A model generated the notes under the pieces. That model was not told the origin of the DNA, made no database searches, and worked only from the letters and a program-made list of their open reading frames with translations. Below, piece after piece: positions 1 to 64,000 of a DNA stretch of 64,000 bases (the first letter of the stretch is position 1; every line of letters begins with the position of its first letter). Position numbers and translations under genes: made by a program. The stretch comes from Chloroflexota bacterium (lineage in GTDB: Bacteria > Chloroflexota > Anaerolineae > Anaerolineales > Anaerolineaceae): the NCBI GenBank assembly GCA_004347695.1, contig SLTK01000009.1:194328-258327 (forward strand). Reading direction: 5' to 3'.

Positions 1-177
1 ATGTTCGGATTCCCAGGGTTGGCGGAGCTGGCGGGAATCGCTCGGGATGCAAGGGGGAAAACCGGAATGGTTGGATGGATTTCAAGGGAGGCACCCCAAT
101 GATAATAAAGAACGCGGCTGGCGCAAAAAATTTTCCAATCCTGGTGACAAAAATGGGAAATTAGTTGGAAAATTAGT

Positions 178-206
178 TTGACACTGGCCCAAAATATCGC
201 TATCAT
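178..206 (+). promoter_or_regulatory. sigma-70-type promoter
   Basis: TTGACA (178-183), 17-nt spacer, TATCAT (201-206). Confidence 0.7.
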
Positions 207-234
207 TCGATGCGTCTGTTTGCCAGGCGTTAAG

Positions 235-267
235 AAGCGGGTGTTATTCGTTTAACCTCGCTTTTTT
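235..267 (+). terminator. intrinsic-terminator-like hairpin in the leader of the aminotransferase gene
   Basis: AAGCGGGTGTTA / TAACCTCGCTT imperfect stem followed by a T run, about 20 nt after the predicted start site. Confidence 0.5.
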
Positions 268-453
268 CCTTGCCCCAGGTCAGCATCAGCAGCGTTCGCA
301 TAAGCTGACAAACTTCTCTTCTTCGGGCAGCACAAGAATATCATTTCAGGGAGGCACAATTTATCGATCAGGACAGATTGTTAAAAAATGATACAGCGAT
401 TTTGATGGACTCTCTTATCTTCTGGCTAAAGATTTGAATATAAAAGGTGCAAT

Positions 454-1611
454 GTGGATCACATTTTGAAATGTCATGAAATCATTCGGAATAACTTTGT
501 GCGCGGCGAAAACTGCTATCTCTATGATGATCTAGGCGGGAGGTATATCGACTTCGAATCCGGTATCTGGTGCACAGCGCTTGGGCACAATCATCCCCGT
601 ATTACTCGGGTGATCGAAAATCAGGTCCACGACATCATGCATCTTGGCACACGCTATCCGAATCAAAAAGTTGATGAAGCTGCTGTAGAAGTGCTTGATA
701 TTGTTGGATTGGAAGGAAAATGCGTTTTCTTGAGTTCAGGATCGGAAGCGGTTGAATTTGGAGCGCAGATAATTAGGCGAGTTACGAAAAAAAAATGGCT
801 TCTCACATTATCGAATTCTTATCTAGCTGCATACGGTTCGGCCGGAAGCAAAAACCCTGAAGAATGGTACCAGTTTGATTGGAGCACACAGGAAAATTCA
901 GCGTCCACGCGCAAACTCGATGAAATTCCATTCGACCAGATTGGAGGTTTCGTGTTTGAACCGGGTGGAAGTGGTTCTGCGTTTGTAAAATTTCCGCCGA
1001 AGTCACTGGTGCAAAATATTGTCAATCGAATCCAGCAATCCGGGGGGTTGGTGGCAGTCAATGAAGTCACTACTGGTATGGGTAGAACAGGCAAGTGGTT
1101 TGGCTTTCAATATTATGATATCCAACCTGATATTGTTTCAATAGGTAAAGGCTTGGGCAATGGTTACCCGGTAAGCGCCATTGCGATCAAAAGTGAGATT
1201 GCAGAAAGATTTGAGAAGAATGATTTCCATTACGCTCAGTCACACCAAAACGATCCCCTGGGTTGCGCAGTTGCAAAAGAAGTAATCAAAATCATGCGTG
1301 AAGAAAGTCTGATTGAGAGAGGAGCAGAGGTTGGTCGGTTCTTTTTAGAAAGTTTAATAAAAATGACCTCCCAATATCCCATTGTAAAAGAGGCGCGCGG
1401 AAGGGGAATGTTACTCGCAGTTGAGTTCCAACCACATGAAAATTTTTCGGCGGTAACTGCGTTCCGGGAATTATATAAGAATAGATTCCTGGTAGGTTAT
1501 TATCCTTCGGGGAACATCCTGCGCTTTGATCCCGCTTTGACAATGGAGAAGGAAAATATTCAACAGCTGGTAGATTGCCTGGAGGATATCTTAAAAACTG
1601 TGACTTGCTGA
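454..1611 (+). CDS. class III PLP-dependent aminotransferase family protein (divergent)
   Basis: Motifs LGHNHP, SGSEAVE, EVTTGMGRTG and the PLP-lysine motif SIGKGLGNG; 385 aa. Confidence 0.85.
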   Translation: MDHILKCHEIIRNNFVRGENCYLYDDLGGRYIDFESGIWCTALGHNHPRITRVIENQVHDIMHLGTRYPNQKVDEAAVEVLDIVGLEGKCVFLSSGSEAVEFGAQIIRRVTKKKWLLTLSNSYLAAYGSAGSKNPEEWYQFDWSTQENSASTRKLDEIPFDQIGGFVFEPGGSGSAFVKFPPKSLVQNIVNRIQQSGGLVAVNEVTTGMGRTGKWFGFQYYDIQPDIVSIGKGLGNGYPVSAIAIKSEIAERFEKNDFHYAQSHQNDPLGCAVAKEVIKIMREESLIERGAEVGRFFLESLIKMTSQYPIVKEARGRGMLLAVEFQPHENFSAVTAFRELYKNRFLVGYYPSGNILRFDPALTMEKENIQQLVDCLEDILKTVTC

Positions 1612-1646
1612 TCAGGTGAAAAAGTTATTCCAATCCGGTGATTGGC

Positions 1647-1675
1647 TTGACATAAGTGAGGCACCCTCTTATAAT
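1647..1675 (+). promoter_or_regulatory. consensus sigma-70 promoter of rpmF
   Basis: TTGACA (1647-1652), 17 nt, TATAAT (1670-1675). Confidence 0.85.
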
Positions 1676-1723
1676 TTGACGGCTTTTCTAAAGAATGAAA
1701 TGAAAGTGACAGGAGTTTGAAAT

Positions 1724-1921
1724 ATGGTTCCACATCCAAAACGGAAACATTCGAAGGGTCGCCGCGATCGCCGGCGCTCACAGGACGCGCTGACCGCCAC
1801 CAATCTGGTTCAATGCAGCAATTGCGGCGAAATGCGGCTTTCCCATACTGTTTGCCCTAAATGCGGCTACTATCAGGGCCGTGAAATTGTGGCAATGGGC
1901 ACTGAAGAAAAGAAGTCATAA
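1724..1921 (+). CDS. rpmF: 50S ribosomal protein L32 (Zn-ribbon form)
   Basis: MVPHPKRKHSKGRRDRRRS...CSNC...HTVCPKCGYY. Confidence 0.97.
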   Translation: MVPHPKRKHSKGRRDRRRSQDALTATNLVQCSNCGEMRLSHTVCPKCGYYQGREIVAMGTEEKKS

Positions 1922-1942
1922 TTTTTTGATATTTATCAAAAA

Positions 1943-1980
1943 ACATGAAAACCCCCGAATGATTTCGGGGGTTTTCATGT
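1943..1980. terminator. bidirectional terminator between convergent rpmF and hflX
   Basis: Perfect 17-bp inverted repeat ACATGAAAACCCCCGAA / TTCGGGGGTTTTCATGT. Confidence 0.8.
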
Positions 1981-2029
1981 TGCTGTTCTACTCACAGTTT
2001 GCGATCACATGGGTGTTGTGGTCCAGAGT

Positions 2030-3376
2030 CTATTTCGCCCCCTGATCCAATTCGACAGGCGGTTTCATGTAATTTCTAAAATGAAAGAGCATGCGGGTTG
2101 GCAGCATCCCTTTGATGGTGATGTAGGTCTCTACCGGTTTCGTCGATTCTACTTTGCCTTGCTCATGAAACAAGGAAATCAACTGACCGTCCCGGTAGGG
2201 GATATGCACAGTGACCTGGGTGTAGTTTTCGAAAAGCTGACCCTCGATCAACCGCAGCAAATCTTCGGCACCCTGGCCGGTGAGCGCGGATATGGGTATG
2301 GTGGGCGTGCGTTGTGATAGCGATGCGCTGATCATTTCCGGGCTTGCCAGCAGGTCGATTTTGTTGAGAGCAGTCACCATTGGAATTTCCTGCGCGCCGA
2401 TATCGACGAGGGTTTCCTGCACAGACTGCCATTGTTCCAGCGCGTTCGGGTGGGTGACATCCAGCACGTGCAACAGCAAATCTGCTTCGTTGATTTCTTC
2501 GAGCGTAGCGCGGAAGGCAGCCACCAGCATCGTCGGCAGCTTTTGAATGAAGCCAACGGTGTCCGTGAACAGCGCGGTGTGTCCGGCTGGCAATTCTACG
2601 CGGCGAGTGGTCGGATCGAGGGTGGCAAACAACTGGTTAGCCACATAGACATCCGAGCGAGCCAGTTTGTTGAGCAGCGTGGATTTTCCGGCATTGGTAT
2701 AGCCCACCAGGGCGACAGTCGGTACATTGGATCGCCGCCGTTGCTCGCGGTAGCGGTGCCGGTGAGCGCGTACTTTTTCCAGTTCTCCCTTCAGGTGGGT
2801 AATCCGTTTGTGTATCTCCCGGCGGTCCACCTCCAGTTGGGTCTCACCCGGGCCGCGCAGACCAACTCCACCGGTAGACCCGGTGCGGCCACCGCCGCCG
2901 CCTGCCTGGCGCGCCAGGTGGGTCCAGGCGCGCGTCAGACGCGGCAACCGATATTCGTAGTATGCCAGTTCGACCTGCAGAATCCCTTCCCGCGTATCCG
3001 CATGTTGGGCAAAAATGTCAAGAATCAGCGCGGTACGGTCAAGGATGCGTACCTGGTCGCCGAATTTTTCTTCCAATTCCCGCTGGTGACGCGGCGAAAG
3101 CTCGGAATCGAAGATCACCAGATCTGCCAGGGTTTCTTCGACCAGGATTTTTAATTCTTCCACCTTTCCCGAGCCAATATAGGTCTCCGGGTTAGGTTTA
3201 TCGAGCTTCTGAGAGGTTTCGCCGACGATCTCAAGGTCAGCGGTTTCCGCCAGAAGCGCCAGTTCTGCCAGTGAGTCATCCAGCGGCAGGAGGGCAGGTT
3301 CTCCGCGCAATTCCACGCCTACCAGAAAGGCGCGCTCGCGCGGCGGGGTGGTTGGTTCAGTTGATTTCTTAGCCAT
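2030..3376 (-). CDS. hflX: ribosome-splitting GTPase HflX
   Basis: LDIFAQHA, GPGETQLE, GYTNAGKS, FATLDPT, DTVGF, NKID motifs. Confidence 0.97.
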   Translation of the reverse strand: MAKKSTEPTTPPRERAFLVGVELRGEPALLPLDDSLAELALLAETADLEIVGETSQKLDKPNPETYIGSGKVEELKILVEETLADLVIFDSELSPRHQRELEEKFGDQVRILDRTALILDIFAQHADTREGILQVELAYYEYRLPRLTRAWTHLARQAGGGGGRTGSTGGVGLRGPGETQLEVDRREIHKRITHLKGELEKVRAHRHRYREQRRRSNVPTVALVGYTNAGKSTLLNKLARSDVYVANQLFATLDPTTRRVELPAGHTALFTDTVGFIQKLPTMLVAAFRATLEEINEADLLLHVLDVTHPNALEQWQSVQETLVDIGAQEIPMVTALNKIDLLASPEMISASLSQRTPTIPISALTGQGAEDLLRLIEGQLFENYTQVTVHIPYRDGQLISLFHEQGKVESTKPVETYITIKGMLPTRMLFHFRNYMKPPVELDQGAK

Positions 3377-3465
3377 GGTGTTCGAATTCCCGTGTAAAGA
3401 TACTTGCTATTTGTAATGAGTTGGTCCCCAGCATTTGAGGGGACTGCCAGCGAATTCTGTTGTAG

Positions 3466-4356
3466 TTACCGGGTGGTGATCCACTGGTAGAGCGTATCGC
3501 CGACAATATTCAGGCTTTCAGCGGAGACCTTATCGAGTGTGTCCTGGGTTGTGTGCCAGTACGGGTAGTCAAAATCGATCAAATCTACCGCACGAATGCC
3601 GCGCCGCAGAAAAGGGGTATGGTCATCGAGCATCGCGAATTTATATTCGGGGATGAAGGATTTCGTATAGCCGAGTTCTGCGGCCGTATTCCAGATTTCA
3701 CGGGTTAAATCACCATCGGAATTACGCTCCATGTAAATATTCAGATCGGCATCACCGATCATATCAACAATGATAACCGCTTCGGGCAGTTTTGTCTCGG
3801 GCAGGCTTTCTGCCAGCGCAGAGGAACCCAGGATCCAATCCCAGCCGGGCAAATCACCCTGGTCTTCCACATCGAAAAAAACCAGCCATATCTCCTGGTC
3901 CAGGTTTGCGGGGAGACTGCGACCGAGTTCAAGCAATATTGCCGCGCCGGACGCGCCGTCGTTGGCGGCCGGCACGGGCGTTGCACGGTTGGCGGGTTCA
4001 GGATCCTGATCGGCCGCAAAGCGTGAATCAAAATGAGCCCCCAGGAGCAGCCAGCGGCCTTGGCCGCGTCTGGCAATCACGTTCTTTACCGGATGACCGC
4101 CGTAATTCGTCTCCTGCAGCGCAACATCCCAGCCAGTTTTCTTCAGCTCAGCAGTAAAGTACTCGATCGCCGCCTGATGGGCAGGGCCGCCCGGCGTGCG
4201 TGGGCCCAAATCGACCTGGGCTTTTACATCCAGGTAAGCCCGTTCTCCGTTAAAGCCTGCGGAGGCGGCTGGCCGGCTTGTCGTCCACCAGATGAAACCG
4301 GTGGCCAGCATACCTACGATTGCGACTGCGAGAAGGATACGTAAAGAACGCTTCAT
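3466..4356 (-). CDS. M28 family metallopeptidase / glutaminyl-cyclase-like, N-terminal membrane anchor
   Basis: GAHFDSR, ANDGASG, DVED, DMIGD, DDHTPF, YWHT motifs; hydrophobic N-terminus. Confidence 0.88.
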   Translation of the reverse strand: MKRSLRILLAVAIVGMLATGFIWWTTSRPAASAGFNGERAYLDVKAQVDLGPRTPGGPAHQAAIEYFTAELKKTGWDVALQETNYGGHPVKNVIARRGQGRWLLLGAHFDSRFAADQDPEPANRATPVPAANDGASGAAILLELGRSLPANLDQEIWLVFFDVEDQGDLPGWDWILGSSALAESLPETKLPEAVIIVDMIGDADLNIYMERNSDGDLTREIWNTAAELGYTKSFIPEYKFAMLDDHTPFLRRGIRAVDLIDFDYPYWHTTQDTLDKVSAESLNIVGDTLYQWITTR

Positions 4357-4405
4357 GGGTTACCTTTTTGGTCAAAATTCTACCACGAAGATTGCTGGAT
4401 TGACC

Positions 4406-4421
4406 TGGCACATAACTTGCA
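4406..4421 (+). promoter_or_regulatory. sigma-54 (-24/-12) promoter upstream of rpoN
   Basis: TGGCACA-TAAC-TTGCA matches consensus TGGCACR-N4-TTGCW, 48 nt before the rpoN ATG. Confidence 0.8.
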
Positions 4422-4445
4422 TCTTATTTGGTAATCTTGTATACT
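4417..4445 (+). promoter_or_regulatory. sigma-70-type promoter overlapping the sigma-54 site of rpoN
   Basis: TTGCAT (4417-4422), 17 nt, TATACT (4440-4445). Confidence 0.55.
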
Positions 4446-4469
4446 CCAACCTGAAAATAGGGAAATGCC

Positions 4470-5873
4470 ATGTTTCAACTCCAGCACCCCCAAATCCGAC
4501 CGGTAACCACTGCTCATCTGGCGCAGACGATGACCCTGCTCAACCAGACGGTGGACGAGCTTTACGAACAAATTCAGAAGGAACTGGCCAATCCGGCATT
4601 GGAGTTGGTGGAGGAGCACCGCTGTCCGACGTGCCACCGGCTGATGCCCGGCGGTGGAATGTGCCCGGTATGCAGCCGGCCGAGTTCACAGGCAGGCGAC
4701 GAACCGGTTGTGTTCGTCTCTCCGCGCGAGGATTTTTACCCATCCAGTGCCGGCAGTGCAGAAAATATTCCCGACGAGCCGCTTTCTCCGGCTGTCGAAG
4801 ACCTGCCGACCTACGTCCTGCGGCAAATCGTGTCGGACCTGGAAGTGAATGACCGCAAAATCGCGGCTTACCTGTTAACCCACCTGGATGAAGACGGCTT
4901 CCTGACCGTCCCGCTGAACGATGTGGCGCGCTATTTCCACATTCTCCCGTCTCAGGTTGAACAAATTAAAAAAATAATTCAAAGAGCTGACCCGTTGGGC
5001 GTTGGTTCTTACACGCCGCAGGAAGCACTTCTGGTGCAACTGGATGTGCTGAGTGAAACACGCTATGTACCGGCGCTGTCGGGAGCCATTGTCCGTGAAG
5101 GTATGGACCTGCTCAGCCGCCATCAGTATCCCGAGCTGGCGCGAATGTTGAAAACCACAACAGCACAAATTCAAGAGGCGGTTAAGTTCATCAGTGAAAA
5201 CCTGAATCCGTTCCCAGGACGGGCGCATTGGGGTGATGTCCGGCAGCCTTCTTCCGGCGGCGGACAAACCTACTACTACCCCGATATCATCATCAGTTAT
5301 TTGAATGACATTCCCGATAACCCGCTGGTGGTCGAAATCATTATGCCGCTTCGCGGTACGCTGCGCATCAACCAGCTTTTCCGCCAGGCAACCCGCCAGG
5401 CAAGTGAAGATGCCAAGGAAGGCATGAAGTCCGAGTTGGATCGGGCAGCGTTGTTCGTCAAATGCCTTCAGCAACGAAACCATACCATGCAGCGCATGAT
5501 GCATAACGTGGTTGTTTTGCAGCGTGACTATGTGATGCACGGTGATCGATATATCAAACCGCTCACCCGGGCGCAAATATCCGTAGAGTTGGATGTACAT
5601 GAGAGCACAATTTCCCGCGCAGTTTCCAATAAAACAGTACAATTACCCAATAAGCGCATCATTCCTTTGGCCTCCTTCTTTGACCGGAGTTTGAATGTGC
5701 GAACTGCGCTGCGCGAACTGATTGAAGTCGAACGCAATCCATTAAGCGATTCTCAATTGGTGGTCATGTTATCCAAGCAAGGGTATGATGTTGCTCGCCG
5801 CACAGTTGCCAAGTACCGGGCCATGGAAGGAATTTTACCGGCGCACCTGCGCCGAGTCTCATTACCCGGTTAA
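4470..5873 (+). CDS. rpoN: RNA polymerase sigma-54 factor
   Basis: Gln/Leu-rich region I, NPALE, LDEDGFL, HESTISRAV and the RpoN box ARRTVAKYR. Confidence 0.96.
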   Translation: MFQLQHPQIRPVTTAHLAQTMTLLNQTVDELYEQIQKELANPALELVEEHRCPTCHRLMPGGGMCPVCSRPSSQAGDEPVVFVSPREDFYPSSAGSAENIPDEPLSPAVEDLPTYVLRQIVSDLEVNDRKIAAYLLTHLDEDGFLTVPLNDVARYFHILPSQVEQIKKIIQRADPLGVGSYTPQEALLVQLDVLSETRYVPALSGAIVREGMDLLSRHQYPELARMLKTTTAQIQEAVKFISENLNPFPGRAHWGDVRQPSSGGGQTYYYPDIIISYLNDIPDNPLVVEIIMPLRGTLRINQLFRQATRQASEDAKEGMKSELDRAALFVKCLQQRNHTMQRMMHNVVVLQRDYVMHGDRYIKPLTRAQISVELDVHESTISRAVSNKTVQLPNKRIIPLASFFDRSLNVRTALRELIEVERNPLSDSQLVVMLSKQGYDVARRTVAKYRAMEGILPAHLRRVSLPG

Positions 5874-5881
5874 ACCCATTC

Positions 5882-7834
5882 ATGAAAGAAAAAACTCCTT
5901 CTCCGTTCCAGGCCTTATGGGGCAAACCATCACAAAAAATTGACCCGGGGCGCCTGGCACGGATGCTATTGGATTTGGTGACGGAACCTGCGCTGCTTTA
6001 CGATGCGGCTCAGGGACGATTTTTACACGCAAACAGTCCTTTCCTGGTGTTGACCGCTTACTCCGCGGCTGAAGTAACCAACACTCCGGATGTCGTAATT
6101 TTTGAAGATTTTGATCCTACAGCTCTGGATACCGGAGAAGCCATTCAACTGTCGCTCAAATTACGTAATCGGCCGACCCTGCCGGTCGTCGTGCGGTTTA
6201 CCCAGGTAGAAGCGGCAAGTCAATGGTATGTGCTCCGTATAACCCCTTTGGTGGAACATCAGACCAACACCCGGGAGTGGCAGGAAAAGATCATTCATGT
6301 CCTGAAAACCTTGCCTGGGATTATCCGTGACCAGGACCTCGATCAGGCTTTGAACCAGATGATCGCCATTCCGGGCGAGTTGTTCGATATCAATCTGGTC
6401 TGCATTTATCAAGCGCAAAATGACGCCCCCGAGATGCGTAAGGTAAAAAGCGAGGAGCGGATTTCCTTTTTCCCTGAGACTCTGCCAGCCAGCGACCTGG
6501 TGCGCCTGGCAGGTTCCAACATCTGGGTGCCTGGTAAACGAGTGGTCACCGAACTGCACCGCTCTGCACGGGTTAGTGGATTGTTCTATGTGGCATCTGT
6601 GGCTTTGGGTGACCCCAAAGCATCCATCGGTTTGCTGGTCGTTGGCGGGATCGATTCTCAGCCCCCCCCGCTGCTTGTTGCGGTGATGGAATTGCTTGGG
6701 TCATATATCAATATGGCCTACGAGAATTCTATCCGCAGTGAAAATTTATCCAAAGAGATCCATGAGAGCTCACGCAAGACTACTGCCCGTGAGGTCATGT
6801 ATGAATACGTCCAGGATGGCATTCTGGTGCTGAATCCTGACCTGTCCATTGCTGCGATTAACCCGGCCGCGGAGTTGATCCTGGGGTATACCGACCATGA
6901 GATTACCGGGCAGCCGGTAGAAAACGTCCTCATCAGCCCGGATCGGATCACAGCGGTCCTGGCGAGCGCGGCGGAAGGAATTTCGACGCCAAATCTGGAA
7001 AGCATTACTTTGCACCATCGCGATGGGCAGACCTTCCCGGCGGATGTAAAGGTACTCTCCTACGAATCCGATGGTCGCGTTGCCGGAGTCGTGGTGATTT
7101 TCCGCGACATCAGCGAACATGAACAAATTCGCACCCAGACCCGTCAATTGGAGCAGCGGGCGCTTCTTGGTGAATTCATGGGTGTTTTCGCGCACGAGGT
7201 GCTGAACCCGATCAACAGTATTTCCACCGGAGTACAGGTTTTGGCGCGCCGTCTGGGTTCAGATCACCCTTCCATTGACCTCATTAACCGCATGGAAAAT
7301 GATTGTCAGCGCCTGCATCATCAAATGGAAGTGCTAAAAAGTTATGCCAAGCCATACGAGCCCTTCCAGGAACCGGTTGAAATGGGCAGTCTGATCATGC
7401 GGGTAATCGAACGCTGGCGTCCCCGCATGTCGCGGGTGAATGTGACACCGGTATACCAGGTACCAGAAGGGCTGCCGAAAGTGATGGGAGATTGGCGGGC
7501 TCTGGAGCAGGTGTTTACCAACCTGGTCAGCAACGCCACCGACGCGATGAGCCAAAATGGCGGTATACTATCCGTAAAACTGGATGTGACCACAGACGGT
7601 GCCAATCGAAAGCAAGTGGAAATTGCAGTTTCTGACAATGGTCCCGGCATTCCCGATGAAATTCGGGGGAGAATTTTTGAGCCGTTTGTCACCACTAAAT
7701 CGACCGGTACCGGCCTGGGATTGGCGATTACCAAACGAATTGTTACCGCTCACCGCGGGGTTATTACGGTCAACACCTTCCCCGGCGGCACTGTTTTCAC
7801 TGTAACCTTACCCACCATTGAGGACCAAGCCTGA
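5882..7834 (+). CDS. cytoplasmic PAS/GAF sensor histidine kinase
   Basis: H box FAHEVLNP, N box QVFTNLVSNA, DNGPGI, GTGLGL; PAS motif DGILVL...INPAAELILGY; no obvious TM segment. Confidence 0.92.
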   Translation: MKEKTPSPFQALWGKPSQKIDPGRLARMLLDLVTEPALLYDAAQGRFLHANSPFLVLTAYSAAEVTNTPDVVIFEDFDPTALDTGEAIQLSLKLRNRPTLPVVVRFTQVEAASQWYVLRITPLVEHQTNTREWQEKIIHVLKTLPGIIRDQDLDQALNQMIAIPGELFDINLVCIYQAQNDAPEMRKVKSEERISFFPETLPASDLVRLAGSNIWVPGKRVVTELHRSARVSGLFYVASVALGDPKASIGLLVVGGIDSQPPPLLVAVMELLGSYINMAYENSIRSENLSKEIHESSRKTTAREVMYEYVQDGILVLNPDLSIAAINPAAELILGYTDHEITGQPVENVLISPDRITAVLASAAEGISTPNLESITLHHRDGQTFPADVKVLSYESDGRVAGVVVIFRDISEHEQIRTQTRQLEQRALLGEFMGVFAHEVLNPINSISTGVQVLARRLGSDHPSIDLINRMENDCQRLHHQMEVLKSYAKPYEPFQEPVEMGSLIMRVIERWRPRMSRVNVTPVYQVPEGLPKVMGDWRALEQVFTNLVSNATDAMSQNGGILSVKLDVTTDGANRKQVEIAVSDNGPGIPDEIRGRIFEPFVTTKSTGTGLGLAITKRIVTAHRGVITVNTFPGGTVFTVTLPTIEDQA

Positions 7835-9015
7835 TGTCTATCACCGTTTTGATCGTCGATGACGAAGACAATGCCCGCGCAAACATATCCGAATATTTGA
7901 CTCCCCTCAATTACGAAGTGCTGGGCGCCGCCACCCTGGCGGAGGCGCGCAAGTTCCTGCAGCGGGGAGATGGCGATGTGGTCGTACTCGATGTTTCGTT
8001 GCCGGATGGCTACGGCCCCAGCCTGCTTTATGAGACAGCCAATATGCCGACGCGCCCGCCGATTATTATCATCACTGCCCACGGTGATATCGAGATGGCG
8101 GTCGATGCCATGAAAAATGGGGCGCATGACTTCCTTTCCAAGCCGTTCAAGTTGGACCAACTGGAAACTTCCATCCAGCGCGCCTTCGAAACCGTCCGGA
8201 TGCGGCGCGAGCTGGCGCATTTTCGCGAAGTGCAGAAAAACAGTCTCGACTTTGTCCAGGGGCAGAACCCCGAGTTCAAGCGGATGCTGGAATTCGCCCA
8301 GCGCGCCGGTCAGATGCAAGTTTCGGTTCTGATCACGGGTGAAACTGGTGTCGGAAAAGACGTGCTTGCGCAATATATCCATGCCAGCGGCCCGCGGGCA
8401 AACAAGCCCTACATCGCCATCAATTGTGCTGCCATTCAGAGCACCGTGCTTGAATCGGAATTATTTGGCTATGAAGCCGGAGCTTTTACCAGCGCCGAGA
8501 AACGCAAACATGGTTTGATGGAAGTGGCGGATGGCGGTGTGCTCTTTTTGGATGAAATTTCATCCATGCCGCTGGACATGCAGGCAAAACTGCTGCGCGC
8601 GATCGAGGAAAGCGCATTCCGTCGGGTTGGCGGCACCACCCTGATCAAAGTCGATGTCCAACTGCTGGCAGCCAGCAATCGCAACCTGAAAGACATGATC
8701 GCTGCCGAGGAATTCCGTTCCGATCTCTATTATCGTTTGAAGGTGGTGGATATGCATCTTCCGCCGCTGCGCGAGCGGAAAGATGATATCCCCGAACTGG
8801 TCGGATTCTTCCTGCGCCGGCGCAATGTCGCAATGGGGCAGAATGTGGAAAATATTACCCCGCGCGCTATGGAAGCCCTGATGAAATACAACTGGCCAGG
8901 TAATATTCGCGAGTTAAGCCATGCGATTGAACATGCCATCCTGTTCAGCGACGGTCAAACCATCGATCTACCCGATTTACCATCTGACATCGCTCATAAA
9001 AATCAGTCAGAATAA
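7834..9015 (+). CDS. sigma-54-dependent response regulator (REC + AAA+), lacking a C-terminal HTH
   Basis: REC motifs DD, LDVSLPD, SKP; Walker A GETGVGKD; GAFTSA; Walker B LFLDEI; FRSDLYYRL; WPGNIREL; stop about 32 aa after that last motif. Confidence 0.93.
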   Translation: MSITVLIVDDEDNARANISEYLTPLNYEVLGAATLAEARKFLQRGDGDVVVLDVSLPDGYGPSLLYETANMPTRPPIIIITAHGDIEMAVDAMKNGAHDFLSKPFKLDQLETSIQRAFETVRMRRELAHFREVQKNSLDFVQGQNPEFKRMLEFAQRAGQMQVSVLITGETGVGKDVLAQYIHASGPRANKPYIAINCAAIQSTVLESELFGYEAGAFTSAEKRKHGLMEVADGGVLFLDEISSMPLDMQAKLLRAIEESAFRRVGGTTLIKVDVQLLAASNRNLKDMIAAEEFRSDLYYRLKVVDMHLPPLRERKDDIPELVGFFLRRRNVAMGQNVENITPRAMEALMKYNWPGNIRELSHAIEHAILFSDGQTIDLPDLPSDIAHKNQSE

Positions 9016-9021
9016 ATAATC

Positions 9022-9037
9022 TGGCACGTTACTTGCA
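9022..9037 (+). promoter_or_regulatory. sigma-54 (-24/-12) promoter of the TM-TPR-protease operon
   Basis: TGGCACG-TTAC-TTGCA, exact consensus; RBS GGAGG at 9061-9065 and ATG at 9072 follow. Confidence 0.88.
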
Positions 9038-9071
9038 TCATTCCCATCTGACAGAGTATAGGAGGATGGGA

Positions 9072-9401
9072 ATGAACATTTTAAACTTGACTTCAACAGA
9101 GTTTTTCCTGATTTTGGCCGGAGTTGCGCTGATCATCGGCGTCCTTTTGATCATCATCGGGGTAATCGTCCTGATCTCACGGGTGCTGGGCGGCGATGTA
9201 CGCAAAATCGCTGAGCAAACAGCAACGCTGGCACAAAAAGGGATCGCGGAAGAAGTTGCCGGGCTGGTTGGCAATGCGTCAACGCTGGTTGAATCGTTGA
9301 ACGGCCTGATCAAATCAGCCGCCGGAATTGGCGTCTTCCTGATCATCATCGGATTGCTGCTGCTGGCTGCCTCGTATGGCCTGGCCCTGCAACTCCGTTA
9401 G
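9072..9401 (+). CDS. small two-TM membrane protein of unknown function
   Basis: Two long hydrophobic segments flanking an amphipathic core; GGAGG RBS 6 nt before ATG 9072. Confidence 0.8.
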   Translation: MNILNLTSTEFFLILAGVALIIGVLLIIIGVIVLISRVLGGDVRKIAEQTATLAQKGIAEEVAGLVGNASTLVESLNGLIKSAAGIGVFLIIIGLLLLAASYGLALQLR

Positions 9402-9449
9402 CCAGCGCTTTTATTGGCGATTGTTTCCTCCCTTTAGAGAACAGGAGCG

Positions 9450-12400
9450 ATGATGCAACCTGCGGAAATTTTGGTTGAACTCAGGCGGGTCTTGCCTCCA
9501 GCGGATGCACCCTATGTGCTGACCGCTTTATCAGAAGATGCGTTGGTGTGGAATGCACTCCAACAGCCGGAATTTTTACAGGCAATCCTATCGGATGAAA
9601 GCGTCATTTCGTCTTTCTGGAGTCCGGCCAGCCTCGCTTTACGCCCGCTCGGCAACCGGGTCAGTTTTGCAGATTTAACTGCGGAACATATTCCCGGGAT
9701 CGAAGTTTCGCTGCGCAAACAGGCATTGGAAGTATTGGAGGATACACTGCGCAGCGGTCAACCGCCTGCCAATTTGGCTCAGGCCGGTTTGCTGGCACTG
9801 GCGCTGCGCGAACGCCGCCGCAAAACGCAATCCTGGCGTGGATTTTTAACCGAGCTGCTTTCGGTGCAGAATAAATCTACCAGTAATCTGGTCGAAGTGT
9901 GGCAAACGCCGCTGGCCTGCCTGTATGGGATGATCCCGGACAAATGGGATTTTTTGGAATCGCTGCTGCCGCAAGATTCCATGCACCCGGCCATTGATTG
10001 GATTTCGCACATTATTTTGAGCAACCCGCTGGACCTCCAGACTCAGGTTAAGATGATCCACGATCTGGCAAGCCAACTGGTTGTCGAATACCAGGTGGAA
10101 TGGCTGCGTCATTTAACCGGAAAAGGCCGCTTTGCGCTGGCTTCCGGAATTGCCGATCAATTATTGGACACTGACCGGGAATATTTTGCGGGTTTGGAAG
10201 AACCCTTTCAGCCGGATCATGCTGAATGGGTCGCTGCTTCGCGTAAGATGCTGGACAACCAACTGGCAGCCACTTTGTACCAGGTCGCTGGCCGGCCGCT
10301 GCAGGCAGGAATCTACCTGGATAAGACCCGCAGGCTGTTACAGCACTGGCTGGTCGGAGCTACTCTTCAAATGGCAACGGTCATCGACCATGAAGGCAAA
10401 ATGAATGACGCGGTTTACCAGGAATGCATCGACTTGATGGCGCAGATGCCGGTATCCCCTCAGTTATTAAATGATGCCATGTTTGTTGGAGGCGACGGCA
10501 TTCTCGGTACTCGCCTGGCCGGCTTGCCCAATAGCAATGGGACCATCGCTGCCCGCATTGGCAAAGGTACAACAAAATCTGCGGCCCGGGATTACCACGA
10601 GGAACAGCCTGATGTCCGCAAGGTAGTCAACACCTGGCTGGATGAAGTCGATCAGAATCCAGTCGCCTTGAAAGGCCAATATGTATTCGACTGGGATCCC
10701 AGCGGCTTGTTGGCAACCCTGACTGGTCAGGGAATGCACGTAGAAGCCGTCCAGGCAGGGGAGCGTTTCCTCGCAGTACGGCCGGAAGATATCAGACTGC
10801 TTGGCTGGCTCTCAGAAGCATGTCATGGATTGGGCAATGATGAAAAAGCGGTCAATTTCCGGTTGCGTGCCATTCTTTTGGAGCCGGATCAACCGGAGCA
10901 TCTGCGCAAACTGGCGGAGGTGTGGGAAGACCGGCAAGATTGGGAAGCTGCCCTGGAAGAACGCCGCAAAGTTGCGCAGATGACGCAAACCCCAGCGGTG
11001 GACGACCAATTGGCGCTGGCTGCGACAGCGATTGGCGCGCAGAAATTTGCTGAGGCCAATTCAACTTGCGAAAACATCCTGACAGATAACCCCGAACACG
11101 GCATGGCCTTCACCCTGATGGGAAAAGCGGCATTGGCGCAAGGCGACCTGGAGACTGCGGTTGCACACCTGTCGAAAGCGACCGTGCTGATCCCGGAAGA
11201 ATATATGCCCTGGTTCGAGCTGGCAGAGGCCTACCGCCGTAAGGGCGAAACCCAGCGGGTGCTGGAGACGCTGCGAGAGGCGGTGCTGACTGCACCCGAT
11301 TCTGCTGATCTGCACTACGCTCTTGGGCAGGCTTATCTCGACATCAACCAGATGTCCGATGCGCTTCCATTCCTGCGGCAGTCCGCCCGGTTGGCGCCGG
11401 AATCGGTTCAGATTGCACTGGCGCTGGCGGAAGCGCTGATTACGCTAGGTTACAAGCAGGAAGCCCTGGATGTGGTTGTGAAGGCGCGCGGCAGATGGCG
11501 CGTGCACGATGGTTTGGCTTACCTGCATGCGAAATTACTGCTCAGGGAAGGCGTAATCGAGGAAGGGTTGTCGATTCTGGAGATCGCGCTGCAATCGGAG
11601 AATCCCAAAGCTGAATGGTATGTTCTGTACGCCGAGTCGCTGATGGGCAACCCCGAAGCTTACCTGGCTGATGAGCAATTGGTGGTTGACCTCAATAAAA
11701 TGACCAGGGCTTTTGATGCCTTGCAACAAGCGCTTTTTTTGCAACCGCAATATTTCGCTGCTCGCCTGCTGAATGCCGAGGTTTTGCTGCTGCGCGGCGA
11801 GAACGAACCGGCATTTGGTGCGTATAGCCAGTTGATTGATCTACCCGAAGCGGTTCAGGAAGAATGGTACTGGCGCATACAGGCCGGTCTGGGGCGATCC
11901 TCATTAAACCTGGGTCAAATCGAGACAGCACTGGCTTCGCTGCAGAATGCGGTAACTGCTAAACCCGAGTCGCTCGGGTTGAATTGGCTGCTGGCTGACG
12001 CATTTGCCGAAGGCAACCTGACTGAGTCTGCTGCTGCCGCTGCGGAACAGGCATTGATGCTGGCGCCGGACGATATCCACAATTTGACCTGGTACGCCAA
12101 CTTGATGCTGCGGATCCAGATGCTCGATAAAGCTATTCTGGCATTAAGAGCAGCGATCGAGGTGCAGCCAGAAACCGTAGATCTACGCCTGTCGCTTGCC
12201 GAAGTGCTGTTGGCTAACGGCAACCAGGAGGGCAGCCGGGAAGAACTTGCCAAAGTTGTCACCGAGCCATCCGTGACGGTTGCTCAATTGCGCAAAGCGG
12301 CGCACACCTCCCTGCAAATGGACGATAAGGCCAGCGCACTCTCGACTCTGGAGAAGGCCGCCATAGTGAATGGTGCGCCGGATGCGACGCTCCTCTTCGA

Positions 12401-14897
12401 ACTGGCGGTGCTGAATAAGGACATTCACAAGGTCGATCAGGCGTTGGAATTGACGCAACGCGCCATCCTTGCTGACCCCCAAGAGGTTACATATTACGTC
12501 TTCCAATCCGATTTGCTGGATCAGTTAAATCGGCCGCAGGCAGCGATTACCGCACTTCAACAAGCGCTGCAGCTTAGCGAGGCAAACAATCCTGCAGGTA
12601 ACCTGGCAGCCGGAAAAACAGGCAAAGATATGCCTACTTTTACCGTGGCGGCAAACCTGGTCGATATTCACCGGCGCTTTACTCACTTACTGCAAAAGGT
12701 TGACAACCTCAGCGAGGCTCTGGCGCATGCTGAAAAGGCGATTGAACTTGAACCCGGGAATGCCGAATACCAATTTGTTGGGGCTGAACTGGCCGCCAAA
12801 CTTTTGCAGGACAATCGCGCGCTCGCGTTGGCAACTAATGATACGAATATCACCGAGCCCAACAAACTCAGTCCCTGGCTGGGTGGGTTGTTCAGTATGC
12901 AAGCTGAAAACGCGCTCGAGCATGGTGACGCACATCTGGCATACCGCAAAATCAATGAAGGTCTGAAATTTGACCCGGATGAAACCCGATTATTGGCCGC
13001 CCGTGTACGCGTAATGACCCGCACTGGCGATTTCGCCGAAGCCGAGGAACTCTACGCTGACCTTTGGAAGCGCGTCAATCCAGGATTAAAAAGCAAATCC
13101 ATCCGTGTTGACCGCGAGCAATTCCAATCACAGACTCCTGAAAGCACTCTATTGGGTTTAGCTGAAGCTGCGGTTGAACTTTATCGCTGGGCAGATGCCG
13201 GTCAGTTGCTGGATGCTGTCCTTCGCCGGCAGCCGGCCCAACCTCTGGCTCTGCTGCGCCAATCGCGCGCGATGGTTCGGGCTGCTGAATGGTACCTGAC
13301 CGGTTCGGCGCTGGGATGCGAAGCCCACCTGCCTGACGAAACGGTCGTCAACCAGAAAACCTACATGCGCTTTTCGCAGTTGATTTCCGAACTGGGCAAG
13401 CTGAATAATGCTGCAGAAATCGAACGGTGGAAAGTACGCGGAGAAGCAGTATTCGAACCATCCCCGGCCAGTGTGCGCGGATTCTCGGCCATTTCCATGA
13501 CCGGGGACGATGCCGCTGCATTGGTCATGGCGCTCAACCGGACTGGAAATGGTGAGGGAGCCTGCCAGGTCGGCGATCAATTCAATGATCATGCTCAAGT
13601 ATGCGTCCAACTGGCGACTGTCGCTGTTGAAAATCGACTGGATTACAACCAGCAGGCTGCTTTGCGGGCTGTTGCTCTTGAGCCGAAAAATCCCGTATTC
13701 CAAATCGCCCTGGCGAAGTCTTCTGAAAAATCAGGTGATATCGGCCGCGCGCTGGAAGCAGTCGAAACCGCTCTGGTCTACTGGCCAAATGAAGCTGGCT
13801 GGCAGCATTGGGCTGCCACCTTGGCGCAGCAAATCCATGAGCCGGAAGCTGCCAAAAAACACCTGGAAAAAACGCTGGAATTGATGCCAGCCAACCTGGA
13901 AATTGCGCTCGAGCTGGGTGCGGTTTACCTGACCCTGAAAGATGCACCCAAAGCGGTAAGCGTGCTGGCCAAAGCCGTCCAAATTTCCCCTACACACGCC
14001 CTGGCCTGGTTAAATTACGGCCGTGCATTACTTTCCAACAAGCAATATGCTGATGCGGTCAAAGCGGCTGCCCAGGCGACTCAGTATGGTGGGGATGAAG
14101 CCTATAAAGGTCTGGTGCTGAGCGGCGAGGCCCTGCTGGCTGCCGGTGATGACCGCAAGGCAATGGATTTTGCTCGCGATGCCGAGAAAATGGCGCCCAT
14201 GGTCCCGGAAACCCGCTTGCTGGTCAGTAAGATCTATGCAGCCCGCGGCAAGGACAAGGAAGCGCTTGCAACGCTCACTAAAGCAACTGAAGAAATGCCT
14301 GGAGTGCTGGCGTTGGAAAGCGAACGCGCCCGGCTTATCTATCGGTTGCATGGCGCCGAAACGGCGGTTCAAGTACTGCAGCCGTTGGCAGAACGCTACC
14401 CGGATAACGACCAGGTGATCAGCACCTATGCTGCAGCGCTGGCCGAAAGCGGCAGGGCTGCTGAAGCTGAAAAAGCAGCATTGTTAGCCTTGCGTCTCGA
14501 TCCGCAAAAAGCTGAAATTCATTTACTACTCGGCCGGCTATTTGCCGACTCTGGCCAGTTGGACAAATCCGTGCATCATTTGACTGAATCGGCCCGGCTG
14601 GCGCCTAACCAATCCGATGCCTACCTTGACCTCGGCCGGGTCTTTACCATCCGGCGCGACTTTTCGCAGGCATTGGCCGCTTATCAACAAGCGATGCGCA
14701 CAGCCCCCGAGGATTACCGCTCGTTTTATCAGGCCGGCCTGATCCTGCGTGATGGAAAGGATTATCTGGTAGCCGAAACTATGCTCAGGCGCGCTGCCGA
14801 CCTTGCTCCTACGGACGTCAATATTCGTCGGCAGCTTGGCGCGATTGTTGCATTGAACCTGGTACACAACTGTCAGGAGGCAAACTCATGCCTGTAA
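9450..14897 (+). CDS. giant tetratricopeptide-repeat protein (1815 aa)
   Basis: Many TPR-like repeats (for example A..LG.A...G...A...L..A..L.P) from about residue 430 to the C-terminus; RBS AGGAG. Confidence 0.9.
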   Translation: MMQPAEILVELRRVLPPADAPYVLTALSEDALVWNALQQPEFLQAILSDESVISSFWSPASLALRPLGNRVSFADLTAEHIPGIEVSLRKQALEVLEDTLRSGQPPANLAQAGLLALALRERRRKTQSWRGFLTELLSVQNKSTSNLVEVWQTPLACLYGMIPDKWDFLESLLPQDSMHPAIDWISHIILSNPLDLQTQVKMIHDLASQLVVEYQVEWLRHLTGKGRFALASGIADQLLDTDREYFAGLEEPFQPDHAEWVAASRKMLDNQLAATLYQVAGRPLQAGIYLDKTRRLLQHWLVGATLQMATVIDHEGKMNDAVYQECIDLMAQMPVSPQLLNDAMFVGGDGILGTRLAGLPNSNGTIAARIGKGTTKSAARDYHEEQPDVRKVVNTWLDEVDQNPVALKGQYVFDWDPSGLLATLTGQGMHVEAVQAGERFLAVRPEDIRLLGWLSEACHGLGNDEKAVNFRLRAILLEPDQPEHLRKLAEVWEDRQDWEAALEERRKVAQMTQTPAVDDQLALAATAIGAQKFAEANSTCENILTDNPEHGMAFTLMGKAALAQGDLETAVAHLSKATVLIPEEYMPWFELAEAYRRKGETQRVLETLREAVLTAPDSADLHYALGQAYLDINQMSDALPFLRQSARLAPESVQIALALAEALITLGYKQEALDVVVKARGRWRVHDGLAYLHAKLLLREGVIEEGLSILEIALQSENPKAEWYVLYAESLMGNPEAYLADEQLVVDLNKMTRAFDALQQALFLQPQYFAARLLNAEVLLLRGENEPAFGAYSQLIDLPEAVQEEWYWRIQAGLGRSSLNLGQIETALASLQNAVTAKPESLGLNWLLADAFAEGNLTESAAAAAEQALMLAPDDIHNLTWYANLMLRIQMLDKAILALRAAIEVQPETVDLRLSLAEVLLANGNQEGSREELAKVVTEPSVTVAQLRKAAHTSLQMDDKASALSTLEKAAIVNGAPDATLLFELAVLNKDIHKVDQALELTQRAILADPQEVTYYVFQSDLLDQLNRPQAAITALQQALQLSEANNPAGNLAAGKTGKDMPTFTVAANLVDIHRRFTHLLQKVDNLSEALAHAEKAIELEPGNAEYQFVGAELAAKLLQDNRALALATNDTNITEPNKLSPWLGGLFSMQAENALEHGDAHLAYRKINEGLKFDPDETRLLAARVRVMTRTGDFAEAEELYADLWKRVNPGLKSKSIRVDREQFQSQTPESTLLGLAEAAVELYRWADAGQLLDAVLRRQPAQPLALLRQSRAMVRAAEWYLTGSALGCEAHLPDETVVNQKTYMRFSQLISELGKLNNAAEIERWKVRGEAVFEPSPASVRGFSAISMTGDDAAALVMALNRTGNGEGACQVGDQFNDHAQVCVQLATVAVENRLDYNQQAALRAVALEPKNPVFQIALAKSSEKSGDIGRALEAVETALVYWPNEAGWQHWAATLAQQIHEPEAAKKHLEKTLELMPANLEIALELGAVYLTLKDAPKAVSVLAKAVQISPTHALAWLNYGRALLSNKQYADAVKAAAQATQYGGDEAYKGLVLSGEALLAAGDDRKAMDFARDAEKMAPMVPETRLLVSKIYAARGKDKEALATLTKATEEMPGVLALESERARLIYRLHGAETAVQVLQPLAERYPDNDQVISTYAAALAESGRAAEAEKAALLALRLDPQKAEIHLLLGRLFADSGQLDKSVHHLTESARLAPNQSDAYLDLGRVFTIRRDFSQALAAYQQAMRTAPEDYRSFYQAGLILRDGKDYLVAETMLRRAADLAPTDVNIRRQLGAIVALNLVHNCQEANSCL

Positions 14898-17563
14898 ACA
14901 ACCCAACCAACCTCAACAATCCCCAGATTACGCGCTCTCTCACTCGTTCGACGCTGGTCATGGTGCTGAATGCGGCGCTTGAAGCCAAAGAATATCGCTT
15001 TGCCCGTCAGATGACTTTAACCTGGCTCTCCATTTATCCCGGCGACCTGGAAGTCAACCGTTTCCTGGCGCGCATTTTCAGCCAGGAAAGCAAAACCGGA
15101 CAGGCAATCCAAATTTTGGAAAAAGTGTGCCGGATGGATCCGGAAGACATTACGGCGCAAAAAGCGCTGGCAAAAGCTTATGGGGTAGCCAGCCAGGCGG
15201 ATTACACCCGGGTTTTAGTAGACATCTTTGTTCTTGGTCAACGAGTCGATCCGGCAGTTGCTATGCCGGGTTGGAGCACGATTCTTCGGAATGCGCGCCG
15301 AGCCCTGGCCGATGGAAATTTGGACGCCGCAGAAACTATGCTTTATCAGGTGCTGGCCTTGACGCAGGATCAACTGCTGGCTGCGGTTACCCATCTGGAA
15401 GTCATTCGGGCGCATCGCGACCAGGCCAACCTGCTGAAATTTGGCGAACTTTATCACAGCCAATGGCCTGAAACCGTGATCTTTAAACTGGCGCTGGCTG
15501 AAGCCAAGATGGAAGTGGGAGACGAGGCCGGCGCTGTGACCTTGCTTCACCAGTCCGTGGCTGCGGATGCGGCAGGCCAGGTAACCGGGCGTTGGTGGGG
15601 CGAACATCACCCATACAAGCCTTTATGGCCAGAACATATGGAAATCGGCATGGATATTGCCATTCCGGCCAGCATCGCCACCAGCATGGGTTGGAACCGC
15701 CTGGCGTCATCCGCCAGGGCTGTGGCTCCAGCCTTCACCGTTGAGACCCCGACTGATGCGGCGGATGCATTCCTGCAAACCGCTGAAGCTGCCTACAGCC
15801 AGGAAAGTATGTACGAAGAACAGGAAAAAGCCAGAGCCAAGGCGGCAGCCGCAGCAGCCGCTCAAGCGCAGGCCAAATTAAATCCGCCCGCCTGGTTGAA
15901 AAATACCGAAAAAGAGTTCGAGCGCCTGGCCAAACGGATGAAAACACCGGATATAACCAAAACCGATGGGCGCTTCCCAATCTACGTGGTATTTTCATCA
16001 CGCACCGGACTGCGCAATCAATACGGCGAACAAACCCTGGCTGTGATCGAAAAGGAAATGGTCCGGCTTTCAGACGCCGTCAAGAAACGCGCCGGCTGGG
16101 GCTCCATGGTTTTTTACCCGGATGATATTGAGACTACCGGTAAGCTGGGCATCAATACCACCGGTCAGGTTGACCCCTGGAAGCTCAAATTAGCCATTAC
16201 TGATCTGGATAAAGCTCTCGCCAAAAAAGGCGGTCGAATCGGTGCACTGGTTATTGTGGGCGGTCCCTCGGTCGTTCCATTCCACCGGCTGCCGAATCCG
16301 ACCGATGACATGGATGAGGAAGTCCTTTCAGATAATCCCTATGCTTCGTTGGATTCGAATTATTTTGTGCCCGAATGGCCGGTTGGCCGAATCATGGGCG
16401 AGGTTGGCGAAGATGCCGGACTGCTCCTGCAACAATTGCGCCAGGCAGTCAAGTATCAAAACCAGGCGGCCAAGGGAGCAAAGACTATTCGCCGGGTAGC
16501 CCAGTGGTTCACCTGGTGGCGCTGGTTCCTGCCTTCTGCCAGACCCAATGGAAAAGTAGGCTCCTTCGGTTACACCGCGTCAGTCTGGCGTCGTTCTTCA
16601 CTGGCGACCTATCGTCCGATCGGTGAAGGTCGCACCTTGCAGGTGTCGCCCCCCAGCAACAGCGGCGGTTTCAATTCGAACAAACTGACCGGCTCTCCAC
16701 TTGGTTTTTATAATTTGCATGGGCTGGCTGATACAGCCGAATGGTACGGCCAGGGTGATCCGCTCGAGCGGGGCAGTGGACCTGAATATCCGGTTGCGCT
16801 CAGCCTGACCGATCTACCGAAAAATGGACATGCGCCCAAGGTGGTCTTTACCGAGGCTTGCTACGGTGGCTTTACCATGCAGAAAACCGAATTAACTTCG
16901 CTTGCGCTGCGCTTCCTGTCGATTGGTGCACACGCGGTGGTTGGATCGACCTGTATTTCTTATGGTTCAGTTACCACCCCGCTGGTGGGGGCCGATTTGC
17001 TCGGTTTTTATTTCTGGTCAGCGCTGCGGGAAGGTTATTCGGTAGGTGACGCGCTGCTGCAGGCCAAAGTTTCGATGGTGCGGGAAATGACCAACCGCCA
17101 GGGTTTCCTGGACGGAGAAGACCAGAAGACGCTGATCTCGTTCGTTTTGTACGGCGATCCACTGGTGTACCACGATGGCGTGCAGGTCAGTCCCAAGAAA
17201 GCTGTTCGCTTCCAAAACTATCCGGCAGTAAAAACCATCAGCGATAATGCCAGCGATGAAAACGAAGAGCAAGCCATCAATGAAAAATGGTTGCAATTTG
17301 CCAAACAGGCGGTTTCTCCGTACCTGCCGGGTCTGGACCGCGCTCAAGTCAGCGTCAACCAGCAGCATTGCGAGGTGGATTGCAAGGTTCACCGGGGCAT
17401 TGGGCTGAACCTTGGGCGCAAACAGGCGCAAAAGCAGGTTGCCGATCGAACCGTGGTCATCTTCAGACGCCAGGTGAAAATGGGCGAGCACGATCACATT
17501 CATTATGCCCGCGTCACAATGAACAAGGATGGCAAGATGATGAAGATGGCGTTTTCGCGATAA
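14888..17563 (+). CDS. TPR-like N-terminus fused to a peptidase C25 (gingipain-like, clan CD) domain
   Basis: IVGG..VVP, SDNPYA, PVGRI, His in YNLHGL (H611), Cys in FTEACYGG (C658), GAHAVVGST, VGDALLQAK, LYGDP; start overlaps the upstream stop by 10 nt. Confidence 0.72.
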   Translation: MPVNNPTNLNNPQITRSLTRSTLVMVLNAALEAKEYRFARQMTLTWLSIYPGDLEVNRFLARIFSQESKTGQAIQILEKVCRMDPEDITAQKALAKAYGVASQADYTRVLVDIFVLGQRVDPAVAMPGWSTILRNARRALADGNLDAAETMLYQVLALTQDQLLAAVTHLEVIRAHRDQANLLKFGELYHSQWPETVIFKLALAEAKMEVGDEAGAVTLLHQSVAADAAGQVTGRWWGEHHPYKPLWPEHMEIGMDIAIPASIATSMGWNRLASSARAVAPAFTVETPTDAADAFLQTAEAAYSQESMYEEQEKARAKAAAAAAAQAQAKLNPPAWLKNTEKEFERLAKRMKTPDITKTDGRFPIYVVFSSRTGLRNQYGEQTLAVIEKEMVRLSDAVKKRAGWGSMVFYPDDIETTGKLGINTTGQVDPWKLKLAITDLDKALAKKGGRIGALVIVGGPSVVPFHRLPNPTDDMDEEVLSDNPYASLDSNYFVPEWPVGRIMGEVGEDAGLLLQQLRQAVKYQNQAAKGAKTIRRVAQWFTWWRWFLPSARPNGKVGSFGYTASVWRRSSLATYRPIGEGRTLQVSPPSNSGGFNSNKLTGSPLGFYNLHGLADTAEWYGQGDPLERGSGPEYPVALSLTDLPKNGHAPKVVFTEACYGGFTMQKTELTSLALRFLSIGAHAVVGSTCISYGSVTTPLVGADLLGFYFWSALREGYSVGDALLQAKVSMVREMTNRQGFLDGEDQKTLISFVLYGDPLVYHDGVQVSPKKAVRFQNYPAVKTISDNASDENEEQAINEKWLQFAKQAVSPYLPGLDRAQVSVNQQHCEVDCKVHRGIGLNLGRKQAQKQVADRTVVIFRRQVKMGEHDHIHYARVTMNKDGKMMKMAFSR

Positions 17564-17599
17564 TTTTTCCGAAAATATCCCCCTCCTGTCTCTGTGTGT

Positions 17600-17627
17600 G
17601 CAGAGGGCCGCCGCAAGGCGGCTCTAC
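17600..17627. repeat. GC-rich hairpin, GTAG-tagged REP-like; may terminate the protease operon
   Basis: GCAGAGGGCCGCC-GCAA-GGCGGCTCTAC; reads GTAGAGCCGCC on the minus strand. Confidence 0.4.
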
Positions 17628-17788
17628 TGCTTAATAAAGTGTTGTCATGGAGGAACGGGCCATCTGCTTTGATCGTACAGAAAGGCTACCTGTAGAAAGA
17701 TAGGTCATACCTGCGTGTTTGTTTTACAAAATAAGGACCGCGATTTTCCTGGTTAAGGGCTAAATATCAGGCCACATCGCAGGTCTTA

Positions 17789-17817
17789 TTGATTCCTGCC
17801 CTTCCCTCGCTTATAAT
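17789..17817 (+). promoter_or_regulatory. sigma-70 promoter of alaS
   Basis: TTGATT, 17 nt, TATAAT. Confidence 0.7.
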
Positions 17818-17850
17818 TTGTGATTATCTGACGGCTGACCAGGAGACTTC

Positions 17851-20589
17851 ATGGATGAGAAATTAACCGGCGCGATGATCCGGCAGACATTCATCGACTT
17901 TTTTGTAGAAAAAGGACATACCTACGTTCCGTCCTCGTCACTCGTTCCAGGAGGAGATCAGACACTGCTGTTCACCAACGCAGGCATGGTGCAGTTCAAG
18001 GACGTGTTCCTGGGGACTGACCGGCGCCCTTACACTCGGGCAGTCAATTCTCAAAAATGCCTGCGGGTAGCCGGTAAGCACAATGACCTCGACGAAGTCG
18101 GTCGCGACGATACTCACCATACCTTCTTCGAGATGCTGGGGAACTGGTCGTTTGGCGATTATTACAAAAAAGAAGCCATCACCTGGGCCTGGCAATTGCT
18201 CACCGAGGTCTGGGGTCTGGATAAAGACCGATTATGGGCTACCTGCTTCAAAGATGAGAAAGATGAAATTCCGACCGACGATGAAGCGGCTGAAAATTGG
18301 ATTGCGCAGCCAGGGATGATCCCCGGGCACGTGGTCTTCTCGGGGCGCAAGGATAATTTTTGGGAAATGGCTGATACCGGGCCAAGCGGCCCGTGCAGCG
18401 AGATCCATGTGGATATGGGACCGGCGGCCTGTGACAAACAAGACGAACCAGGCCATGTGTGCAAGGTCAACGGAGATTGCAAGCGGTATCTCGAAATCTG
18501 GAATCTGGTTTTTATCCAGTACAACCGTTTATCTCCCACACAGCTTGTGCCGCTGCCCGCCAAACATGTGGACACCGGGATGGGGTTGGACCGCATTGTA
18601 TCCATCCTGCAAAAAACATCATCGAATTACCGCACCGACCTGTTCTGGCCCTTGCTCGAGAAGATTAGATCATTAACCGGGCACACGCCTGCTCAACTTG
18701 AAGAAAATCTGACCCCCTACCGCGTGATTGCCGACCACGCGCGTGCATCCACCTTTCTGATTGCGGATGGGGTGGTACCTGGCAATACCGGTCGAAATTA
18801 TATTGTGCGCATGATCATCCGCCGGGCAGCGCGTTTTGCCACCAAAATCGGCTTAAAAGAACCGTTTATGGCCAGGGTAGCTGAAGTGGTCATCGATTAT
18901 TACAGTAGCGCCTATCCTGAACTGGAGCGTAACCGGGCAGCCATCCTGGATGCACTCACCCGCGAAGAAATCCGCTTCCAGCGCACTGTTGAGCAGGGTA
19001 TGGAACACCTGGAAGAGATGCTTGCCGAGGTCAAGAAATCCGGCAGGGTTGTTCTCGAAGGTGAAAAGGCTTTTGATTTATACGCAACGCACGGTTTGCC
19101 GCTTGAACTGACCCGCGATGTCGCTCGCGAACAATTTCTGGATGTTGACCAGGGCGGCTTTACCCGCGCCATGGAAGAGCACCGCCTGGCTTCCGGCGCC
19201 GGCAAGGCATTTGGCGTGATGGGTGGCGATCAGGTGGACGTGTACCGCGCCATTGCGCAGGACTTGAAAACACGCGGCACTCTTGGCGCGGGCGGGGTGG
19301 CATATGATCCGTATTCGACGCTGGAAGTGGAAGGGCAGGTATTGGCCATCGTCCGGAACGGCGAACCCATTAAAGAAGCCATCACCGGGGACCTGGTCGA
19401 GGTCGTGCTGCCAGCCACTTGTTTTTATATCGAATCGGGCGGGCAGATCTCGGATACAGGTACCATCGTTTCAGCAAATGAACCGCGCTGGGAGATCCGG
19501 GTTGATGAAATGCGTAAACCTGCTGCCGGGATGATCGCTCACATTGGCGAGGTGGTTCGCGGTAAGCCGGCAGTTGGCGATGTGGCGATTGCATCTGTCG
19601 ACGCGCAGCGGCGCTGGGATATTATGCGCAACCACACTGCCACGCACTTGCTGCACGCTGAATTGCATCATGTGCTGGGAAAACATGCCCGTCAGGCAGG
19701 TTCACTGGTTGCACCGGACCGTCTGCGATTTGATTTTACTCATCCGGAAGCGCTGACCATGGAGCAGCTCGAGCAGATTGAAGCCGGCGTGAACCGCGAC
19801 ATCCTGGACAATTTTCGACTGCGGGTCGTTCAAAAACCGCTTGCGCAGGCGATGGAAGAAGGCGCCATGGCGCTTTTCGGCGAAAAATATGGCGAAACGG
19901 TGCGGACCATTACCATCGGCGGCGAGGAAACATTGTCGTATGAATTGTGCGGCGGCACTCACGTTGATTCAACCGGCGACATTGGGATATTCCTGATTAC
20001 CAGCGAGGGCAGCGCGGCCGCCGGTGTTCGCCGCATCGAGGCCGTCACCGGACGCGAAGCGTACCGGCTGGTGCAGCGGCGATTTAAATTGATGAAACTG
20101 ACCGCCAACGTTCTGGTGAGTAATGTGGATGAGGTCAGCTTCAAAGCCGAAAGCCTGGTCAGCGAAGTTTCCAACCTGCACAGAGAAATTTCCAAACTAC
20201 GCCAGGCGTTAGCTACAGCGGAGTTTGAGCCCTCTCTGGTTAATGCCCGCGAGGTGGATGGAGTCCGGGTGTTGTCAGCCGTGATTAATCAGGCCGATGC
20301 GGATACGCTGCGCTTGTTGACTGACCGCTTCCGCCAGCGATACCCCAGCGGCGTGGTGGTGCTGGGCAGTGCCCTGGAAGAACGCCCCATGGTGATCGCG
20401 GCCATCACCGATGACCTGGTCAAGCAGGGTTGGAATGCCGGTGAACTGGTGAAGGTGGTGGCAGCGGTGATCGGCGGCAGCGGTGGTGGCCGCCCGAATC
20501 TGGCTCAGGCTGGCGGCAAGGATGCCTCAAAGCTCAATGAAGCCATGGATCAGGTATTGCCCTGGGTTGATAAGAAATTTGGAAAATAA
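17851..20589 (+). CDS. alaS: alanine--tRNA ligase
   Basis: LLFTNAGMVQFK, HHTFFEMLGNWSFG, HVDTGMGLDR, editing motifs HTATHLLH and ELCGGTH, C-terminal GGGRP. Confidence 0.98.
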   Translation: MDEKLTGAMIRQTFIDFFVEKGHTYVPSSSLVPGGDQTLLFTNAGMVQFKDVFLGTDRRPYTRAVNSQKCLRVAGKHNDLDEVGRDDTHHTFFEMLGNWSFGDYYKKEAITWAWQLLTEVWGLDKDRLWATCFKDEKDEIPTDDEAAENWIAQPGMIPGHVVFSGRKDNFWEMADTGPSGPCSEIHVDMGPAACDKQDEPGHVCKVNGDCKRYLEIWNLVFIQYNRLSPTQLVPLPAKHVDTGMGLDRIVSILQKTSSNYRTDLFWPLLEKIRSLTGHTPAQLEENLTPYRVIADHARASTFLIADGVVPGNTGRNYIVRMIIRRAARFATKIGLKEPFMARVAEVVIDYYSSAYPELERNRAAILDALTREEIRFQRTVEQGMEHLEEMLAEVKKSGRVVLEGEKAFDLYATHGLPLELTRDVAREQFLDVDQGGFTRAMEEHRLASGAGKAFGVMGGDQVDVYRAIAQDLKTRGTLGAGGVAYDPYSTLEVEGQVLAIVRNGEPIKEAITGDLVEVVLPATCFYIESGGQISDTGTIVSANEPRWEIRVDEMRKPAAGMIAHIGEVVRGKPAVGDVAIASVDAQRRWDIMRNHTATHLLHAELHHVLGKHARQAGSLVAPDRLRFDFTHPEALTMEQLEQIEAGVNRDILDNFRLRVVQKPLAQAMEEGAMALFGEKYGETVRTITIGGEETLSYELCGGTHVDSTGDIGIFLITSEGSAAAGVRRIEAVTGREAYRLVQRRFKLMKLTANVLVSNVDEVSFKAESLVSEVSNLHREISKLRQALATAEFEPSLVNAREVDGVRVLSAVINQADADTLRLLTDRFRQRYPSGVVVLGSALEERPMVIAAITDDLVKQGWNAGELVKVVAAVIGGSGGGRPNLAQAGGKDASKLNEAMDQVLPWVDKKFGK

Positions 20590-20617
20590 AATAAGATATG
20601 AATTGCAAAATTGAATT

Positions 20618-20647
20618 CGTAGGGGTGGTTCGCAAGCCACCCCTACG
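20618..20647. repeat. GTAG-family REP-like palindrome between convergent genes
   Basis: CGTAGGGGTGG-TTCGCAAG-CCACCCCTACG, perfect 11-bp arms. Confidence 0.7.
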
Positions 20648-20677
20648 CGATGTTGCAGAATGAAAATATTGTGAAGG

Positions 20678-22114
20678 TTATTCCAGCCCCTCCAGATATT
20701 TGATAACCAGACGAACGCCGAAGCCGGTTGCGCCTTTTTGGCTGTAGGGCAGGTCCCTGGGCACGTCAGCCACTCCGGCAATATCCAGGTGCGCCCAGCG
20801 GGTGCCTTCTTCGATAAATTGTTTCAGGAACATCCCGCCAATAACCGGTGTGGCCTCTTTCCCACCGGAATTGCGCAGATCGGCGTCATCTCCCTTGATC
20901 TGTGCGAGGTATTCCTCATCCAGCGGCATGCGCCATAACCGCTCGTGGGTTGCCTCGCCTGCCTGGAATAACTGTCCGGCCAGGGTGTCGTCGTTGGAGA
21001 ATAGTCCGGCACGCACGCGTCCCAGCGCGAGTCACCACGCCGCCGGTCAGCGTCGCCATATCAATGACTGCGCGCGGATTAAAGTTCTTTTGCGCGTAAG
21101 TCAATCCGTCCGCCAGAATCAGGCGGCCTTCAGCGTCGGTAGTGACAATTTCGATGGTCTTTCCGGAAAGGCTGGTCAGGATGTCATCCGGGCGGTAGGC
21201 TTTACCGGAGATCATGTTCTCAGCCGCGCAAATCACACCCACCAGCGGGGTTTCGAGGCCAAGCTCGACCGCGGCCTTGAAGATGGCCAGCACATTCAGC
21301 CCGCCGCATTTGTCATATTTCATGGTCTGAATGTTGACTACGTCTTTTAACGAATAGCCGCCGGTGTCGATGTGATCGCTTTGCCTACCAACGCCACGGG
21401 CTGCTGGCCTACACCTTTGCCTTTTCCAGCATACTCGAGCACGATCATGCGCGCGGGAGTTTTGCTGCCCTTGCCAACCGCGGTGATGGCGCCTGCGCCC
21501 ATCTCGATCAGTTGTTGTTCATTCAAAACGTTGCATTTGACCCCCAGAGTTGCTGCCAGCTCCTGAGCGCGTTCCGACAGCGTCTGCGGGTTGATTTCGC
21601 TGGCCGGTTCGTGCGCCCAGTCTCGCTGCAGATTGACGGCCGATACCAGAGAGCTCGTATGCGCAACCACTTTGCTAATCTCAGTTTTCTTGCTGGTGCT
21701 GCGCACAGTGATTGTGCATGGTACGGCTGATTTTTCCGGCTTCTTATAGCGTTCGAAGCGGAACGCGCCAAGCAGCAATCCTTCACCGAACGCGGCCAGT
21801 TCAGCCCCTTCAACCTGGTCAGCATCGATTCCGAGCTGACTGACGGGATGTTTGAGCAGCCAGTCGGCCAGCTTACCGCCAGCCTGTCGGTAGGTATCGG
21901 TGATAATCTTATCAGCCTTACCGAGCGAGACGAAAAGTACGGGTTTATCGTTTTCAATCACCAGATTGACCTCGCCGGTTTGGCCTTGAGGTCCCGTCAG
22001 GGTAGCAACCTCCGGCGTGGGTAAAAGTCGGATTGCCGCTTCGTCTGCTGGAGCAGGCAGGTCGGCTGTGTTCAGGGTCAAGGGAAGTTTTGGGGTGGTG
22101 TAGGTAGCCGCCAA
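20678..22114 (-). pseudogene. pepA: leucyl aminopeptidase (M17) with two compensating frameshifts (pseudogene or sequence errors)
   Basis: Split over ORFs 21347-22114, 20916-21323 and 20678-21016. Adding one base at about 21370 restores GKAITFDTGG; removing one at about 21029 restores VVTALGRVRAGLFS. TDAEGRL, DMATLTG and HLDIAG motifs present; TTG start with AAGGAG RBS. Confidence 0.88.
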
Positions 22115-22157
22115 GTGAGTTCTCCTTAAGGTAGTTTATGTGCTTCAGATGGAAATA

Positions 22158-22191
22158 AAAATTAGGCGAGGTTTCATTCTCGCCTAATTTT
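22158..22191 (-). terminator. intrinsic terminator of the gcv operon
   Basis: AAAATTAGGCGAG / CTCGCCTAATTTT 13-bp inverted repeat just after the gcvPB stop. Confidence 0.75.
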
Positions 22192-22212
22192 ATACCCGTT
22201 GAGTTGATGGAG

Positions 22213-23676
22213 CTAGTTCTGGTCGGGGTACCAGCAGCACAAAACCAAATCTTTAGCGGCTTTGACCTCATCCAACCGGCCGATGGGGGTGATATGCGGC
22301 GCCTCATGCAGCAGTTCAGGCTGGGTGTGGGCCTCGGCGGCTATTTTGATCAAAGCATCGGCAAATGCATCGAGGGTTTGCTTGTTTTCTGTTTCGGTCG
22401 GCTCGATCATCAAGGCTTCATGCACGATCAGCGGGAAGTAGTTGGTTGGCGGATGGAACTTGTAATCCATCAGGCGCTTGGCGATATCCAGGGCGTGGAC
22501 GCCGGGAGCATCTTCGAAGACGCCTTCCATCACGAATTCATGCATGCAGATACGATCATGCGGCACGTGGTAGGTGTTGCGCAATTTAGCCAGCAGGTAA
22601 TTGGCATTCAACACTGCATGTTCGGCGATTTTGCGCATGCCGTCAGCGCCATACATCGAAATATAGGTGAAGGCACGTACCAGCATGCCGAAGTGGCCAT
22701 GGAATGACTTAACCCGTCCGATGGACTTGGCCGGCATCGCCAGATCGAACAGCGGAGCCTCTTCATCGGTACCTTCTTCGACGATGGCTGCATTAGGGCC
22801 GGGCAGGAAATCGACCAGATGCGCCGCCACGCCAACCGGCCCCGAACCCGGACCGCCGCCGCCATGCGGGGTGGAGAAGGTCTTGTGCAGGTTGAAGTGC
22901 ATGACATCGAAGCCGATGTCGCCGGGGCGAGCGATGCCAAGCAACGCATTCAAGTTGGCTCCGTCGCCATAAACCAGGCCACCGCAGCCGTGAATCAGGT
23001 CGAGCACCTCGACCACATGCTCCTCGAAAAGCCCGAGGGTGTTGGGGTTGGTCAACATCAAACCGGCGACCGTGTCATCGCAAAGCGCTTTGAGGGCTGT
23101 AAGATCGACGTTGCCGCGGCTGTCAGAAGGCACTCCAACGACCTCGAATCCGCGCATGGCGGATGTTGCCGGGTTGGTGCCGTGAGCTGAGTCAGGGATC
23201 AACATCTTGGTGCGGTTGGTGTGACCCATGGCATCATGATAGGCTTTGATGATCATCACGCCGGTGAATTCACCGTGCGCGCCGGCTGCCGGCTGAAGAC
23301 TGACGGCTGCAAATCCGCTGATTTCCTTCAGGTATTCCTGCAACTCGTACATCAAAGCCAGGTTGCCCTGGACGGTCTCGGCAGGCTGGAGAGGATGCGT
23401 GAAGGCGAATCCGGGCAGACGGGCGGTTTCTTCATTGATTTTCGGGTTGTATTTCATGGTACAGGACCCGAGCGGGTAAAAACCACCATCGATGGAGTAG
23501 TTCAATTGCGACAGATGGGTGAAATGCCGGACAACATCCAGCTCGGATAATTCCGGCAGCGGCAGAGTTTCGCGCTCCAGCCCGGCAGGCAGTTTTGCCA
23601 GCGGGACATCCGGTTCGGGGAAACGCACACCGATTCGTCCCGCAGATGAAAGTTCATAAACGGTAGGTTCAGCCAT
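22213..23676 (-). CDS. gcvPB: glycine dehydrogenase (decarboxylating) subunit 2
   Basis: YPLGSCTMKYNP, PDSAHGTNPA, NLHKTFSTPHGGGGPG, MIEPTE. Confidence 0.97.
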   Translation of the reverse strand: MAEPTVYELSSAGRIGVRFPEPDVPLAKLPAGLERETLPLPELSELDVVRHFTHLSQLNYSIDGGFYPLGSCTMKYNPKINEETARLPGFAFTHPLQPAETVQGNLALMYELQEYLKEISGFAAVSLQPAAGAHGEFTGVMIIKAYHDAMGHTNRTKMLIPDSAHGTNPATSAMRGFEVVGVPSDSRGNVDLTALKALCDDTVAGLMLTNPNTLGLFEEHVVEVLDLIHGCGGLVYGDGANLNALLGIARPGDIGFDVMHFNLHKTFSTPHGGGGPGSGPVGVAAHLVDFLPGPNAAIVEEGTDEEAPLFDLAMPAKSIGRVKSFHGHFGMLVRAFTYISMYGADGMRKIAEHAVLNANYLLAKLRNTYHVPHDRICMHEFVMEGVFEDAPGVHALDIAKRLMDYKFHPPTNYFPLIVHEALMIEPTETENKQTLDAFADALIKIAAEAHTQPELLHEAPHITPIGRLDEVKAAKDLVLCCWYPDQN

Positions 23677-25021
23677 GATTGAACTCCTCCAGGACTTCGC
23701 AGAGGACGTCGATATCCTCGCGGGTGTTCATTTCGGTAACGGCGATCAGCATGTGATTGTCCAATCCGGGGTAATCCTTGCCGAGGTCGTAGCCGCCCAG
23801 GATGCCGTGATCCAGCAGGTGCAGGTTGATATCTGCGACCGGCGCCGGGGTCTTCACCACAAACTCGTGGAAGAAGGGCGTGCTGGTTTGCAGTTCGTAC
23901 CCGGGGATTTTGCCAATTTTCTCGGCAGCATAATGGGCCTTGTGGTAACACAACTCCGCCACTTTGCGCAGGCCGTGTTTTCCAAGCAGGCTGAGGTAAA
24001 CCGCGGAAGCCAGCGCCATCAGACCCTGATTGGTGCAGATATTAGAGGTGGCTTTTTCACGGCGAATATGCTGCTCGCGGGCGGTCAATGTCAATACATA
24101 GCCGCGCTGGCCCTTTTCGTCCTGCGTTTCGCCAACCAGGCGTCCAGCCATTTTGCGCACCAGTTCTTTTTTGGCGGCAAATAAGCCAAGGTATGGGCCG
24201 CCGTAGGAAAGCGGGATGCCGAGCGGCTGACCTTCACCGACAACGATGTCGGCGCCAAATTCGCCAGGGGTTTTGAGCATGGCCAGAGCAGTGGGGTTGA
24301 TGGCAACTGCCAGTAATGCGCCGGCTTCATGTACTTTTTGCGCAAAGGCTGTCAGGTCCTGGATGCGCCCGAAGAAATCCGGGTATTGCACCATGACCAG
24401 CGAGGTGTTCATGTCGACCAATTTGGCGAGATCATCAACCGAAAGGAAAGGCGAAGAACCGGCTTCATCCCCAACAATTTCCAGCCCGGTATAACCGGAC
24501 ATATAGGTGCGCAGAACCGCCCGGTATTGTGGGTTGACTGCCGGTGAGAGCACGATACGAGCGCGTTTGCCGCGGAAGTGATGGTATGCCAGCACCGCGG
24601 CTTCGGCTGCAGCAGTTGCCCCGTCATAATGCGAGGCATTGCTGACTTCCATGCCGGTCAAGAGCGCGATCAGGCTCTGGTATTCAAACACCGCTTGAAG
24701 CGTTCCCTGAGAAACTTCGGGCTGGTAAGGCGTGTATGCGGTGAGAAATTCACCACGGCTAATGACTGCATCCACAGCCGCTGGAATATAGTGGTTGTAA
24801 GCACCGGCACCCAGGAAGCAGATCAATTCACGAGTTGATTCATTGACCGATGCCAGTTCGGTCAATTCCGCCAGGACTTCCATTTCGGACAGGGCTGGCG
24901 GTAAGTTTAATTTGGGGAAGCGGAAATTCTTGGGAACGGCGTTGAACAGCTCAGCCATCGAGCTCACGCCTATTTCCTTCAGCATCTCCTCCCTTTCGGA
25001 GTCCGTATGGGGAATAAACAT
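23669..25021 (-). CDS. gcvPA: glycine dehydrogenase (decarboxylating) subunit 1
   Basis: FLGAGAY, TAYTPYQPEVSQG, NASHYDG, REQHIRREKATSNICTNQ. Confidence 0.97.
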   Translation of the reverse strand: MFIPHTDSEREEMLKEIGVSSMAELFNAVPKNFRFPKLNLPPALSEMEVLAELTELASVNESTRELICFLGAGAYNHYIPAAVDAVISRGEFLTAYTPYQPEVSQGTLQAVFEYQSLIALLTGMEVSNASHYDGATAAAEAAVLAYHHFRGKRARIVLSPAVNPQYRAVLRTYMSGYTGLEIVGDEAGSSPFLSVDDLAKLVDMNTSLVMVQYPDFFGRIQDLTAFAQKVHEAGALLAVAINPTALAMLKTPGEFGADIVVGEGQPLGIPLSYGGPYLGLFAAKKELVRKMAGRLVGETQDEKGQRGYVLTLTAREQHIRREKATSNICTNQGLMALASAVYLSLLGKHGLRKVAELCYHKAHYAAEKIGKIPGYELQTSTPFFHEFVVKTPAPVADINLHLLDHGILGGYDLGKDYPGLDNHMLIAVTEMNTREDIDVLCEVLEEFNHG

Positions 25022-25410
25022 TAGTGTCCGCGCTCCGCGCAGTATTTCTCATACTCGGCGGCATCCATGAGCGAATTCAGGTCACCCAGGTCGCTCATTT
25101 CAACCTTAAGAAACCAGTTTTCGTAGGGTGCGGAGTTGATGCCTTCGAAGGCGTCAACTACCGACTCATTGAGTTCAACCACTTTGCCAGATACCGGAAA
25201 GTTGACATCTGCCGCCGCTTTGACGGATTCAACGGTCGCTGCAGTGCCGCCCTTTTTCACGGTTTCACCGTTATCCACTTTGAACTCAAAATAGACGATA
25301 TCGGAAAGCTGAGACTGCGCATAGTCAGTGATTCCGATGGTGGCCGCCTTGCCATCAACTTTAACCCACTCATCTGTCTTGGAATATTTCAGGTCGCCCG
25401 GGATTTTCAT
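25021..25410 (-). CDS. gcvH: glycine cleavage system H protein
   Basis: GITDYAQ..L.DIVY and the lipoyl-lysine motif VESVKAA. Confidence 0.96.
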   Translation of the reverse strand: MKIPGDLKYSKTDEWVKVDGKAATIGITDYAQSQLSDIVYFEFKVDNGETVKKGGTAATVESVKAAADVNFPVSGKVVELNESVVDAFEGINSAPYENWFLKVEMSDLGDLNSLMDAAEYEKYCAERGH

Positions 25411-25452
25411 ATTTGTTCCTCCTTAGGATATGGACATGGGGATTTTACAGAA

Positions 25453-25485
25453 AGAGGACACAACGCGTGGAGCGGTGTGTCCTCT
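25453..25485 (-). terminator. expression-platform terminator of the glycine riboswitch
   Basis: AGAGGACACA / TGTGTCCTCT stem; its 5' arm is the 3' strand (CAGAGG) of aptamer-2 P1. Confidence 0.75.
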
Positions 25486-25654
25486 GTTTCTGACCGGTGA
25501 GATTCGCTCAGTAGAACTGAGCTTGCCCCTTGGGTGCTTGCAGGCTTTTCAGAGGGTTCTCTGTTTAGGGTCCTTTTACCTGAGAGATTCAGCGGTGGAT
25601 GCGCTTCCAATCGCCTTGCCCCTTCGGTGCCAGTTTATGGTCTCTTCCCTAAAA
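25481..25654 (-). ncRNA. tandem glycine riboswitch
   Basis: Minus strand aptamer 1: UUUAGGG-AAGAGA...CACCGAAGGGGCAA...AAUCUCUCAGGUAAAAGGA-CCCUAAA. Aptamer 2: CCUCUG-AAAAG...CACCCAAGGGGCAA...AAUCUCACCGGU...CAGAGG. Lies upstream of gcvH. Confidence 0.93.
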
Positions 25655-25699
25655 AGGGGAATATTGAATTGAAGTTCGATTCAATGGATTCCGTAAGTA

Positions 25700-25708
25700 A
25701 TTATACCA
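25700..25708 (-). promoter_or_regulatory. extended -10 promoter of the gcv operon
   Basis: TGG-TATAAT on the minus strand about 45 nt upstream of the riboswitch. Confidence 0.6.
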
Positions 25709-25829
25709 AAAGCGGACAGGAATGGACGTCTTTCCTGGCCAACATTTTTGGCGTGGGTACTCTTGGCAAATAGGAAATCCACAGGTTGCCCGCAATTTGC
25801 CCTAAGACCTTTTACCGGAAGAGATTAAT

Positions 25830-25888
25830 TGTAACAAACGTTGCATTTTGTTTCAAACTATGATATGTTAAATGCAACAAACGTTACA
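25830..25888 (+). promoter_or_regulatory. promoter flanked by two palindromic operators TGYAAC-N4-GTTRCA
   Basis: TGTAAC-AAAC-GTTGCA (25830-25845) and TGCAAC-AAAC-GTTACA (25873-25888); -35 TTGCAT (25841-25846), 17 nt, TGn-TATGTT (25864-25869). Confidence 0.7.
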
Positions 25889-25900
25889 AACAGGTGCAAA

Positions 25901-26461
25901 ATGGATTGGATACTTTTTCTCTCGCAACTTCCAACGAATCCTTCGAGTTTGCGGGTAACGGTGTGGCGCAAGATGCGGGCAAACGGCGCGTTAGGTTTGC
26001 AGAATGGTGTTTGGATGCTTCCCGATGTACCCGAACAAAATCACTTCTTGCAAGAATTGTTGGAAAGCGTTCAAAAACAAGGAGCACGGTGCCAAATATT
26101 TAAAGTACGTCCCTTAGATACTGCTGTGGAGAAAGAGATTCTGGAACGATTTATCTCAGATCGCAATGAGGAGTATAGCGAATTTATCGAACGCTGCCAG
26201 GATTTTCAGGCCGAAATTACCAGAGAAACTGAAAAACAAAAATTTACATTTGCTGAATTGGAAGAAAACGAACAGGATTTACAGCGACTAACTACCTGGC
26301 TGGAAAAAATCCAAAAACGCGACTTTACAGGCGGCGGAAAAGCTCAATTAGCCGCTGATATCTTCGAAAAGTGCAAAAGCATTTTTGAGGTCTTTGCAAC
26401 CGCCGTATACAACCGCACTTCAAATGAACCAGCCACAGGCTTAGATTCTACAAACGAATAG
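25901..26461 (+). CDS. ChrB N-terminal-domain-like protein, putative transcriptional regulator
   Basis: W.LFLSQLP...SSLRVTVWRKMR..GA..LQNGVWMLP and EENEQDLQRL..WL.KI..RDF, a pattern I recognise as ChrB_N type. ATG 25901 with AGGTG RBS preferred over the longer ORF start. Confidence 0.7.
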   Translation: MDWILFLSQLPTNPSSLRVTVWRKMRANGALGLQNGVWMLPDVPEQNHFLQELLESVQKQGARCQIFKVRPLDTAVEKEILERFISDRNEEYSEFIERCQDFQAEITRETEKQKFTFAELEENEQDLQRLTTWLEKIQKRDFTGGGKAQLAADIFEKCKSIFEVFATAVYNRTSNEPATGLDSTNE

Positions 26462-26485
26462 AAATGGCGAAATTAGTAAGAAAAC

Positions 26486-29089
26486 ATGGCTGAGCTATCC
26501 ACATCAAAAAACACCATCTGGCATACGTCAACCATTGACGAAACTGGTTCCCAACTCGGTAGCAGCATAACGGCTGGATTGACTGATCAGGAGGCAAAAT
26601 CACGTCTCAACCGTTTTGGCCAAAATTCACTGACAGAAGAAAAGAAAGAATCTTTCTGGCATGAATTCTTTGAGGAACTACGCGAGCCGATGGTTCTGAT
26701 GTTGTTGGTGACGGGCGTGCTATATGCCATCTGGGGTGAACTCTCGGATGCGATTACTATTTTTGTCATCATCCTGACGCTCAACACCGTGGAGGTGGTT
26801 AACGAGCAACGTTCGAAAAAAGCCATCGCAAGTCTGCGCAAACTGGCTGAACCTACCACATCTGTGCGCCGGGGTGAACATTTTACTGAGATTCCGGTAG
26901 ATCAGGTTGTTCCAGGCGATTTGGTACTGCTTCGGGACGGACACCGCGTGCCAGCGGACGCTCGCCTGGTGGAAGCGTATGGACTTTCAGTCGATGAATC
27001 CGCGCTGACGGGCGAATCGTTACCCGTGGAAAAACAGGTAGAGCCTATTGCCAATTCGGAAATTCCGCTGGCTGAACGTCGCAACATGGTGTATTCCTCA
27101 ACGCTGATAAGCCGGGGAAAAGGCAAGGCTATCGTTGTCTCAACCGGCATGAATACCGAGATTGGACGCGTTGCCGGGATGGCGCGCCAGGTCAAGGAAC
27201 CGCACACACCCTTACAAAACATGATGTCAGAACTGAGCAGAGTGCTAATTTGGGTGGCGCTTGGTTTCAGCGTGCTGGTCCCACTGATCGGGATCATCTT
27301 TACCCACCAGCCACCCAAGCAAATGCTCCTTACCGGCCTCTCTCTGGCATTCGCTACCATTCCCGAAGAATTACCCATCATTATCACGATGGTTTTATCT
27401 TTAGGCGCATTCCGCCTGTCGAAAAAACATGCTGTTGCCAAGCGGTTGAGCGGCGTTGAATCTCTGGGATCGGTGACGGTGATTGCCACGGATAAGACCG
27501 GCACCCTGACCGAAAACCGAATGGAAGTTGCTCGTTTTGAACCGGAAGACGCCCGGTACCGTATGCTGGAAATTGGAATGCTCTGCAACGATGCGATTGA
27601 AGATGGATCGAGTTTCACTGGCGACCCTGTGGATATTGCGTTGTTGCAGTCAGCGCAAAAGTTCGGGGTCGATGTGAAAACAGAACGAAAAAACCGCCCG
27701 ATTATCCATGAATTTACCTTTGATAATAATCGCAAACGTATGTCCACGATTTCTCTGAAGAACGGGCAACCGTGGGCGGCAGTGAAAGGTTCTCCCGAAA
27801 CAGTGATGTCGCAGTGCACCCAGATGAGGATTGGCGACACCATTAAACCACTGCCTGCCGCCACGAGGCAGGCAATTTTGGACCGAGTGTCAGAGTTGGC
27901 CACTGATGGACTTCGCGTGTTGGCTTTTGCCGAGCGGAATTTACCACAACCCAACCTGGATCAGGAAACGGTTGAAAACGAGCTGGCTTTTATTGGTTTA
28001 GTCGGGCTGCAGGATCCTCCACGCCCGGAAGCTCGGGGCGCCATTGCCACCTGCCAGCAAGCTGGCGTGCGCGTCATCATGATCACCGGCGACCACCCGC
28101 TCACCGCCAGAGCGATAGGCAGGCAAGTCGGGCTTAATGGCGATCATGCGGTGGTTACCGGGCCGGAATTGGAACAGTTCTCTGACGATCAATTAAAAAC
28201 AGTTGTTCAGCACGCATCCATTTTCGCGCGCACCACACCGGAGCATAAATTGCGGATAGTCCAGGCGCTGCAGGCGTTGGGCGAACGCCTGGCGGTTACC
28301 GGTGATGGTGTAAATGATGCTCCGGCGCTATCGGCTGCCGATATTGGCGTAGCCATGGGTGTGACGGGTACGGACGTGGCTCGCGAGGCCAGCGATATGG
28401 TGTTGATGGATGACAATTTCACTACCATCGTCGCTGCGGTCAAGGAGGGCCGCCTGATCTATGAGAATCTCAAGAAGGGTGTGCGTTATTATCTGACCTG
28501 CAAATTAGCGCTGGTATTGATCAACCTGCTGCCAACACTCCTGTTGGTACCGGTACCCTTTGCCCCGGTACAAATCATTGTAATGGAGCTGTTCATGGAC
28601 CTGATGGCGGCGGCGTCTTTTGTGGCCGAAAAACCCGAGACGGATCTGCTGAACCAGAAACCGCGCGACCCTAAAGCGAAATTCATGGATAAAACCATGG
28701 TCAGCAGTATAGGTGTATCCTCATTGGGGCTTTTTGCCGCGGTGACCGTAGTCTATCTTTTTACCTGGTACAGCACGAAAGACGCTGTCACCTCACAGAC
28801 AATTGCCTTCTTTGGCTGGTTGATCGGGCATGTTCTGTTAGCCTTCAACATGCGCTCCGAGCATCAACCCATGCTTCATCTGGGTCTTACCAGCAACCAC
28901 GTGATGTTGCTCTGGACTGCTGCAATTGCTCTGTTCCTAATCGCAATCTCCACCATTCCAGGCGCTCAAAGCTTGATGAAAATCACAAGCCTGACAGGCT
29001 TCCAGTGGGGCATGATCCTGGCGGCGACCATTGTCGGGACATTCTGGATGGAAATCAAGAAAATGATTTTTTACCAAAAGAAAAAATAG
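26486..29089 (+). CDS. cation-transporting P-type ATPase (type II-like)
   Basis: TGES, DKTGTLT, KGSPE, DPPR, MITGDH, GDGVNDAPAL. Confidence 0.95.
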   Translation: MAELSTSKNTIWHTSTIDETGSQLGSSITAGLTDQEAKSRLNRFGQNSLTEEKKESFWHEFFEELREPMVLMLLVTGVLYAIWGELSDAITIFVIILTLNTVEVVNEQRSKKAIASLRKLAEPTTSVRRGEHFTEIPVDQVVPGDLVLLRDGHRVPADARLVEAYGLSVDESALTGESLPVEKQVEPIANSEIPLAERRNMVYSSTLISRGKGKAIVVSTGMNTEIGRVAGMARQVKEPHTPLQNMMSELSRVLIWVALGFSVLVPLIGIIFTHQPPKQMLLTGLSLAFATIPEELPIIITMVLSLGAFRLSKKHAVAKRLSGVESLGSVTVIATDKTGTLTENRMEVARFEPEDARYRMLEIGMLCNDAIEDGSSFTGDPVDIALLQSAQKFGVDVKTERKNRPIIHEFTFDNNRKRMSTISLKNGQPWAAVKGSPETVMSQCTQMRIGDTIKPLPAATRQAILDRVSELATDGLRVLAFAERNLPQPNLDQETVENELAFIGLVGLQDPPRPEARGAIATCQQAGVRVIMITGDHPLTARAIGRQVGLNGDHAVVTGPELEQFSDDQLKTVVQHASIFARTTPEHKLRIVQALQALGERLAVTGDGVNDAPALSAADIGVAMGVTGTDVAREASDMVLMDDNFTTIVAAVKEGRLIYENLKKGVRYYLTCKLALVLINLLPTLLLVPVPFAPVQIIVMELFMDLMAAASFVAEKPETDLLNQKPRDPKAKFMDKTMVSSIGVSSLGLFAAVTVVYLFTWYSTKDAVTSQTIAFFGWLIGHVLLAFNMRSEHQPMLHLGLTSNHVMLLWTAAIALFLIAISTIPGAQSLMKITSLTGFQWGMILAATIVGTFWMEIKKMIFYQKKK

Positions 29090-29247
29090 CTGGGCGCTTC
29101 TGAAAGCAAAAGCTTAGAATTCAAATTACGTTTTGTGACAGCTTTGCCCATTTGGCACCAAAGCATGGTCTCTTCCCACAACAATGGGTCCTTTCGGGCA
29201 GGGAAATACGGCCGTTACCTGCCTACCTGACTGCCAGGAAGTAAATT

Positions 29248-29730
29248 TTACGGCTCGATGGGATAACCGGCGTCCCGCCAGGCAGCAAATCCGCCTGAGA
29301 TCGCCTGGACATTAGCGAAACCGTTTTCCTGGAGGATGAGCGCCGCACCGGCGCTCGATTCTTCGGCCGGTCAGGTACAGTAGGTGATGATCCATTGATT
29401 TTTATCCAACTCGGCCATGCGGCTGCGTACCGTGCTGTAGGGGATGTTGAGTGCCCCGGAAACATGACCCGCTGAATAATATTCCGGGTCGCGCACATCC
29501 ACAAAAACCGCCGAACCGTCATCATAGGCTGCTTTGGCGTCCTGCAGTGAAATTCGCGCCACTTCCGGGAATGGAAATTCGGTAGTTGGGACAGGGTTCG
29601 TTTGCGCTGCCGGGATTTCTGGGCCAAGCACCTTGATGGTTTGCCAGATGACGACGCCCAGAATGATTACGGAGCCTAAAATCATCAGAATAATCGGAGT
29701 GGTTGGATTTTTTGGTTGTTTGCGCGCCAT
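29248..29730 (-). CDS. membrane-anchored rhodanese-like selenoprotein (UGA at 29371-29373 read as Sec120), 160 aa
   Basis: The track ORF stops at YCT-TGA. The frame continues PAEESSAGAALILQENGFANVQAISGGFAAWRDAGYPIEP-TAA, completing the rhodanese fold (VDVR, GHVSGALNIP, GGF.AW...G.P). SECIS-like hairpin follows. Confidence 0.85.
29338..29356 (-). promoter_or_regulatory. bacterial SECIS-like hairpin
   Basis: GAGCGCC-GGUGC-GGCGCUC: 7-bp stem, loop beginning GG, loop 21 nt downstream of the UGA. Confidence 0.7.
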
Positions 29731-29900
29731 ATAAATTTCCTTTGCAAGGAATGATGATCAGAGCCAACATTATAACTGCTCGTTGGAGATCTATTTTTTG
29801 CTTTGACCTATTTTGAGGATTTCGTGGCGGGGCGAACGTATCATTCGCCGCAAAAATCTTCATTAATAAACCAAACCTTGTTCATCACAGAGGTATGGAA

Positions 29901-29931
29901 CCCCTCACCTAACCTCTCCCCACGGGAGAGG
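29901..29931. repeat. CCCCTCACC..CCTCTCCC/GGGAGAGG-type intergenic palindromic repeat
   Basis: CCCCTCACCTAACCTCTCCCCACGGGAGAGG with CCTCTCCC/GGGAGAGG arms. Confidence 0.5.
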
Positions 29932-29967
29932 AATTTTCGCTTCGTGTTTGGTGGTTCAATCTTTATT

Positions 29968-30696
29968 TTACGGCACCCGGCCGATGGCGTAGAAGGTCGG
30001 CACGAAGAGGATGCGCTCACCGTGCTGCCAGGCGGCGGCGTCGATGCGGCGCAGCTCTGCAAGGCGTTCGGCGGGCAGGCTGCCGGCCAAATCGGCTTCC
30101 AGTGCCGCCCATTCCAGATCCCAACCGTCTTCCAACTGCATGGCGCTCCATTCCCCGCCCATGACGCCGCTGGTGACCTGCTGCAGCCCGGCGGCGGTGA
30201 ACAGGGCAGCCAACTTACGACCCCTATGTGGGTCTGCGCCCTGGCGCTCCAGCGCTGATCCCTGAAGCTGACCAATTTCTGCAAGCTCGGCCGGGAAGTC
30301 AATGCGCGCGCCGTAATCGGGTTCTGCCAGCGCCAGGATCATCCCGCCGGGGCGAGTGACGCGCCGCATTTCGGCCAGCACGCGGGCGGCGTTCACCCAC
30401 AGAAGAAAATAATGCGTCAGGCAGGCATCGAAGCTGGCGTCGGCATATGGCAGGGTGTCTGCGTCGGCGCGCACCAATCGGGCGCGCGGGACGGCATGCT
30501 GTGCGATCTGCAAATGCTGCCAATCCCAATCCAGGCCGTGCAGTGTTCCGGCGGGGCAATCTGTCAGCACCGCGCCGGTACCGCAGCCGGGTTCAAGGAC
30601 GCGAGCGGTCCTGGTGAGACCGGCTTTTTCGTAGAGATAGCGGCGAATCTGAGCGGTCCAGCCGGCCTGCTGGGTGTAGCGGGCGTGCCAGTCCAC
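29968..30696 (-). CDS. class I SAM-dependent methyltransferase
   Basis: VLEPGCGTG, LHGLD, ADADTLPYADASFD, LAEMRRVTRPGG. Start uncertain: GTG 30696 chosen just after the upstream stop; the ORF extends to 30750. Confidence 0.88.
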   Translation of the reverse strand: MDWHARYTQQAGWTAQIRRYLYEKAGLTRTARVLEPGCGTGAVLTDCPAGTLHGLDWDWQHLQIAQHAVPRARLVRADADTLPYADASFDACLTHYFLLWVNAARVLAEMRRVTRPGGMILALAEPDYGARIDFPAELAEIGQLQGSALERQGADPHRGRKLAALFTAAGLQQVTSGVMGGEWSAMQLEDGWDLEWAALEADLAGSLPAERLAELRRIDAAAWQHGERILFVPTFYAIGRVP

Positions 30697-30704
30697 TGGC
30701 TGGC

Positions 30705-31877
30705 CTAAACCGGGGCGACTTCGCGCGCCCGCAGCCAGATTTGCTCCCACGGGTCATTTAGTAGATTGCCAAGGATGGCGTTGGAACCCTGGCGCGGCAG
30801 TACATCGCCGTCGGGCTCGACGTACAACCAGGAACGGCCGGCGCCGGCAATGTGTTCGCCAACTTCATTCAGTTCCAGCGCTACCGGATTCAACTGCGAA
30901 TAGGGCACCGGTAGATCCCAGACCAACTCGATATGATGATGAGCGGCTAGCTCGCGGGCGGATTCAAGTTCAAGTTTGAGCGCGCCAGAAGCCTCGCTCA
31001 GGCTCAGCGAAGCGACATTTAGTTCAGCAAGGCGTTCCAGAATTGCGGGAATGTTTGATGCGTTCTGCTCTGTGACAGTAAGATGGACGGTTACGAACAG
31101 GTCCTCGGCCAGAACATCACGCAACGCCTCCCAGGATTGCTCCTCGGCGGGATTCAGCACCAACATCAGGTGATCCAGACCAGCCTGCAACACGGAGTGC
31201 AGGTATCCGGTTTCGGAGAAACGCAGGCCGTCACTGAGCACTCCGGCGACCATGCCAAGCTGTTCGGCGTGGGTGATCAATTCCACCAGGTCGGGGCGCA
31301 GGGTGGGCTCGCCGCCGGTAAAAATCACATGTGGAATGCCGGCGTTCCAGGCTTTGTCCAGGATGGTGATCCATTCTTCAGTGGTCAGGTTGCGGCGGAC
31401 GCGGTCAACCGGGGCGCTGGCAGCGTGCTCCCGGTCAGCGGTCTCGTAAGTCAGCGCGCAGTCCAGACGCAACGGCGCCATCAACTTTTGCGAATGCGGG
31501 GCTGTGCGCTCGAAATCGAGGTAGGTGGCCGGGTCAAGGTCGGGTGTTTCCACCAGCGTGGCTACCCGCTGCGAGAAATCCTGGAAGTCCTGCAATGCAT
31601 CCGAGGCAGGTACGCGGTAGCGTTTGGCAATCGCGGTCGCGACCTCGCCGGGGGGTGTCTGATGCAGTAAATGATAGGCATACTCGGTGGCGGTCTGGTT
31701 GAGGTGCAGCACGGTGGAGGCATTGACGATCAAAATGCCTTCGCCGCCTTCCTCGATGCGCAGGTGCAACCGAAAAGGCACCGGCACGTCCGGCGGCGAC
31801 TGGTAGTGGTGCACGCCAGGAGGAAGAGGCGTCTGTTGAGTGAAAAAGCGGTCCAAATAATTGCGAATTTTATCCAT
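30705..31877 (-). CDS. radical-SAM-fold protein with N-terminal PqqD/RRE-like domain, lacking CxxxCxxC and SPASM cysteines
   Basis: Paralogue of the adjacent gene (GIPHVIFTGGEPTLRPDL, AGLDH, EPDGDVLP..LGN.L.DPWEQIW). LTYETADREHAA replaces LTYRCNNNCAHC. ATG 31877 with GGAGG RBS. Confidence 0.85.
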   Translation of the reverse strand: MDKIRNYLDRFFTQQTPLPPGVHHYQSPPDVPVPFRLHLRIEEGGEGILIVNASTVLHLNQTATEYAYHLLHQTPPGEVATAIAKRYRVPASDALQDFQDFSQRVATLVETPDLDPATYLDFERTAPHSQKLMAPLRLDCALTYETADREHAASAPVDRVRRNLTTEEWITILDKAWNAGIPHVIFTGGEPTLRPDLVELITHAEQLGMVAGVLSDGLRFSETGYLHSVLQAGLDHLMLVLNPAEEQSWEALRDVLAEDLFVTVHLTVTEQNASNIPAILERLAELNVASLSLSEASGALKLELESARELAAHHHIELVWDLPVPYSQLNPVALELNEVGEHIAGAGRSWLYVEPDGDVLPRQGSNAILGNLLNDPWEQIWLRAREVAPV

Positions 31878-31915
31878 TTTTTCTTTCCTCCGTCCCGGGC
31901 GATGAAAATTGGGGG

Positions 31916-33283
31916 CTAAACCGGCGTGACTACGGTCTGTTCGGTTCGCGCCAGCGGGCAACCTCCGCCGCATTCAGCTAATAAGGCGCAGGAATTACAC
32001 TCTACGGGCAGGTTGCGGCGTTCGCGCAGGCTGAGCGCCAGCTCATGGTTCCAGATGCTTTCCCAGGGGTCAGTCAGGATGTTGCCGAGCGCGGTATAGT
32101 AGGACTGGCAGGGCAGCACCGAGCCGTCCGGTTCGATACACATGTTGTAAAGGGCGGCCGAACAACCCTTGACGCCCAGTTCCATTTGCACCGGGTCAAA
32201 ATTGCAGTACTGGGTGGGCGTGTACCAGATCAAGCGCTGAGCGGCGGAATCCGTCTTCTGGCGGGCGATATTCAGCAGCGGCGGCAAGGCGGACTCAGGC
32301 AAGCCGCTACCCACTTTCGCTCCGCGACCGGAATAGATCAGTGCATTCAACCCGACGGTCGGCACCCCTAATTCGGCCAGGAAGTCCAGCGTCTGAGATA
32401 GGAAGGGCGCGTTCGATCGCAGCAGCGTGGTATTGGTCATGACAAACAGGCGGGTTGCCAGCGCATTGCGCACACCGGCAACTGTTTCCTGCCAGGCGCC
32501 GTGCGGCGCGACCATGGCGTCATGGATGGCGGGGTCATGCGACTCGAGGGTGATTTGAACATGATCCAGGCCGGCATCCACCAGTTGCTGGACGAATGCC
32601 GGATCTTTCAGTTTGCGCCCGTTGGTATTGATGCCGGTGATCTGGCCCAGCCCTTCGGCGTGGGCGATCAGCTCGGGCAGGTCCGGCCGCAGGGTAGGCT
32701 CTCCGCCGGTGAACACGATGTGCGGGATGCCGATTTTCCACAGCAGGTCGAGGGTGCGCTTCCAGGCAACGGTATCCATCTCGGGGAAGTTGCGCGGCCG
32801 GGCATTGTAGCAGTGCGCGCAGTTGTTGTTGCAGCGGTAGGTCAGCGCCAGGTCCATGCGGTAGGGCGCGGAAGGGTGCTGCGAGAACGGCGCCAGCACT
32901 TCCAGCTCCAGGTCATGCACCGGGCAGGCGCCGTCAGGCGCGGTAAGTTCATCCAATTGCGGGATGAACTGCGCATAGTCAAGTAACGCTTCCTCGCCGG
33001 GTACTTTGAATTGACGGGTGATGGCGCGCACCGCGGTCGGCTGGGGGACTTTTTCCAGCGCCAGGTAGGCCATCAGGGCGGCGGTGGGGTTGAGGTGAAA
33101 GGCTCGGTTGGCGTTGACCAGCAGCAGCCCATGTCCATCCGCTTCCAGGCGCAAATGGATGCGGGCTTTGCCGTCGCGGTCCTCCCGGCTGTAGTGGTAA
33201 ACCCCGGATTTGGGCAGACCGGGTACTTGGGCACTTCCGCTCATAAGAAAGCGCGGGAACAGATTCGAAATGCGTTTTACCAT
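31916..33283 (-). CDS. radical SAM/SPASM enzyme with N-terminal PqqD/RRE-like domain
   Basis: CNNNCAHC, FTGGEP, NTNG; SPASM KGC...CIEPDGSVLPC...ECNSCALLAECGGGCP. N-terminal LLLVNANRAFHLNPTAA...AITRQFKVP...D is RRE-like. ATG 33283 with AAGGGA RBS; the longer track start is the alternative frame of the CA repeat. Confidence 0.92.
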   Translation of the reverse strand: MVKRISNLFPRFLMSGSAQVPGLPKSGVYHYSREDRDGKARIHLRLEADGHGLLLVNANRAFHLNPTAALMAYLALEKVPQPTAVRAITRQFKVPGEEALLDYAQFIPQLDELTAPDGACPVHDLELEVLAPFSQHPSAPYRMDLALTYRCNNNCAHCYNARPRNFPEMDTVAWKRTLDLLWKIGIPHIVFTGGEPTLRPDLPELIAHAEGLGQITGINTNGRKLKDPAFVQQLVDAGLDHVQITLESHDPAIHDAMVAPHGAWQETVAGVRNALATRLFVMTNTTLLRSNAPFLSQTLDFLAELGVPTVGLNALIYSGRGAKVGSGLPESALPPLLNIARQKTDSAAQRLIWYTPTQYCNFDPVQMELGVKGCSAALYNMCIEPDGSVLPCQSYYTALGNILTDPWESIWNHELALSLRERRNLPVECNSCALLAECGGGCPLARTEQTVVTPV

Positions 33284-33297
33284 TAACAGATTCCCTT

Positions 33298-34998
33298 TTA
33301 TCGTCCGCCGCCAGCGCAGGCGCAGGCACATCCGGCACAGGCGCAAGCACAGGCGCACGAGCGTCCGCCGCCACCTGATCCGCCGGAGCGGGTGTAGGTA
33401 GTCTTGGGTACCGGATTGGTCTTATTCGTGATGGTGTCGGTGAAGCTTGTCAAGTTGCCGACCACGCTGGCCGAGAATTCCTGAGCGCCATTGACCATCG
33501 AAGCGGCAAAATCTGAGCCCGGTAGTTTGGGCAGGTTGATCGAGCCGCCCTGACTGGTTGACGGCATGGAAGGAAGCGAGGCTGCGGCCATGCCGCCGCC
33601 ACCACCACTCGGGCGCATGGCAGGATCAAAGCGCCACCACCAGGTGGGCACGAAGACCGGCTGCGGCCCGAAGGATTGCTGGGTGCGCCCGGACCATTCC
33701 TTGTCGAGCATGGTCCATTCCATTACCTGCTCGTAGGTTTCCGATTTGACCTCAGGAGTATCCGCGGCTGTGACCTGCGCCCATGCTTTTTCCATGATTG
33801 CCGTGTAGTACGCGATCGTTTCTTTGCGGCTGAAACCTTTCATCTTTTCGGAGATCGATTTGACCAGGCCAACCGTCACGGATTGCAGTTCGCGGCGCCG
33901 GGCAGCTTTGTCTTCGGTTTCGAAGGCTTTGCAGAAATCCACCTCATACGGCTGCAGGTTTTCAGGCAGTGGACTGACGACTTCCAGTTTGAGCGGTTCG
34001 CGCGTGACAACAGTAGCTGCGCCTTTTTTGAGCACGCTAAACAGAATCATGCTCATGACTTTATCGAGCGGCTGCTCCATCAGAATGGCTGCTTCGACCG
34101 CGGTCAAACCGCGCTTGATGCCATGGCCTTCGACCGCAATTTTTGGCGGCATGTATTGTAATTTGCGCTTTTCGGCAGCTTTCGCGCCGGCAATGCCGCC
34201 CCACACAATAAAAGCGGTTATCAGGCCGAAGCAAAGGAAGGGGAAGAGGGTATCTATGGAGATGGAACGGGAGTTTGGCGTTTCGGTCGCTACGACCACT
34301 TCGGCCGGCACCAGGGCCATGGGGAAGCTAGCGCCGAATTCATAAATGGTCGATGCATCCGCGTTGTCAGCAGTCCAGGTATACACCACCCGGTTCTGAT
34401 CATCGTAACTGGATGCCGGCTCGTCCGCACCCGGCCAATTGCCGGACGGAGTATGGTAACGCGGCTGCTCCGGTTCAACACCGGGCGGCAGAATGATACT
34501 GAAGGTGTAATTGGTCTTACCGCGTACCAGGCTTGAATCGAACCAACTGGGGGTGAACACCAGACTGGCATACGGTTCGGCTTCTTCCTGTGAACCAGGA
34601 CCCAGTGCATTGCGCACCACGCCCACCTGAACGCGCAGGGTGCCGCTTTGCCCTGGTCGGATCGCATTGGATCCCAGATGGAATTCTACGCCCGGGCTGA
34701 CATATTCGGAGTCAGCAATGCGGTCAACCGGCGCGCCGTCGATGGTCGCGCTAATGCTGTATAACTCATAATCGTAATTGGGCATGCCGACATCGACAAT
34801 GTCGATCGGGTCAGCGTTGGGCTCATTGGCAAACGTGATGGCATAATCCAGACTGAGGGTTCCATCCGAATTAACAAAAACGCTGACATTTTGAACCGGA
34901 ACTTCGAAGGAGTAATTCTGCGCCAGAGCTGTCGACGGGCTAACCAGCAAAATCAGCGCGATAAGCAGCAGGAGACCACCCCGAATCCTGTGCATCAA
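33298..34998 (-). CDS. single-pass membrane protein (DUF2207-like) with C-terminal Cys-Ala repeat tail
   Basis: Signal peptide, beta-rich ectodomain, one TM helix (LFPFLCFGLITAFIVWGGIAGA), cytoplasmic domain ending RSCACACACAGCACACAGGGR. Confidence 0.88.
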   Translation of the reverse strand: MMHRIRGGLLLLIALILLVSPSTALAQNYSFEVPVQNVSVFVNSDGTLSLDYAITFANEPNADPIDIVDVGMPNYDYELYSISATIDGAPVDRIADSEYVSPGVEFHLGSNAIRPGQSGTLRVQVGVVRNALGPGSQEEAEPYASLVFTPSWFDSSLVRGKTNYTFSIILPPGVEPEQPRYHTPSGNWPGADEPASSYDDQNRVVYTWTADNADASTIYEFGASFPMALVPAEVVVATETPNSRSISIDTLFPFLCFGLITAFIVWGGIAGAKAAEKRKLQYMPPKIAVEGHGIKRGLTAVEAAILMEQPLDKVMSMILFSVLKKGAATVVTREPLKLEVVSPLPENLQPYEVDFCKAFETEDKAARRRELQSVTVGLVKSISEKMKGFSRKETIAYYTAIMEKAWAQVTAADTPEVKSETYEQVMEWTMLDKEWSGRTQQSFGPQPVFVPTWWWRFDPAMRPSGGGGGMAAASLPSMPSTSQGGSINLPKLPGSDFAASMVNGAQEFSASVVGNLTSFTDTITNKTNPVPKTTYTRSGGSGGGGRSCACACACAGCACACAGGGR

Positions 34999-35024
34999 GC
35001 ACCTCCCTGATATAAGTTATAAAG

Positions 35025-35387
35025 TTACCACTTGGGTTCTTCGGTTAACTGGTAGGTCGAATGGCACCAGGGGCAGGTGACGACCGGCGCCCCGGCGACC
35101 ATTTTGATATCTTCGGGTTTGAGTGTGCCGCCGCACGCCACACACTTGAGCGTATCCATATTTACGTTGCCGGGAAGGTCGATATTGAGGGTTACGTTGG
35201 TGTCGGCTGCTTTGGCGGAAGACCGGCTTGCCAGGTAGATCATCACCAGCCCGACGCCGCCGATAATGATGCCAAACACAATCCAGCCAACAGAACCCTG
35301 ATCACCGGTGGATCCCCAGACGAGCAGAACACCAAATAAGACCAGGATTGACCCCACGATGTAGGCGATAATTTTTCCAGCGCGCAT
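35025..35387 (-). CDS. two-TM membrane protein with C-terminal Zn ribbon
   Basis: Two hydrophobic helices, then CVAC...CPWC; AGGAG RBS. Confidence 0.82.
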   Translation of the reverse strand: MRAGKIIAYIVGSILVLFGVLLVWGSTGDQGSVGWIVFGIIIGGVGLVMIYLASRSSAKAADTNVTLNIDLPGNVNMDTLKCVACGGTLKPEDIKMVAGAPVVTCPWCHSTYQLTEEPKW

Positions 35388-35542
35388 AGGACTCCTCCAA
35401 TATTCAGTAGTGTATCATTTATTATCCAGCAAAACTATTGTCAAAGGTCATTTAATCGGAGGGGAGTTGATTGCGGCCCATTTGCCAGGGATTCAGATGT
35501 ACGGAGTGCATTTTACGATTAGGCGAATCATTTTCACCGGTC

Positions 35543-35555
35543 GAACACACCCTAC
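35543..35555 (-). repeat. GTAG-tagged REP arm, identical to the left arm of the 57590 element
   Basis: GAACACACCCTAC is the reverse complement of GTAGGGTGTGTTC. Confidence 0.6.
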
Positions 35556-35615
35556 ATAAAATGATATACGGAGCATATCTGTGGGAGTTGCATTTTACGA
35601 ACTTCAGGCGCGACC

Positions 35616-37669
<2,054 letters not shown>

Positions 37670-37693
37670 ACTGCGTATAGCCAATAATATTCA

Positions 37694-38887
37694 ATGAAGA
37701 ACTCAAAAAAGACATTAATTCTCAAACCGGGACGTGACCGCTCAGTGCTGGGGCGCCATCCGTGGATTTTTTCCGGCGCAGTTGATCGGGTGGAAGGACA
37801 TCCGGAAAGCGGCGAAAGTGTTTTGGTGCGCGATGCTTCCGGATTGGCGCTGGGTTGGGCAGCGTTTAGCCCGGCATCTTCGATCCGGGCGCGGATGTGG
37901 AACCTTAATCCCGCTGAAACTGTGGACAAGGATTATTTTGAAAACCGCATACGGCAAGCAATCGAACGGCGGCGGGCAGTTGTTCCGCCGGGTGAGACCG
38001 ATGCGGTGCGACTGGTGCACGCTGAATCCGACGGGCTGCCCGGTTTGGTGGTCGATCGTTATGCAGATGTGCTGGTGGTTCAGATTCTGACAGCCGGCGC
38101 GGAGTTCTGGCGGGAGATCATCACCGATTCGCTGGCAAAGCTGACCGGAACGCAGGTGATCGTTGAAAGATCGGATGTAGATGTGCGCCAGTTGGAGGGT
38201 CTGGCAGCGCGGACGGGCGTTTTGCGCGGCCAAACCCCGGGGCCGGTTGAAATTCAGGAAAACGGCCTGCGCTTTCAGGTGGACGTGGTTAACGGGCAGA
38301 AAACCGGTTTTTACATCGATCAGCGGCGCAACCGCCAACGGGTGGGCGCGCTGGCAGCCGGGCGGAAAGTGCTCAACTGCTTTTGCTACACCGGCGGCTT
38401 CAGTGTGTATGCTCTGGCCCATGAGGCAAAAAGCGTCGTATCCGTCGATTCGTCAGGAGAGGCACTGGCGATGGGACGGCGGCATGTCGCTTTGAATGGT
38501 TTGCTGCCCGAGAAGGCGGAGTGGATCGAGGGTGACGTCTTCAAAGTGCTGCGCACGATGCGCGATGAGGGGCGCTCCTTCGACATGGTCATTCTGGATC
38601 CGCCCAAGTTTGCTCCTACTGCTGCCCAGGCGGAGCGCGCCGCGCACGGTTACAAAGATATCAACCTGCTGGGCTTCAAGCTGTTACGCCCGGGTGGGAT
38701 TCTGGCGACTTTTTCTTGTTCGGGCGGGATTTCGGCGGAATTGTTCCAGAAAATTGTGGCGGGCGCTGCGCTGGATGCAGGCGTGGATGCGCGCATCGTG
38801 CAAACGCTTACCCAGGGTGCGGACCATCCGGTGGCGTTGAGTTTCCCGGAGGGAGCGTATTTGAAGGGGTTGATCGTGCAGGTGTAG
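37694..38887 (+). CDS. rlmI: RlmI-family rRNA methyltransferase (23S m5C1962 type)
   Basis: PUA-like start HPWIFSGA, ESDGLPGLVVDRY, GQKTGFYIDQR, ILDPPKF, FSCSG, DHP...FPEGAYLK. Confidence 0.88.
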   Translation: MKNSKKTLILKPGRDRSVLGRHPWIFSGAVDRVEGHPESGESVLVRDASGLALGWAAFSPASSIRARMWNLNPAETVDKDYFENRIRQAIERRRAVVPPGETDAVRLVHAESDGLPGLVVDRYADVLVVQILTAGAEFWREIITDSLAKLTGTQVIVERSDVDVRQLEGLAARTGVLRGQTPGPVEIQENGLRFQVDVVNGQKTGFYIDQRRNRQRVGALAAGRKVLNCFCYTGGFSVYALAHEAKSVVSVDSSGEALAMGRRHVALNGLLPEKAEWIEGDVFKVLRTMRDEGRSFDMVILDPPKFAPTAAQAERAAHGYKDINLLGFKLLRPGGILATFSCSGGISAELFQKIVAGAALDAGVDARIVQTLTQGADHPVALSFPEGAYLKGLIVQV

Positions 38888-39035
38888 GCGGCGGGGACTG
38901 CGAGAGAAAGAACAGAGTGCAAAGAAAATAGAAATAACCAGGAATATGGGCCCTGCCCAACACCCCACAGGATACTGGGCGATCCACAGAATGCTTCGTG
39001 CCCCCATTTTCTTGTGAAAGTGGGGGCGGAAATTG

Positions 39036-39429
39036 TGGAGATGGCGGGAATTGAACCCGCGTCCGAAAGAATAGACCCGCGAACATCTACGAGCGTAGCA
39101 AGTCTTTGATCTCGCAGCCGGCCCGATTACCTGCAGAACAGGAAAGCTGCTATCCGCTCAGGCCCGAAAGCCCTCTTTCGCAACCCCCGCGGCGTGGGAG
39201 GCGGCAGCCTGACCTTGTGGCGCCCGCATCTGCTACCGGTCAGGCGGCGGAGCAGGCGGACGTGACCTCACGCGGAGGTCATTTGCTGATCACCTTCGCT
39301 TAGGCAGCGAGGGGGAGAGCAGCGTACTGAGTGCGATTGGCACTTGATTTTTTGTACTGATTTTACGAGGTCGGTACCTCTCGGCTCGCAGTCCGGGACC
39401 AGCCTCTCCCGTCGAAGCCTGTCATCCCC
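39036..39429 (-). ncRNA. ssrA: tmRNA
   Basis: 5' GGGGATGACAGGCTTCGAC; 3' GACGCGGGTTCAATTCCCGCCATCTCCA; tag ORF at 39341-39300 encodes ANRTQYAALPLAA-stop. Confidence 0.95.
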
Positions 39430-39438
39430 GGTGACTAC

Positions 39439-39444
39439 ATTATA
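39439..39444 (-). promoter_or_regulatory. -10 element of ssrA
   Basis: GG-TATAAT 9 nt upstream of the mature 5' end. Confidence 0.6.
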
Positions 39445-39555
39445 CCGGATTTGCGGCCGGGAGCTTAAAAATTTCACGCTTCATATAAAAGATTAACAGG
39501 TGTAAAATCAATTCATTGCGCCGGGTCCGCCCGAGATCATCCTGGAGGTGCTCCA

Positions 39556-40488
39556 ATGATTACCATTTACAAATCCTCAGCGACCGGGTTGGAGCAGATA
39601 CCGGATTTCAGCAGCGGCTGCTGGGTCAACATGATCGACCCGACCAGCGACGAAATTGAACGGCTCGCAAGCCAGGGGATTCCGCAGGATTTTATTACCT
39701 ATCCATTGGATATGGACGAGCGCGCCCGCTCCGAGCGCGAGGATGACGGGAAGATGCTCATTCTGATCCGCATCCCTTTTTTTCAGGGGCAGACGGTGGA
39801 TGTGCCCTACAGCACACTGCCTCTCGGCATGATCCTGACCGACCAGATGATTATCACGGTTTGCCGCCGGCAAAATGACCTGACGGCCGAATTCGCATCG
39901 GGCAAGCTCAAGAACCTTTCTACAGGAAAACGGATCCGCTTTGTGCTGCGGCTGATGCTGCTCAACGCCAACAAATTTCTCAACCATCTGCGGACGATCA
40001 ACAAAATCACCGAGGATTTGGAAGACCGGTTGCAGCTATCCATGCAGAACAAGGAAGTGTTGGAACTGCTGAAATATCAAAAGAGCCTGGTGTACTTCAC
40101 CACCGCCTTAAAAGCCAATGAATTGCTGCTTGAACGGCTGCAGCGGACCCAGTTGTTTCGCCAGTACCCTGACGACGAAGATTTGCTGGAAGATGTTATC
40201 ACCGAGAACCAGCAAGCGATTGAAATGGTCAACATCTCGAACAACATTTTGAGCAGTATGATGGATGCCTTTGCCTCGATCATTTCCAACAACCTTAATG
40301 TGGTAATGAAATTTTTGGCGTCCGTCACCATCATATTGAGCTTGCCGACCATTATCACCAGTTTCTTTGGCATGAATGTGGATTTGCCGTTTGCCGGCCA
40401 GTCATTTTCCTGGCAGTTGATCCTTGGGATCAGCATGCTGGTTATTGGTATAACCACCTGGCTTTTTATCCGGCGACGCTGGTTTTAG
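39556..40488 (+). CDS. corA: CorA-family Mg2+/Co2+ transporter
   Basis: C-terminal two TM helices with the FFGMN signature; NNLNVVMK. Confidence 0.92.
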   Translation: MITIYKSSATGLEQIPDFSSGCWVNMIDPTSDEIERLASQGIPQDFITYPLDMDERARSEREDDGKMLILIRIPFFQGQTVDVPYSTLPLGMILTDQMIITVCRRQNDLTAEFASGKLKNLSTGKRIRFVLRLMLLNANKFLNHLRTINKITEDLEDRLQLSMQNKEVLELLKYQKSLVYFTTALKANELLLERLQRTQLFRQYPDDEDLLEDVITENQQAIEMVNISNNILSSMMDAFASIISNNLNVVMKFLASVTIILSLPTIITSFFGMNVDLPFAGQSFSWQLILGISMLVIGITTWLFIRRRWF

Positions 40489-40515
40489 CCAATCACGACT
40501 GACTGGACTGGAAAT

Positions 40516-40544
40516 TTTACAACCGTCAGGCAGACGGTTACAAT
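40516..40544 (+). promoter_or_regulatory. sigma-70 promoter with a palindrome in the spacer; probably leaderless mRNA
   Basis: TTTACA, 17 nt, TACAAT; AACCGTC-N5-GACGGTT at 40521-40539; ATG 7 nt after the -10. Confidence 0.55.
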
Positions 40545-40551
40545 TTAGGAC

Positions 40552-41283
40552 ATGAAAACCTCTACGCAGCCAGCGGGCGATCGTTCCTCGGCTTTCATCC
40601 GATTGGAAAATCTAACCAAACATTATCGCGAGGGCGGCCAGGAACGCATGATCCTGCAGGGCGCCGACCTGATTATCCCGCGCGGCCAATTTTTAGCGAT
40701 TCTAGGCAAAAGCGGTTCCGGAAAGACCACGCTGCTCAATCTGATCAGTGGGATCGACCGGGCAGATGGCGGTGAAATTTACCTGAATGGCGAAAGGTTA
40801 ACCGGGTTAAAAGAACCAGCGCGGACACTGTTCCGCCGTGAGCGGATCGGTTTTATCTTCCAATTTTTCAACCTGATACCCACTTTGACCGTTTGGGAGA
40901 ACGTGACGCTGCCGCTGGACCTCACCGGTATGTTGAATGGACACGGCCATCAACGTGTGGTGGAAATGCTGGAGGCGGTCGGGCTGCTCGACCGGCGTGA
41001 TACCTACCCGGACCGCCTTTCGGGTGGCGAGCAGCAGCGGGTCGCGATTGCCCGGGCGCTGGCACATGACCCGCTGGTGGTGCTGGCTGATGAACCGACT
41101 GGCAATCTGGATGAAGAAACCGGAAAAAGCGTTCTTGCGCTGCTGGAAGGCCTGACCCGCGGCGCCGGGAAAAACTTAATCCTGGTAACCCACAGCGCAG
41201 AGGCTGCCGGGTATGCTGACCGGGTGGTAACACTGCGCGACGGAAAATTCGATGAAACGCATAGCTCCTGGCAGGGCGATTAA
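40552..41283 (+). CDS. ABC transporter ATP-binding protein (LolD/MacB type)
   Basis: [33 protein letters not shown]. Confidence 0.95.
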
Positions 41284-43840
41284 AACGCAGTATCCGCGCA
41301 TCCTCGTCAGGCTGGGTTGGCAGTATGTTGTCCACCATGCCTGGCAGAGTTTTTTGATGGTGCTGGGAATTGCGCTGGGCGTGGCGGTGATGGTATCGAT
41401 CGATCTGGCCAATGCCAGCGCCAGCCGGGCTTTTATGCTCAGCGCTGAGGCGGTGACCGGCAAAGCCACTCACCAGATTGCGCCGATTTCCGGAATGCTG
41501 GATGAATCGATTTACACAAACCTGCGAATCAGTGGGAATGGTGAACTGGCCGCACCGGTCGTGACAGGACTGGTCAGTTCTGAGGTACTTGGCGGTGCTC
41601 CCTTGCAACTGCTCGGCATCGACCCATTTGCCGACAGTCCTTTCCGTGGCTATCTTGGCAGCGGCAATAAGTTCGACACCGGAGCATTGACCCCCTTTCT
41701 GACCCGACCCGGCGCGGTGCTGCTCTCAGCCGAACTGGCCGGTCGAAGCGGCCTGACGCCAGGGGAGAGCTTCGCATTGAATTTCGAAGGGCGGACGCGT
41801 GAAGTTTATCTGGCGGGAACGCTTGCAGCCGCGGATGCACTGACCCGGCGCAGCCTGAATGGCGTGGTGCTCGCGGATATCGCTACTGCGCAGGAACTGA
41901 CCGGTAAAATTGGGCGGATAGACCGGATCGACTTGATCCTACCCGAAGACGAACCAGACCGCGCGGCTGCGTTGCAGGCAGACCTGCCTGCGGGCGTGCG
42001 GCTGGAAACGGTCGAATCGCGGAACGGTTCGATCGAGCAAATGACGGCTGCTTTCCAGTTGAATCTGACGGCGCTTTCCATGCTGGCTCTGGTGGTTGGG
42101 CTGTTTCTGATTTACAACACCATGACTTTCTCTGTCGTGCGCAGGCGCAGTCTGTTTGGGACGCTGCGCAGCCTGGGCGTCACCCGCAGCGAGGTATTTG
42201 CCCTGGTCATCGGCGAAGCGTTGATTGTGGGAGTTGCCGGCTCACTGCTGGGACTGGGTCTTGGAATTTTACTTGGGCGCAATACTGTCGGGATGGTCAG
42301 CCAGACCGTCAATGACCTGTATTTCACAACCACCGTGCGTGGGGTCGGAATACCGGTCAGCAGCCTGGTCAAAGGCGGAGTAATCGGCGTTTTTGCCACA
42401 CTGGCAACCGCGGTGCCGCCGGCAGTCGAAGCCGCGCTGGTAGAACCGCGAGCTGCGCAATTACGGTCGGGACTGGAAAAAAAGACCCGGCTCATTACCT
42501 GGTTGATGGGGCTGTCGGGTTTATTATTGGCTGGCTCAGGCGTCCTTCTGTTTCAAATTCCCACGAAGAACAACGTTCCAGGTCTTGTCGGGACCGTTTT
42601 GGTAGTGATCGGTTTTGCCATGCTCTCTGCGGTGGGCATGCGCGGATTGTTGATGGCAGTCACGCCGCTGACGGGACGGTTATTTGGCAGCCTGGGCCGG
42701 ATGGCGCCGCGCAACCTGGTCAGCACACTTAGCCGCACAGCTGTGGCGGTGGCAGCTTTGATGGTCGCGGTGGCTGTAACTATTGGGGTGTCTTTAATGA
42801 TCGGTAGTTTTCGCCACACCGTCACTGTGTGGCTGGAGCAGACCTTGCAGGGCGATGTGTATATTTCCGCGCCCAGTTTTACTGCCAATACCTCCACCAT
42901 TTCCATCGATCCGCAGGTGATGGAACAGGTAGCTGTCTGGCCCGGGTTGGCGCGGGCAGACTGGCTGCGCTCAACGGTGATCGAGTCGCCGGAAGGGCAG
43001 GTGAGAATATCTGCCACGACCAACCCGGATGTAGGTAAAGAGCGGCTTTTCAAGGCCAGCAGCGGAAATCCGGACGAGATCACGCAGGCATTGAGGGAAG
43101 GCTCTGTGTTGCTTTCCGAGCCGCTGGCGAACCGTCTGGGCCTGACAATCGGGGACACCCTCCTTCTTTATACACCCACGGGCGAAAAAGCATTTCCGGT
43201 TGCAGGCGTCTTTTATGATTATGCTTCCAGCGAAGGCAGTCTGCTGATCTGGATGGAGCAATTCCGCCAGATTTGGGGCGACACGGCGGTAACTTCCATT
43301 GGGCTGCGATTGCTGCCAGGCAGTGATCCAGACCAGGTGGTACGCGAGCTTCAATCCGGGCTGCAAACCGACCAGCAGCTCATAATTCGACCCAACCGGT
43401 CGTTGCGGCAGGATGTGATGGAAGTCTTCGACCGTACTTTTGCCATCACCGCCGCGCTGCAAATTTTGGCCACGATCGTTGCTTTCATTGGCGTGCTGAG
43501 TACGTTACTGCTCTTGCAGCTAGAAAAGCAGCGTGAAATTGGCGTCTTGAGAGCGTTGGGCCTGACCGGCAAACAACTGTGGCTGCTGGTGATGCTCGAA
43601 ACGGGGTTAATGGGTTTGACCGCCGGAATTCTGGCGGCGCCGACCGGGGTGGCGCTTTCGCTCATCCTCATTTATGTGATTAATCTGCGTTCTTTCGGCT
43701 GGACGCTGCAATTCGATATGAATCCAGGTGCCTTTGCCATGGGGCTGTTGATTGCCGTCAGCGCTGCACTGTTGGCCGGGGTTGTGCCAGCCTGGCGTTT
43801 GAGCCGAATGGAAGCAGCAGAGGCGATCCGTTATGAGTAA
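41252..43840 (+). CDS. FtsX/MacB-like ABC permease (duplicated; AttF/G-like)
   Basis: Two MacB-PCD plus FtsX repeats, R.R..G.LR.LG motifs; start uncertain. Confidence 0.88.
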
Positions 43841-45005
43841 GACCAGGTTTCGGGTTGCCGCTGCCGTTGCGGTTCTGGTTGTACTTATAGCGGTGGGCTG
43901 GCTGTTCTTTAGCCCTGACAAGCCGGTTGATCAAGCTGGGATGTCGATGGTTCTGGCGCCGGCAATCCCGGTAGAAGGGCAATTTGCCCGGGCTGAAGGC
44001 TTGCGCGAATTCAGTTTTCCGCTCGACCATGGGCAGCACCCCGAATTTCAAACCGAGTGGTGGTACTACACCGGCAATTTGCAAACCGTTGAAGGGCGCA
44101 GGTTTGGCTACGAGTTGACCTTTTTCCGGCGCGCATTGACGCCACCGCCTGCGCTCAGTAATGGATCAGTCTGGCGCGCCAATCAGGTTTATCTGGCGCA
44201 TTTTGCCCTCAGTGATATCGAAACACAGGCTTTTCGCTATCAGGAATTGCTTTCGCGCGGCGCGGCTGGTCTGGCAGGTGCACAGAGCGAACCTGCTTTT
44301 GAGGTCTGGCTGGAAGACTGGTCAGTACGGCAAATTGGGAATAACAGATATGCGTTGAGCGCGAACACGGAAGATTATGAGCTGAAACTGGATTTAACAG
44401 ATTTGAAGGTGCCGGTTTTGCAGGGCAACCGTGGTTACAGTCAAAAAGGGCCGGAAGCCGGCAATGCGTCTTATTACATCAGTCAGTCTCGTCTGGAAAC
44501 TAGCGGAGAATTGCGTATAGGCGAAAATGTTTGGGATGTGAGCGGCTTGAGCTGGATGGATCATGAATTTAGCACCAGCGCATTGAGTGCGGGTCAGGTT
44601 GGCTGGAACTGGTTTGCGATTCAGCTCGATAATGGCAGCGAGTTGATGCTTTTTACGCTGCAACGGGAAGACGGGGAGCTGGATCCATTCAACGGCGGAA
44701 CCATTATCGAGCCGGATGGCGCAACGCGCATGCTCAGCTCGGCGGATTTTCAGGTCGAAATCCGCGAAACATGGCGCAGCCCTCACAGCGGCGCAGAATA
44801 CCCTTCAGAATGGGTGATAACCATCCTGAACGAGGAAATCCGGTTATCCATCAAACCTTTAATGCCAGATCAAGAGCTTAATACTTTTATCACATACTGG
44901 GAGGGCGCGGTCGAGGTCCAGGGTGAATGGAACGGCGTGCCGGTAAATGGTTTTGGATACGTGGAACTGACCGGCTACGCTGAGTCGATGCAAGGCAAGT
45001 TTTAA
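43833..45005 (+). CDS. AttH/CrtC-like lipocalin-fold protein
   Basis: DHGQHP.FQTEWWYYTGNL, WMDHEFS, GWNWF.IQLD, YWEGAV, GYVELTGY. Confidence 0.85.
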   Translation: MSKTRFRVAAAVAVLVVLIAVGWLFFSPDKPVDQAGMSMVLAPAIPVEGQFARAEGLREFSFPLDHGQHPEFQTEWWYYTGNLQTVEGRRFGYELTFFRRALTPPPALSNGSVWRANQVYLAHFALSDIETQAFRYQELLSRGAAGLAGAQSEPAFEVWLEDWSVRQIGNNRYALSANTEDYELKLDLTDLKVPVLQGNRGYSQKGPEAGNASYYISQSRLETSGELRIGENVWDVSGLSWMDHEFSTSALSAGQVGWNWFAIQLDNGSELMLFTLQREDGELDPFNGGTIIEPDGATRMLSSADFQVEIRETWRSPHSGAEYPSEWVITILNEEIRLSIKPLMPDQELNTFITYWEGAVEVQGEWNGVPVNGFGYVELTGYAESMQGKF

Positions 45006-45011
45006 TTTTTG

Positions 45012-45085
45012 TGGGCGGGACAGGACTCGAACCTGCGACCCCATCGGTGTAAGCGATGTGCTCTAACCAACTGAGCTACCCGCCC
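45012..45085 (-). tRNA. tRNA-Val(TAC)
   Basis: Acceptor GGGCGGG/CCCGCCC-A; D arm AGCTCAGTTGGTTAGAGC; anticodon arm CATCG-CTTACAC-CGATG; GGTTCGAGTCC; CCA not encoded. Confidence 0.97.
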
Positions 45086-45145
45086 TGGGGTAATTGCTGC
45101 GGCGCAAATTATACCGCGAATTTCCAACTATGCTACACTTTTGGA

Positions 45146-45344
45146 TGTCATGCTGATGGCTGACTTTTAGCCCAAAGCATCGCGTCCTGGTGGTAGCGTT
45201 CCTTTGCGGCGTCGAACGCGGCTTGCTCTGCGACGGCGTCTCTGTGAAGAAGTGAAGCCATCGGTGCCCAGACACGAGACCCTGCCACAGGATGCTTCGC
45301 GATCGCTGTGCTCACTCTCAGAGTACCCTGCGGGCAGGATGACA
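45146..45344. repeat. 199-bp nested palindromic element with TGTCAT/ATGACA ends (REP/MITE-like, or structured RNA)
   Basis: Termini TGTCATGCTG / CAGGATGACA; inner arms AGCATCGCG-TCCTGGTGGTAG / CTGCCACAGGA-TGCTT-CGCGATCGCT. Confidence 0.5.
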
Positions 45345-45420
45345 CAACATGAAACTACATTTTTGATGTTCTCGTAATACCGAATTGTGGTTAAATCATT
45401 CAGGCAAAGGAGCGGTCAGA

Positions 45421-46185
45421 ATGCGATTTGTGCGATTTCAGACAGACAACGGCGTCCCCACTTATGGCTGGATTTACGGCGAGCAGGTTGGGCTAATTGA
45501 CGGCACGCCTTTTGGCGAGTATCGCCGAATGGAGGCTGGCATCGATCTGGCTGCCGTTCAACTCCTGCCGCCAACCGTACCCTCGAAAATCATTTGCGTC
45601 GGACGCAATTACATCGATCATGCCAAGGAGCATGGCGTAGAGGTGCCCGAAGTGCCTATGTTGTTTCTCAAACCGCCATCAGCGCTGCTGGCTACCCGCC
45701 AGCCGATCTTGCTGCCGCCGCAATCCAGTCAGGTGGAGCACGAGGCCGAACTGGCGGTGGTCATCGGGCGGCGCGGGCGTTGGATCGCCCCAAATGATGC
45801 CAGGGATTACATTTTTGGGTATACCATCGCCAACGACGTTACCGCGCGCGATCTGCAACGGCGAGATGGTCAATGGACACGCGGTAAAGGATTTGATACC
45901 TTTTGTCCGGTCGGTCCCTGGATCGAAACCGAGATGGACCCCTACGATCAACTGATCACCTGCCGGGTGAACCAGGATGTCCGGCAAATGGCTTCGACGC
46001 GGGATATGGTTTTTTCGGTACAACAATTAATCGCCTTTGCCTCTTCGGTTATGACACTGGAACCCGGCGATCTGATTTTGACCGGAACGCCGGCTGGCGT
46101 AGGCTCATTAACACCGGGGGACGTGGTGCAGGTCGGCATCGAAGGCATTGGCGAATTAATCAACCCGGTGCTTGAAGAGCCTTGA
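45421..46185 (+). CDS. fumarylacetoacetate hydrolase family protein
   Basis: KIICVGRNY..H..E, FLKP, EHEAELAV, NDVTARD, W.RGKGFDTF.P.GP, TGTPAG; AAGGAG RBS before ATG 45421. Confidence 0.93.
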   Translation: MRFVRFQTDNGVPTYGWIYGEQVGLIDGTPFGEYRRMEAGIDLAAVQLLPPTVPSKIICVGRNYIDHAKEHGVEVPEVPMLFLKPPSALLATRQPILLPPQSSQVEHEAELAVVIGRRGRWIAPNDARDYIFGYTIANDVTARDLQRRDGQWTRGKGFDTFCPVGPWIETEMDPYDQLITCRVNQDVRQMASTRDMVFSVQQLIAFASSVMTLEPGDLILTGTPAGVGSLTPGDVVQVGIEGIGELINPVLEEP

Positions 46186-46247
46186 TTCTGGTAAGAGGCG
46201 TATTCGAAATTCTGATAATTTTCATATGGTTTGACAATTGGTTTGCA

Positions 46248-46276
46248 TTGACAAACCTTTAACGCTTCTGTATAAT
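46248..46276 (+). promoter_or_regulatory. consensus sigma-70 promoter; -35 overlapped by an 11-bp inverted repeat
   Basis: TTGACA, 17 nt, TATAAT; GGTTTGACAAT (46228-46238) / ATTGACAAACC (46247-46257). Confidence 0.85.
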
Positions 46277-46315
46277 TGTGTTTAACAAGCTAATCGGTTG
46301 TTCATAAACAATTTA

Positions 46316-46417
46316 GCAATACAGGCGGCGTCGATCTGATCACTTGAATTGGTCGCTTGTCGGAGCTTGAACTCCGGCGGGTGGTCAGGGAGCCAAATAG
46401 CGAAACCGGCCCATTGC
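46316..46417 (+). ncRNA. c-di-GMP class II-type riboswitch aptamer
   Basis: Kink-turn GGC-GUC-GA / GA-GCC; 9-bp stem UCUGAUCAC/GUGGUCAGG; pseudoknot GG-UCGCU-UG with AGCGA-AA-CC-G; P1 GCAAU..GG / CC..AUUGC. Confidence 0.75.
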
Positions 46418-46432
46418 CGGTTTTTCGTTTTT
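46403..46432 (+). terminator. terminator overlapping the aptamer 3' end
   Basis: AAACCGGC-CCAUU-GCCGGUUU followed by UUCGUUUUU. Confidence 0.8.
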
Positions 46433-46454
46433 AACAGACCTCGTGGAGGACTTA

Positions 46455-47204
46455 ATGGATGCGGTTTTGACTCAAGAAGTTGGATCGGATCTCGACGAAT
46501 ATTATTCGAGTGAAAGATCACGAATACTCGTCGTCGAAGACGATCAGGATACCGCCTTTTTGCTGAAACAGATTTTGCGCCATGCCGGCTTTGATGTGCT
46601 GAGCGCCAATAACGGCAAGGAGGCGCTCAATAAGGTCAACCTATCCATTCCTGACCTGGTGCTGCTCGACCTGATGATGCCGGAGATGGATGGTTGGGAA
46701 ACGATCGATCATCTGCGCCAGGTGAGCAATACCCCGGTTATCATCCTCACGGCGCTTAATAATAAAGAAAATGTGGTTACCTGCTTTCAACGCGGCGTGG
46801 ATGACTATATGACCAAACCATTTTATAAAGGGGAGGTGGTCGAGCGAGTTCAGGCAGTGCTCCGACGGTCGCGTTCCACCCGCGATTCCAACCGTTTTGT
46901 ATTTCCACAGGTTGGTCTGGCAATCGACATTCAAACCCGTGAAGTGCGGCTGAAAAATGCGCGCATACAGCTCACCGGGAAAGAATTTAGCGTTTTACTG
47001 AACCTTGCCAAACATGCCCCGGAAATTTTGCATTACCAGCAGATTTCCCAGGCTGTATGGGGCCGGGACTTCCCGCAGGCGCGCCAACGAATTAAATACC
47101 TTGTGTACCTGCTGCGGCAAAAATTTGCACAAGTTGATCCTGAAGCTGAAAACCTGATCGTAAACGTTGACCGGCTGGGTTACAAACTCGTCACATCCAT
47201 GTAA
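46455..47204 (+). CDS. orphan OmpR/PhoB-family response regulator
   Basis: ILVVEDD, LLDLMMPEMDG, ILTA, DDYMTKPF, winged helix LTGKEF..L...VDRLGYKL; GGAGGA RBS before ATG 46455. Confidence 0.92.
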   Translation: MDAVLTQEVGSDLDEYYSSERSRILVVEDDQDTAFLLKQILRHAGFDVLSANNGKEALNKVNLSIPDLVLLDLMMPEMDGWETIDHLRQVSNTPVIILTALNNKENVVTCFQRGVDDYMTKPFYKGEVVERVQAVLRRSRSTRDSNRFVFPQVGLAIDIQTREVRLKNARIQLTGKEFSVLLNLAKHAPEILHYQQISQAVWGRDFPQARQRIKYLVYLLRQKFAQVDPEAENLIVNVDRLGYKLVTSM

Positions 47205-47231
47205 ATCGCCTTTTATAATCGGATATAAAGT

Positions 47232-47256
47232 GTGGGCGGCTAATTTGGCCGCCCAC
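47232..47256 (+). terminator. terminator after the response regulator
   Basis: GTGGGCGGC / GCCGCCCAC stem. Confidence 0.55.
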
Positions 47257-47380
47257 TGGTTTATCTCGCCGGCAGGCGAAAACGTAAAATGCCACAATCA
47301 GGCAGGTTGACCGTCCTTCACCAAAGAATCACGATCGAGTAAAATGTTAGCATGCCATTGCACGCAGGAATGATCACTCA

Positions 47381-48235
47381 TTGAAGAAATACAGCCCATA
47401 TATTCTGGTCGCCGCTGGTTTGATCGTCATTTATCTTGGGGTGACCGGAAAGTACTCAATAATTTACAGCACATTATTGCTGCGCCTGGGATTGGTGAAC
47501 GAATTAGGCGACCCTACCATGGGTTTTAGCCCCTTGGAGGTGCAGGTTTCCAACCTGGTAAAAGGGCAGTTTGCGCCAGAAGTCGAAGTTACTCAGCCTT
47601 CGACTGACCAACCTGCTATGCGCTTTCCGACCCCGACATTGCGCAGCTTGGCGCCTTATCCCACGCCGCTGCCCGGCGCGACGGCCGTTGAACCGGTAGA
47701 AGCTGTGCCGATCCCCACGCTTTATCCAACCATCCCAACACGAATCGAAATTCCGATAATCGGCCTGGTGGCTCCCATTGTGCCTTCGGAACCCGCGCAA
47801 GTTAAGATTGGCAGTGATACCTTTGAACAGTACAAGGCTCCGGATAAATTTGCCGTAGGTTGGCATACCACTTCTGCGTTGCTTGGACAAATTGGGAACA
47901 CAGTATTCAACGGGCATCACAATATATTCGAAAAGGTTTTCGAGAATCTCAATAAAGTCGTCCCAGGGGATGAAATCATCGTTTACGGCGGTTCGGTACG
48001 ATACACCTATACTGTGGTCAATGTCATGATATTGCCGGAGCGCAACGTTGATATGGCGACACGTTTGGAAAACGCGCGCTGGATACTGCCGTCTCAGGAT
48101 GAGCGGTTGACTTTAATCACCTGCTGGCCGGCAGAATCCAATACACACCGCTTGATCGTAGTCGCTCAACCAAAAGGTGAACCCGTTATGGTGACGCCGA
48201 CGCCAACCGCCGGTGTACCGATCTCAAGCCAATAA
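47381..48235 (+). CDS. membrane-anchored sortase
   Basis: N-terminal TM and Pro/Thr linker; RIEIP.I, GNTVFNGHH, F.NL..V.PGD.I.V, LTLITCWP, HRLIVVA (His/Cys/Arg triad); TTG start. Confidence 0.85.
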   Translation: MKKYSPYILVAAGLIVIYLGVTGKYSIIYSTLLLRLGLVNELGDPTMGFSPLEVQVSNLVKGQFAPEVEVTQPSTDQPAMRFPTPTLRSLAPYPTPLPGATAVEPVEAVPIPTLYPTIPTRIEIPIIGLVAPIVPSEPAQVKIGSDTFEQYKAPDKFAVGWHTTSALLGQIGNTVFNGHHNIFEKVFENLNKVVPGDEIIVYGGSVRYTYTVVNVMILPERNVDMATRLENARWILPSQDERLTLITCWPAESNTHRLIVVAQPKGEPVMVTPTPTAGVPISSQ

Positions 48236-48257
48236 TTTCAGGTGGCGTCAGACTGCG

Positions 48258-48962
48258 TTAGTGGAGCACCTGAGTCACATGAGATGCAAGACGATTGGCT
48301 TGCGCGGTTGTCGCCAGGTACACAGGCTGTGCAACCACGAAAATGCGTCCCCATGACGGCTCTCCGTCGGCCTCGATGCAGGTTTGCAGCACCAGTGTAT
48401 CTGCCTGCGTGTAAACTTTATAAAACAGAGTCTCCACGCTGATACGCGCGCCGTTGGGGTCATTCAGGTCAAGGAAATCTGAGTAGGGACTGTTAGGGGA
48501 AAGCGCCTGATATTTGAGCACTTCTTTGACGCGGTAAGTTTGAGTGCGGCCGTCGCCATACACAAGGGAAAGGATTTTTCCTTTTTCAACCGCGAAAAAT
48601 TTCTCACCGAGCAGGTAATTGTGCGCTAAAAGGGCAACCGTTCCGTATTGGGCAGCCATGCCGAACTGGGTGGCGGCTTCAGGTTGGGTCGAGACAAAAC
48701 CGGGCGCAGAGGAGGGTTGCTGGACGATCGGAGCTGCAAAAATGCCCCTGGCAAAAATTCCAGCGACCTGGTATGGATTACCGCTGACTGCAACGGAGGC
48801 GGCAAAAGGCGCCAAAGCGGCAACTGCTGAGCTGGCGGTTTCTGCATTTTCAAGGCTGGGGCCGGTAACGGGAATAATCGCGCCAGTAGCCGCTTGCACG
48901 GGTTGGGCGAACAGTGTCAGGATCAGTGTGATCGAAAGAAGAAGTGAGAGTTTTTGTTTCAT
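48258..48962 (-). CDS. secreted protein with a sortase-like catalytic pattern
   Basis: Signal peptide ending PVQA; LLAHN, YRV, LVLQTC, WGRIFVVA spaced as in the sortase triad. Confidence 0.65.
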   Translation of the reverse strand: MKQKLSLLLSITLILTLFAQPVQAATGAIIPVTGPSLENAETASSAVAALAPFAASVAVSGNPYQVAGIFARGIFAAPIVQQPSSAPGFVSTQPEAATQFGMAAQYGTVALLAHNYLLGEKFFAVEKGKILSLVYGDGRTQTYRVKEVLKYQALSPNSPYSDFLDLNDPNGARISVETLFYKVYTQADTLVLQTCIEADGEPSWGRIFVVAQPVYLATTAQANRLASHVTQVLH

Positions 48963-49107
48963 TATTTGTCGGTTATTTTTTAGTGGAATTACGATATAAA
49001 TTTAGTTTGTTTGATGACTTAAAACAAGGGTTACAGAGCCCTTGTAAACCGACTGTAAGGCTCTGGTTTAGGCGCGAATGGGTTCGCAAACGCCTGGTTT
49101 AGCGCTG

Positions 49108-49116
49108 TGGTATAAT
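49108..49116 (+). promoter_or_regulatory. extended -10 promoter of the yebC operon
   Basis: TGG-TATAAT. Confidence 0.6.
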
Positions 49117-49167
49117 TTGCGTGACTTTTATTCTGCTCACCAGTTGGTGATTTGAAGGAGAACCAGA

Positions 49168-49923
49168 ATGTCTGGACATTCAAAATGGGCGACGATTAAA
49201 CGGAAAAAAGGCGCTGCCGATGCCAAGCGCGGGCAGGTGTTCACGCGCCTGACCCGTGAAATTGTGATGGCGGCGCGCGAAGGCGGCGGAGATACCGATT
49301 CGAATTTTCGGTTAAGGCTGGCCATCGAAAAAGCCCGGAGCCAGAACATGCCGAAGGAAAACATCGAGCGGGCGATCAAACGCGGAACTGGTGAGAGCAA
49401 AGACGGAAGCGTGTTCGAGCAGGTTTTTTATGAAGGTTACGCCCCGCACGGCGTGGCATTGATGATCGAGTGCTTTACCGAAAACCGCAATCGCACCGTC
49501 GCAGAAGTACGGCATGTGCTTACGCGCGCCGGGGGCACGCTTGGCGAGGCCGGTTCGGTCGGCTGGCAGTTCAAACGCGCAGCGTATTTTTCGGTGCCCG
49601 GCACTGAGCAGGATATGGAAAAAATATTTGATCTGGCAGTCTTTGGCGGAGCTGACGACGTCAACTACGATGACGGTTATATCGAAATCATCGGCCCGGT
49701 CGAGAGCTTCAAGACCATTTCAGATGCACTGCGCCAGGGGAAATACACCCTCGAAGAAGCCGAACTCCGTATGCTTCCGACAAATGAGATGGATCTCGGT
49801 ACGGAAGAAACCCTTCAGGTTCTGCGTTCGGTAGAGAGCCTGGAAGAGTTGGACGATGTGCAGAATGTTTTCCACAATCTGCGCATTTCTGAGGAGGCGC
49901 TCGCGTCCCTGGCTGAGGAATAA
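49168..49923 (+). CDS. yebC: YebC/PmpR family protein
   Basis: MSGHSKWATIKRKKG, NMPKENIERAI, YEGYAPHG, LDDVQNVFHN. Confidence 0.96.
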   Translation: MSGHSKWATIKRKKGAADAKRGQVFTRLTREIVMAAREGGGDTDSNFRLRLAIEKARSQNMPKENIERAIKRGTGESKDGSVFEQVFYEGYAPHGVALMIECFTENRNRTVAEVRHVLTRAGGTLGEAGSVGWQFKRAAYFSVPGTEQDMEKIFDLAVFGGADDVNYDDGYIEIIGPVESFKTISDALRQGKYTLEEAELRMLPTNEMDLGTEETLQVLRSVESLEELDDVQNVFHNLRISEEALASLAEE

Positions 49924-49926
49924 CCC

Positions 49927-50415
49927 ATGCTGGTTGTGGGAATTGACCCGGGAACAGCGACAACTGGCTATGGCCTGGTAGCCGAAACCGAAAGCGGCAT
50001 TACCGTCGTCGATTACGGGGTTATTCTTACGCCAGCAGGCGAACGTCCCGAACTGCGCTTGATGCAGCTTTCGGAAAAATTGAATGAAATCCTGCTTCTC
50101 CACCAGCCGCAGGGCGCGGCTGTGGAGAAGCTTTTTTTTCAGCGCAATGTCTCCTCGGCAATTTCGGTCGGGCAGGCCCGCGGCGTGGTGCTGCTTGCGC
50201 TGGCTCAACATTCGGTGGCGATTGGTGAATATACCCCGATGGAAATAAAACAGGCAGTCACCGGCTACGGCGGCGCGGATAAAATGCAGGTTCAGTTGAT
50301 GGTAAAAGCGCTTCTATCGCTGCCGGAAATTCCGCATCCCGACGATGCTGCCGACGCGCTGGCGATAGCTATTTGCCACCTCCACAGTATGCGTTTGAAC
50401 AGTTTGAAATCATGA
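49927..50415 (+). CDS. ruvC: Holliday junction resolvase RuvC
   Basis: VGIDPG...TGYG, AVEKLFF, GQARG, IKQAVTGYG.ADK.QV, DDAADALAIA. Confidence 0.96.
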   Translation: MLVVGIDPGTATTGYGLVAETESGITVVDYGVILTPAGERPELRLMQLSEKLNEILLLHQPQGAAVEKLFFQRNVSSAISVGQARGVVLLALAQHSVAIGEYTPMEIKQAVTGYGGADKMQVQLMVKALLSLPEIPHPDDAADALAIAICHLHSMRLNSLKS

Positions 50416-51221
50416 TTACCAGCAGCGCCAATCCTGCCATCAAACTCATCCGCAAGCTTGCTGACCGGAAGGAACGGCAGCACACCGGTCTTTTCTATAT
50501 CGAAGGGTTGCGGATTGTGGGTGAAGCTGCACAAAAACAGTGGGATATCGATCAACTGGTTATTGCACCGGAGCTATTGACCAGCCTGTTTGGCCAGCAA
50601 CTGGTAACCGATGTCACATCTGCCGGCGGCAATGTGCTGGAAGTTTCCGCGGATGTATTCCGCAGTTTATCCACCAAAGATGGGCCGCAGGGGATTGCCG
50701 CCATTGTCCGGCAGCGCTGGACAAGTTTAGAGGACGTGCATCTCTCGGATGGGGACGTATGGATTGCACTTGATTCGGTGCAGGACCCCGGCAACCTGGG
50801 GACGATCCTGCGCACCAGCGACGCAGCCGGATGCAAGGGTGTGATTCTGCTCGATCAGTCAACCGACCCGTTTGATCCAGGCGCGATCCGCGCCAGCATG
50901 GGCGCGATATTCGACCAGCCATTGGTTAAAACAACATGGCCGATGTTCGCCAATTGGAAAAAACGGGAAGAGGCAGCGGTGATCGGCACTTCTGATAAAG
51001 CCCAACAGGATTACCATCGTTACCGTTACCCGCAAGGGCTGGTTGTGTTAATGGGCAGCGAGCGACAGGGATTGCAGGAGCACCATTACGCACTATGCGA
51101 CGCAGTCGTATCGATTCCCATGCGCGGCGCGTCGGATTCACTCAATCTGGCTGTGGCAACTGCGCTGGTCGTGTATGAAATTGTGAATCAACGTCTGGAC
51201 GAAGCTGCGCATAGTCAATAA
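50412..51221 (+). CDS. TrmH/SpoU-family RNA methyltransferase
   Basis: ITS..NP.IK, VQDPGNLGTILR, GSERQGL, IPM.G..DSLN.A.A; ATGA overlap with ruvC. Confidence 0.92.
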   Translation: MITSSANPAIKLIRKLADRKERQHTGLFYIEGLRIVGEAAQKQWDIDQLVIAPELLTSLFGQQLVTDVTSAGGNVLEVSADVFRSLSTKDGPQGIAAIVRQRWTSLEDVHLSDGDVWIALDSVQDPGNLGTILRTSDAAGCKGVILLDQSTDPFDPGAIRASMGAIFDQPLVKTTWPMFANWKKREEAAVIGTSDKAQQDYHRYRYPQGLVVLMGSERQGLQEHHYALCDAVVSIPMRGASDSLNLAVATALVVYEIVNQRLDEAAHSQ

Positions 51222-51245
51222 CTGGATGGAAATGGAGCGAAAGCC

Positions 51246-51824
51246 ATGATCGTGCATGTACAGGGTGAAGTTGTAGCCGCCAGTCAGGACAGCCTGACCT
51301 TGCAAATGGGAGGGTTTGGCGTACGGGTCTTTGTTCCGGTCGTTCTGGCAAAACAAAGCCCGGTAGGTGATATGATTTTTTTGCATACCCACCTGGTTGT
51401 GCGAGAGGACGGCTGGGCGATCTATGGGTTCGAACGCGAGATCGAACGCGACTTTTTCATCCTGTTACTGGCGGTCAACGGCATTGGTCCGCGATTAGCG
51501 CTTTCGGTCCTGTCAACCCTGTCGGTGGATGTCATCCGCCGGGCAGTTCTGGCTGAACAGGCGGATATCTTTGCGCGGGTGCCGGGGGTCGGCAAGAAAA
51601 CCGCCCAAAAAATTGTGCTGTACCTACAGGGCAAAGTTGGCGAGGCGGGCGAAATACGCGAGACCATCGGCATTCTGGATGTGGATACCGAAGTACTGGA
51701 AGCGCTTACCGGCCTGGGTTACAGCGTGATCGAAGCGCAAACGGCCATCCAATTCATTCCACGGGACGCGCCAAAAACGGTGGAAGATCGCCTGCGCATC
51801 GCGCTGCAATTCTTTAACAAATAG
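51246..51824 (+). CDS. ruvA: Holliday junction branch migration protein RuvA
   Basis: THLVVRED...YGF, VNGIGPRLAL, VPGVGKKTAQ.I, ALTGLGY. Confidence 0.95.
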   Translation: MIVHVQGEVVAASQDSLTLQMGGFGVRVFVPVVLAKQSPVGDMIFLHTHLVVREDGWAIYGFEREIERDFFILLLAVNGIGPRLALSVLSTLSVDVIRRAVLAEQADIFARVPGVGKKTAQKIVLYLQGKVGEAGEIRETIGILDVDTEVLEALTGLGYSVIEAQTAIQFIPRDAPKTVEDRLRIALQFFNK

Positions 51825-51865
51825 CCCTCCGTGCACATGTTTCGTGAAATTGGACGTGCGAAAAC

Positions 51866-51894
51866 TAGACAAACATTTTGCTTTCGAGTATGAT
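51866..51894 (+). promoter_or_regulatory. sigma-70 promoter upstream of atpA
   Basis: TAGACA, 17 nt, TATGAT. Confidence 0.6.
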
Positions 51895-51997
51895 TTAACC
51901 CGAAATTTGTGCAATCCATATCCAAGAATTCTGAAAAATATTTTCATCTGGGTATTAACAATATCCAACACCAATTGTTGCCCGCCCGGGAGGCTCG

Positions 51998-53659
51998 ATG
52001 ACTGACCTGATCAAGAACCTGACCACAGACCTGCAGCAAAAGATAGACGCTTTTAAACCATCGCTTGAAGTTCGCAATGTTGGGATGGTCACCGAAGCCG
52101 GTGATGGTATCGCCATGGTGGATGGTCTGGCAGGCGTACAGTCACAGGAACTGGTTGAATTCGAGAACGGCGTGATGGGGATCGCATTCAACCTGGAAAA
52201 AGATCGGGTAGGCGTCACCATCGTGGGCGATTACACAATCGTTTCGGAAGGCATGCAGGTGCGTTCTACTGGCCGGATTGCATCGGTTCCGGTAGGAGAC
52301 GGATTAATCGGACGGGTGGTCAACGCCCTCGGCCAGCCGATTGACGGCAAGGGCCCGATCGTGCATACGCGTTTCCGGCCGATCGAGCGCATTGCTCCAG
52401 GCGTGGTGGAACGGCAGGATGTCGATACTCCTGTCCAGACGGGCATCAAGGCTATCGACTCGATGATCCCGATTGGCCGCGGCCAACGCGAATTGATCAT
52501 TGGCGATCGCCAGACTGGTAAAACAGCCCTGGCCATCGATACCATTATCAACCAGAAGGGCAAGAACCTGATCTGTATTTATGTCGCCATCGGCCAGAAA
52601 AAGGCAGCCATCGCCCGCACCATTGGCCTGCTGGAACGCACCGGCGCCATGGCACACACAATCGTGGTTATGGCTGCTGCCGATGAACCCGCTGCCATGC
52701 AGTACATTGCGCCTTATTCCGGCTGCAGTATTGGCGAGGAATTCATGGAGACCGGGCGAGATGCGCTGGTGATTTATGATGACCTTTCCAAACATGCCTG
52801 GGCTTATCGCCAAATATCTTTGCTGCTGCGCCGCCCACCTGGTCGCGAGGCATACCCGGGCGACGTCTTCTTCCTGCATTCGCGCCTGCTCGAGCGGGCA
52901 GCCCGCCTGGCAACTTCCTTTGCGATCGTAGGTAAGGATTACGCTGGCGCTACCGCTAAACCCGCAGATGCTTTGGATGGCAAACTATTTATGGGGCCGA
53001 TCGCTGAGCAGGATGCCGGGCAAGCCTTAAAGGCATTAAAAAACGGTGATAAATATAAAGTGTTGCCTGTGGAAGGCACTGGCGGGTCGCTGACCGCTTT
53101 GCCGATTATCGAGACACTGCTGGGTGATGTGTCAGCTTATATTCCAACCAACGTCATCTCCATTACTGACGGGCAGATTTACCTGGAATCCAACCTGTTC
53201 AATGCCGGTATTCGCCCGGGCATCAATGTTGGCATTTCAGTATCCCGGGTTGGCGGCGCTGCGCTGACCAAAGCTATGAGGCAGGTGGCTGGCCGGCTGC
53301 GCCTGGACATGGCATCTTTCCGCGACCTGGCTGCCTTTGCCCAATTTGGTTCCGATTTGGACAAAGCGACCATGGCCCAGCTAAACCGCGGTCTGCGTTT
53401 GCAGGAGATTCTCAAGCAGGCCCAATATGAGCCCATGTCGGTAGAAAATCAGGTGATGGCATTGTTCGCCGGCGTCAACGGATTCATTGACCAGGTAGCA
53501 GTAGAACGAGTCAAGGCCTGGGAGCGTGAATTCCTGCGTTTCATGGAAGCCAGCCACCCGGAAGTTGGGCGCGCGATCGCCGAGAAAAAGGCGATTTCAC
53601 CCGAAACCGAGACCAAGCTGCGCGAAGCCCTGCAAGCTTTTCAAGCAGGATGGGTATAA
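51998..53659 (+). CDS. atpA: F1 ATP synthase subunit alpha
   Basis: [31 protein letters not shown]. Confidence 0.98.
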
Positions 53660-53687
53660 CCCATACCCCTAGACCTCAGGGAGGATT

Positions 53688-54584
53688 ATGGCGTCCACCA
53701 GGGAAATGAGGCTGCGAATACGCAGCGTAAAAAATCTGGCGCAAGTCACCCGCGCACTGGAAACGGTGAGTGCGAGCAAGGTACGGCGCGCGATTCAGGC
53801 AAATGACCGTACCCGGCCGTATGCTGAACGCGCCTGGCGCATCCTCACCGATTTGGCTCGCCAACCCGGGCACCAGAGCATGCATCCGCTGCTGGCAGAA
53901 CGCGATGAGGTCAAGAATATTCTGGTCATTTTGATCAGTTCGGACCGCGGTCTGGCCGGAGCTTACAACGTTAATATTGTGCGCGAAGCGCTGTTGCATT
54001 TTGCCGATCAACAAACACCGGTTTCCTACATTACAGTGGGAAAACGCGGACGCGACATGCTGCTCAGACGGCGGCGCAGCGTGGTGGGCGAGTTCAGTGG
54101 GTTGTCTGCCAACCCGACATACCTCGAATCAGCGCCGATTGGACAGCTTGCGGTGGATGAGTTTTTATCACACCGCGCGGATCAGGTGTATGTGGCCTAC
54201 ACCGAATATCAGAATATGCTGCGGCAGGAACCCGTAATCCGGAAAATTTTACCCTTCAGTGTTCCAGAACCGGAAAAGAACACGGCATTGGCTGAACCTC
54301 AGGCCAAAAGCAAGTTTGTCTTTACGTATGAACCAGGCCAGGAAGAAATCCTCCACGAAATTATTCCTGATTTCACCGCGTTGCAAATTTACAAAGCAAT
54401 TCTTTCGGCTTTGGCCAGTGAACATGCCGCTCGCATGGTTGCCATGCGCAATGCGACCAACAGCGCCAAAGACCTGGTCTCACTGCTGCAATTGGATTAC
54501 AACAAGATCCGGCAGGCCGGCATCACCAATGAAATGTTGGATATTTCTGGCGGCGCTGAAGCTCTGGCTCAGGCATCTGCTTAG
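53688..54584 (+). CDS. atpG: F1 ATP synthase subunit gamma
   Basis: SDRGLAGAYN, SEHAARM.AM.NAT, RQA.IT.E. Confidence 0.97.
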   Translation: MASTREMRLRIRSVKNLAQVTRALETVSASKVRRAIQANDRTRPYAERAWRILTDLARQPGHQSMHPLLAERDEVKNILVILISSDRGLAGAYNVNIVREALLHFADQQTPVSYITVGKRGRDMLLRRRRSVVGEFSGLSANPTYLESAPIGQLAVDEFLSHRADQVYVAYTEYQNMLRQEPVIRKILPFSVPEPEKNTALAEPQAKSKFVFTYEPGQEEILHEIIPDFTALQIYKAILSALASEHAARMVAMRNATNSAKDLVSLLQLDYNKIRQAGITNEMLDISGGAEALAQASA

Positions 54585-54624
54585 TCACCCGCTGCGCTTT
54601 ACTCATCATATCTGGAGGCTTTGA

Positions 54625-56025
<1,401 letters not shown>

Positions 56026-56037
56026 CAAGGAGTTTTG

Positions 56038-56460
56038 ATGCCCATCCATTGCGAGATCGTTTCTCAAGACCGGATCGTCTTCCAGGGCGACGTGGATATC
56101 GTCGTCGTGCCGGGCGTAGAAGGCGTGATGGGCATTTTACCCAATCATTCGCCGCTGCTTTCAACTCTGCAATACGGTATCATTACTATTCGCCAGAAAA
56201 ATCAGGAAGAGTATTTTACGGTTGCAGGAGGGGTGGTGGAGGTAACCGGCAGCCAGGTTACCATTCTGGCAAATGCGGCCGAAAATGTGGATGAAATAAA
56301 TATCCAGCGAGCGGAAGATGCCCGGCAACGCGCTGAAATTTCGTTGAAAGAAGCCGGCGCTGTCAAACCTGAAGATCAGGCTGCGTTGCAACTGGCGCTC
56401 AAGCGATCTACTCTGCGTATAGCCGCAGTTCAGCGTTTCCGCCAGCGTCGGACAAGATAA
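56038..56460 (+). CDS. atpC: F1 ATP synthase subunit epsilon
   Basis: IVSQDR, G.MGILPNH.P, GG..EV....VTILA, C-terminal helices; AAGGAG RBS. Confidence 0.95.
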   Translation: MPIHCEIVSQDRIVFQGDVDIVVVPGVEGVMGILPNHSPLLSTLQYGIITIRQKNQEEYFTVAGGVVEVTGSQVTILANAAENVDEINIQRAEDARQRAEISLKEAGAVKPEDQAALQLALKRSTLRIAAVQRFRQRRTR

Positions 56461-56530
56461 ACAAGTTGTAAATTCGATACCCGGATTACCGGGGATTTGA
56501 ATTTCATATCAGGAAGGATTTTGTCGTTAT

Positions 56531-57538
56531 ATGCCTGGGTTGACAAGGGAATTGGGCATTGATCTTGGGACAATGAACACCGTCATTACGGAGGGGAATC
56601 AGATTCTGCTGCAAGAACCGACGGTGGTTGCCCTGGTCGTGCAAGAACAAAAAATGGTTGAATGGGGTCAATCCGCCCGCGATATGCTGGGACGGGTTGG
56701 TGACAATATCGAGGTAGTACGCCCGATGCGGCACGGAGTGATTGCTGAATTCGAAATTACCGAAAATTTACTGCAATACTTGATCAAAAAAACCTGTGGA
56801 CCGATGTTGATCTTTCGACCGCGAATAATTATCACCGTGCCTTACGGTATCACCAGCGTCGAAACACGGGCCGTACATGAAGCCGGCCTGGGTTCCGGCA
56901 GCCGGGACGTGATGCTGATCAAACAACCCCTGGCAGCGGCATTGGGGATCGACCTGCCGATCAACACCCCCACCGGGAACATGATCATCTCATTAGGCGG
57001 CGGTACACACCAGGCGGGAGTGCTGGCGATGAATGACATCGTCACAGCCGAGACATCACGCACCGGCGGCATAGCCATGGATGAGGCTATCATTTCCTAT
57101 ATCCGGCGCAAGTATGGCGTCATCGTCGGGCAGCCTACGGCTGAGTTGCTCAAGACCCGCATTGGCGCGGCTATTCCTCAGGACAATCAGCTTTCGTTGG
57201 AGGTTCAGGGGCAGGACCAGGTATCGGCGCTGCCGCGCCCGGTTACTTTGACCACGGATGATATCGTCGAAGCGTTGCAAGATCCGCTGGCCGAAGTGGT
57301 AGCTCTGGTGCGCCGGGTGTTGGAAAAAACGCCCCCTGAATTGATTTCAGACATTATCGATCGCGGCGCAGCGCTATGCGGGGGTGGGGCGCTGCTGCGA
57401 GGCATCGATAAATTCCTGACCAAGTCGCTTGGCATCCCGGTATATCTGGTGGATAACCCGGCGACCTGCACTGCTGAGGGCGCCAGCCGGGCGTTGGGGA
57501 TGCGCGACATCCTGCGCCGCAGCCTGATGCGGTTCTAA
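56531..57538 (+). CDS. MreB/Mbl-like actin homologue with atypical active-site residues
   Basis: GIDLGT.NT, RPMRHGVIA, GGGT, TPPEL..DI, GGGALL.G. Confidence 0.88.
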   Translation: MPGLTRELGIDLGTMNTVITEGNQILLQEPTVVALVVQEQKMVEWGQSARDMLGRVGDNIEVVRPMRHGVIAEFEITENLLQYLIKKTCGPMLIFRPRIIITVPYGITSVETRAVHEAGLGSGSRDVMLIKQPLAAALGIDLPINTPTGNMIISLGGGTHQAGVLAMNDIVTAETSRTGGIAMDEAIISYIRRKYGVIVGQPTAELLKTRIGAAIPQDNQLSLEVQGQDQVSALPRPVTLTTDDIVEALQDPLAEVVALVRRVLEKTPPELISDIIDRGAALCGGGALLRGIDKFLTKSLGIPVYLVDNPATCTAEGASRALGMRDILRRSLMRF

Positions 57539-57589
57539 ACCAGCCATCGCTGTGTGTGAACCAATCGGAGCGCTGGGATTGCATTTCTT

Positions 57590-57724
57590 GTAGGGTGTGT
57601 TCGCCCTGAGCGAGAACTCAAACCATTGATGCAAGTCTCCTCTTTTTCAAAAGGCTTGGGGCGAACGCATCAAAACAGCAGGTAAAATCCTTCACGGTGC
57701 GTTCAAGTACGGAACACGCCCTAC
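57590..57724. repeat. REPIN-like doublet of GTAG-tagged REPs
   Basis: Outer inverted repeats GTAGGGTGTGTTC / GAACACGCCCTAC (12/13); inner arms GAACGCATC / GGTGCGTTC. Confidence 0.75.
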
Positions 57725-57756
57725 TCAAATTGTTTTGTGTGTAACAATTTATTCGT

Positions 57757-58374
57757 TTACCCCAGATAATATGTCATGTGCTGTAATTTGGTGATTGGAT
57801 CCAGATATTCGACATGAATATCACCGGGCAGAATCAATTGCATCGGCGCGTAATTTAGAATGGCGCGAATTCCACTTTTGATGAGTTTTTCAGCCACTTC
57901 CTGAGCAGCCGAGGCCGGGACTGACAGCATGGCAATTTTCGCGCCTGATTCGGCTATTTTCGTTTCCATCTGATCCATTCCCAAAATGGTCACATCCCCG
58001 ATTTTTTTGCCAGTTTTGGCAGGATCATTATCAAATGCCAGGACAATATGGAAGCCCCGGTTGACGAACCCCTGATAGGTAGCGAGGGCTGTACCCAGAT
58101 CACCCACGCCAACCAGCACCAGATCCCAGGATTGGTTGACATGCAGGATGGATTGTAGCTGATCCACAAGGTAGCGGACAGAATAACCAGTTCCCTGCTT
58201 ACCAAATTCACCAAATTGCGACAGGTCTTTCCGAATTTGAGCGGCAGAAATGCCAATCGATTCGCCTAATTCTTGCGAGGAGGTGGTTTTTATGCCATTC
58301 TTCAGCATATATTCCAGTGACCGCAGGTAACGGGGAAGCCTGCCAACAACGATGTCCGGGATCGATTTTTCCAT
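57757..58374 (-). CDS. rex: redox-sensing transcriptional repressor Rex
   Basis: IP...V.RLP.Y.R.L, SSQELG, QIRKDLS.FG.FG..G.GY, GVGDLG.AL, FDNDP.K.G; ATG 58374. Confidence 0.95.
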   Translation of the reverse strand: MEKSIPDIVVGRLPRYLRSLEYMLKNGIKTTSSQELGESIGISAAQIRKDLSQFGEFGKQGTGYSVRYLVDQLQSILHVNQSWDLVLVGVGDLGTALATYQGFVNRGFHIVLAFDNDPAKTGKKIGDVTILGMDQMETKIAESGAKIAMLSVPASAAQEVAEKLIKSGIRAILNYAPMQLILPGDIHVEYLDPITKLQHMTYYLG

Positions 58375-58464
58375 AATGCATGCCTCGCTTATATCGATGG
58401 TATACGAAAATGAATTGGGGTGAGAATCGATGATACGAGACAATTTTACATTAAATAATCTGTT

Positions 58465-58482
58465 TTGTGGTTAATTTCACGT
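58465..58482. promoter_or_regulatory. possible Rex operator upstream of rex
   Basis: TTGTGGT-TAAT-TTCACGT, 10/14 match to TTGTGAA-N4-TTCACAA. Confidence 0.35.
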
Positions 58483-58626
58483 AGGATTAATAATTCACCA
58501 ACGTTTTTGTGGATTCTGCGAGGAAGAACAAGAACTACATGAGTAATTTTTTTATTGGTATTTTCGGGTTTCCTGGCCGTTTGTTTTTGGAGGCACCGCA
58601 CCCGGGTGACAGCCGGCTAAATTAAC

Positions 58627-58657
58627 AAGCCTGGCGCTCTCCCCTGACGCCAGGCTT
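58627..58657 (-). terminator. terminator after the AOR gene
   Basis: AAGCCTGGCG / CGCCAGGCTT stem. Confidence 0.65.
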
Positions 58658-58678
58658 CAGCTTGCAACAAATCTTCAC

Positions 58679-60844
58679 TTAATCCTGATGTTTGCTTATC
58701 AGTTTCACCACGTCCGGGTAATCAATGCCCAGCCGCTTCACGGTTTCCAGGGTTGGCACGCCGTCGCACGTCCAGCCGCGGCGTTTGTAAACCGCATCAA
58801 CCAGTTTCTCGTAGCGCCCTTCCCGATAGGCTCGCACGGCTGCCATCTTTTCCTCGATGGTCATTGTGCCGGGATCCATCTCTATCTCGCCGCGCACCTG
58901 CTGATCATACAAATCAGCCCGGTCTTCGTATTCTTCTTTGAGCACCGGACCCATGGCGCGGAACGGCGGATAGTCGTGCTCGCGCGTGCCAAACCCCAGG
59001 CGCAGGTTGAAAATGCGCTGAAAGTTATAGACCTTCTCTGATTCTTCGATGATGTCTTGAATTGTGACCTTCTTGCCAAGGACGCCTTCATACAACCAGG
59101 TGTAATTTTCCACGTGTTCTGGAACTTTGGCGGGTTCTTTAGCGGTCTTATTGCTTTCCGGAATGATGTCATTCCAGGGCAGCTTGCACAACCCGTGCAG
59201 GCTGAACCAGGTGCGCCACATGGGGAAGTAATGCAACGCCTCGGCTTTGTGTTCAAAAGTTGGCAGTTGTTTGTGCACCATTTCCATAAAAATCAGCCAG
59301 GCCTCGTCATGCTGCGCACCCTTGGATGCCAGCGCATAGCCGCCCTGCTGAGCCAGCGACTCTTTCGAGAGGTACTCGGAAATTTCCATGCCTTTGACTT
59401 CCATGCCAATGTCGCGCAGCAATTTGACATCTGCACCGTATTGTTCGACGAATAGCTTGCGCATGGCGCGCACGCCTTGACCGACCACCATGCCAAAGCC
59501 ATCACCGTTGGCCATCTGATGAATCAATTTCATCACCACATCAAAGTTGCCCCAGGTGAGCTCCAGACCGTCAGTTTGCCTGGTCGTTATGACGCCAAAC
59601 TCATAACACTCCATTGCAAAGGCGATCGAATTGCCGAGCGAAATAGTGTCGATGCCGTAGGTATCCGCGTAGAAATTGATCTCCAGAATTTGAGCGGGGT
59701 CGAACAGACACAAATTCGAACCTAATGCACCCAATGTCTCATACTCCGGCCCGTCCACAAATACGGTCTGACCGGCGTACGGACCAGTTTCCAAATGGTA
59801 GTGCGGCACGGCATGAGCGCAGGCCAGTGTGCAGCCGTACCAGCAGCCATCCGGGCCGCGGGTATCGAACATGGGTTTCCAGACTTCGCCGGCGATGCGG
59901 TGAGCGTCGGTATGGTGCCCAAAGCGGAAGTTTTTCACCGGCAACAGGTCGAATTTGTTCATGATTTCGACCAGATACGGGGTTCCGGTGCCGCCCATGT
60001 CATTTTGCGAACCATCGAAAGCTGTGATTTCTTTCTTGATGCGCGTACCGGCTGCCCGTACCAGATCCATGTTGGCTACGCCGTTGCTGTCACCACCTAA
60101 ACTGGTGTAGCGTACCACGATGGCTTTGATTTTTTTGTTGCGCAGCACCGTCCCAGCGCCGCCGCGAGCCGCCTGTTTAATCCGCACCTCGTCGCGCTTC
60201 GGATCGTAATAACTGATATTCAAGCCGCACATCGGCACATGCTCGGCCGCCTGTCCGGCTGAAATCACAGATATTCCGCGCATATTCTTGGGCGTATCAG
60301 CGTACATCTCGGTCAACAGACGGTTGATCAGATGCGTGTTGACCGGATCCAGCGGTGCCTCCTCGATGGTTACTTTGCCTTCGTCACCGTCGATGATGAC
60401 GATGACATCTCGCTCGGCCTTGCCCTGGATTTCCAGGGCATCCCAGCCGGCAAACTTGAGATACGGACCGAAATAGCCGCCTCCGTTGCTGTCGATGATG
60501 GATTTAGTCAGCGGCGAGATGGTAACCGCCGTGCATTTGCCAGAACCAGGGTAAGCGGTGATGCCCCCGATTGGTCCGCCCGCAATCACCAGTTCGTTTT
60601 CCGGGCTGTCCCATTGAGAATCGTCTTTTACAGCGTTCCAAAGCAACCAGAGGCCGAAGCCTTTACCCCCGGTAAAGGTGTCTTTCATCTTCTGGTCGAC
60701 CGGTTTTGCCTGGATCGAATTATCGCCTACATTCACGTACAGAGTGCGGTTGGCATAGCCGCGAACGACCGGTTTAAGTTCATACCGGTATTCCGCTAAA
60801 ACCTGGTGCGCTGCCCGAATCATCTCCGGAGTGTACAAGGTCAT
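58679..60844 (-). CDS. aldehyde:ferredoxin oxidoreductase family (W/Mo-pterin) protein
   Basis: GGKGFG..LL, AGWDAL.I.G, AARGGAG.V...K.IKAI, C.YGC...C, GPEYET, D.YGIDTIS, GLC. Confidence 0.9.
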   Translation of the reverse strand: MTLYTPEMIRAAHQVLAEYRYELKPVVRGYANRTLYVNVGDNSIQAKPVDQKMKDTFTGGKGFGLWLLWNAVKDDSQWDSPENELVIAGGPIGGITAYPGSGKCTAVTISPLTKSIIDSNGGGYFGPYLKFAGWDALEIQGKAERDVIVIIDGDEGKVTIEEAPLDPVNTHLINRLLTEMYADTPKNMRGISVISAGQAAEHVPMCGLNISYYDPKRDEVRIKQAARGGAGTVLRNKKIKAIVVRYTSLGGDSNGVANMDLVRAAGTRIKKEITAFDGSQNDMGGTGTPYLVEIMNKFDLLPVKNFRFGHHTDAHRIAGEVWKPMFDTRGPDGCWYGCTLACAHAVPHYHLETGPYAGQTVFVDGPEYETLGALGSNLCLFDPAQILEINFYADTYGIDTISLGNSIAFAMECYEFGVITTRQTDGLELTWGNFDVVMKLIHQMANGDGFGMVVGQGVRAMRKLFVEQYGADVKLLRDIGMEVKGMEISEYLSKESLAQQGGYALASKGAQHDEAWLIFMEMVHKQLPTFEHKAEALHYFPMWRTWFSLHGLCKLPWNDIIPESNKTAKEPAKVPEHVENYTWLYEGVLGKKVTIQDIIEESEKVYNFQRIFNLRLGFGTREHDYPPFRAMGPVLKEEYEDRADLYDQQVRGEIEMDPGTMTIEEKMAAVRAYREGRYEKLVDAVYKRRGWTCDGVPTLETVKRLGIDYPDVVKLISKHQD

Positions 60845-61084
60845 ACGGTTGCTCTCCTGAAAACTGGTTTGTGAAATTTAAAACGATGATATGCCAGTTT
60901 ATTATATCCAACTCTTCAAGGGGTCGCATACAGCATCTGTCACAGCCAGAAGCGGATAAATGTCACCAGCTTGCATAGACAATTTCTGGGATAGCCGTGT
61001 CCGCCTGCTCTGGCCTGCAAGACCGATATTGGCCAGCGGGATTATAATGGGACATCCTCGTTCATCCATTCCTAAAGCCCCGAG

Positions 61085-62365
61085 GTGTTTTTGAGATTAC
61101 CCAAATTCGTGCCTGAGCCGGTTGACCTGACCGAGGCTCAAGGTAAAAATTTCCGCAACGTGCAAATTGATTCGGTAGGAGTCGGGTTGGCCAACGCAGC
61201 GGCCCCCTTCCTACCGGTTTTTCTGACCCGCCTGGGCGCCTCCAGCTTCGAGGTCGGTCTGTTGACAGCCATGCCGGCGTTGACGGGCTTGCTGCTTGCC
61301 ATTCCTATCGGGCAATTCCTGCAAAATCAACGGAAGATTGTGCCCTGGTTCAGTGCAGCCCGGCTGGGTGTCGTCGGCGCCTATGCCGCTACCGGCTTAC
61401 TGGCGTTTTTGATGCGCGACCGTCCCCTGGTACTTGGCGTTCTGGCTATCTGGGCATTGGCAACGATTCCGCAAACCATGCTCAGCATCTCCTTCTCGGT
61501 GGTGATGAACGCAGTCGCCGGTCCCAACCACCGCTTCGACTTGATGACCCGCCGCTGGTCGTTGATGGGATTTACCACTGCAATAACTGTGTTCATGATT
61601 GGTCAAATTCTGGACCGACTAAATTTTCCAATAAATTATCAGATTGTATTTATTAGCATGTCGGTTGGGGGCTTGATTAGTTTTTATTATTCGTCCCGCA
61701 TCCACCTCGATGATATTCAAACGCATCGTGAAGGAAAACGACTGGGGATAAAGGCTCAATTCAAAGAATATATGCAGTTAGTCAGTAAGGAGCAGCCGTT
61801 CCAGGCGTTTGTTATCAAACGCTTTGTGTTCCTTACCGGTCAAGCCATGCTTATCCCGATTCTGCCGTTATACCTGGTGCGGGTGGTCGAGGCTTCCGAC
61901 AGTTGGATTGCTGCTATCAGCATGTCCCAGACAGCCATTGTGATCATCGGCTATCTGATCTGGGTACGCAGCTCGCGCCGAAACGGAACGCGCCCGATTC
62001 TTATCTGGAATACGCTGGGGTCGGCGCTTTTCCCCATTGCAGTAGCGCTCACTCATGATGTTGTCTTGATCACTGTCCTTGCCGGAATCAACGGGATTTT
62101 CCAGGCCGGATTGAACCTGGTCTTCTTCGACGAGTTGATGAAAACTGTCCCCGCCGAGTATAGTTCCACCTTTGTAGCGCTTGCCCAAGGGCTGCAGTTC
62201 TTTTCATCCGTCCTGTCCCCGCTGGTTGCGACCGCCATCGGCGATGCATTTGGTTTTTGGGTAGCCCTGGTTATCTCAGGTGGGGTGCAGTTCGTCGGTT
62301 TTGCAATGTTTGCGCTCAATTGGCCGGCTATCAAGCTGCCGGCAAAAGCGTCGCCTTCAACTTAA
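61085..62365 (+). CDS. MFS transporter
   Basis: About 12 hydrophobic segments in 426 aa; GTG start after a GAGG RBS-like sequence; start uncertain. Confidence 0.85.
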   Translation: MFLRLPKFVPEPVDLTEAQGKNFRNVQIDSVGVGLANAAAPFLPVFLTRLGASSFEVGLLTAMPALTGLLLAIPIGQFLQNQRKIVPWFSAARLGVVGAYAATGLLAFLMRDRPLVLGVLAIWALATIPQTMLSISFSVVMNAVAGPNHRFDLMTRRWSLMGFTTAITVFMIGQILDRLNFPINYQIVFISMSVGGLISFYYSSRIHLDDIQTHREGKRLGIKAQFKEYMQLVSKEQPFQAFVIKRFVFLTGQAMLIPILPLYLVRVVEASDSWIAAISMSQTAIVIIGYLIWVRSSRRNGTRPILIWNTLGSALFPIAVALTHDVVLITVLAGINGIFQAGLNLVFFDELMKTVPAEYSSTFVALAQGLQFFSSVLSPLVATAIGDAFGFWVALVISGGVQFVGFAMFALNWPAIKLPAKASPST

Positions 62366-63076
62366 TAGATTTGGCGTCAGGTGCTCGGTACGATTGGAAT
62401 AAATCAGCGCGTTTTCTTCGCCATTAAAATCAATGCGGGATATGCCTGTGTTATTGAGATAAACCCAGATCGGCGGGCGCTGGTTCAGCTCGAATACCGC
62501 TGCCAAAAAATAATTAAAGAAAGCAGCGTGGCTGAAAAGCGCGATTCTGTCCCCTGTTCCGCCATGCTGTTCGAGCAAAGTTGTCAGCAGACGCCTGGCG
62601 CGCGCAACCCGCTCCTCGCGTACTTCGAATGGGCGATTCCACCAGCCGTTCGGGTTGAGTTCGGGCAGTATCAACCGGCCGGAAAGCGTCATTAATTCCT
62701 CCGGCGTTTTTCCCGGCTGTCCATTTAGCTCTCCGGTTTCTTCATTTTCCAGGTAAATCCCGCCACCTTCGTGTGCGTCTTCCAGACCAGCCAACGGCAA
62801 ATCGATTTTCTCAGCCACGATATTTGCGGTCAAAACCGCCCTGGCCATCAGGCTGGTGTAGATATGGGTCAAGCCAATCCCGCACGCGTTGATATCGTCG
62901 TAAGTACTTGCCGGAGTCACCAACTGGCAGTTGGCGATATATGCCGAAAGCGCCTCCGCCTGACGCTTGCCTAAATCGGTGAGGCCAGGGTCGGCGAAGC
63001 GGCCCAGGCTGCTGCCCGAATCGCTCCATTTTTGATTGTTTTCGGATTGTGCGTGGCGGATGAAGTAAAGCTGCAT
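62357..63076 (-). CDS. histidine phosphatase (PGM-like) family protein
   Basis: LYFIRHAQSENN, LT.LG..QA, YTS.M.RA..TA, FSHA; ATG 63076 with GAGG RBS. Confidence 0.9.
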   Translation of the reverse strand: MQLYFIRHAQSENNQKWSDSGSSLGRFADPGLTDLGKRQAEALSAYIANCQLVTPASTYDDINACGIGLTHIYTSLMARAVLTANIVAEKIDLPLAGLEDAHEGGGIYLENEETGELNGQPGKTPEELMTLSGRLILPELNPNGWWNRPFEVREERVARARRLLTTLLEQHGGTGDRIALFSHAAFFNYFLAAVFELNQRPPIWVYLNNTGISRIDFNGEENALIYSNRTEHLTPNLLS

Positions 63077-63193
63077 TAAGACCTCGGGCAATGGTTGGCA
63101 TAGTCCAATTATGCTGACGCTCAAAAGGTATAATAATCGCAAGCCTTATGCGCGCCCCGGCTATTATACCTGCTGAAGGCTGCCACATTCGAA

Positions 63194-63925
63194 ATGGGAC
63201 AGATAACCCTGACCATCCACGGGAAATTGAATGATTTTTTGCCGAACCGCAGCAATGAAAATTCGGTTCAGGTATCTTTTAACCAGAAGACGGCCCTCAA
63301 GCACATCGTCGAGGTTATCGGGATCCCGCACCCTGAAGTCGGAATTGTTCAAGTAGATGGGCATGAGGCTGACCTGAATTACCCGGCGCAGGATGGGGAT
63401 CAGGTCCATATTTTCCCAAGGGTGATGGCCGAGTTGCAATACAACGCGGAAGGACCGAAATTCGTGATCGACAATCACCTGGGCAAATTAACCGATTACT
63501 TACGGCTGCTCGGGTTCGACGCGGTTTATGCGCGGGACTGGCTCGACGAGGATATTGCTCGATACGCATCCGAACACGGCTGCATCCTGCTTACTCGCGA
63601 CCGGGGATTACTCAAACGAAAAATCGTCACGGATGGATATTGCGTTCGCGCGGATGATCCGGAACAGCAGTTGGCTGAGGTTGTTGCTCAGTACCGGCTA
63701 AACAATTATGTTACGCCCTTTCAGCGCTGCCCGCGCTGTAACGGAAAGTTGGCGCCGGTGAAGAAAGAAGACATCATCGAACAGTTGCAGCCGCTTACGC
63801 GTAAATACTACGACGAATTTACCCGGTGCGCCGGCTGCGGCCAAATCTACTGGAAAGGTTCGCATTTCCAACACATGCAAAGCATGCTTTCGCCCTACCT
63901 GCACCAGAACTCGGAGGAACAATGA
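63194..63925 (+). CDS. Mut7-C RNase domain protein with N-terminal ubiquitin-like domain
   Basis: K..VE..GIPH.EV...VDG; F..D..LGKL..YLRLLGFD; LLTRDRGL; RC..CNG; C..C.QIYW.GSH. Confidence 0.85.
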   Translation: MGQITLTIHGKLNDFLPNRSNENSVQVSFNQKTALKHIVEVIGIPHPEVGIVQVDGHEADLNYPAQDGDQVHIFPRVMAELQYNAEGPKFVIDNHLGKLTDYLRLLGFDAVYARDWLDEDIARYASEHGCILLTRDRGLLKRKIVTDGYCVRADDPEQQLAEVVAQYRLNNYVTPFQRCPRCNGKLAPVKKEDIIEQLQPLTRKYYDEFTRCAGCGQIYWKGSHFQHMQSMLSPYLHQNSEEQ

Positions 63926-64000
63926 ATCCGGTCTTGCCGGTCGGAAAACTGCCGCCTGAATTGCTCGCGAAAATCATCCGTTCGGCTCCCACAGCCGGCC
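63922..64000 (+). CDS. partial CDS, probably AIR-synthase/HypE-related family
   Basis: MNPVLPVGKLPPELLAKII; ATGA overlap with the upstream stop; truncated by the window end. Confidence 0.5.
   Translation, partial: MNPVLPVGKLPPELLAKIIRSAPTAG

Follow-up and report, generated by a model that had tools for sequence, protein, structure and literature searches.

A conserved Cys-Ala tail on a bacterial membrane protein as candidate substrate of an adjacent radical SAM/SPASM enzyme

Why would a membrane protein end in seven cysteines interleaved with alanine? In a 64,000-nucleotide stretch of a Chloroflexota genome (contig SLTK01000009.1, hereafter the window), the ORF at 33298..34998 on the minus strand encodes a single-pass membrane protein of 566 aa if translation starts at a TTG, or of 565 aa if it starts at the ATG one codon later. 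The final 19 residues (548-566), CACACACAGCACACAGGGR, hold all seven Cys in a clustered Cys-x-Cys pattern (i, i+2 spacing). This (Cys-Ala)4-Gly-(Cys-Ala)3-Gly3-Arg tail is encoded at 33301..33357 on the minus strand and is followed by a TAA stop codon at 33298..33300. The codon run behind the original prediction matches that minus-strand segment exactly; of the span given with it, 33301-33361, the start and the tail itself hold, while the end runs four bases too far, into the preceding linker. The strand had been missed, and so had the adjacent enzyme, which is key to what follows. Sequence, conservation and model disorder lead us to presume that the tail is a substrate segment, or "core".

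Conservation of the repeat

Is the repeat a property of the DNA or of the protein? The seven Cys-Ala units are written with four different hexamers, and TRF reports a weak period-6 array in the tail DNA (70% matches, score 33). Across 11 distinct loci, synonymous codons, two to five per position, are found at all 19 tail codons. Any two loci differ on average in 52% of these codons, yet not in a single amino acid, in proteins whose overall identity is 50-96%. Since the variation is purely synonymous, selection acts at the protein level, which bears out the earlier claim that the repeat is no microsatellite. A DNA microsatellite or an assembly artefact is ruled out by the mixed codons, the weak array, the synonymous variation and the many independent metagenome runs that contain the stretch. 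Chance low-complexity sequence is likewise ruled out: (CA)3 or longer has no second occurrence when the 3.3-Mb genome is translated in six frames (~6.6 million residues), and the tail is conserved throughout the family.

The tail stands at the end of 237 of the 271 family sequences, invariant or nearly so, down to ~31% overall identity. Those that lack it are 33 fragments of at most 517 aa and one 930-aa entry (34 sequences). The conservation check proposed with the original prediction was therefore run, and a non-conserved tail is clearly excluded. In a set of 100 representatives (50% identity clustering), no 19-residue window of the protein is better conserved than the tail, where 0.915 of sequences carry the consensus residue vs a protein-wide mean of 0.43. 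Over hundreds of clusters at 31-55% identity the Ala residues are as invariant as the Cys. The number of CA units varies among members (blocks of 2-5 plus 2-4, three blocks being rare), so that one fixed crosslink topology is impossible for all of them. Our searches put the family at more than 4,400 (90% identity) and more than 863 (50% identity) sequence clusters. Its carriers are anaerobic filamentous bacteria and at least one archaeon; it is common in Anaerolineales, which abound in sediments, groundwater and anaerobic digesters. The protein is single-copy and has the look of a housekeeping protein.

The membrane protein and its gene neighbours

Hydropathy, structure modelling and fold search divide the protein into a signal peptide, a beta-sandwich ectodomain (31-226), one TM helix (248-282), a cytoplasmic winged-helix-like/helical domain (295-460), a linker and the tail. 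In the hydropathy analysis four K/R immediately follow the TM helix; these positive charges on its C-terminal side place the C-terminus inside, and with it the last ~290 residues including the tail. A tail on the cytoplasmic side can be reached by an oxygen-sensitive Fe-S enzyme. Ahead of it lies a conserved segment, LPxLPGSDFAAS...FT..(I/V)T..TNPxP (residues 490-531; 33406..33531, minus strand), which is modelled as two helices and in which P490, P493, G494, A498, S500, F508, G514, F519, T520, T524, T527, N528, P529 and P531 are invariant in 63 homologues. The Gly/Ser-rich linker that connects it to the tail (residues 532-547; 33358..33405, minus strand) has pLDDT <50, differs in length and sequence between homologues, and contains RSGGSGGGGRS, in agreement with the flexible linker originally described. 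The original prediction would place every thiol on one face of a strand; in the AlphaFold2 model the tail is unstructured (pLDDT ~35). The cytoplasmic topology together with this predicted disorder would suit a substrate that is threaded into an enzyme.

Pfam and NCBIfam assign no family to the tail protein, and the fold search returned a generic beta-sandwich only, like domain I of M1 aminopeptidases, which is uninformative on the tail. Some sources label homologues DUF2207. None of the 63 proteins with a Cys-Ala tail matches that model (PF09972); a paralogue at locus L015 matches it at 25.5 bits (cutoff 24.4) and aligns to the tail protein of the window with E 1.5e-17.

The tail gene is the second of a cassette that in Anaerolineales comprises five genes, all on the minus strand here, with intergenic gaps of 14-39 nt in the window. 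The first gene (35025..35387) encodes a 120-aa protein with two TM helices, a cytoplasmic CxxC...CxxC zinc ribbon and an invariant C-terminal YQLTEEPKW. Directly after the tail gene, with its start codon 14 nt past the stop, comes a radical SAM/SPASM enzyme with an N-terminal RRE (PqqD-like) domain (31916..33283). It is followed by a paralogue of the enzyme, 36% identical (30705..31877), which keeps the RRE-like N-terminus and has lost CxxxCxxC and all SPASM cysteines; this cysteine-less protein is a probable non-catalytic partner. A class I SAM-dependent methyltransferase (29968..30750) closes the cassette. The culturable Anaerolineae Bellilinea, Leptolinea and Ornatilinea also have the cassette. 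In a search for evidence of co-transcription, no usable RNA run contained the locus. A rhodanese selenoprotein and a P-type ATPase further downstream are ruled out as members, other genomes carrying different genes there. The short leader-core precursor peptide of sactipeptide and ranthipeptide systems is absent, the Cys segment being instead the C-terminus of a 566-aa protein, and the gaps are too small to hide a gene for one.

The enzyme matches Radical_SAM (PF04055) at 90.3 bits (cutoff 29.5) and SPASM (PF13186) at 38.6 bits (cutoff 21.5). Its CxxxCxxC motif spans residues 152-159. In 44 homologues C152, C156 and C159 are invariant, as are C361, C375, C393, C430, C433, C439 and C443 of the SPASM region, with C383 near-invariant, the complement of a full SPASM domain with its two auxiliary clusters. 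The enzyme has an N-terminal PqqD-like RRE: the PqqD match of the window protein, 19.6 bits, falls under the Pfam cutoff of 23.4, yet of 20 enzyme-pair members 15 show PqqD, and in a paralogous system it scores 38 bits. The model places beta-strands (28-65) and three helices (67-114) ahead of the barrel, and over its full length the structure best matches SkfB, SuiB and CteB, maturases that bear an RRE; anSME and the epimerase EpeE are also among the structural matches, and PqqE is the top sequence match among solved structures. By sequence the enzyme is nearest to models of the NirJ/AhbC/AhbD/PqqE/MftC type, among which are enzymes with tetrapyrrole and not peptide substrates. It reaches no curated NCBIfam cutoff, scoring far below each (StsB NF045574, 65.8 vs 625; MftC TIGR03962, 85.8 vs 265; PqqE TIGR02109, 115.2 vs 381; NirJ2 TIGR04055, 121.9 vs 500), and the enzyme family is unnamed.

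Tail gene and enzyme gene are adjacent in all 28 carrier genomes of a 401-genome sample of the phylum, and the enzyme family was detected in just one of 20 related non-carriers. The two genes are inherited and lost together. Their linkage holds across orders and classes. It survives where gene order is shuffled (L013), where the paralogue is missing (L012) and where the pair stands bare (L014). It also holds on an archaeal contig (L022/L023) with Alba and TBP genes, from whose adjacency an archaeal origin of one tail variant may be inferred. One locus, L024, is an exception: two tail genes lie in tandem there, and no SPASM enzyme is encoded within 6 kb. A paralogous system repeats the arrangement with a 25%-identical protein that carries another Cys repeat tail, (ACHS)n/(ACVHD)n, and has its own RRE-rSAM/SPASM directly downstream. 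Both kinds of tail, CACA and ACHS/ACVHD, contain an "Ala-Cys" unit.

Candidate modification and rival explanations

What is the tail for? The disordered cytoplasmic tail is probably the core on which the adjacent RRE-radical SAM/SPASM enzyme acts, and we put the probability of this at about 0.6. Of the three roles first proposed for it (cross-linking substrate, metal or Fe-S cluster scaffold, lipidation site), the context favors the first, since the enzyme gene lies within 14 nt, the linkage is conserved and published enzymes of the same architecture install Cys thioethers. With such short gaps and a motif that is unique in the genome, there is no other candidate substrate nearby. Lipidation finds no support, as an acyl- or prenyl-transferase is absent from every version of the cassette.

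The modification would be RiPP-style, but made at the C-terminal end of a complete membrane protein and not on a free peptide. The RREs of the enzyme and of its cysteine-less paralogue may dock on segment 490-531, a candidate internal "leader", while the linker would allow the tail to thread into the active site. There, 5'-deoxyadenosyl radicals would take hydrogen atoms from Ala or Gly carbons and Cys thiolates would close thioethers, repeatedly. With Gly9 as a hinge, a hairpin of register i / 18-i would pair every Cys with an Ala or a Gly, so that a StsA-like nested "zipper" of up to seven thioethers is possible. Alternatively, local Cys(i)-to-Ala(i+3) rings may form. The methyltransferase might add further decoration, and the mature tail would remain on the protein, where it would be either a rigid element that resists proteases or a site with metal or redox activity. 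Multiple Cys thioether crosslinks may tentatively be named as the likeliest chemistry, by analogy with StsA/StsB and CrpA/CrpC.

Could the tail instead work unmodified? In a metallothionein-like role it would bind Cu(I), Zn, Cd, Fe or a cluster through its seven thiolates, and the radical SAM enzyme would act elsewhere or merely obtain metal or a cluster from it. C-x-C-x-C-x-C is the classic motif of thiolate clusters, which are well established in metallothioneins. The tail of the paralogous family, Cys/His-rich, suits metal binding as well; a metal role is also suspected for the Cys-rich CrpA by the authors who described it (PMC13692751), and TIGR04222 membrane proteins with Cys-rich tails have been tied to copper-stress RiPP enzymes (PMC12452194). 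However, metal-binding proteins vary freely between their Cys, whereas here Ala is as invariant as Cys. Neither does the conserved cassette contain a metal transporter, chaperone or sensor, nor do Pfam metallothionein models match the tail protein, and the strict co-inheritance with an RRE-bearing peptide maturase would need a separate explanation. A purely metal-binding tail is a live rival, though in our estimate clearly less likely than a modified one. A metal function is compatible with modification of the tail, which could itself create a metal site.

The enzyme may also act on the tail through a chemistry other than thioether formation: oxidation to formylglycine or dehydroalanine (anSME-like), epimerisation, C-methylation, or a new sulfur heterocycle for each Ala-Cys unit. 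SPASM enzymes catalyze many reactions, anSME and EpeE appear among the structural matches, a methyltransferase belongs to the cassette, and the Ala-Cys unit recurs in both tail types. Against this, the anSME motif C-x-(A/P)-x-R is missing, no tail Cys having Arg at +4 (the last is followed by AGGGR), and the characterised RRE-SPASM enzymes that act on Cys-rich cores mostly form thioethers (PMC10288494, PMC13692751). We consider such chemistries rather improbable. Still less probable, in our estimate, is that the substrate is the YQLTEEPKW C-terminus of the 120-aa protein, crosslinked for example between Glu or Lys and Trp through carbon (PqqE-/SuiB-type), with the Cys-Ala tail serving for docking or cluster delivery. 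The 120-aa protein could also be a second substrate beside the tail. Its C-terminal LTEEP(K/T)W persists from Anaerolineales through to the archaeal locus, PqqE and SuiB rank among the best sequence and structural matches, respectively, and two RRE-bearing proteins share the cassette with two conserved C-termini. But the 120-aa gene is absent where the bare pair of tail protein and enzyme is kept (L014), and in the paralogous system the equivalent protein does not carry this motif. It is the tail gene that the enzyme gene directly follows in the window and most loci, and with which it shares a cluster in L013; leaving aside L024, this is the linkage that never breaks.

Relation to known systems

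The proposed pairing of the Cys-Ala tail with its neighbouring enzyme has parallels in several described systems. In the Streptomyces sactipeptides StsA/StsB and BlaA/BlaB, alternating core Cys are joined to alternating small residues by an MftC-like rSAM/SPASM enzyme working with an RRE (PMC10288494); StsB links Cys2/4/6 to Gly15/13/11 as a nested hairpin (Precord et al. 2023, PMC10288494). The window enzyme matches the StsB and MftC models with E 3e-18 and 3e-24, but at the StsB score given above it is not a member. Moreover, StsA is a short free precursor peptide with a separate RRE protein, whereas here seven Cys interleaved with Ala form the C-terminal core of a membrane protein.

In Methanococcus voltae, CrpC puts thioethers on the 28.8-kDa Cys-rich CrpA (Dieter et al. 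2026, PMC13692751). There too an RRE-rSAM-SPASM enzyme acts on a full-size protein from a neighbouring gene, namely on its repetitive, Cys-rich C-terminal portion. The modified CrpA remains a protein, and one modified motif is ACAGM. Unlike the tail protein, CrpA is soluble and built of 17-residue repeats with C-x-x-Q/D motifs, without membrane anchor or Cys-Ala alternation, and CrpC belongs to a different enzyme family (TIGR04463) with a methanogen-centred distribution. The same paper cites QhpC as a protein with RiPP-like modifications (PMC13692751). By description, QhpC/QhpD is alike in that an rSAM/SPASM enzyme makes several Cys thioethers inside a protein kept in the final assembly, the gamma subunit of quinohemoprotein amine dehydrogenase; QhpC differs, again by description, in being small and periplasmic, in its links from Cys to Asp or Glu and in its quinone cofactor, and has no repeat, membrane protein, paralogue or methyltransferase partners.

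Side-by-side genes for two paralogous rSAM proteins are found for TrnC/TrnD (thuricin CD), which act as a tight complex in which one radical SAM activity alone is essential (Jia et al. 2025, PMC12093266). Both Trn proteins bind clusters, are active and serve two free peptide substrates, whereas here the second paralogue has no cluster cysteine at all. The scaffold of the tail protein is shared by DUF2207 (PF09972) and TIGR04222 proteins, which have a signal peptide, a beta-sandwich ectodomain, a TM helix and a Gly/Ser-rich C-terminal tail; both groups lack the invariant (CA)n-GGGR motif. Subsets of TIGR04222 carry Cys-rich tails that are proposed substrates of an MNIO enzyme (PMC12452194). Prediction places these tails in the periplasm, and their link is to MNIO, not radical SAM enzymes.

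Neither the modification nor the Cys-Ala tail was found described in Pfam, NCBIfam or the searchable literature (motif, DUF2207 with radical SAM, Cys-Ala repeats). To our knowledge, radical SAM/SPASM maturases come almost solely from small secreted peptides, with few whole-protein cases (QhpC and, in 2026, CrpA). A broader proposal, to be put forward slightly more tentatively still than the thioether chemistry, is that bacteria and archaea share a widespread undescribed modification. In it, a RiPP-type radical SAM/SPASM enzyme would turn the cytoplasmic (Cys-Ala)n-GGGR tail of an integral membrane protein into a zipper of multiple thioethers or some other novel sulfur arrangement; in Anaerolineales a cluster-less twin and a methyltransferase would assist it. 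What results would resemble a cofactor borne by the protein on the inner membrane face, and might act as a metal or redox site. Should the tail prove to be modified, RiPP logic would extend to membrane proteins, a new sulfur-based structure may be revealed, and the cluster-less radical SAM paralogue would be given a function. The 19-residue target is practically identical everywhere, so that chemistry found for one member would serve the whole family; the C-terminal tryptic peptide of the window protein is SCACACACAGCACACAGGGR.

A conserved Cys-Ala tail on a membrane protein

As the original prediction had it, the codon string is present: the minus strand at 33301..33357 encodes CACACACAGCACACAGGGR, followed by a TAA stop. 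This is the C-terminus, (Cys-Ala)4-Gly-(Cys-Ala)3-Gly3-Arg, of an open reading frame at 33298..34998(-) (566 residues from a TTG codon, 565 from the following ATG, the version found in database entries). The predicted Gly/Ser linker, RSGGSGGGGRS, precedes this tail. The seven Cys-Ala units are encoded by four distinct hexamers and TRF reports merely a weak period-6 array; therefore, the repeat is held at the protein level, as also proposed. Six-frame translation of the whole 3.3-Mb genome gave no second occurrence of (CA)3 or longer.

A word-indexed search returned more than 4,400 related clusters, and the 120 best hits (50-100% identity) all share the same 19-residue end, with fewer CA units in two; HMMER, run exhaustively against 1.84 billion representatives, returned 863 clusters. 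The (CA)n end is present in 237 of 271 collected family sequences, while the 34 tail-less ones comprise 33 fragments or frameshifted entries of at most 517 residues and one 930-residue entry. Among 100 full-length representatives, no other 19-residue window is as well conserved as the tail, where the consensus residue occurs in 0.915 of sequences (0.76 in the next best window and 0.43 over the whole protein by the same measure). Comparison of 11 distinct loci shows synonymous variation at each of the 19 codons, with 52% differing per pair and no amino-acid change. The tail is beyond chance and under strong selection. This conservation and the synonymous-only codon variation dispose of the outcome named at the outset as fatal to the idea, a tail not conserved among homologues. 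Variants contain blocks of 2-5 and 2-4 CA units joined by an AG, AS, VS, DS or AN hinge; three-block tails are rare, and nearly all end in CACACA-GGG-R.

Hydropathy predicts a signal peptide and a single transmembrane helix (residues 251-269). Since four Lys/Arg residues directly follow this helix, the C-terminal ~290 residues are predicted to be cytoplasmic. The AlphaFold2 model, built from 63 homologues (mean pLDDT 80), comprises a β-sandwich ectodomain (31-226), the transmembrane helix (248-282), a winged-helix-like and helical cytoplasmic domain (295-460), two helices (494-527) and an unstructured end (531-566, pLDDT ~35), placing the tail as a disordered, tethered cytoplasmic element. Ahead of the linker, residues 490-531 include 14 invariant positions, among them FT...T..TNP.P. 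Foldseek matched the ectodomain alone, to domain I of M1 aminopeptidases, and neither Pfam nor NCBIfam recognizes the protein. The DUF2207 N-terminal model does accept a paralogue with 25% identity, encoded in another Chloroflexota genome, so the tail protein is probably a remote DUF2207-type scaffold.

The radical SAM cassette and its inheritance

The tail gene belongs to a cassette of five minus-strand genes, separated by gaps of 14-39 nt or overlapping. The others encode a 120-residue protein (35025..35387) with two transmembrane helices, a cytoplasmic zinc ribbon and the invariant C-terminus YQLTEEPKW; a radical SAM/SPASM enzyme (31916..33283; Radical_SAM 90 bits, SPASM 38.6 bits, PqqD 19.6 bits); its Cys-less paralogue (30705..31877), 36% identical, which lacks the CxxxCxxC and SPASM cysteines and retains an RRE-like N-terminus; and a class I SAM-dependent methyltransferase (29968..30750). 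YQLTEEPKW, which gives this operon two strictly conserved C-termini, comes after a CxxC...CxxC zinc ribbon and reads FELTEEPTW in the version from an archaeal contig. Between the tail gene and the enzyme gene (33283..33300), the TAA is followed by AAGGGAATCTGTTA and the enzyme ATG; this 14-nt gap holds a Shine-Dalgarno-like AAGGGA, which suggests translational coupling of the proposed substrate and enzyme.

None of the curated NCBIfam cutoffs is reached by the enzyme: NirJ2, PqqE, AhbC/D, MftC and StsB match it best, all far below threshold. Its RRE is supported by PqqD hits in 15 of 20 enzyme-pair members and by the many database homologues that carry PF05402, some under the NCBI name "PqqD family peptide modification chaperone". 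The structure agrees: in the enzyme model, strands (28-65) and helices (67-114) precede the barrel, and over the full length it most resembles SkfB, SuiB and CteB, all RRE-bearing maturases. By its predicted architecture, the enzyme is of the RRE-rSAM-SPASM maturase class, in no named family.

Sequence comparison indicates that tail and enzyme are co-inherited. A phylum-wide sample of 401 genomes contains 28 with the tail protein, each having one canonical full-length copy (25 among the 35 sampled from the window's order, three in other classes), and enzyme gene(s) adjoin it in all 28. A search with the paralogue as query, covering these carriers and 20 related non-carriers, matched a single non-carrier (G218:C35, 1316..3743). 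There the paralogue, a second methyltransferase-like gene and a DSP phosphatase remain, with leucine-biosynthesis-like genes in place of the tail gene, active enzyme and 120-residue gene, an apparent cassette remnant. Another locus, L024 (6001..9602), is an exception to the pairing. It has two tandem tail-protein paralogues, one with a canonical tail and one ending CVSCACACACVCVSCACACAGGGR, but the 6 kb to each side contain no SPASM radical SAM gene; a more distant site in that genome may therefore encode the enzyme.

The whole cassette occurs in Leptolinea, Thermanaerothrix, Bellilinea and Ornatilinea with differing downstream flanks. Locus L012 lacks the paralogue, L013 has all five genes in shuffled order with a 3+4 tail, and L014 retains the tail protein and enzyme alone. 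On a contig that is archaeal, since it carries Alba and TATA-binding protein genes (L022/L023), a 115-residue Zn-ribbon protein, a tail protein (CVCACHACACACACVSCACACAGGGAR) and a radical SAM/SPASM gene all abut. Four loci of one Anaerolineales family (L017-L020) have additional genes, including one for a PAS protein. A conserved ~335-residue protein, with a hydrophobic C-terminus and no Pfam match, lies between active enzyme and paralogue (L017 7688..8692, L018 5763..6803, L019 5173..6195, L020 6782..7795). A DSP-type phosphatase, a second methyltransferase and lipoproteins, of which one shows a weak Zn-peptidase motif, sit ahead of the cassette methyltransferase.

A small paralogous family (21 clusters in a 5.8-billion-protein collection) ends in (ACHS)n/(ACVHD)n...ACVS(K/D)F. 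Its locus L015 (G015:C252, 983..5794) encodes a DUF2207-type membrane protein ending (ACHS)n/(ACVHD)n...ACVSDF, its own RRE-rSAM/SPASM enzyme immediately downstream (PqqD 38 bits), a 390-residue coiled-coil-like protein and a 167-residue transmembrane and zinc-ribbon protein. Because the locus variants and this system keep the pair, tail protein and RRE-rSAM/SPASM enzyme form the invariant core, the other three genes being lineage-specific accessories.

Proposed maturation of the tail

We favor the tail as the substrate of the enzyme (probability about 0.6). The locus offers no other candidate substrate gene except that of the 120-residue protein, whose LTEEPKW end is a very improbable target since the tail protein-enzyme pair persists in loci missing that gene. 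An unmodified tail binding metal or an Fe-S cluster is rather unlikely; Cys-x-Cys sites are classic for such binding, and Cys and His abound in the paralogous tail, but Ala invariance and the strict enzyme linkage would go unexplained. Less likely still is that the enzyme performs some other radical chemistry on the tail than thioether formation, itself a tentative proposal by analogy.

With the tail as substrate, the RRE domains would bind conserved segment 490-531 as an internal leader, the linker would feed the tail to the active site, where the enzyme would make repeated Cys thioether bonds. There are precedents: StsB joins Cys2/4/6 to Gly15/13/11 in a nested hairpin (PMC10288494), and the substrate of CrpC is a 28.8-kDa protein that receives thioethers in its Cys-rich C-terminal part, an ACAGM motif among the sites (PMC13692751). 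TrnC/TrnD, which function as a complex in which one activity alone is essential (PMC12093266), could be a model for the active enzyme and inactive paralogue. With a hinge at Gly9 and residues i and 18-i paired (C7-A11, C5-A13, C3-A15, C1-G17, C10-A8, C12-A6, C14-A4), each Cys lies opposite Ala or Gly, never Cys; this register would therefore fit a thioether zipper and not a disulfide ladder. Such a zipper cannot be universal, judging from the varying CA block sizes. Because Cys(i)...Ala/Asp(i+3) and an Ala-Cys unit are common to both tail types, local rings may be an alternative.

Known systems and a neighboring gene

Sactipeptides and ranthipeptides are defined by a short leader-core peptide, a definition that the tail protein, as proposed substrate, does not fit. 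TIGR04222 and DUF2207 proteins have the scaffold and low-complexity tails in common with it; for Cys-bearing TIGR04222 tails, the published proposal places the tails in the periplasm and invokes MNIO enzymes (PMC12452194). Full-text literature searches on the motif, "Cys-Ala repeat" and DUF2207 with radical SAM found nothing relevant. From these comparisons and searches we rate as new the proposed radical SAM maturation of an integral membrane protein's cytoplasmic tail, and its unique invariant core; the maturase class was already known.

A membrane-anchored rhodanese-like frame at 29248..29730(-) was rejected as a cassette member because other genomes carry different genes there. Its active-site loop contains an in-frame TGA (ITYCT-U-PAEES), past which another 40 residues can be read and the rhodanese C-terminus is normal; thus, it is probably a selenoprotein, cut to 119 residues by standard calling.

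Follow-up and report, generated by a model that had tools for sequence, protein, structure and literature searches.

The window considered here, meaning the whole 64-kb stretch of Anaerolineaceae (Chloroflexota) DNA that was analyzed, carries a structured leader between a promoter and a response-regulator gene, with a sortase gene further downstream. The genes and features of the locus are as follows.

46248-46276, forward strand: predicted sigma-70-type promoter, TTGACA-17-TATAAT, matching the consensus at 12/12 positions
46316-46417, forward strand: aptamer of the c-di-GMP-II class (P1, P2, kink-turn, P3, pseudoknot, inserted hairpin), recognized by its RF01786 match and by covariation
46402-46432, forward strand: intrinsic terminator with a 9-bp stem GAAACCGGC/GCCGGUUUU, loop CCAUU, and a U tract (hairpin at 46402-46424)
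46445-46449, forward strand: ribosome-binding site GGAGG of the regulator gene, from its sequence
46455-47204, forward strand: OmpR-family response regulator (receiver and winged-helix domains), whose orthologues share this ATG start
47232-47256, forward strand: 11-bp GC-rich hairpin between the regulator and sortase genes, possibly a terminator, its U tract being weak
47381-48235, forward strand: sortase gene; its synteny with the regulator gene holds throughout the genus and extends to some further Anaerolineales genera

Upstream of the regulator lie an FtsX/MacB permease gene, a CrtC-like gene, a tRNA gene, and an FAA hydrolase gene. The regulator is of the OmpR type and no histidine kinase gene was found in its neighborhood, so that the original prediction of an orphan response regulator, followed directly by a sortase gene, is supported. 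At gathering thresholds, the only Rfam matches in the window are a tmRNA (39033-39429, reverse strand, 159.7 bits), a tRNA (45012-45085, reverse strand, above the Rfam threshold), and a glycine riboswitch (25558-25659, reverse strand, 58.3 bits).

A base-by-base check of the leader located every element that had been described in it, including the complete kink-turn, the 9-bp stem, and the extra UCGGAG/CUCCGG hairpin. The parts of the aptamer are listed here; the helices and sheared pairs are those verified in this check.

46316-46320 (GCAAU) with 46413-46417 (AUUGC), forward strand: outer part of P1
46324-46325 (GG) with 46410-46411 (CC), forward strand: inner part of P1
46326, forward strand: junction nucleotide C46326, 3' of P1, equivalent to A13 of PDB 3Q3Z
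46327-46334, forward strand: 5' strand of the kink-turn (P2 GGC, bulge GUC, sheared GA), with its partner GA-GCC at 46390-46394
46327-46329 (GGC) with 46392-46394 (GCC), forward strand: P2, the C stem of the kink-turn
46330-46332, forward strand: 3-nt bulge GUC, as in a standard kink-turn
46333-46334 with 46390-46391, forward strand: tandem sheared pairs G46333·A46391 and A46334·G46390
46335-46343 (UCUGAUCAC) with 46381-46389 (GUGGUCAGG), forward strand: P3, 9 bp
46351-46357 (GGUCGCU), forward strand: 5' strand of the pseudoknot, pairing with AGCGA at 46399-46403 and CC at 46406-46407
46358-46379, forward strand: inserted hairpin, 8 bp and 22 nt, including UCGGAG/CUCCGG, in the P3 loop on the 3' side of the pseudoknot strand
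46395-46408, forward strand: pocket-lining tail (A46395, AGCGA, A46404, A46405, CC, G46408), holding the equivalents of A61, A69, A70, and G73

The pseudoknot joins the P3 loop to the 3' tail by seven pairs, UCGCU/AGCGA plus GG/CC, and leaves A46404 and A46405 unpaired. A hairpin occupies the insertion site in nearly all copies of the genus alignment, with varying sequence, and is missing from 84-nt forms (the L001 type and the wider phylum), which marks it as an optional insertion. P1 is short and is interrupted by an internal loop, ACA/C, between its outer and inner parts; it comprises 5 bp, the loop, and 3 bp if C46326-G46409 is counted, and this weighs against reading the leader as a working aptamer. 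The window copy also has one additional A separating P2 from the pseudoknot (GCCAAAUAGCG).

The Rfam model of c-di-GMP-II aptamers (RF01786) matches the locus over its whole length (model positions 1-84) at 46315-46418, with 35.9 bits and E-values of 2.8e-6 on a 351-nt region and 6.2e-6 on the 3.3-Mb genome. The original prediction had staked itself on a significant covariance-model score, and here the outcome was divided: the E-value of about 3e-6 is significant, yet 35.9 bits falls short of the gathering score of 53.5. The variant model RF03169 (c-di-GMP-II-GAG) gave 30.6 bits against a threshold of 40, and RF03170 (c-di-GMP-II-GCG; threshold 47.9 bits) gave no match to the locus at E up to 10. 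The locus falls short of the curated threshold in each of the three models and is thus not a formal member of any of these Rfam families. The genome contains six aptamers of this type, two of them in tandem; none of the six passes RF01786, and the window copy has the second-lowest RF01786 score among them.

Judged by its sequence and fold, the RNA is a homologue of the c-di-GMP-II class despite these scores, and its similarity to RF01786 is not due to chance. It has the P1, P2, and P3 helices with the kink-turn between P2 and P3, the loop-to-3'-tail pseudoknot with GG/CC pairs flanking two unpaired A's, the equivalents of A61, A69, A70, and G73 of 3Q3Z (A46395, A46404, A46405, and G46408), and, in the predicted platform, a GC-rich hairpin and U tract sharing its 5' arm with the aptamer. 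What it lacks is the junction A (A13) in a noncanonical floor pair, since C46326 pairs Watson-Crick with G46409. The signatures of the two variant classes are absent as well: A46404 stands where the GAG variant has G (at the A69 equivalent), and the window reads AA then G, not GC then G as in the GCG variant. The full-length match, together with the covariation described below, supports the c-di-GMP-II-type identity originally proposed. Three sister copies (G000:C3:1024127-1024212, C6:47542-47644, and C5:74982-75085) pass the GAG threshold while carrying A, not G, at the variant-defining position; they do so because the GAG consensus has the same GGUCGCC/GGCGA pseudoknot sequence. Automatic annotation would mislabel these three aptamers as GAG variants. 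The copy at C6:47542-47644 is of the A type at its junction.

To collect homologues, three of the genome's six copies served as seed for a covariance model, which replaced a MAFFT alignment of the six paralogues that had misplaced the 3' half of some copies. The model returned 139 matches in 29 of 41 related genomes. Each of the 22 other genomes in the genus (Bellilinea) yielded matches, as did 41 of 301 genomes taken from across the phylum. In the genus alignment of 124 distinct copies, pairing extends to 92.9% of the P1/P2/P3/pseudoknot cells versus 78.1% in shuffles, with 0/500 shuffles reaching the observed value, and pairing drops to 25-46% in slid-alignment controls. P2 is 96% paired, with compensatory changes, P3 is 91% paired, with changes on both sides in seven of eight scored pairs, and the kink-turn GA/GA is near-invariant. 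The alignment was fitted to P1-P3, leaving the pseudoknot and the junction pair outside the fit; the pseudoknot is nonetheless 98% paired and covaries at two positions (U-A/A-U and U-A/C-G), which bears out the compensatory UCGCU/AGCGA pairing that had been read from the window alone. Copies across the phylum shade into the canonical GGGCAC/GUGCAACC form, and these aptamers therefore form one family with the Firmicutes type. The sequencing runs found to hold the locus are DNA metagenome contigs with strain variants, none of them RNA-seq.

The 5' arm of the terminator, 46402-46410, consists entirely of aptamer nucleotides, drawn from the pseudoknot, the pocket, the floor pair, and P1. The same overlap recurs in 25/25 copies that precede orthologous response regulators, with loop sequences that differ, and the unliganded minimum-free-energy fold contains the terminator and not the aptamer. 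Because all nine nucleotides of this arm belong to the aptamer, ligand binding and termination would be mutually exclusive, and the overlap therefore predicts an ON switch. This is the logic that the original prediction had drawn from an aptamer 3' end doubling as a terminator arm, and its recurrence in all of the regulator-linked copies supports it.

We consider it likely that the leader at 46316-46432 acts as an ON riboswitch at the level of transcription and adopts the class II c-di-GMP (GEMM-II) fold. The transcript made from the 46248-46276 promoter would start near 46283, roughly 30 nt before the aptamer. Without ligand, GAAACCGGC (46402-46410) would pair with GCCGGUUUU (46416-46424), and the transcript would end in the U tract before the regulator gene. 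With c-di-GMP bound, the nine nucleotides 46402-46410 would be held in the aptamer: G46402 and A46403 in the pseudoknot, A46404 reading one ligand guanine and G46408 the second, A46405 intercalating between the two ligand bases, C46406 and C46407 pairing with G46352 and G46351, G46409 pairing with C46326 as the floor of the pocket, and C46410 in P1. The terminator would then be blocked and the regulator gene (46455-47204) transcribed, so that a rise in c-di-GMP would most likely turn on the response-regulator gene.

The feature that sets this copy apart from the canonical class is its junction base. The original prediction had placed C46326 between P1 and the kink-turn stem where an A would be usual; the C is confirmed, and the usual A agrees with the Rfam consensus GGAggC. 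The replacement of a nearly invariant A weighs against the main reading. In the alignment C46326 is partnered by G46409, which directly follows the G73 equivalent. Among 120 of the 124 distinct genus copies (4 being gapped at the junction), the pair is C-G in 59, A·G in 49, G·A in 7, A·C in 2, A·A in 2, G·G in 1, and U-A in 0; a junction C is partnered by G in 59/59 copies and a junction G by A in 7/8. In 33 aptamers from other Chloroflexota genera, the counts are A·G 22, G·A 6, A·A 4, and U-A 1, with C-G, A·C, and G·G each at 0. Other Anaerolineales genomes also contain C-type copies, among them those of Anaerolinea, Thermanaerothrix, and Longilinea. A scan for the C-type pattern returned at least 119 stretches at 80 or more loci, about half of the listed loci being chance matches in GC-rich genomes, and gave the lower-bound impression that, among the matches listed, C-type aptamers are confined to Chloroflexota. 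As aligned, C46326-G46409 is a Watson-Crick floor of the pocket that replaces a purine-purine pair, and the junction C is a derived, lineage-typical state that is common in Anaerolineales.

The structural roles of the pocket bases are taken here from PMC13715770. In the class II pocket of 3Q3Z, the upper guanine is read by A69 and the lower one by G73, with A70 intercalating; A61 forms the ceiling, the ligand backbone has the first P2 pair stacked on it, and the floor is a noncanonical pair at the top of P1 (PMC13715770). In an engineered Bh aptamer, the lower ligand base stacks on the junction base A8 (PMC13715770, 2026), which by alignment is A13 in 3Q3Z numbering; the floor base stacks on the ligand without a hydrogen bond to it (PMC13715770). 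Floor composition can matter for selectivity, because an engineered change near the floor of the Bacillus halodurans aptamer opens it to cGAMP isomers (PMC13715770). Changing the first P2 pair shifts relative cGAMP affinities several-fold (PMC13715770). The equivalents of A61, A69, A70, and G73 are conserved across the genus (A46395 in 124/124 copies, A46404 in 120/124, A46405 in 124/124, and G46408 in 123/124). The C-G floor probably tunes stability rather than ligand identity.

Other copies depart from the class at the pocket in different ways. In L122 (G003:C23:138841-138942), L108, L127, and L119, U replaces A at the ligand-reading position equivalent to A69 (AGCGAUACC), and three of these four copies precede a Wzz-like chain-length-determinant gene; they are a stronger candidate for altered ligand specificity than the C of the window. 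L271 (G232:C4:173861-173960) has a U-A Watson-Crick floor pair, and L279 (G244:C69:9591-9674) has a true GAG signature (GGCGAGACC). On the strength of these two copies, several pocket variants of the class exist in Chloroflexota.

The ligand itself is most likely unchanged, namely c-di-GMP. All nine GGDEF domains in the genome (91% complete) have the canonical GHxxGD motif, and neither a SMODS cyclase nor a Hypr-type GGDEF was found there; the canonical GGDEF set and the undetected SMODS cyclase favor c-di-GMP. So do the interchangeability of C- and A-type aptamers and their shared tandems. Orthologous regulator genes are preceded by C-type aptamers in Bellilinea, Longilinea, Anaerolinea, and Thermanaerothrix and by A-type aptamers in a further two genera of this family, and the two types stand in tandem before the same surface-protein genes. 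A working notion that sister genera always have the A type before the regulator was dropped in view of the C-type copies before orthologues in Longilinea, Anaerolinea, and Thermanaerothrix. The suggestion in the original prediction that the deviations could alter ligand specificity finds little support, since the pseudoknot changes are compensatory, the hairpin is optional and genus-wide, the four contact bases are unchanged, and C46326 pairs Watson-Crick with G46409 at the pocket floor.

It is conceivable, though rather improbable, that the fold and ON mechanism hold while selectivity or affinity is altered by the closed C-G floor in combination with G-C as the first P2 pair, the C-type ligand then being 3',3'-cGAMP, pGpG, or similar, or c-di-GMP at a threshold clearly different from that of the A type. 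The high conservation of the junction A in the Rfam consensus would fit such a shift, but the base at this position stacks on the ligand with no hydrogen bond (PMC13715770), and all four bases that read the ligand or intercalate are those of the class. The first P2 pair is G-C in 52/59 C-type versus 17/53 A-type copies, and both a change of this pair (several-fold in relative cGAMP affinities) and an engineered floor-region variant (binding of cGAMP isomers) have effects of the relevant kind (PMC13715770); yet the two types interchange before orthologous regulator genes, and the genome yielded no Hypr-type GGDEF or SMODS cyclase. The tandems can be read either way: in 5'-to-3' order they are C-C in eight cases, C-A in seven, and A-C in two, and the seven C-then-A pairs before one gene would suit two thresholds or inputs, while the eight C-then-C pairs resemble the same-ligand tandems of Paraclostridium. 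That the Anaerolineales C-types, with their C-G floor and fixed G-C P2 pair, are a functionally distinct subclass with a shifted ligand profile or a markedly different c-di-GMP threshold seems unlikely.

Two further explanations would remove ligand sensing altogether. The leader might be a decayed riboswitch, its aptamer binding nothing and its terminator being constitutive or protein-controlled, and the low score relative to the other genome copies, the interrupted P1, and the extra A would fit decay. This is very unlikely, however, given that the hairpin and the extra A are maintained in orthologues of at least six other species, with compensatory changes, and that the pocket bases as well as the terminator overlap are intact in 25/25 regulator-linked copies. 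A chance resemblance, in which an ordinary structured leader unrelated to c-di-GMP-II happens to look like one, would account for a score under the curated thresholds but not for an E-value of about 3e-6 over the full model, for helices and a pseudoknot that are all in register, or for Chloroflexota sequences that grade into canonical GGGCAC/GUGCAACC forms; it is effectively refuted. An ON switch of the c-di-GMP-II class, in a structural variant specific to its lineage, remains our preferred reading.

Whether the switch reaches beyond the regulator is doubtful. Direct co-control of the sortase gene is uncertain because the strong hairpin at 47232-47256, which sits just past the regulator stop codon and is readable on both strands, separates the two genes and may separate their transcription. 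A second, weak sortase-domain ORF (48258-48962 of the window, reverse strand; 24 bits, below the cut-off) is convergent with the sortase gene and has an IPVTG motif immediately after its own signal peptide.

The sister aptamers precede proteins that end in LIPVTG(G/A)D followed by a hydrophobic segment and a basic tail, which look like sortase substrates with an LPXTG-like sorting signal. Such proteins lie downstream of L002, L042, L068, and others, and many have long Thr/Pro-rich repeats. Further sister copies stand before genes encoding an S8 protease, a camelysin/TasA-like protein, and a secreted protein of 1236 aa; the gene set is of the kind known for c-di-GMP riboswitches. Tandem aptamers stand before surface-protein genes at G000:C5:74850-75084 and at many loci of the genus. 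On G000:C5, an FMN riboswitch (L002 1924-2059, forward strand, 92.3 bits) lies about 320 nt from a tandem c-di-GMP-II-like pair on the opposite strand.

The element class and its mechanism are already known. RF01786 and the 3Q3Z aptamer of Clostridium acetobutylicum share with the window the P1-P2-kink-turn-P3-pseudoknot architecture, the A61, A69, A70, and G73 equivalents with GG/CC pairs around two unpaired A's, and an ON logic by terminator competition, which is predicted for the window. They differ in the junction base (A13 in 3Q3Z, a Watson-Crick-paired C here) and in the pseudoknot core (GCAC/GUGC in 3Q3Z, compensatory UCGC/GCGA here); the window adds a 22-nt hairpin in the P3 loop and an interrupted P1, stays at 35.9 bits under the 53.5-bit RF01786 threshold, and belongs to Chloroflexota, not Clostridia. 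RF03169 and RF03170 have clan and fold in common with the window, but at the positions of A46404 and A46405 their Rfam consensus has G for GAG or G and C for GCG, and we infer that the names GAG and GCG refer to these ligand-contact positions. A literature search found no verified ligands for RF03169 or RF03170 aptamers. Riboswitch variant classes are reportedly described in a 2017 PNAS paper. PMC5737381 mentions c-di-GMP-II only in passing.

The engineered c-di-GMP-II-Bh aptamer (a BhP1-5delC derivative) has the same pocket architecture, with the junction base as the stacking floor under the lower ligand base, but this RNA was engineered and binds 2',3'- and 3',3'-cGAMP over a noncanonical A·G floor, whereas the window has a natural C-G floor (PMC13715770). 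The tandem c-di-GMP-II aptamers before surface-anchor genes in Paraclostridium (PMC9481103) resemble the sister doublets before surface-protein genes; the window copy is a singlet, and the Bellilinea doublets often mix C- and A-type aptamers. No paper linking c-di-GMP-II riboswitches to Chloroflexi was found in the literature.

In Clostridioides difficile, class II c-di-GMP ON switches are said, in 2015 work by Peltier and by Bordeleau, to precede the sortase substrates CD2831 and CD3246 and the type IV pilus operon. Both systems would thus have a c-di-GMP-II ON regulon centered on sortase-anchored surface proteins, with ON being predicted here. The present one differs in that one switch would govern a transcription factor encoded next to the sortase, LIPVTG(G/A)D is the sorting signal, and the host belongs to Anaerolineae. 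The novelty lies in a Watson-Crick-floor subclass that is abundant in Anaerolineales and escapes curated thresholds.

Most of a large c-di-GMP riboswitch regulon in Anaerolineae goes undetected at standard Rfam thresholds. The replacement of the junction A by a Watson-Crick-paired C (or by U-A) offers a natural test of the floor's role in affinity and selectivity, a question of current interest since structures were solved of an engineered class II aptamer that binds cGAMP, and experiments are feasible in the cultured relative Bellilinea caldifistulae GOMI-1, which has the orthologous switch at G003:C27:175586-175690. If the C-type aptamers do have a shifted profile or threshold, the recurrent C-then-A tandems would act as natural gates, with two thresholds or two inputs, for surface proteins anchored by sortase, and a master regulator next to the sortase gene would be set by the singlet C-type switch. 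The finding would tie c-di-GMP to a transcription factor and to sortase/LIPVTG surface display in the filamentous Chloroflexota, organisms in which second-messenger control has been little studied.
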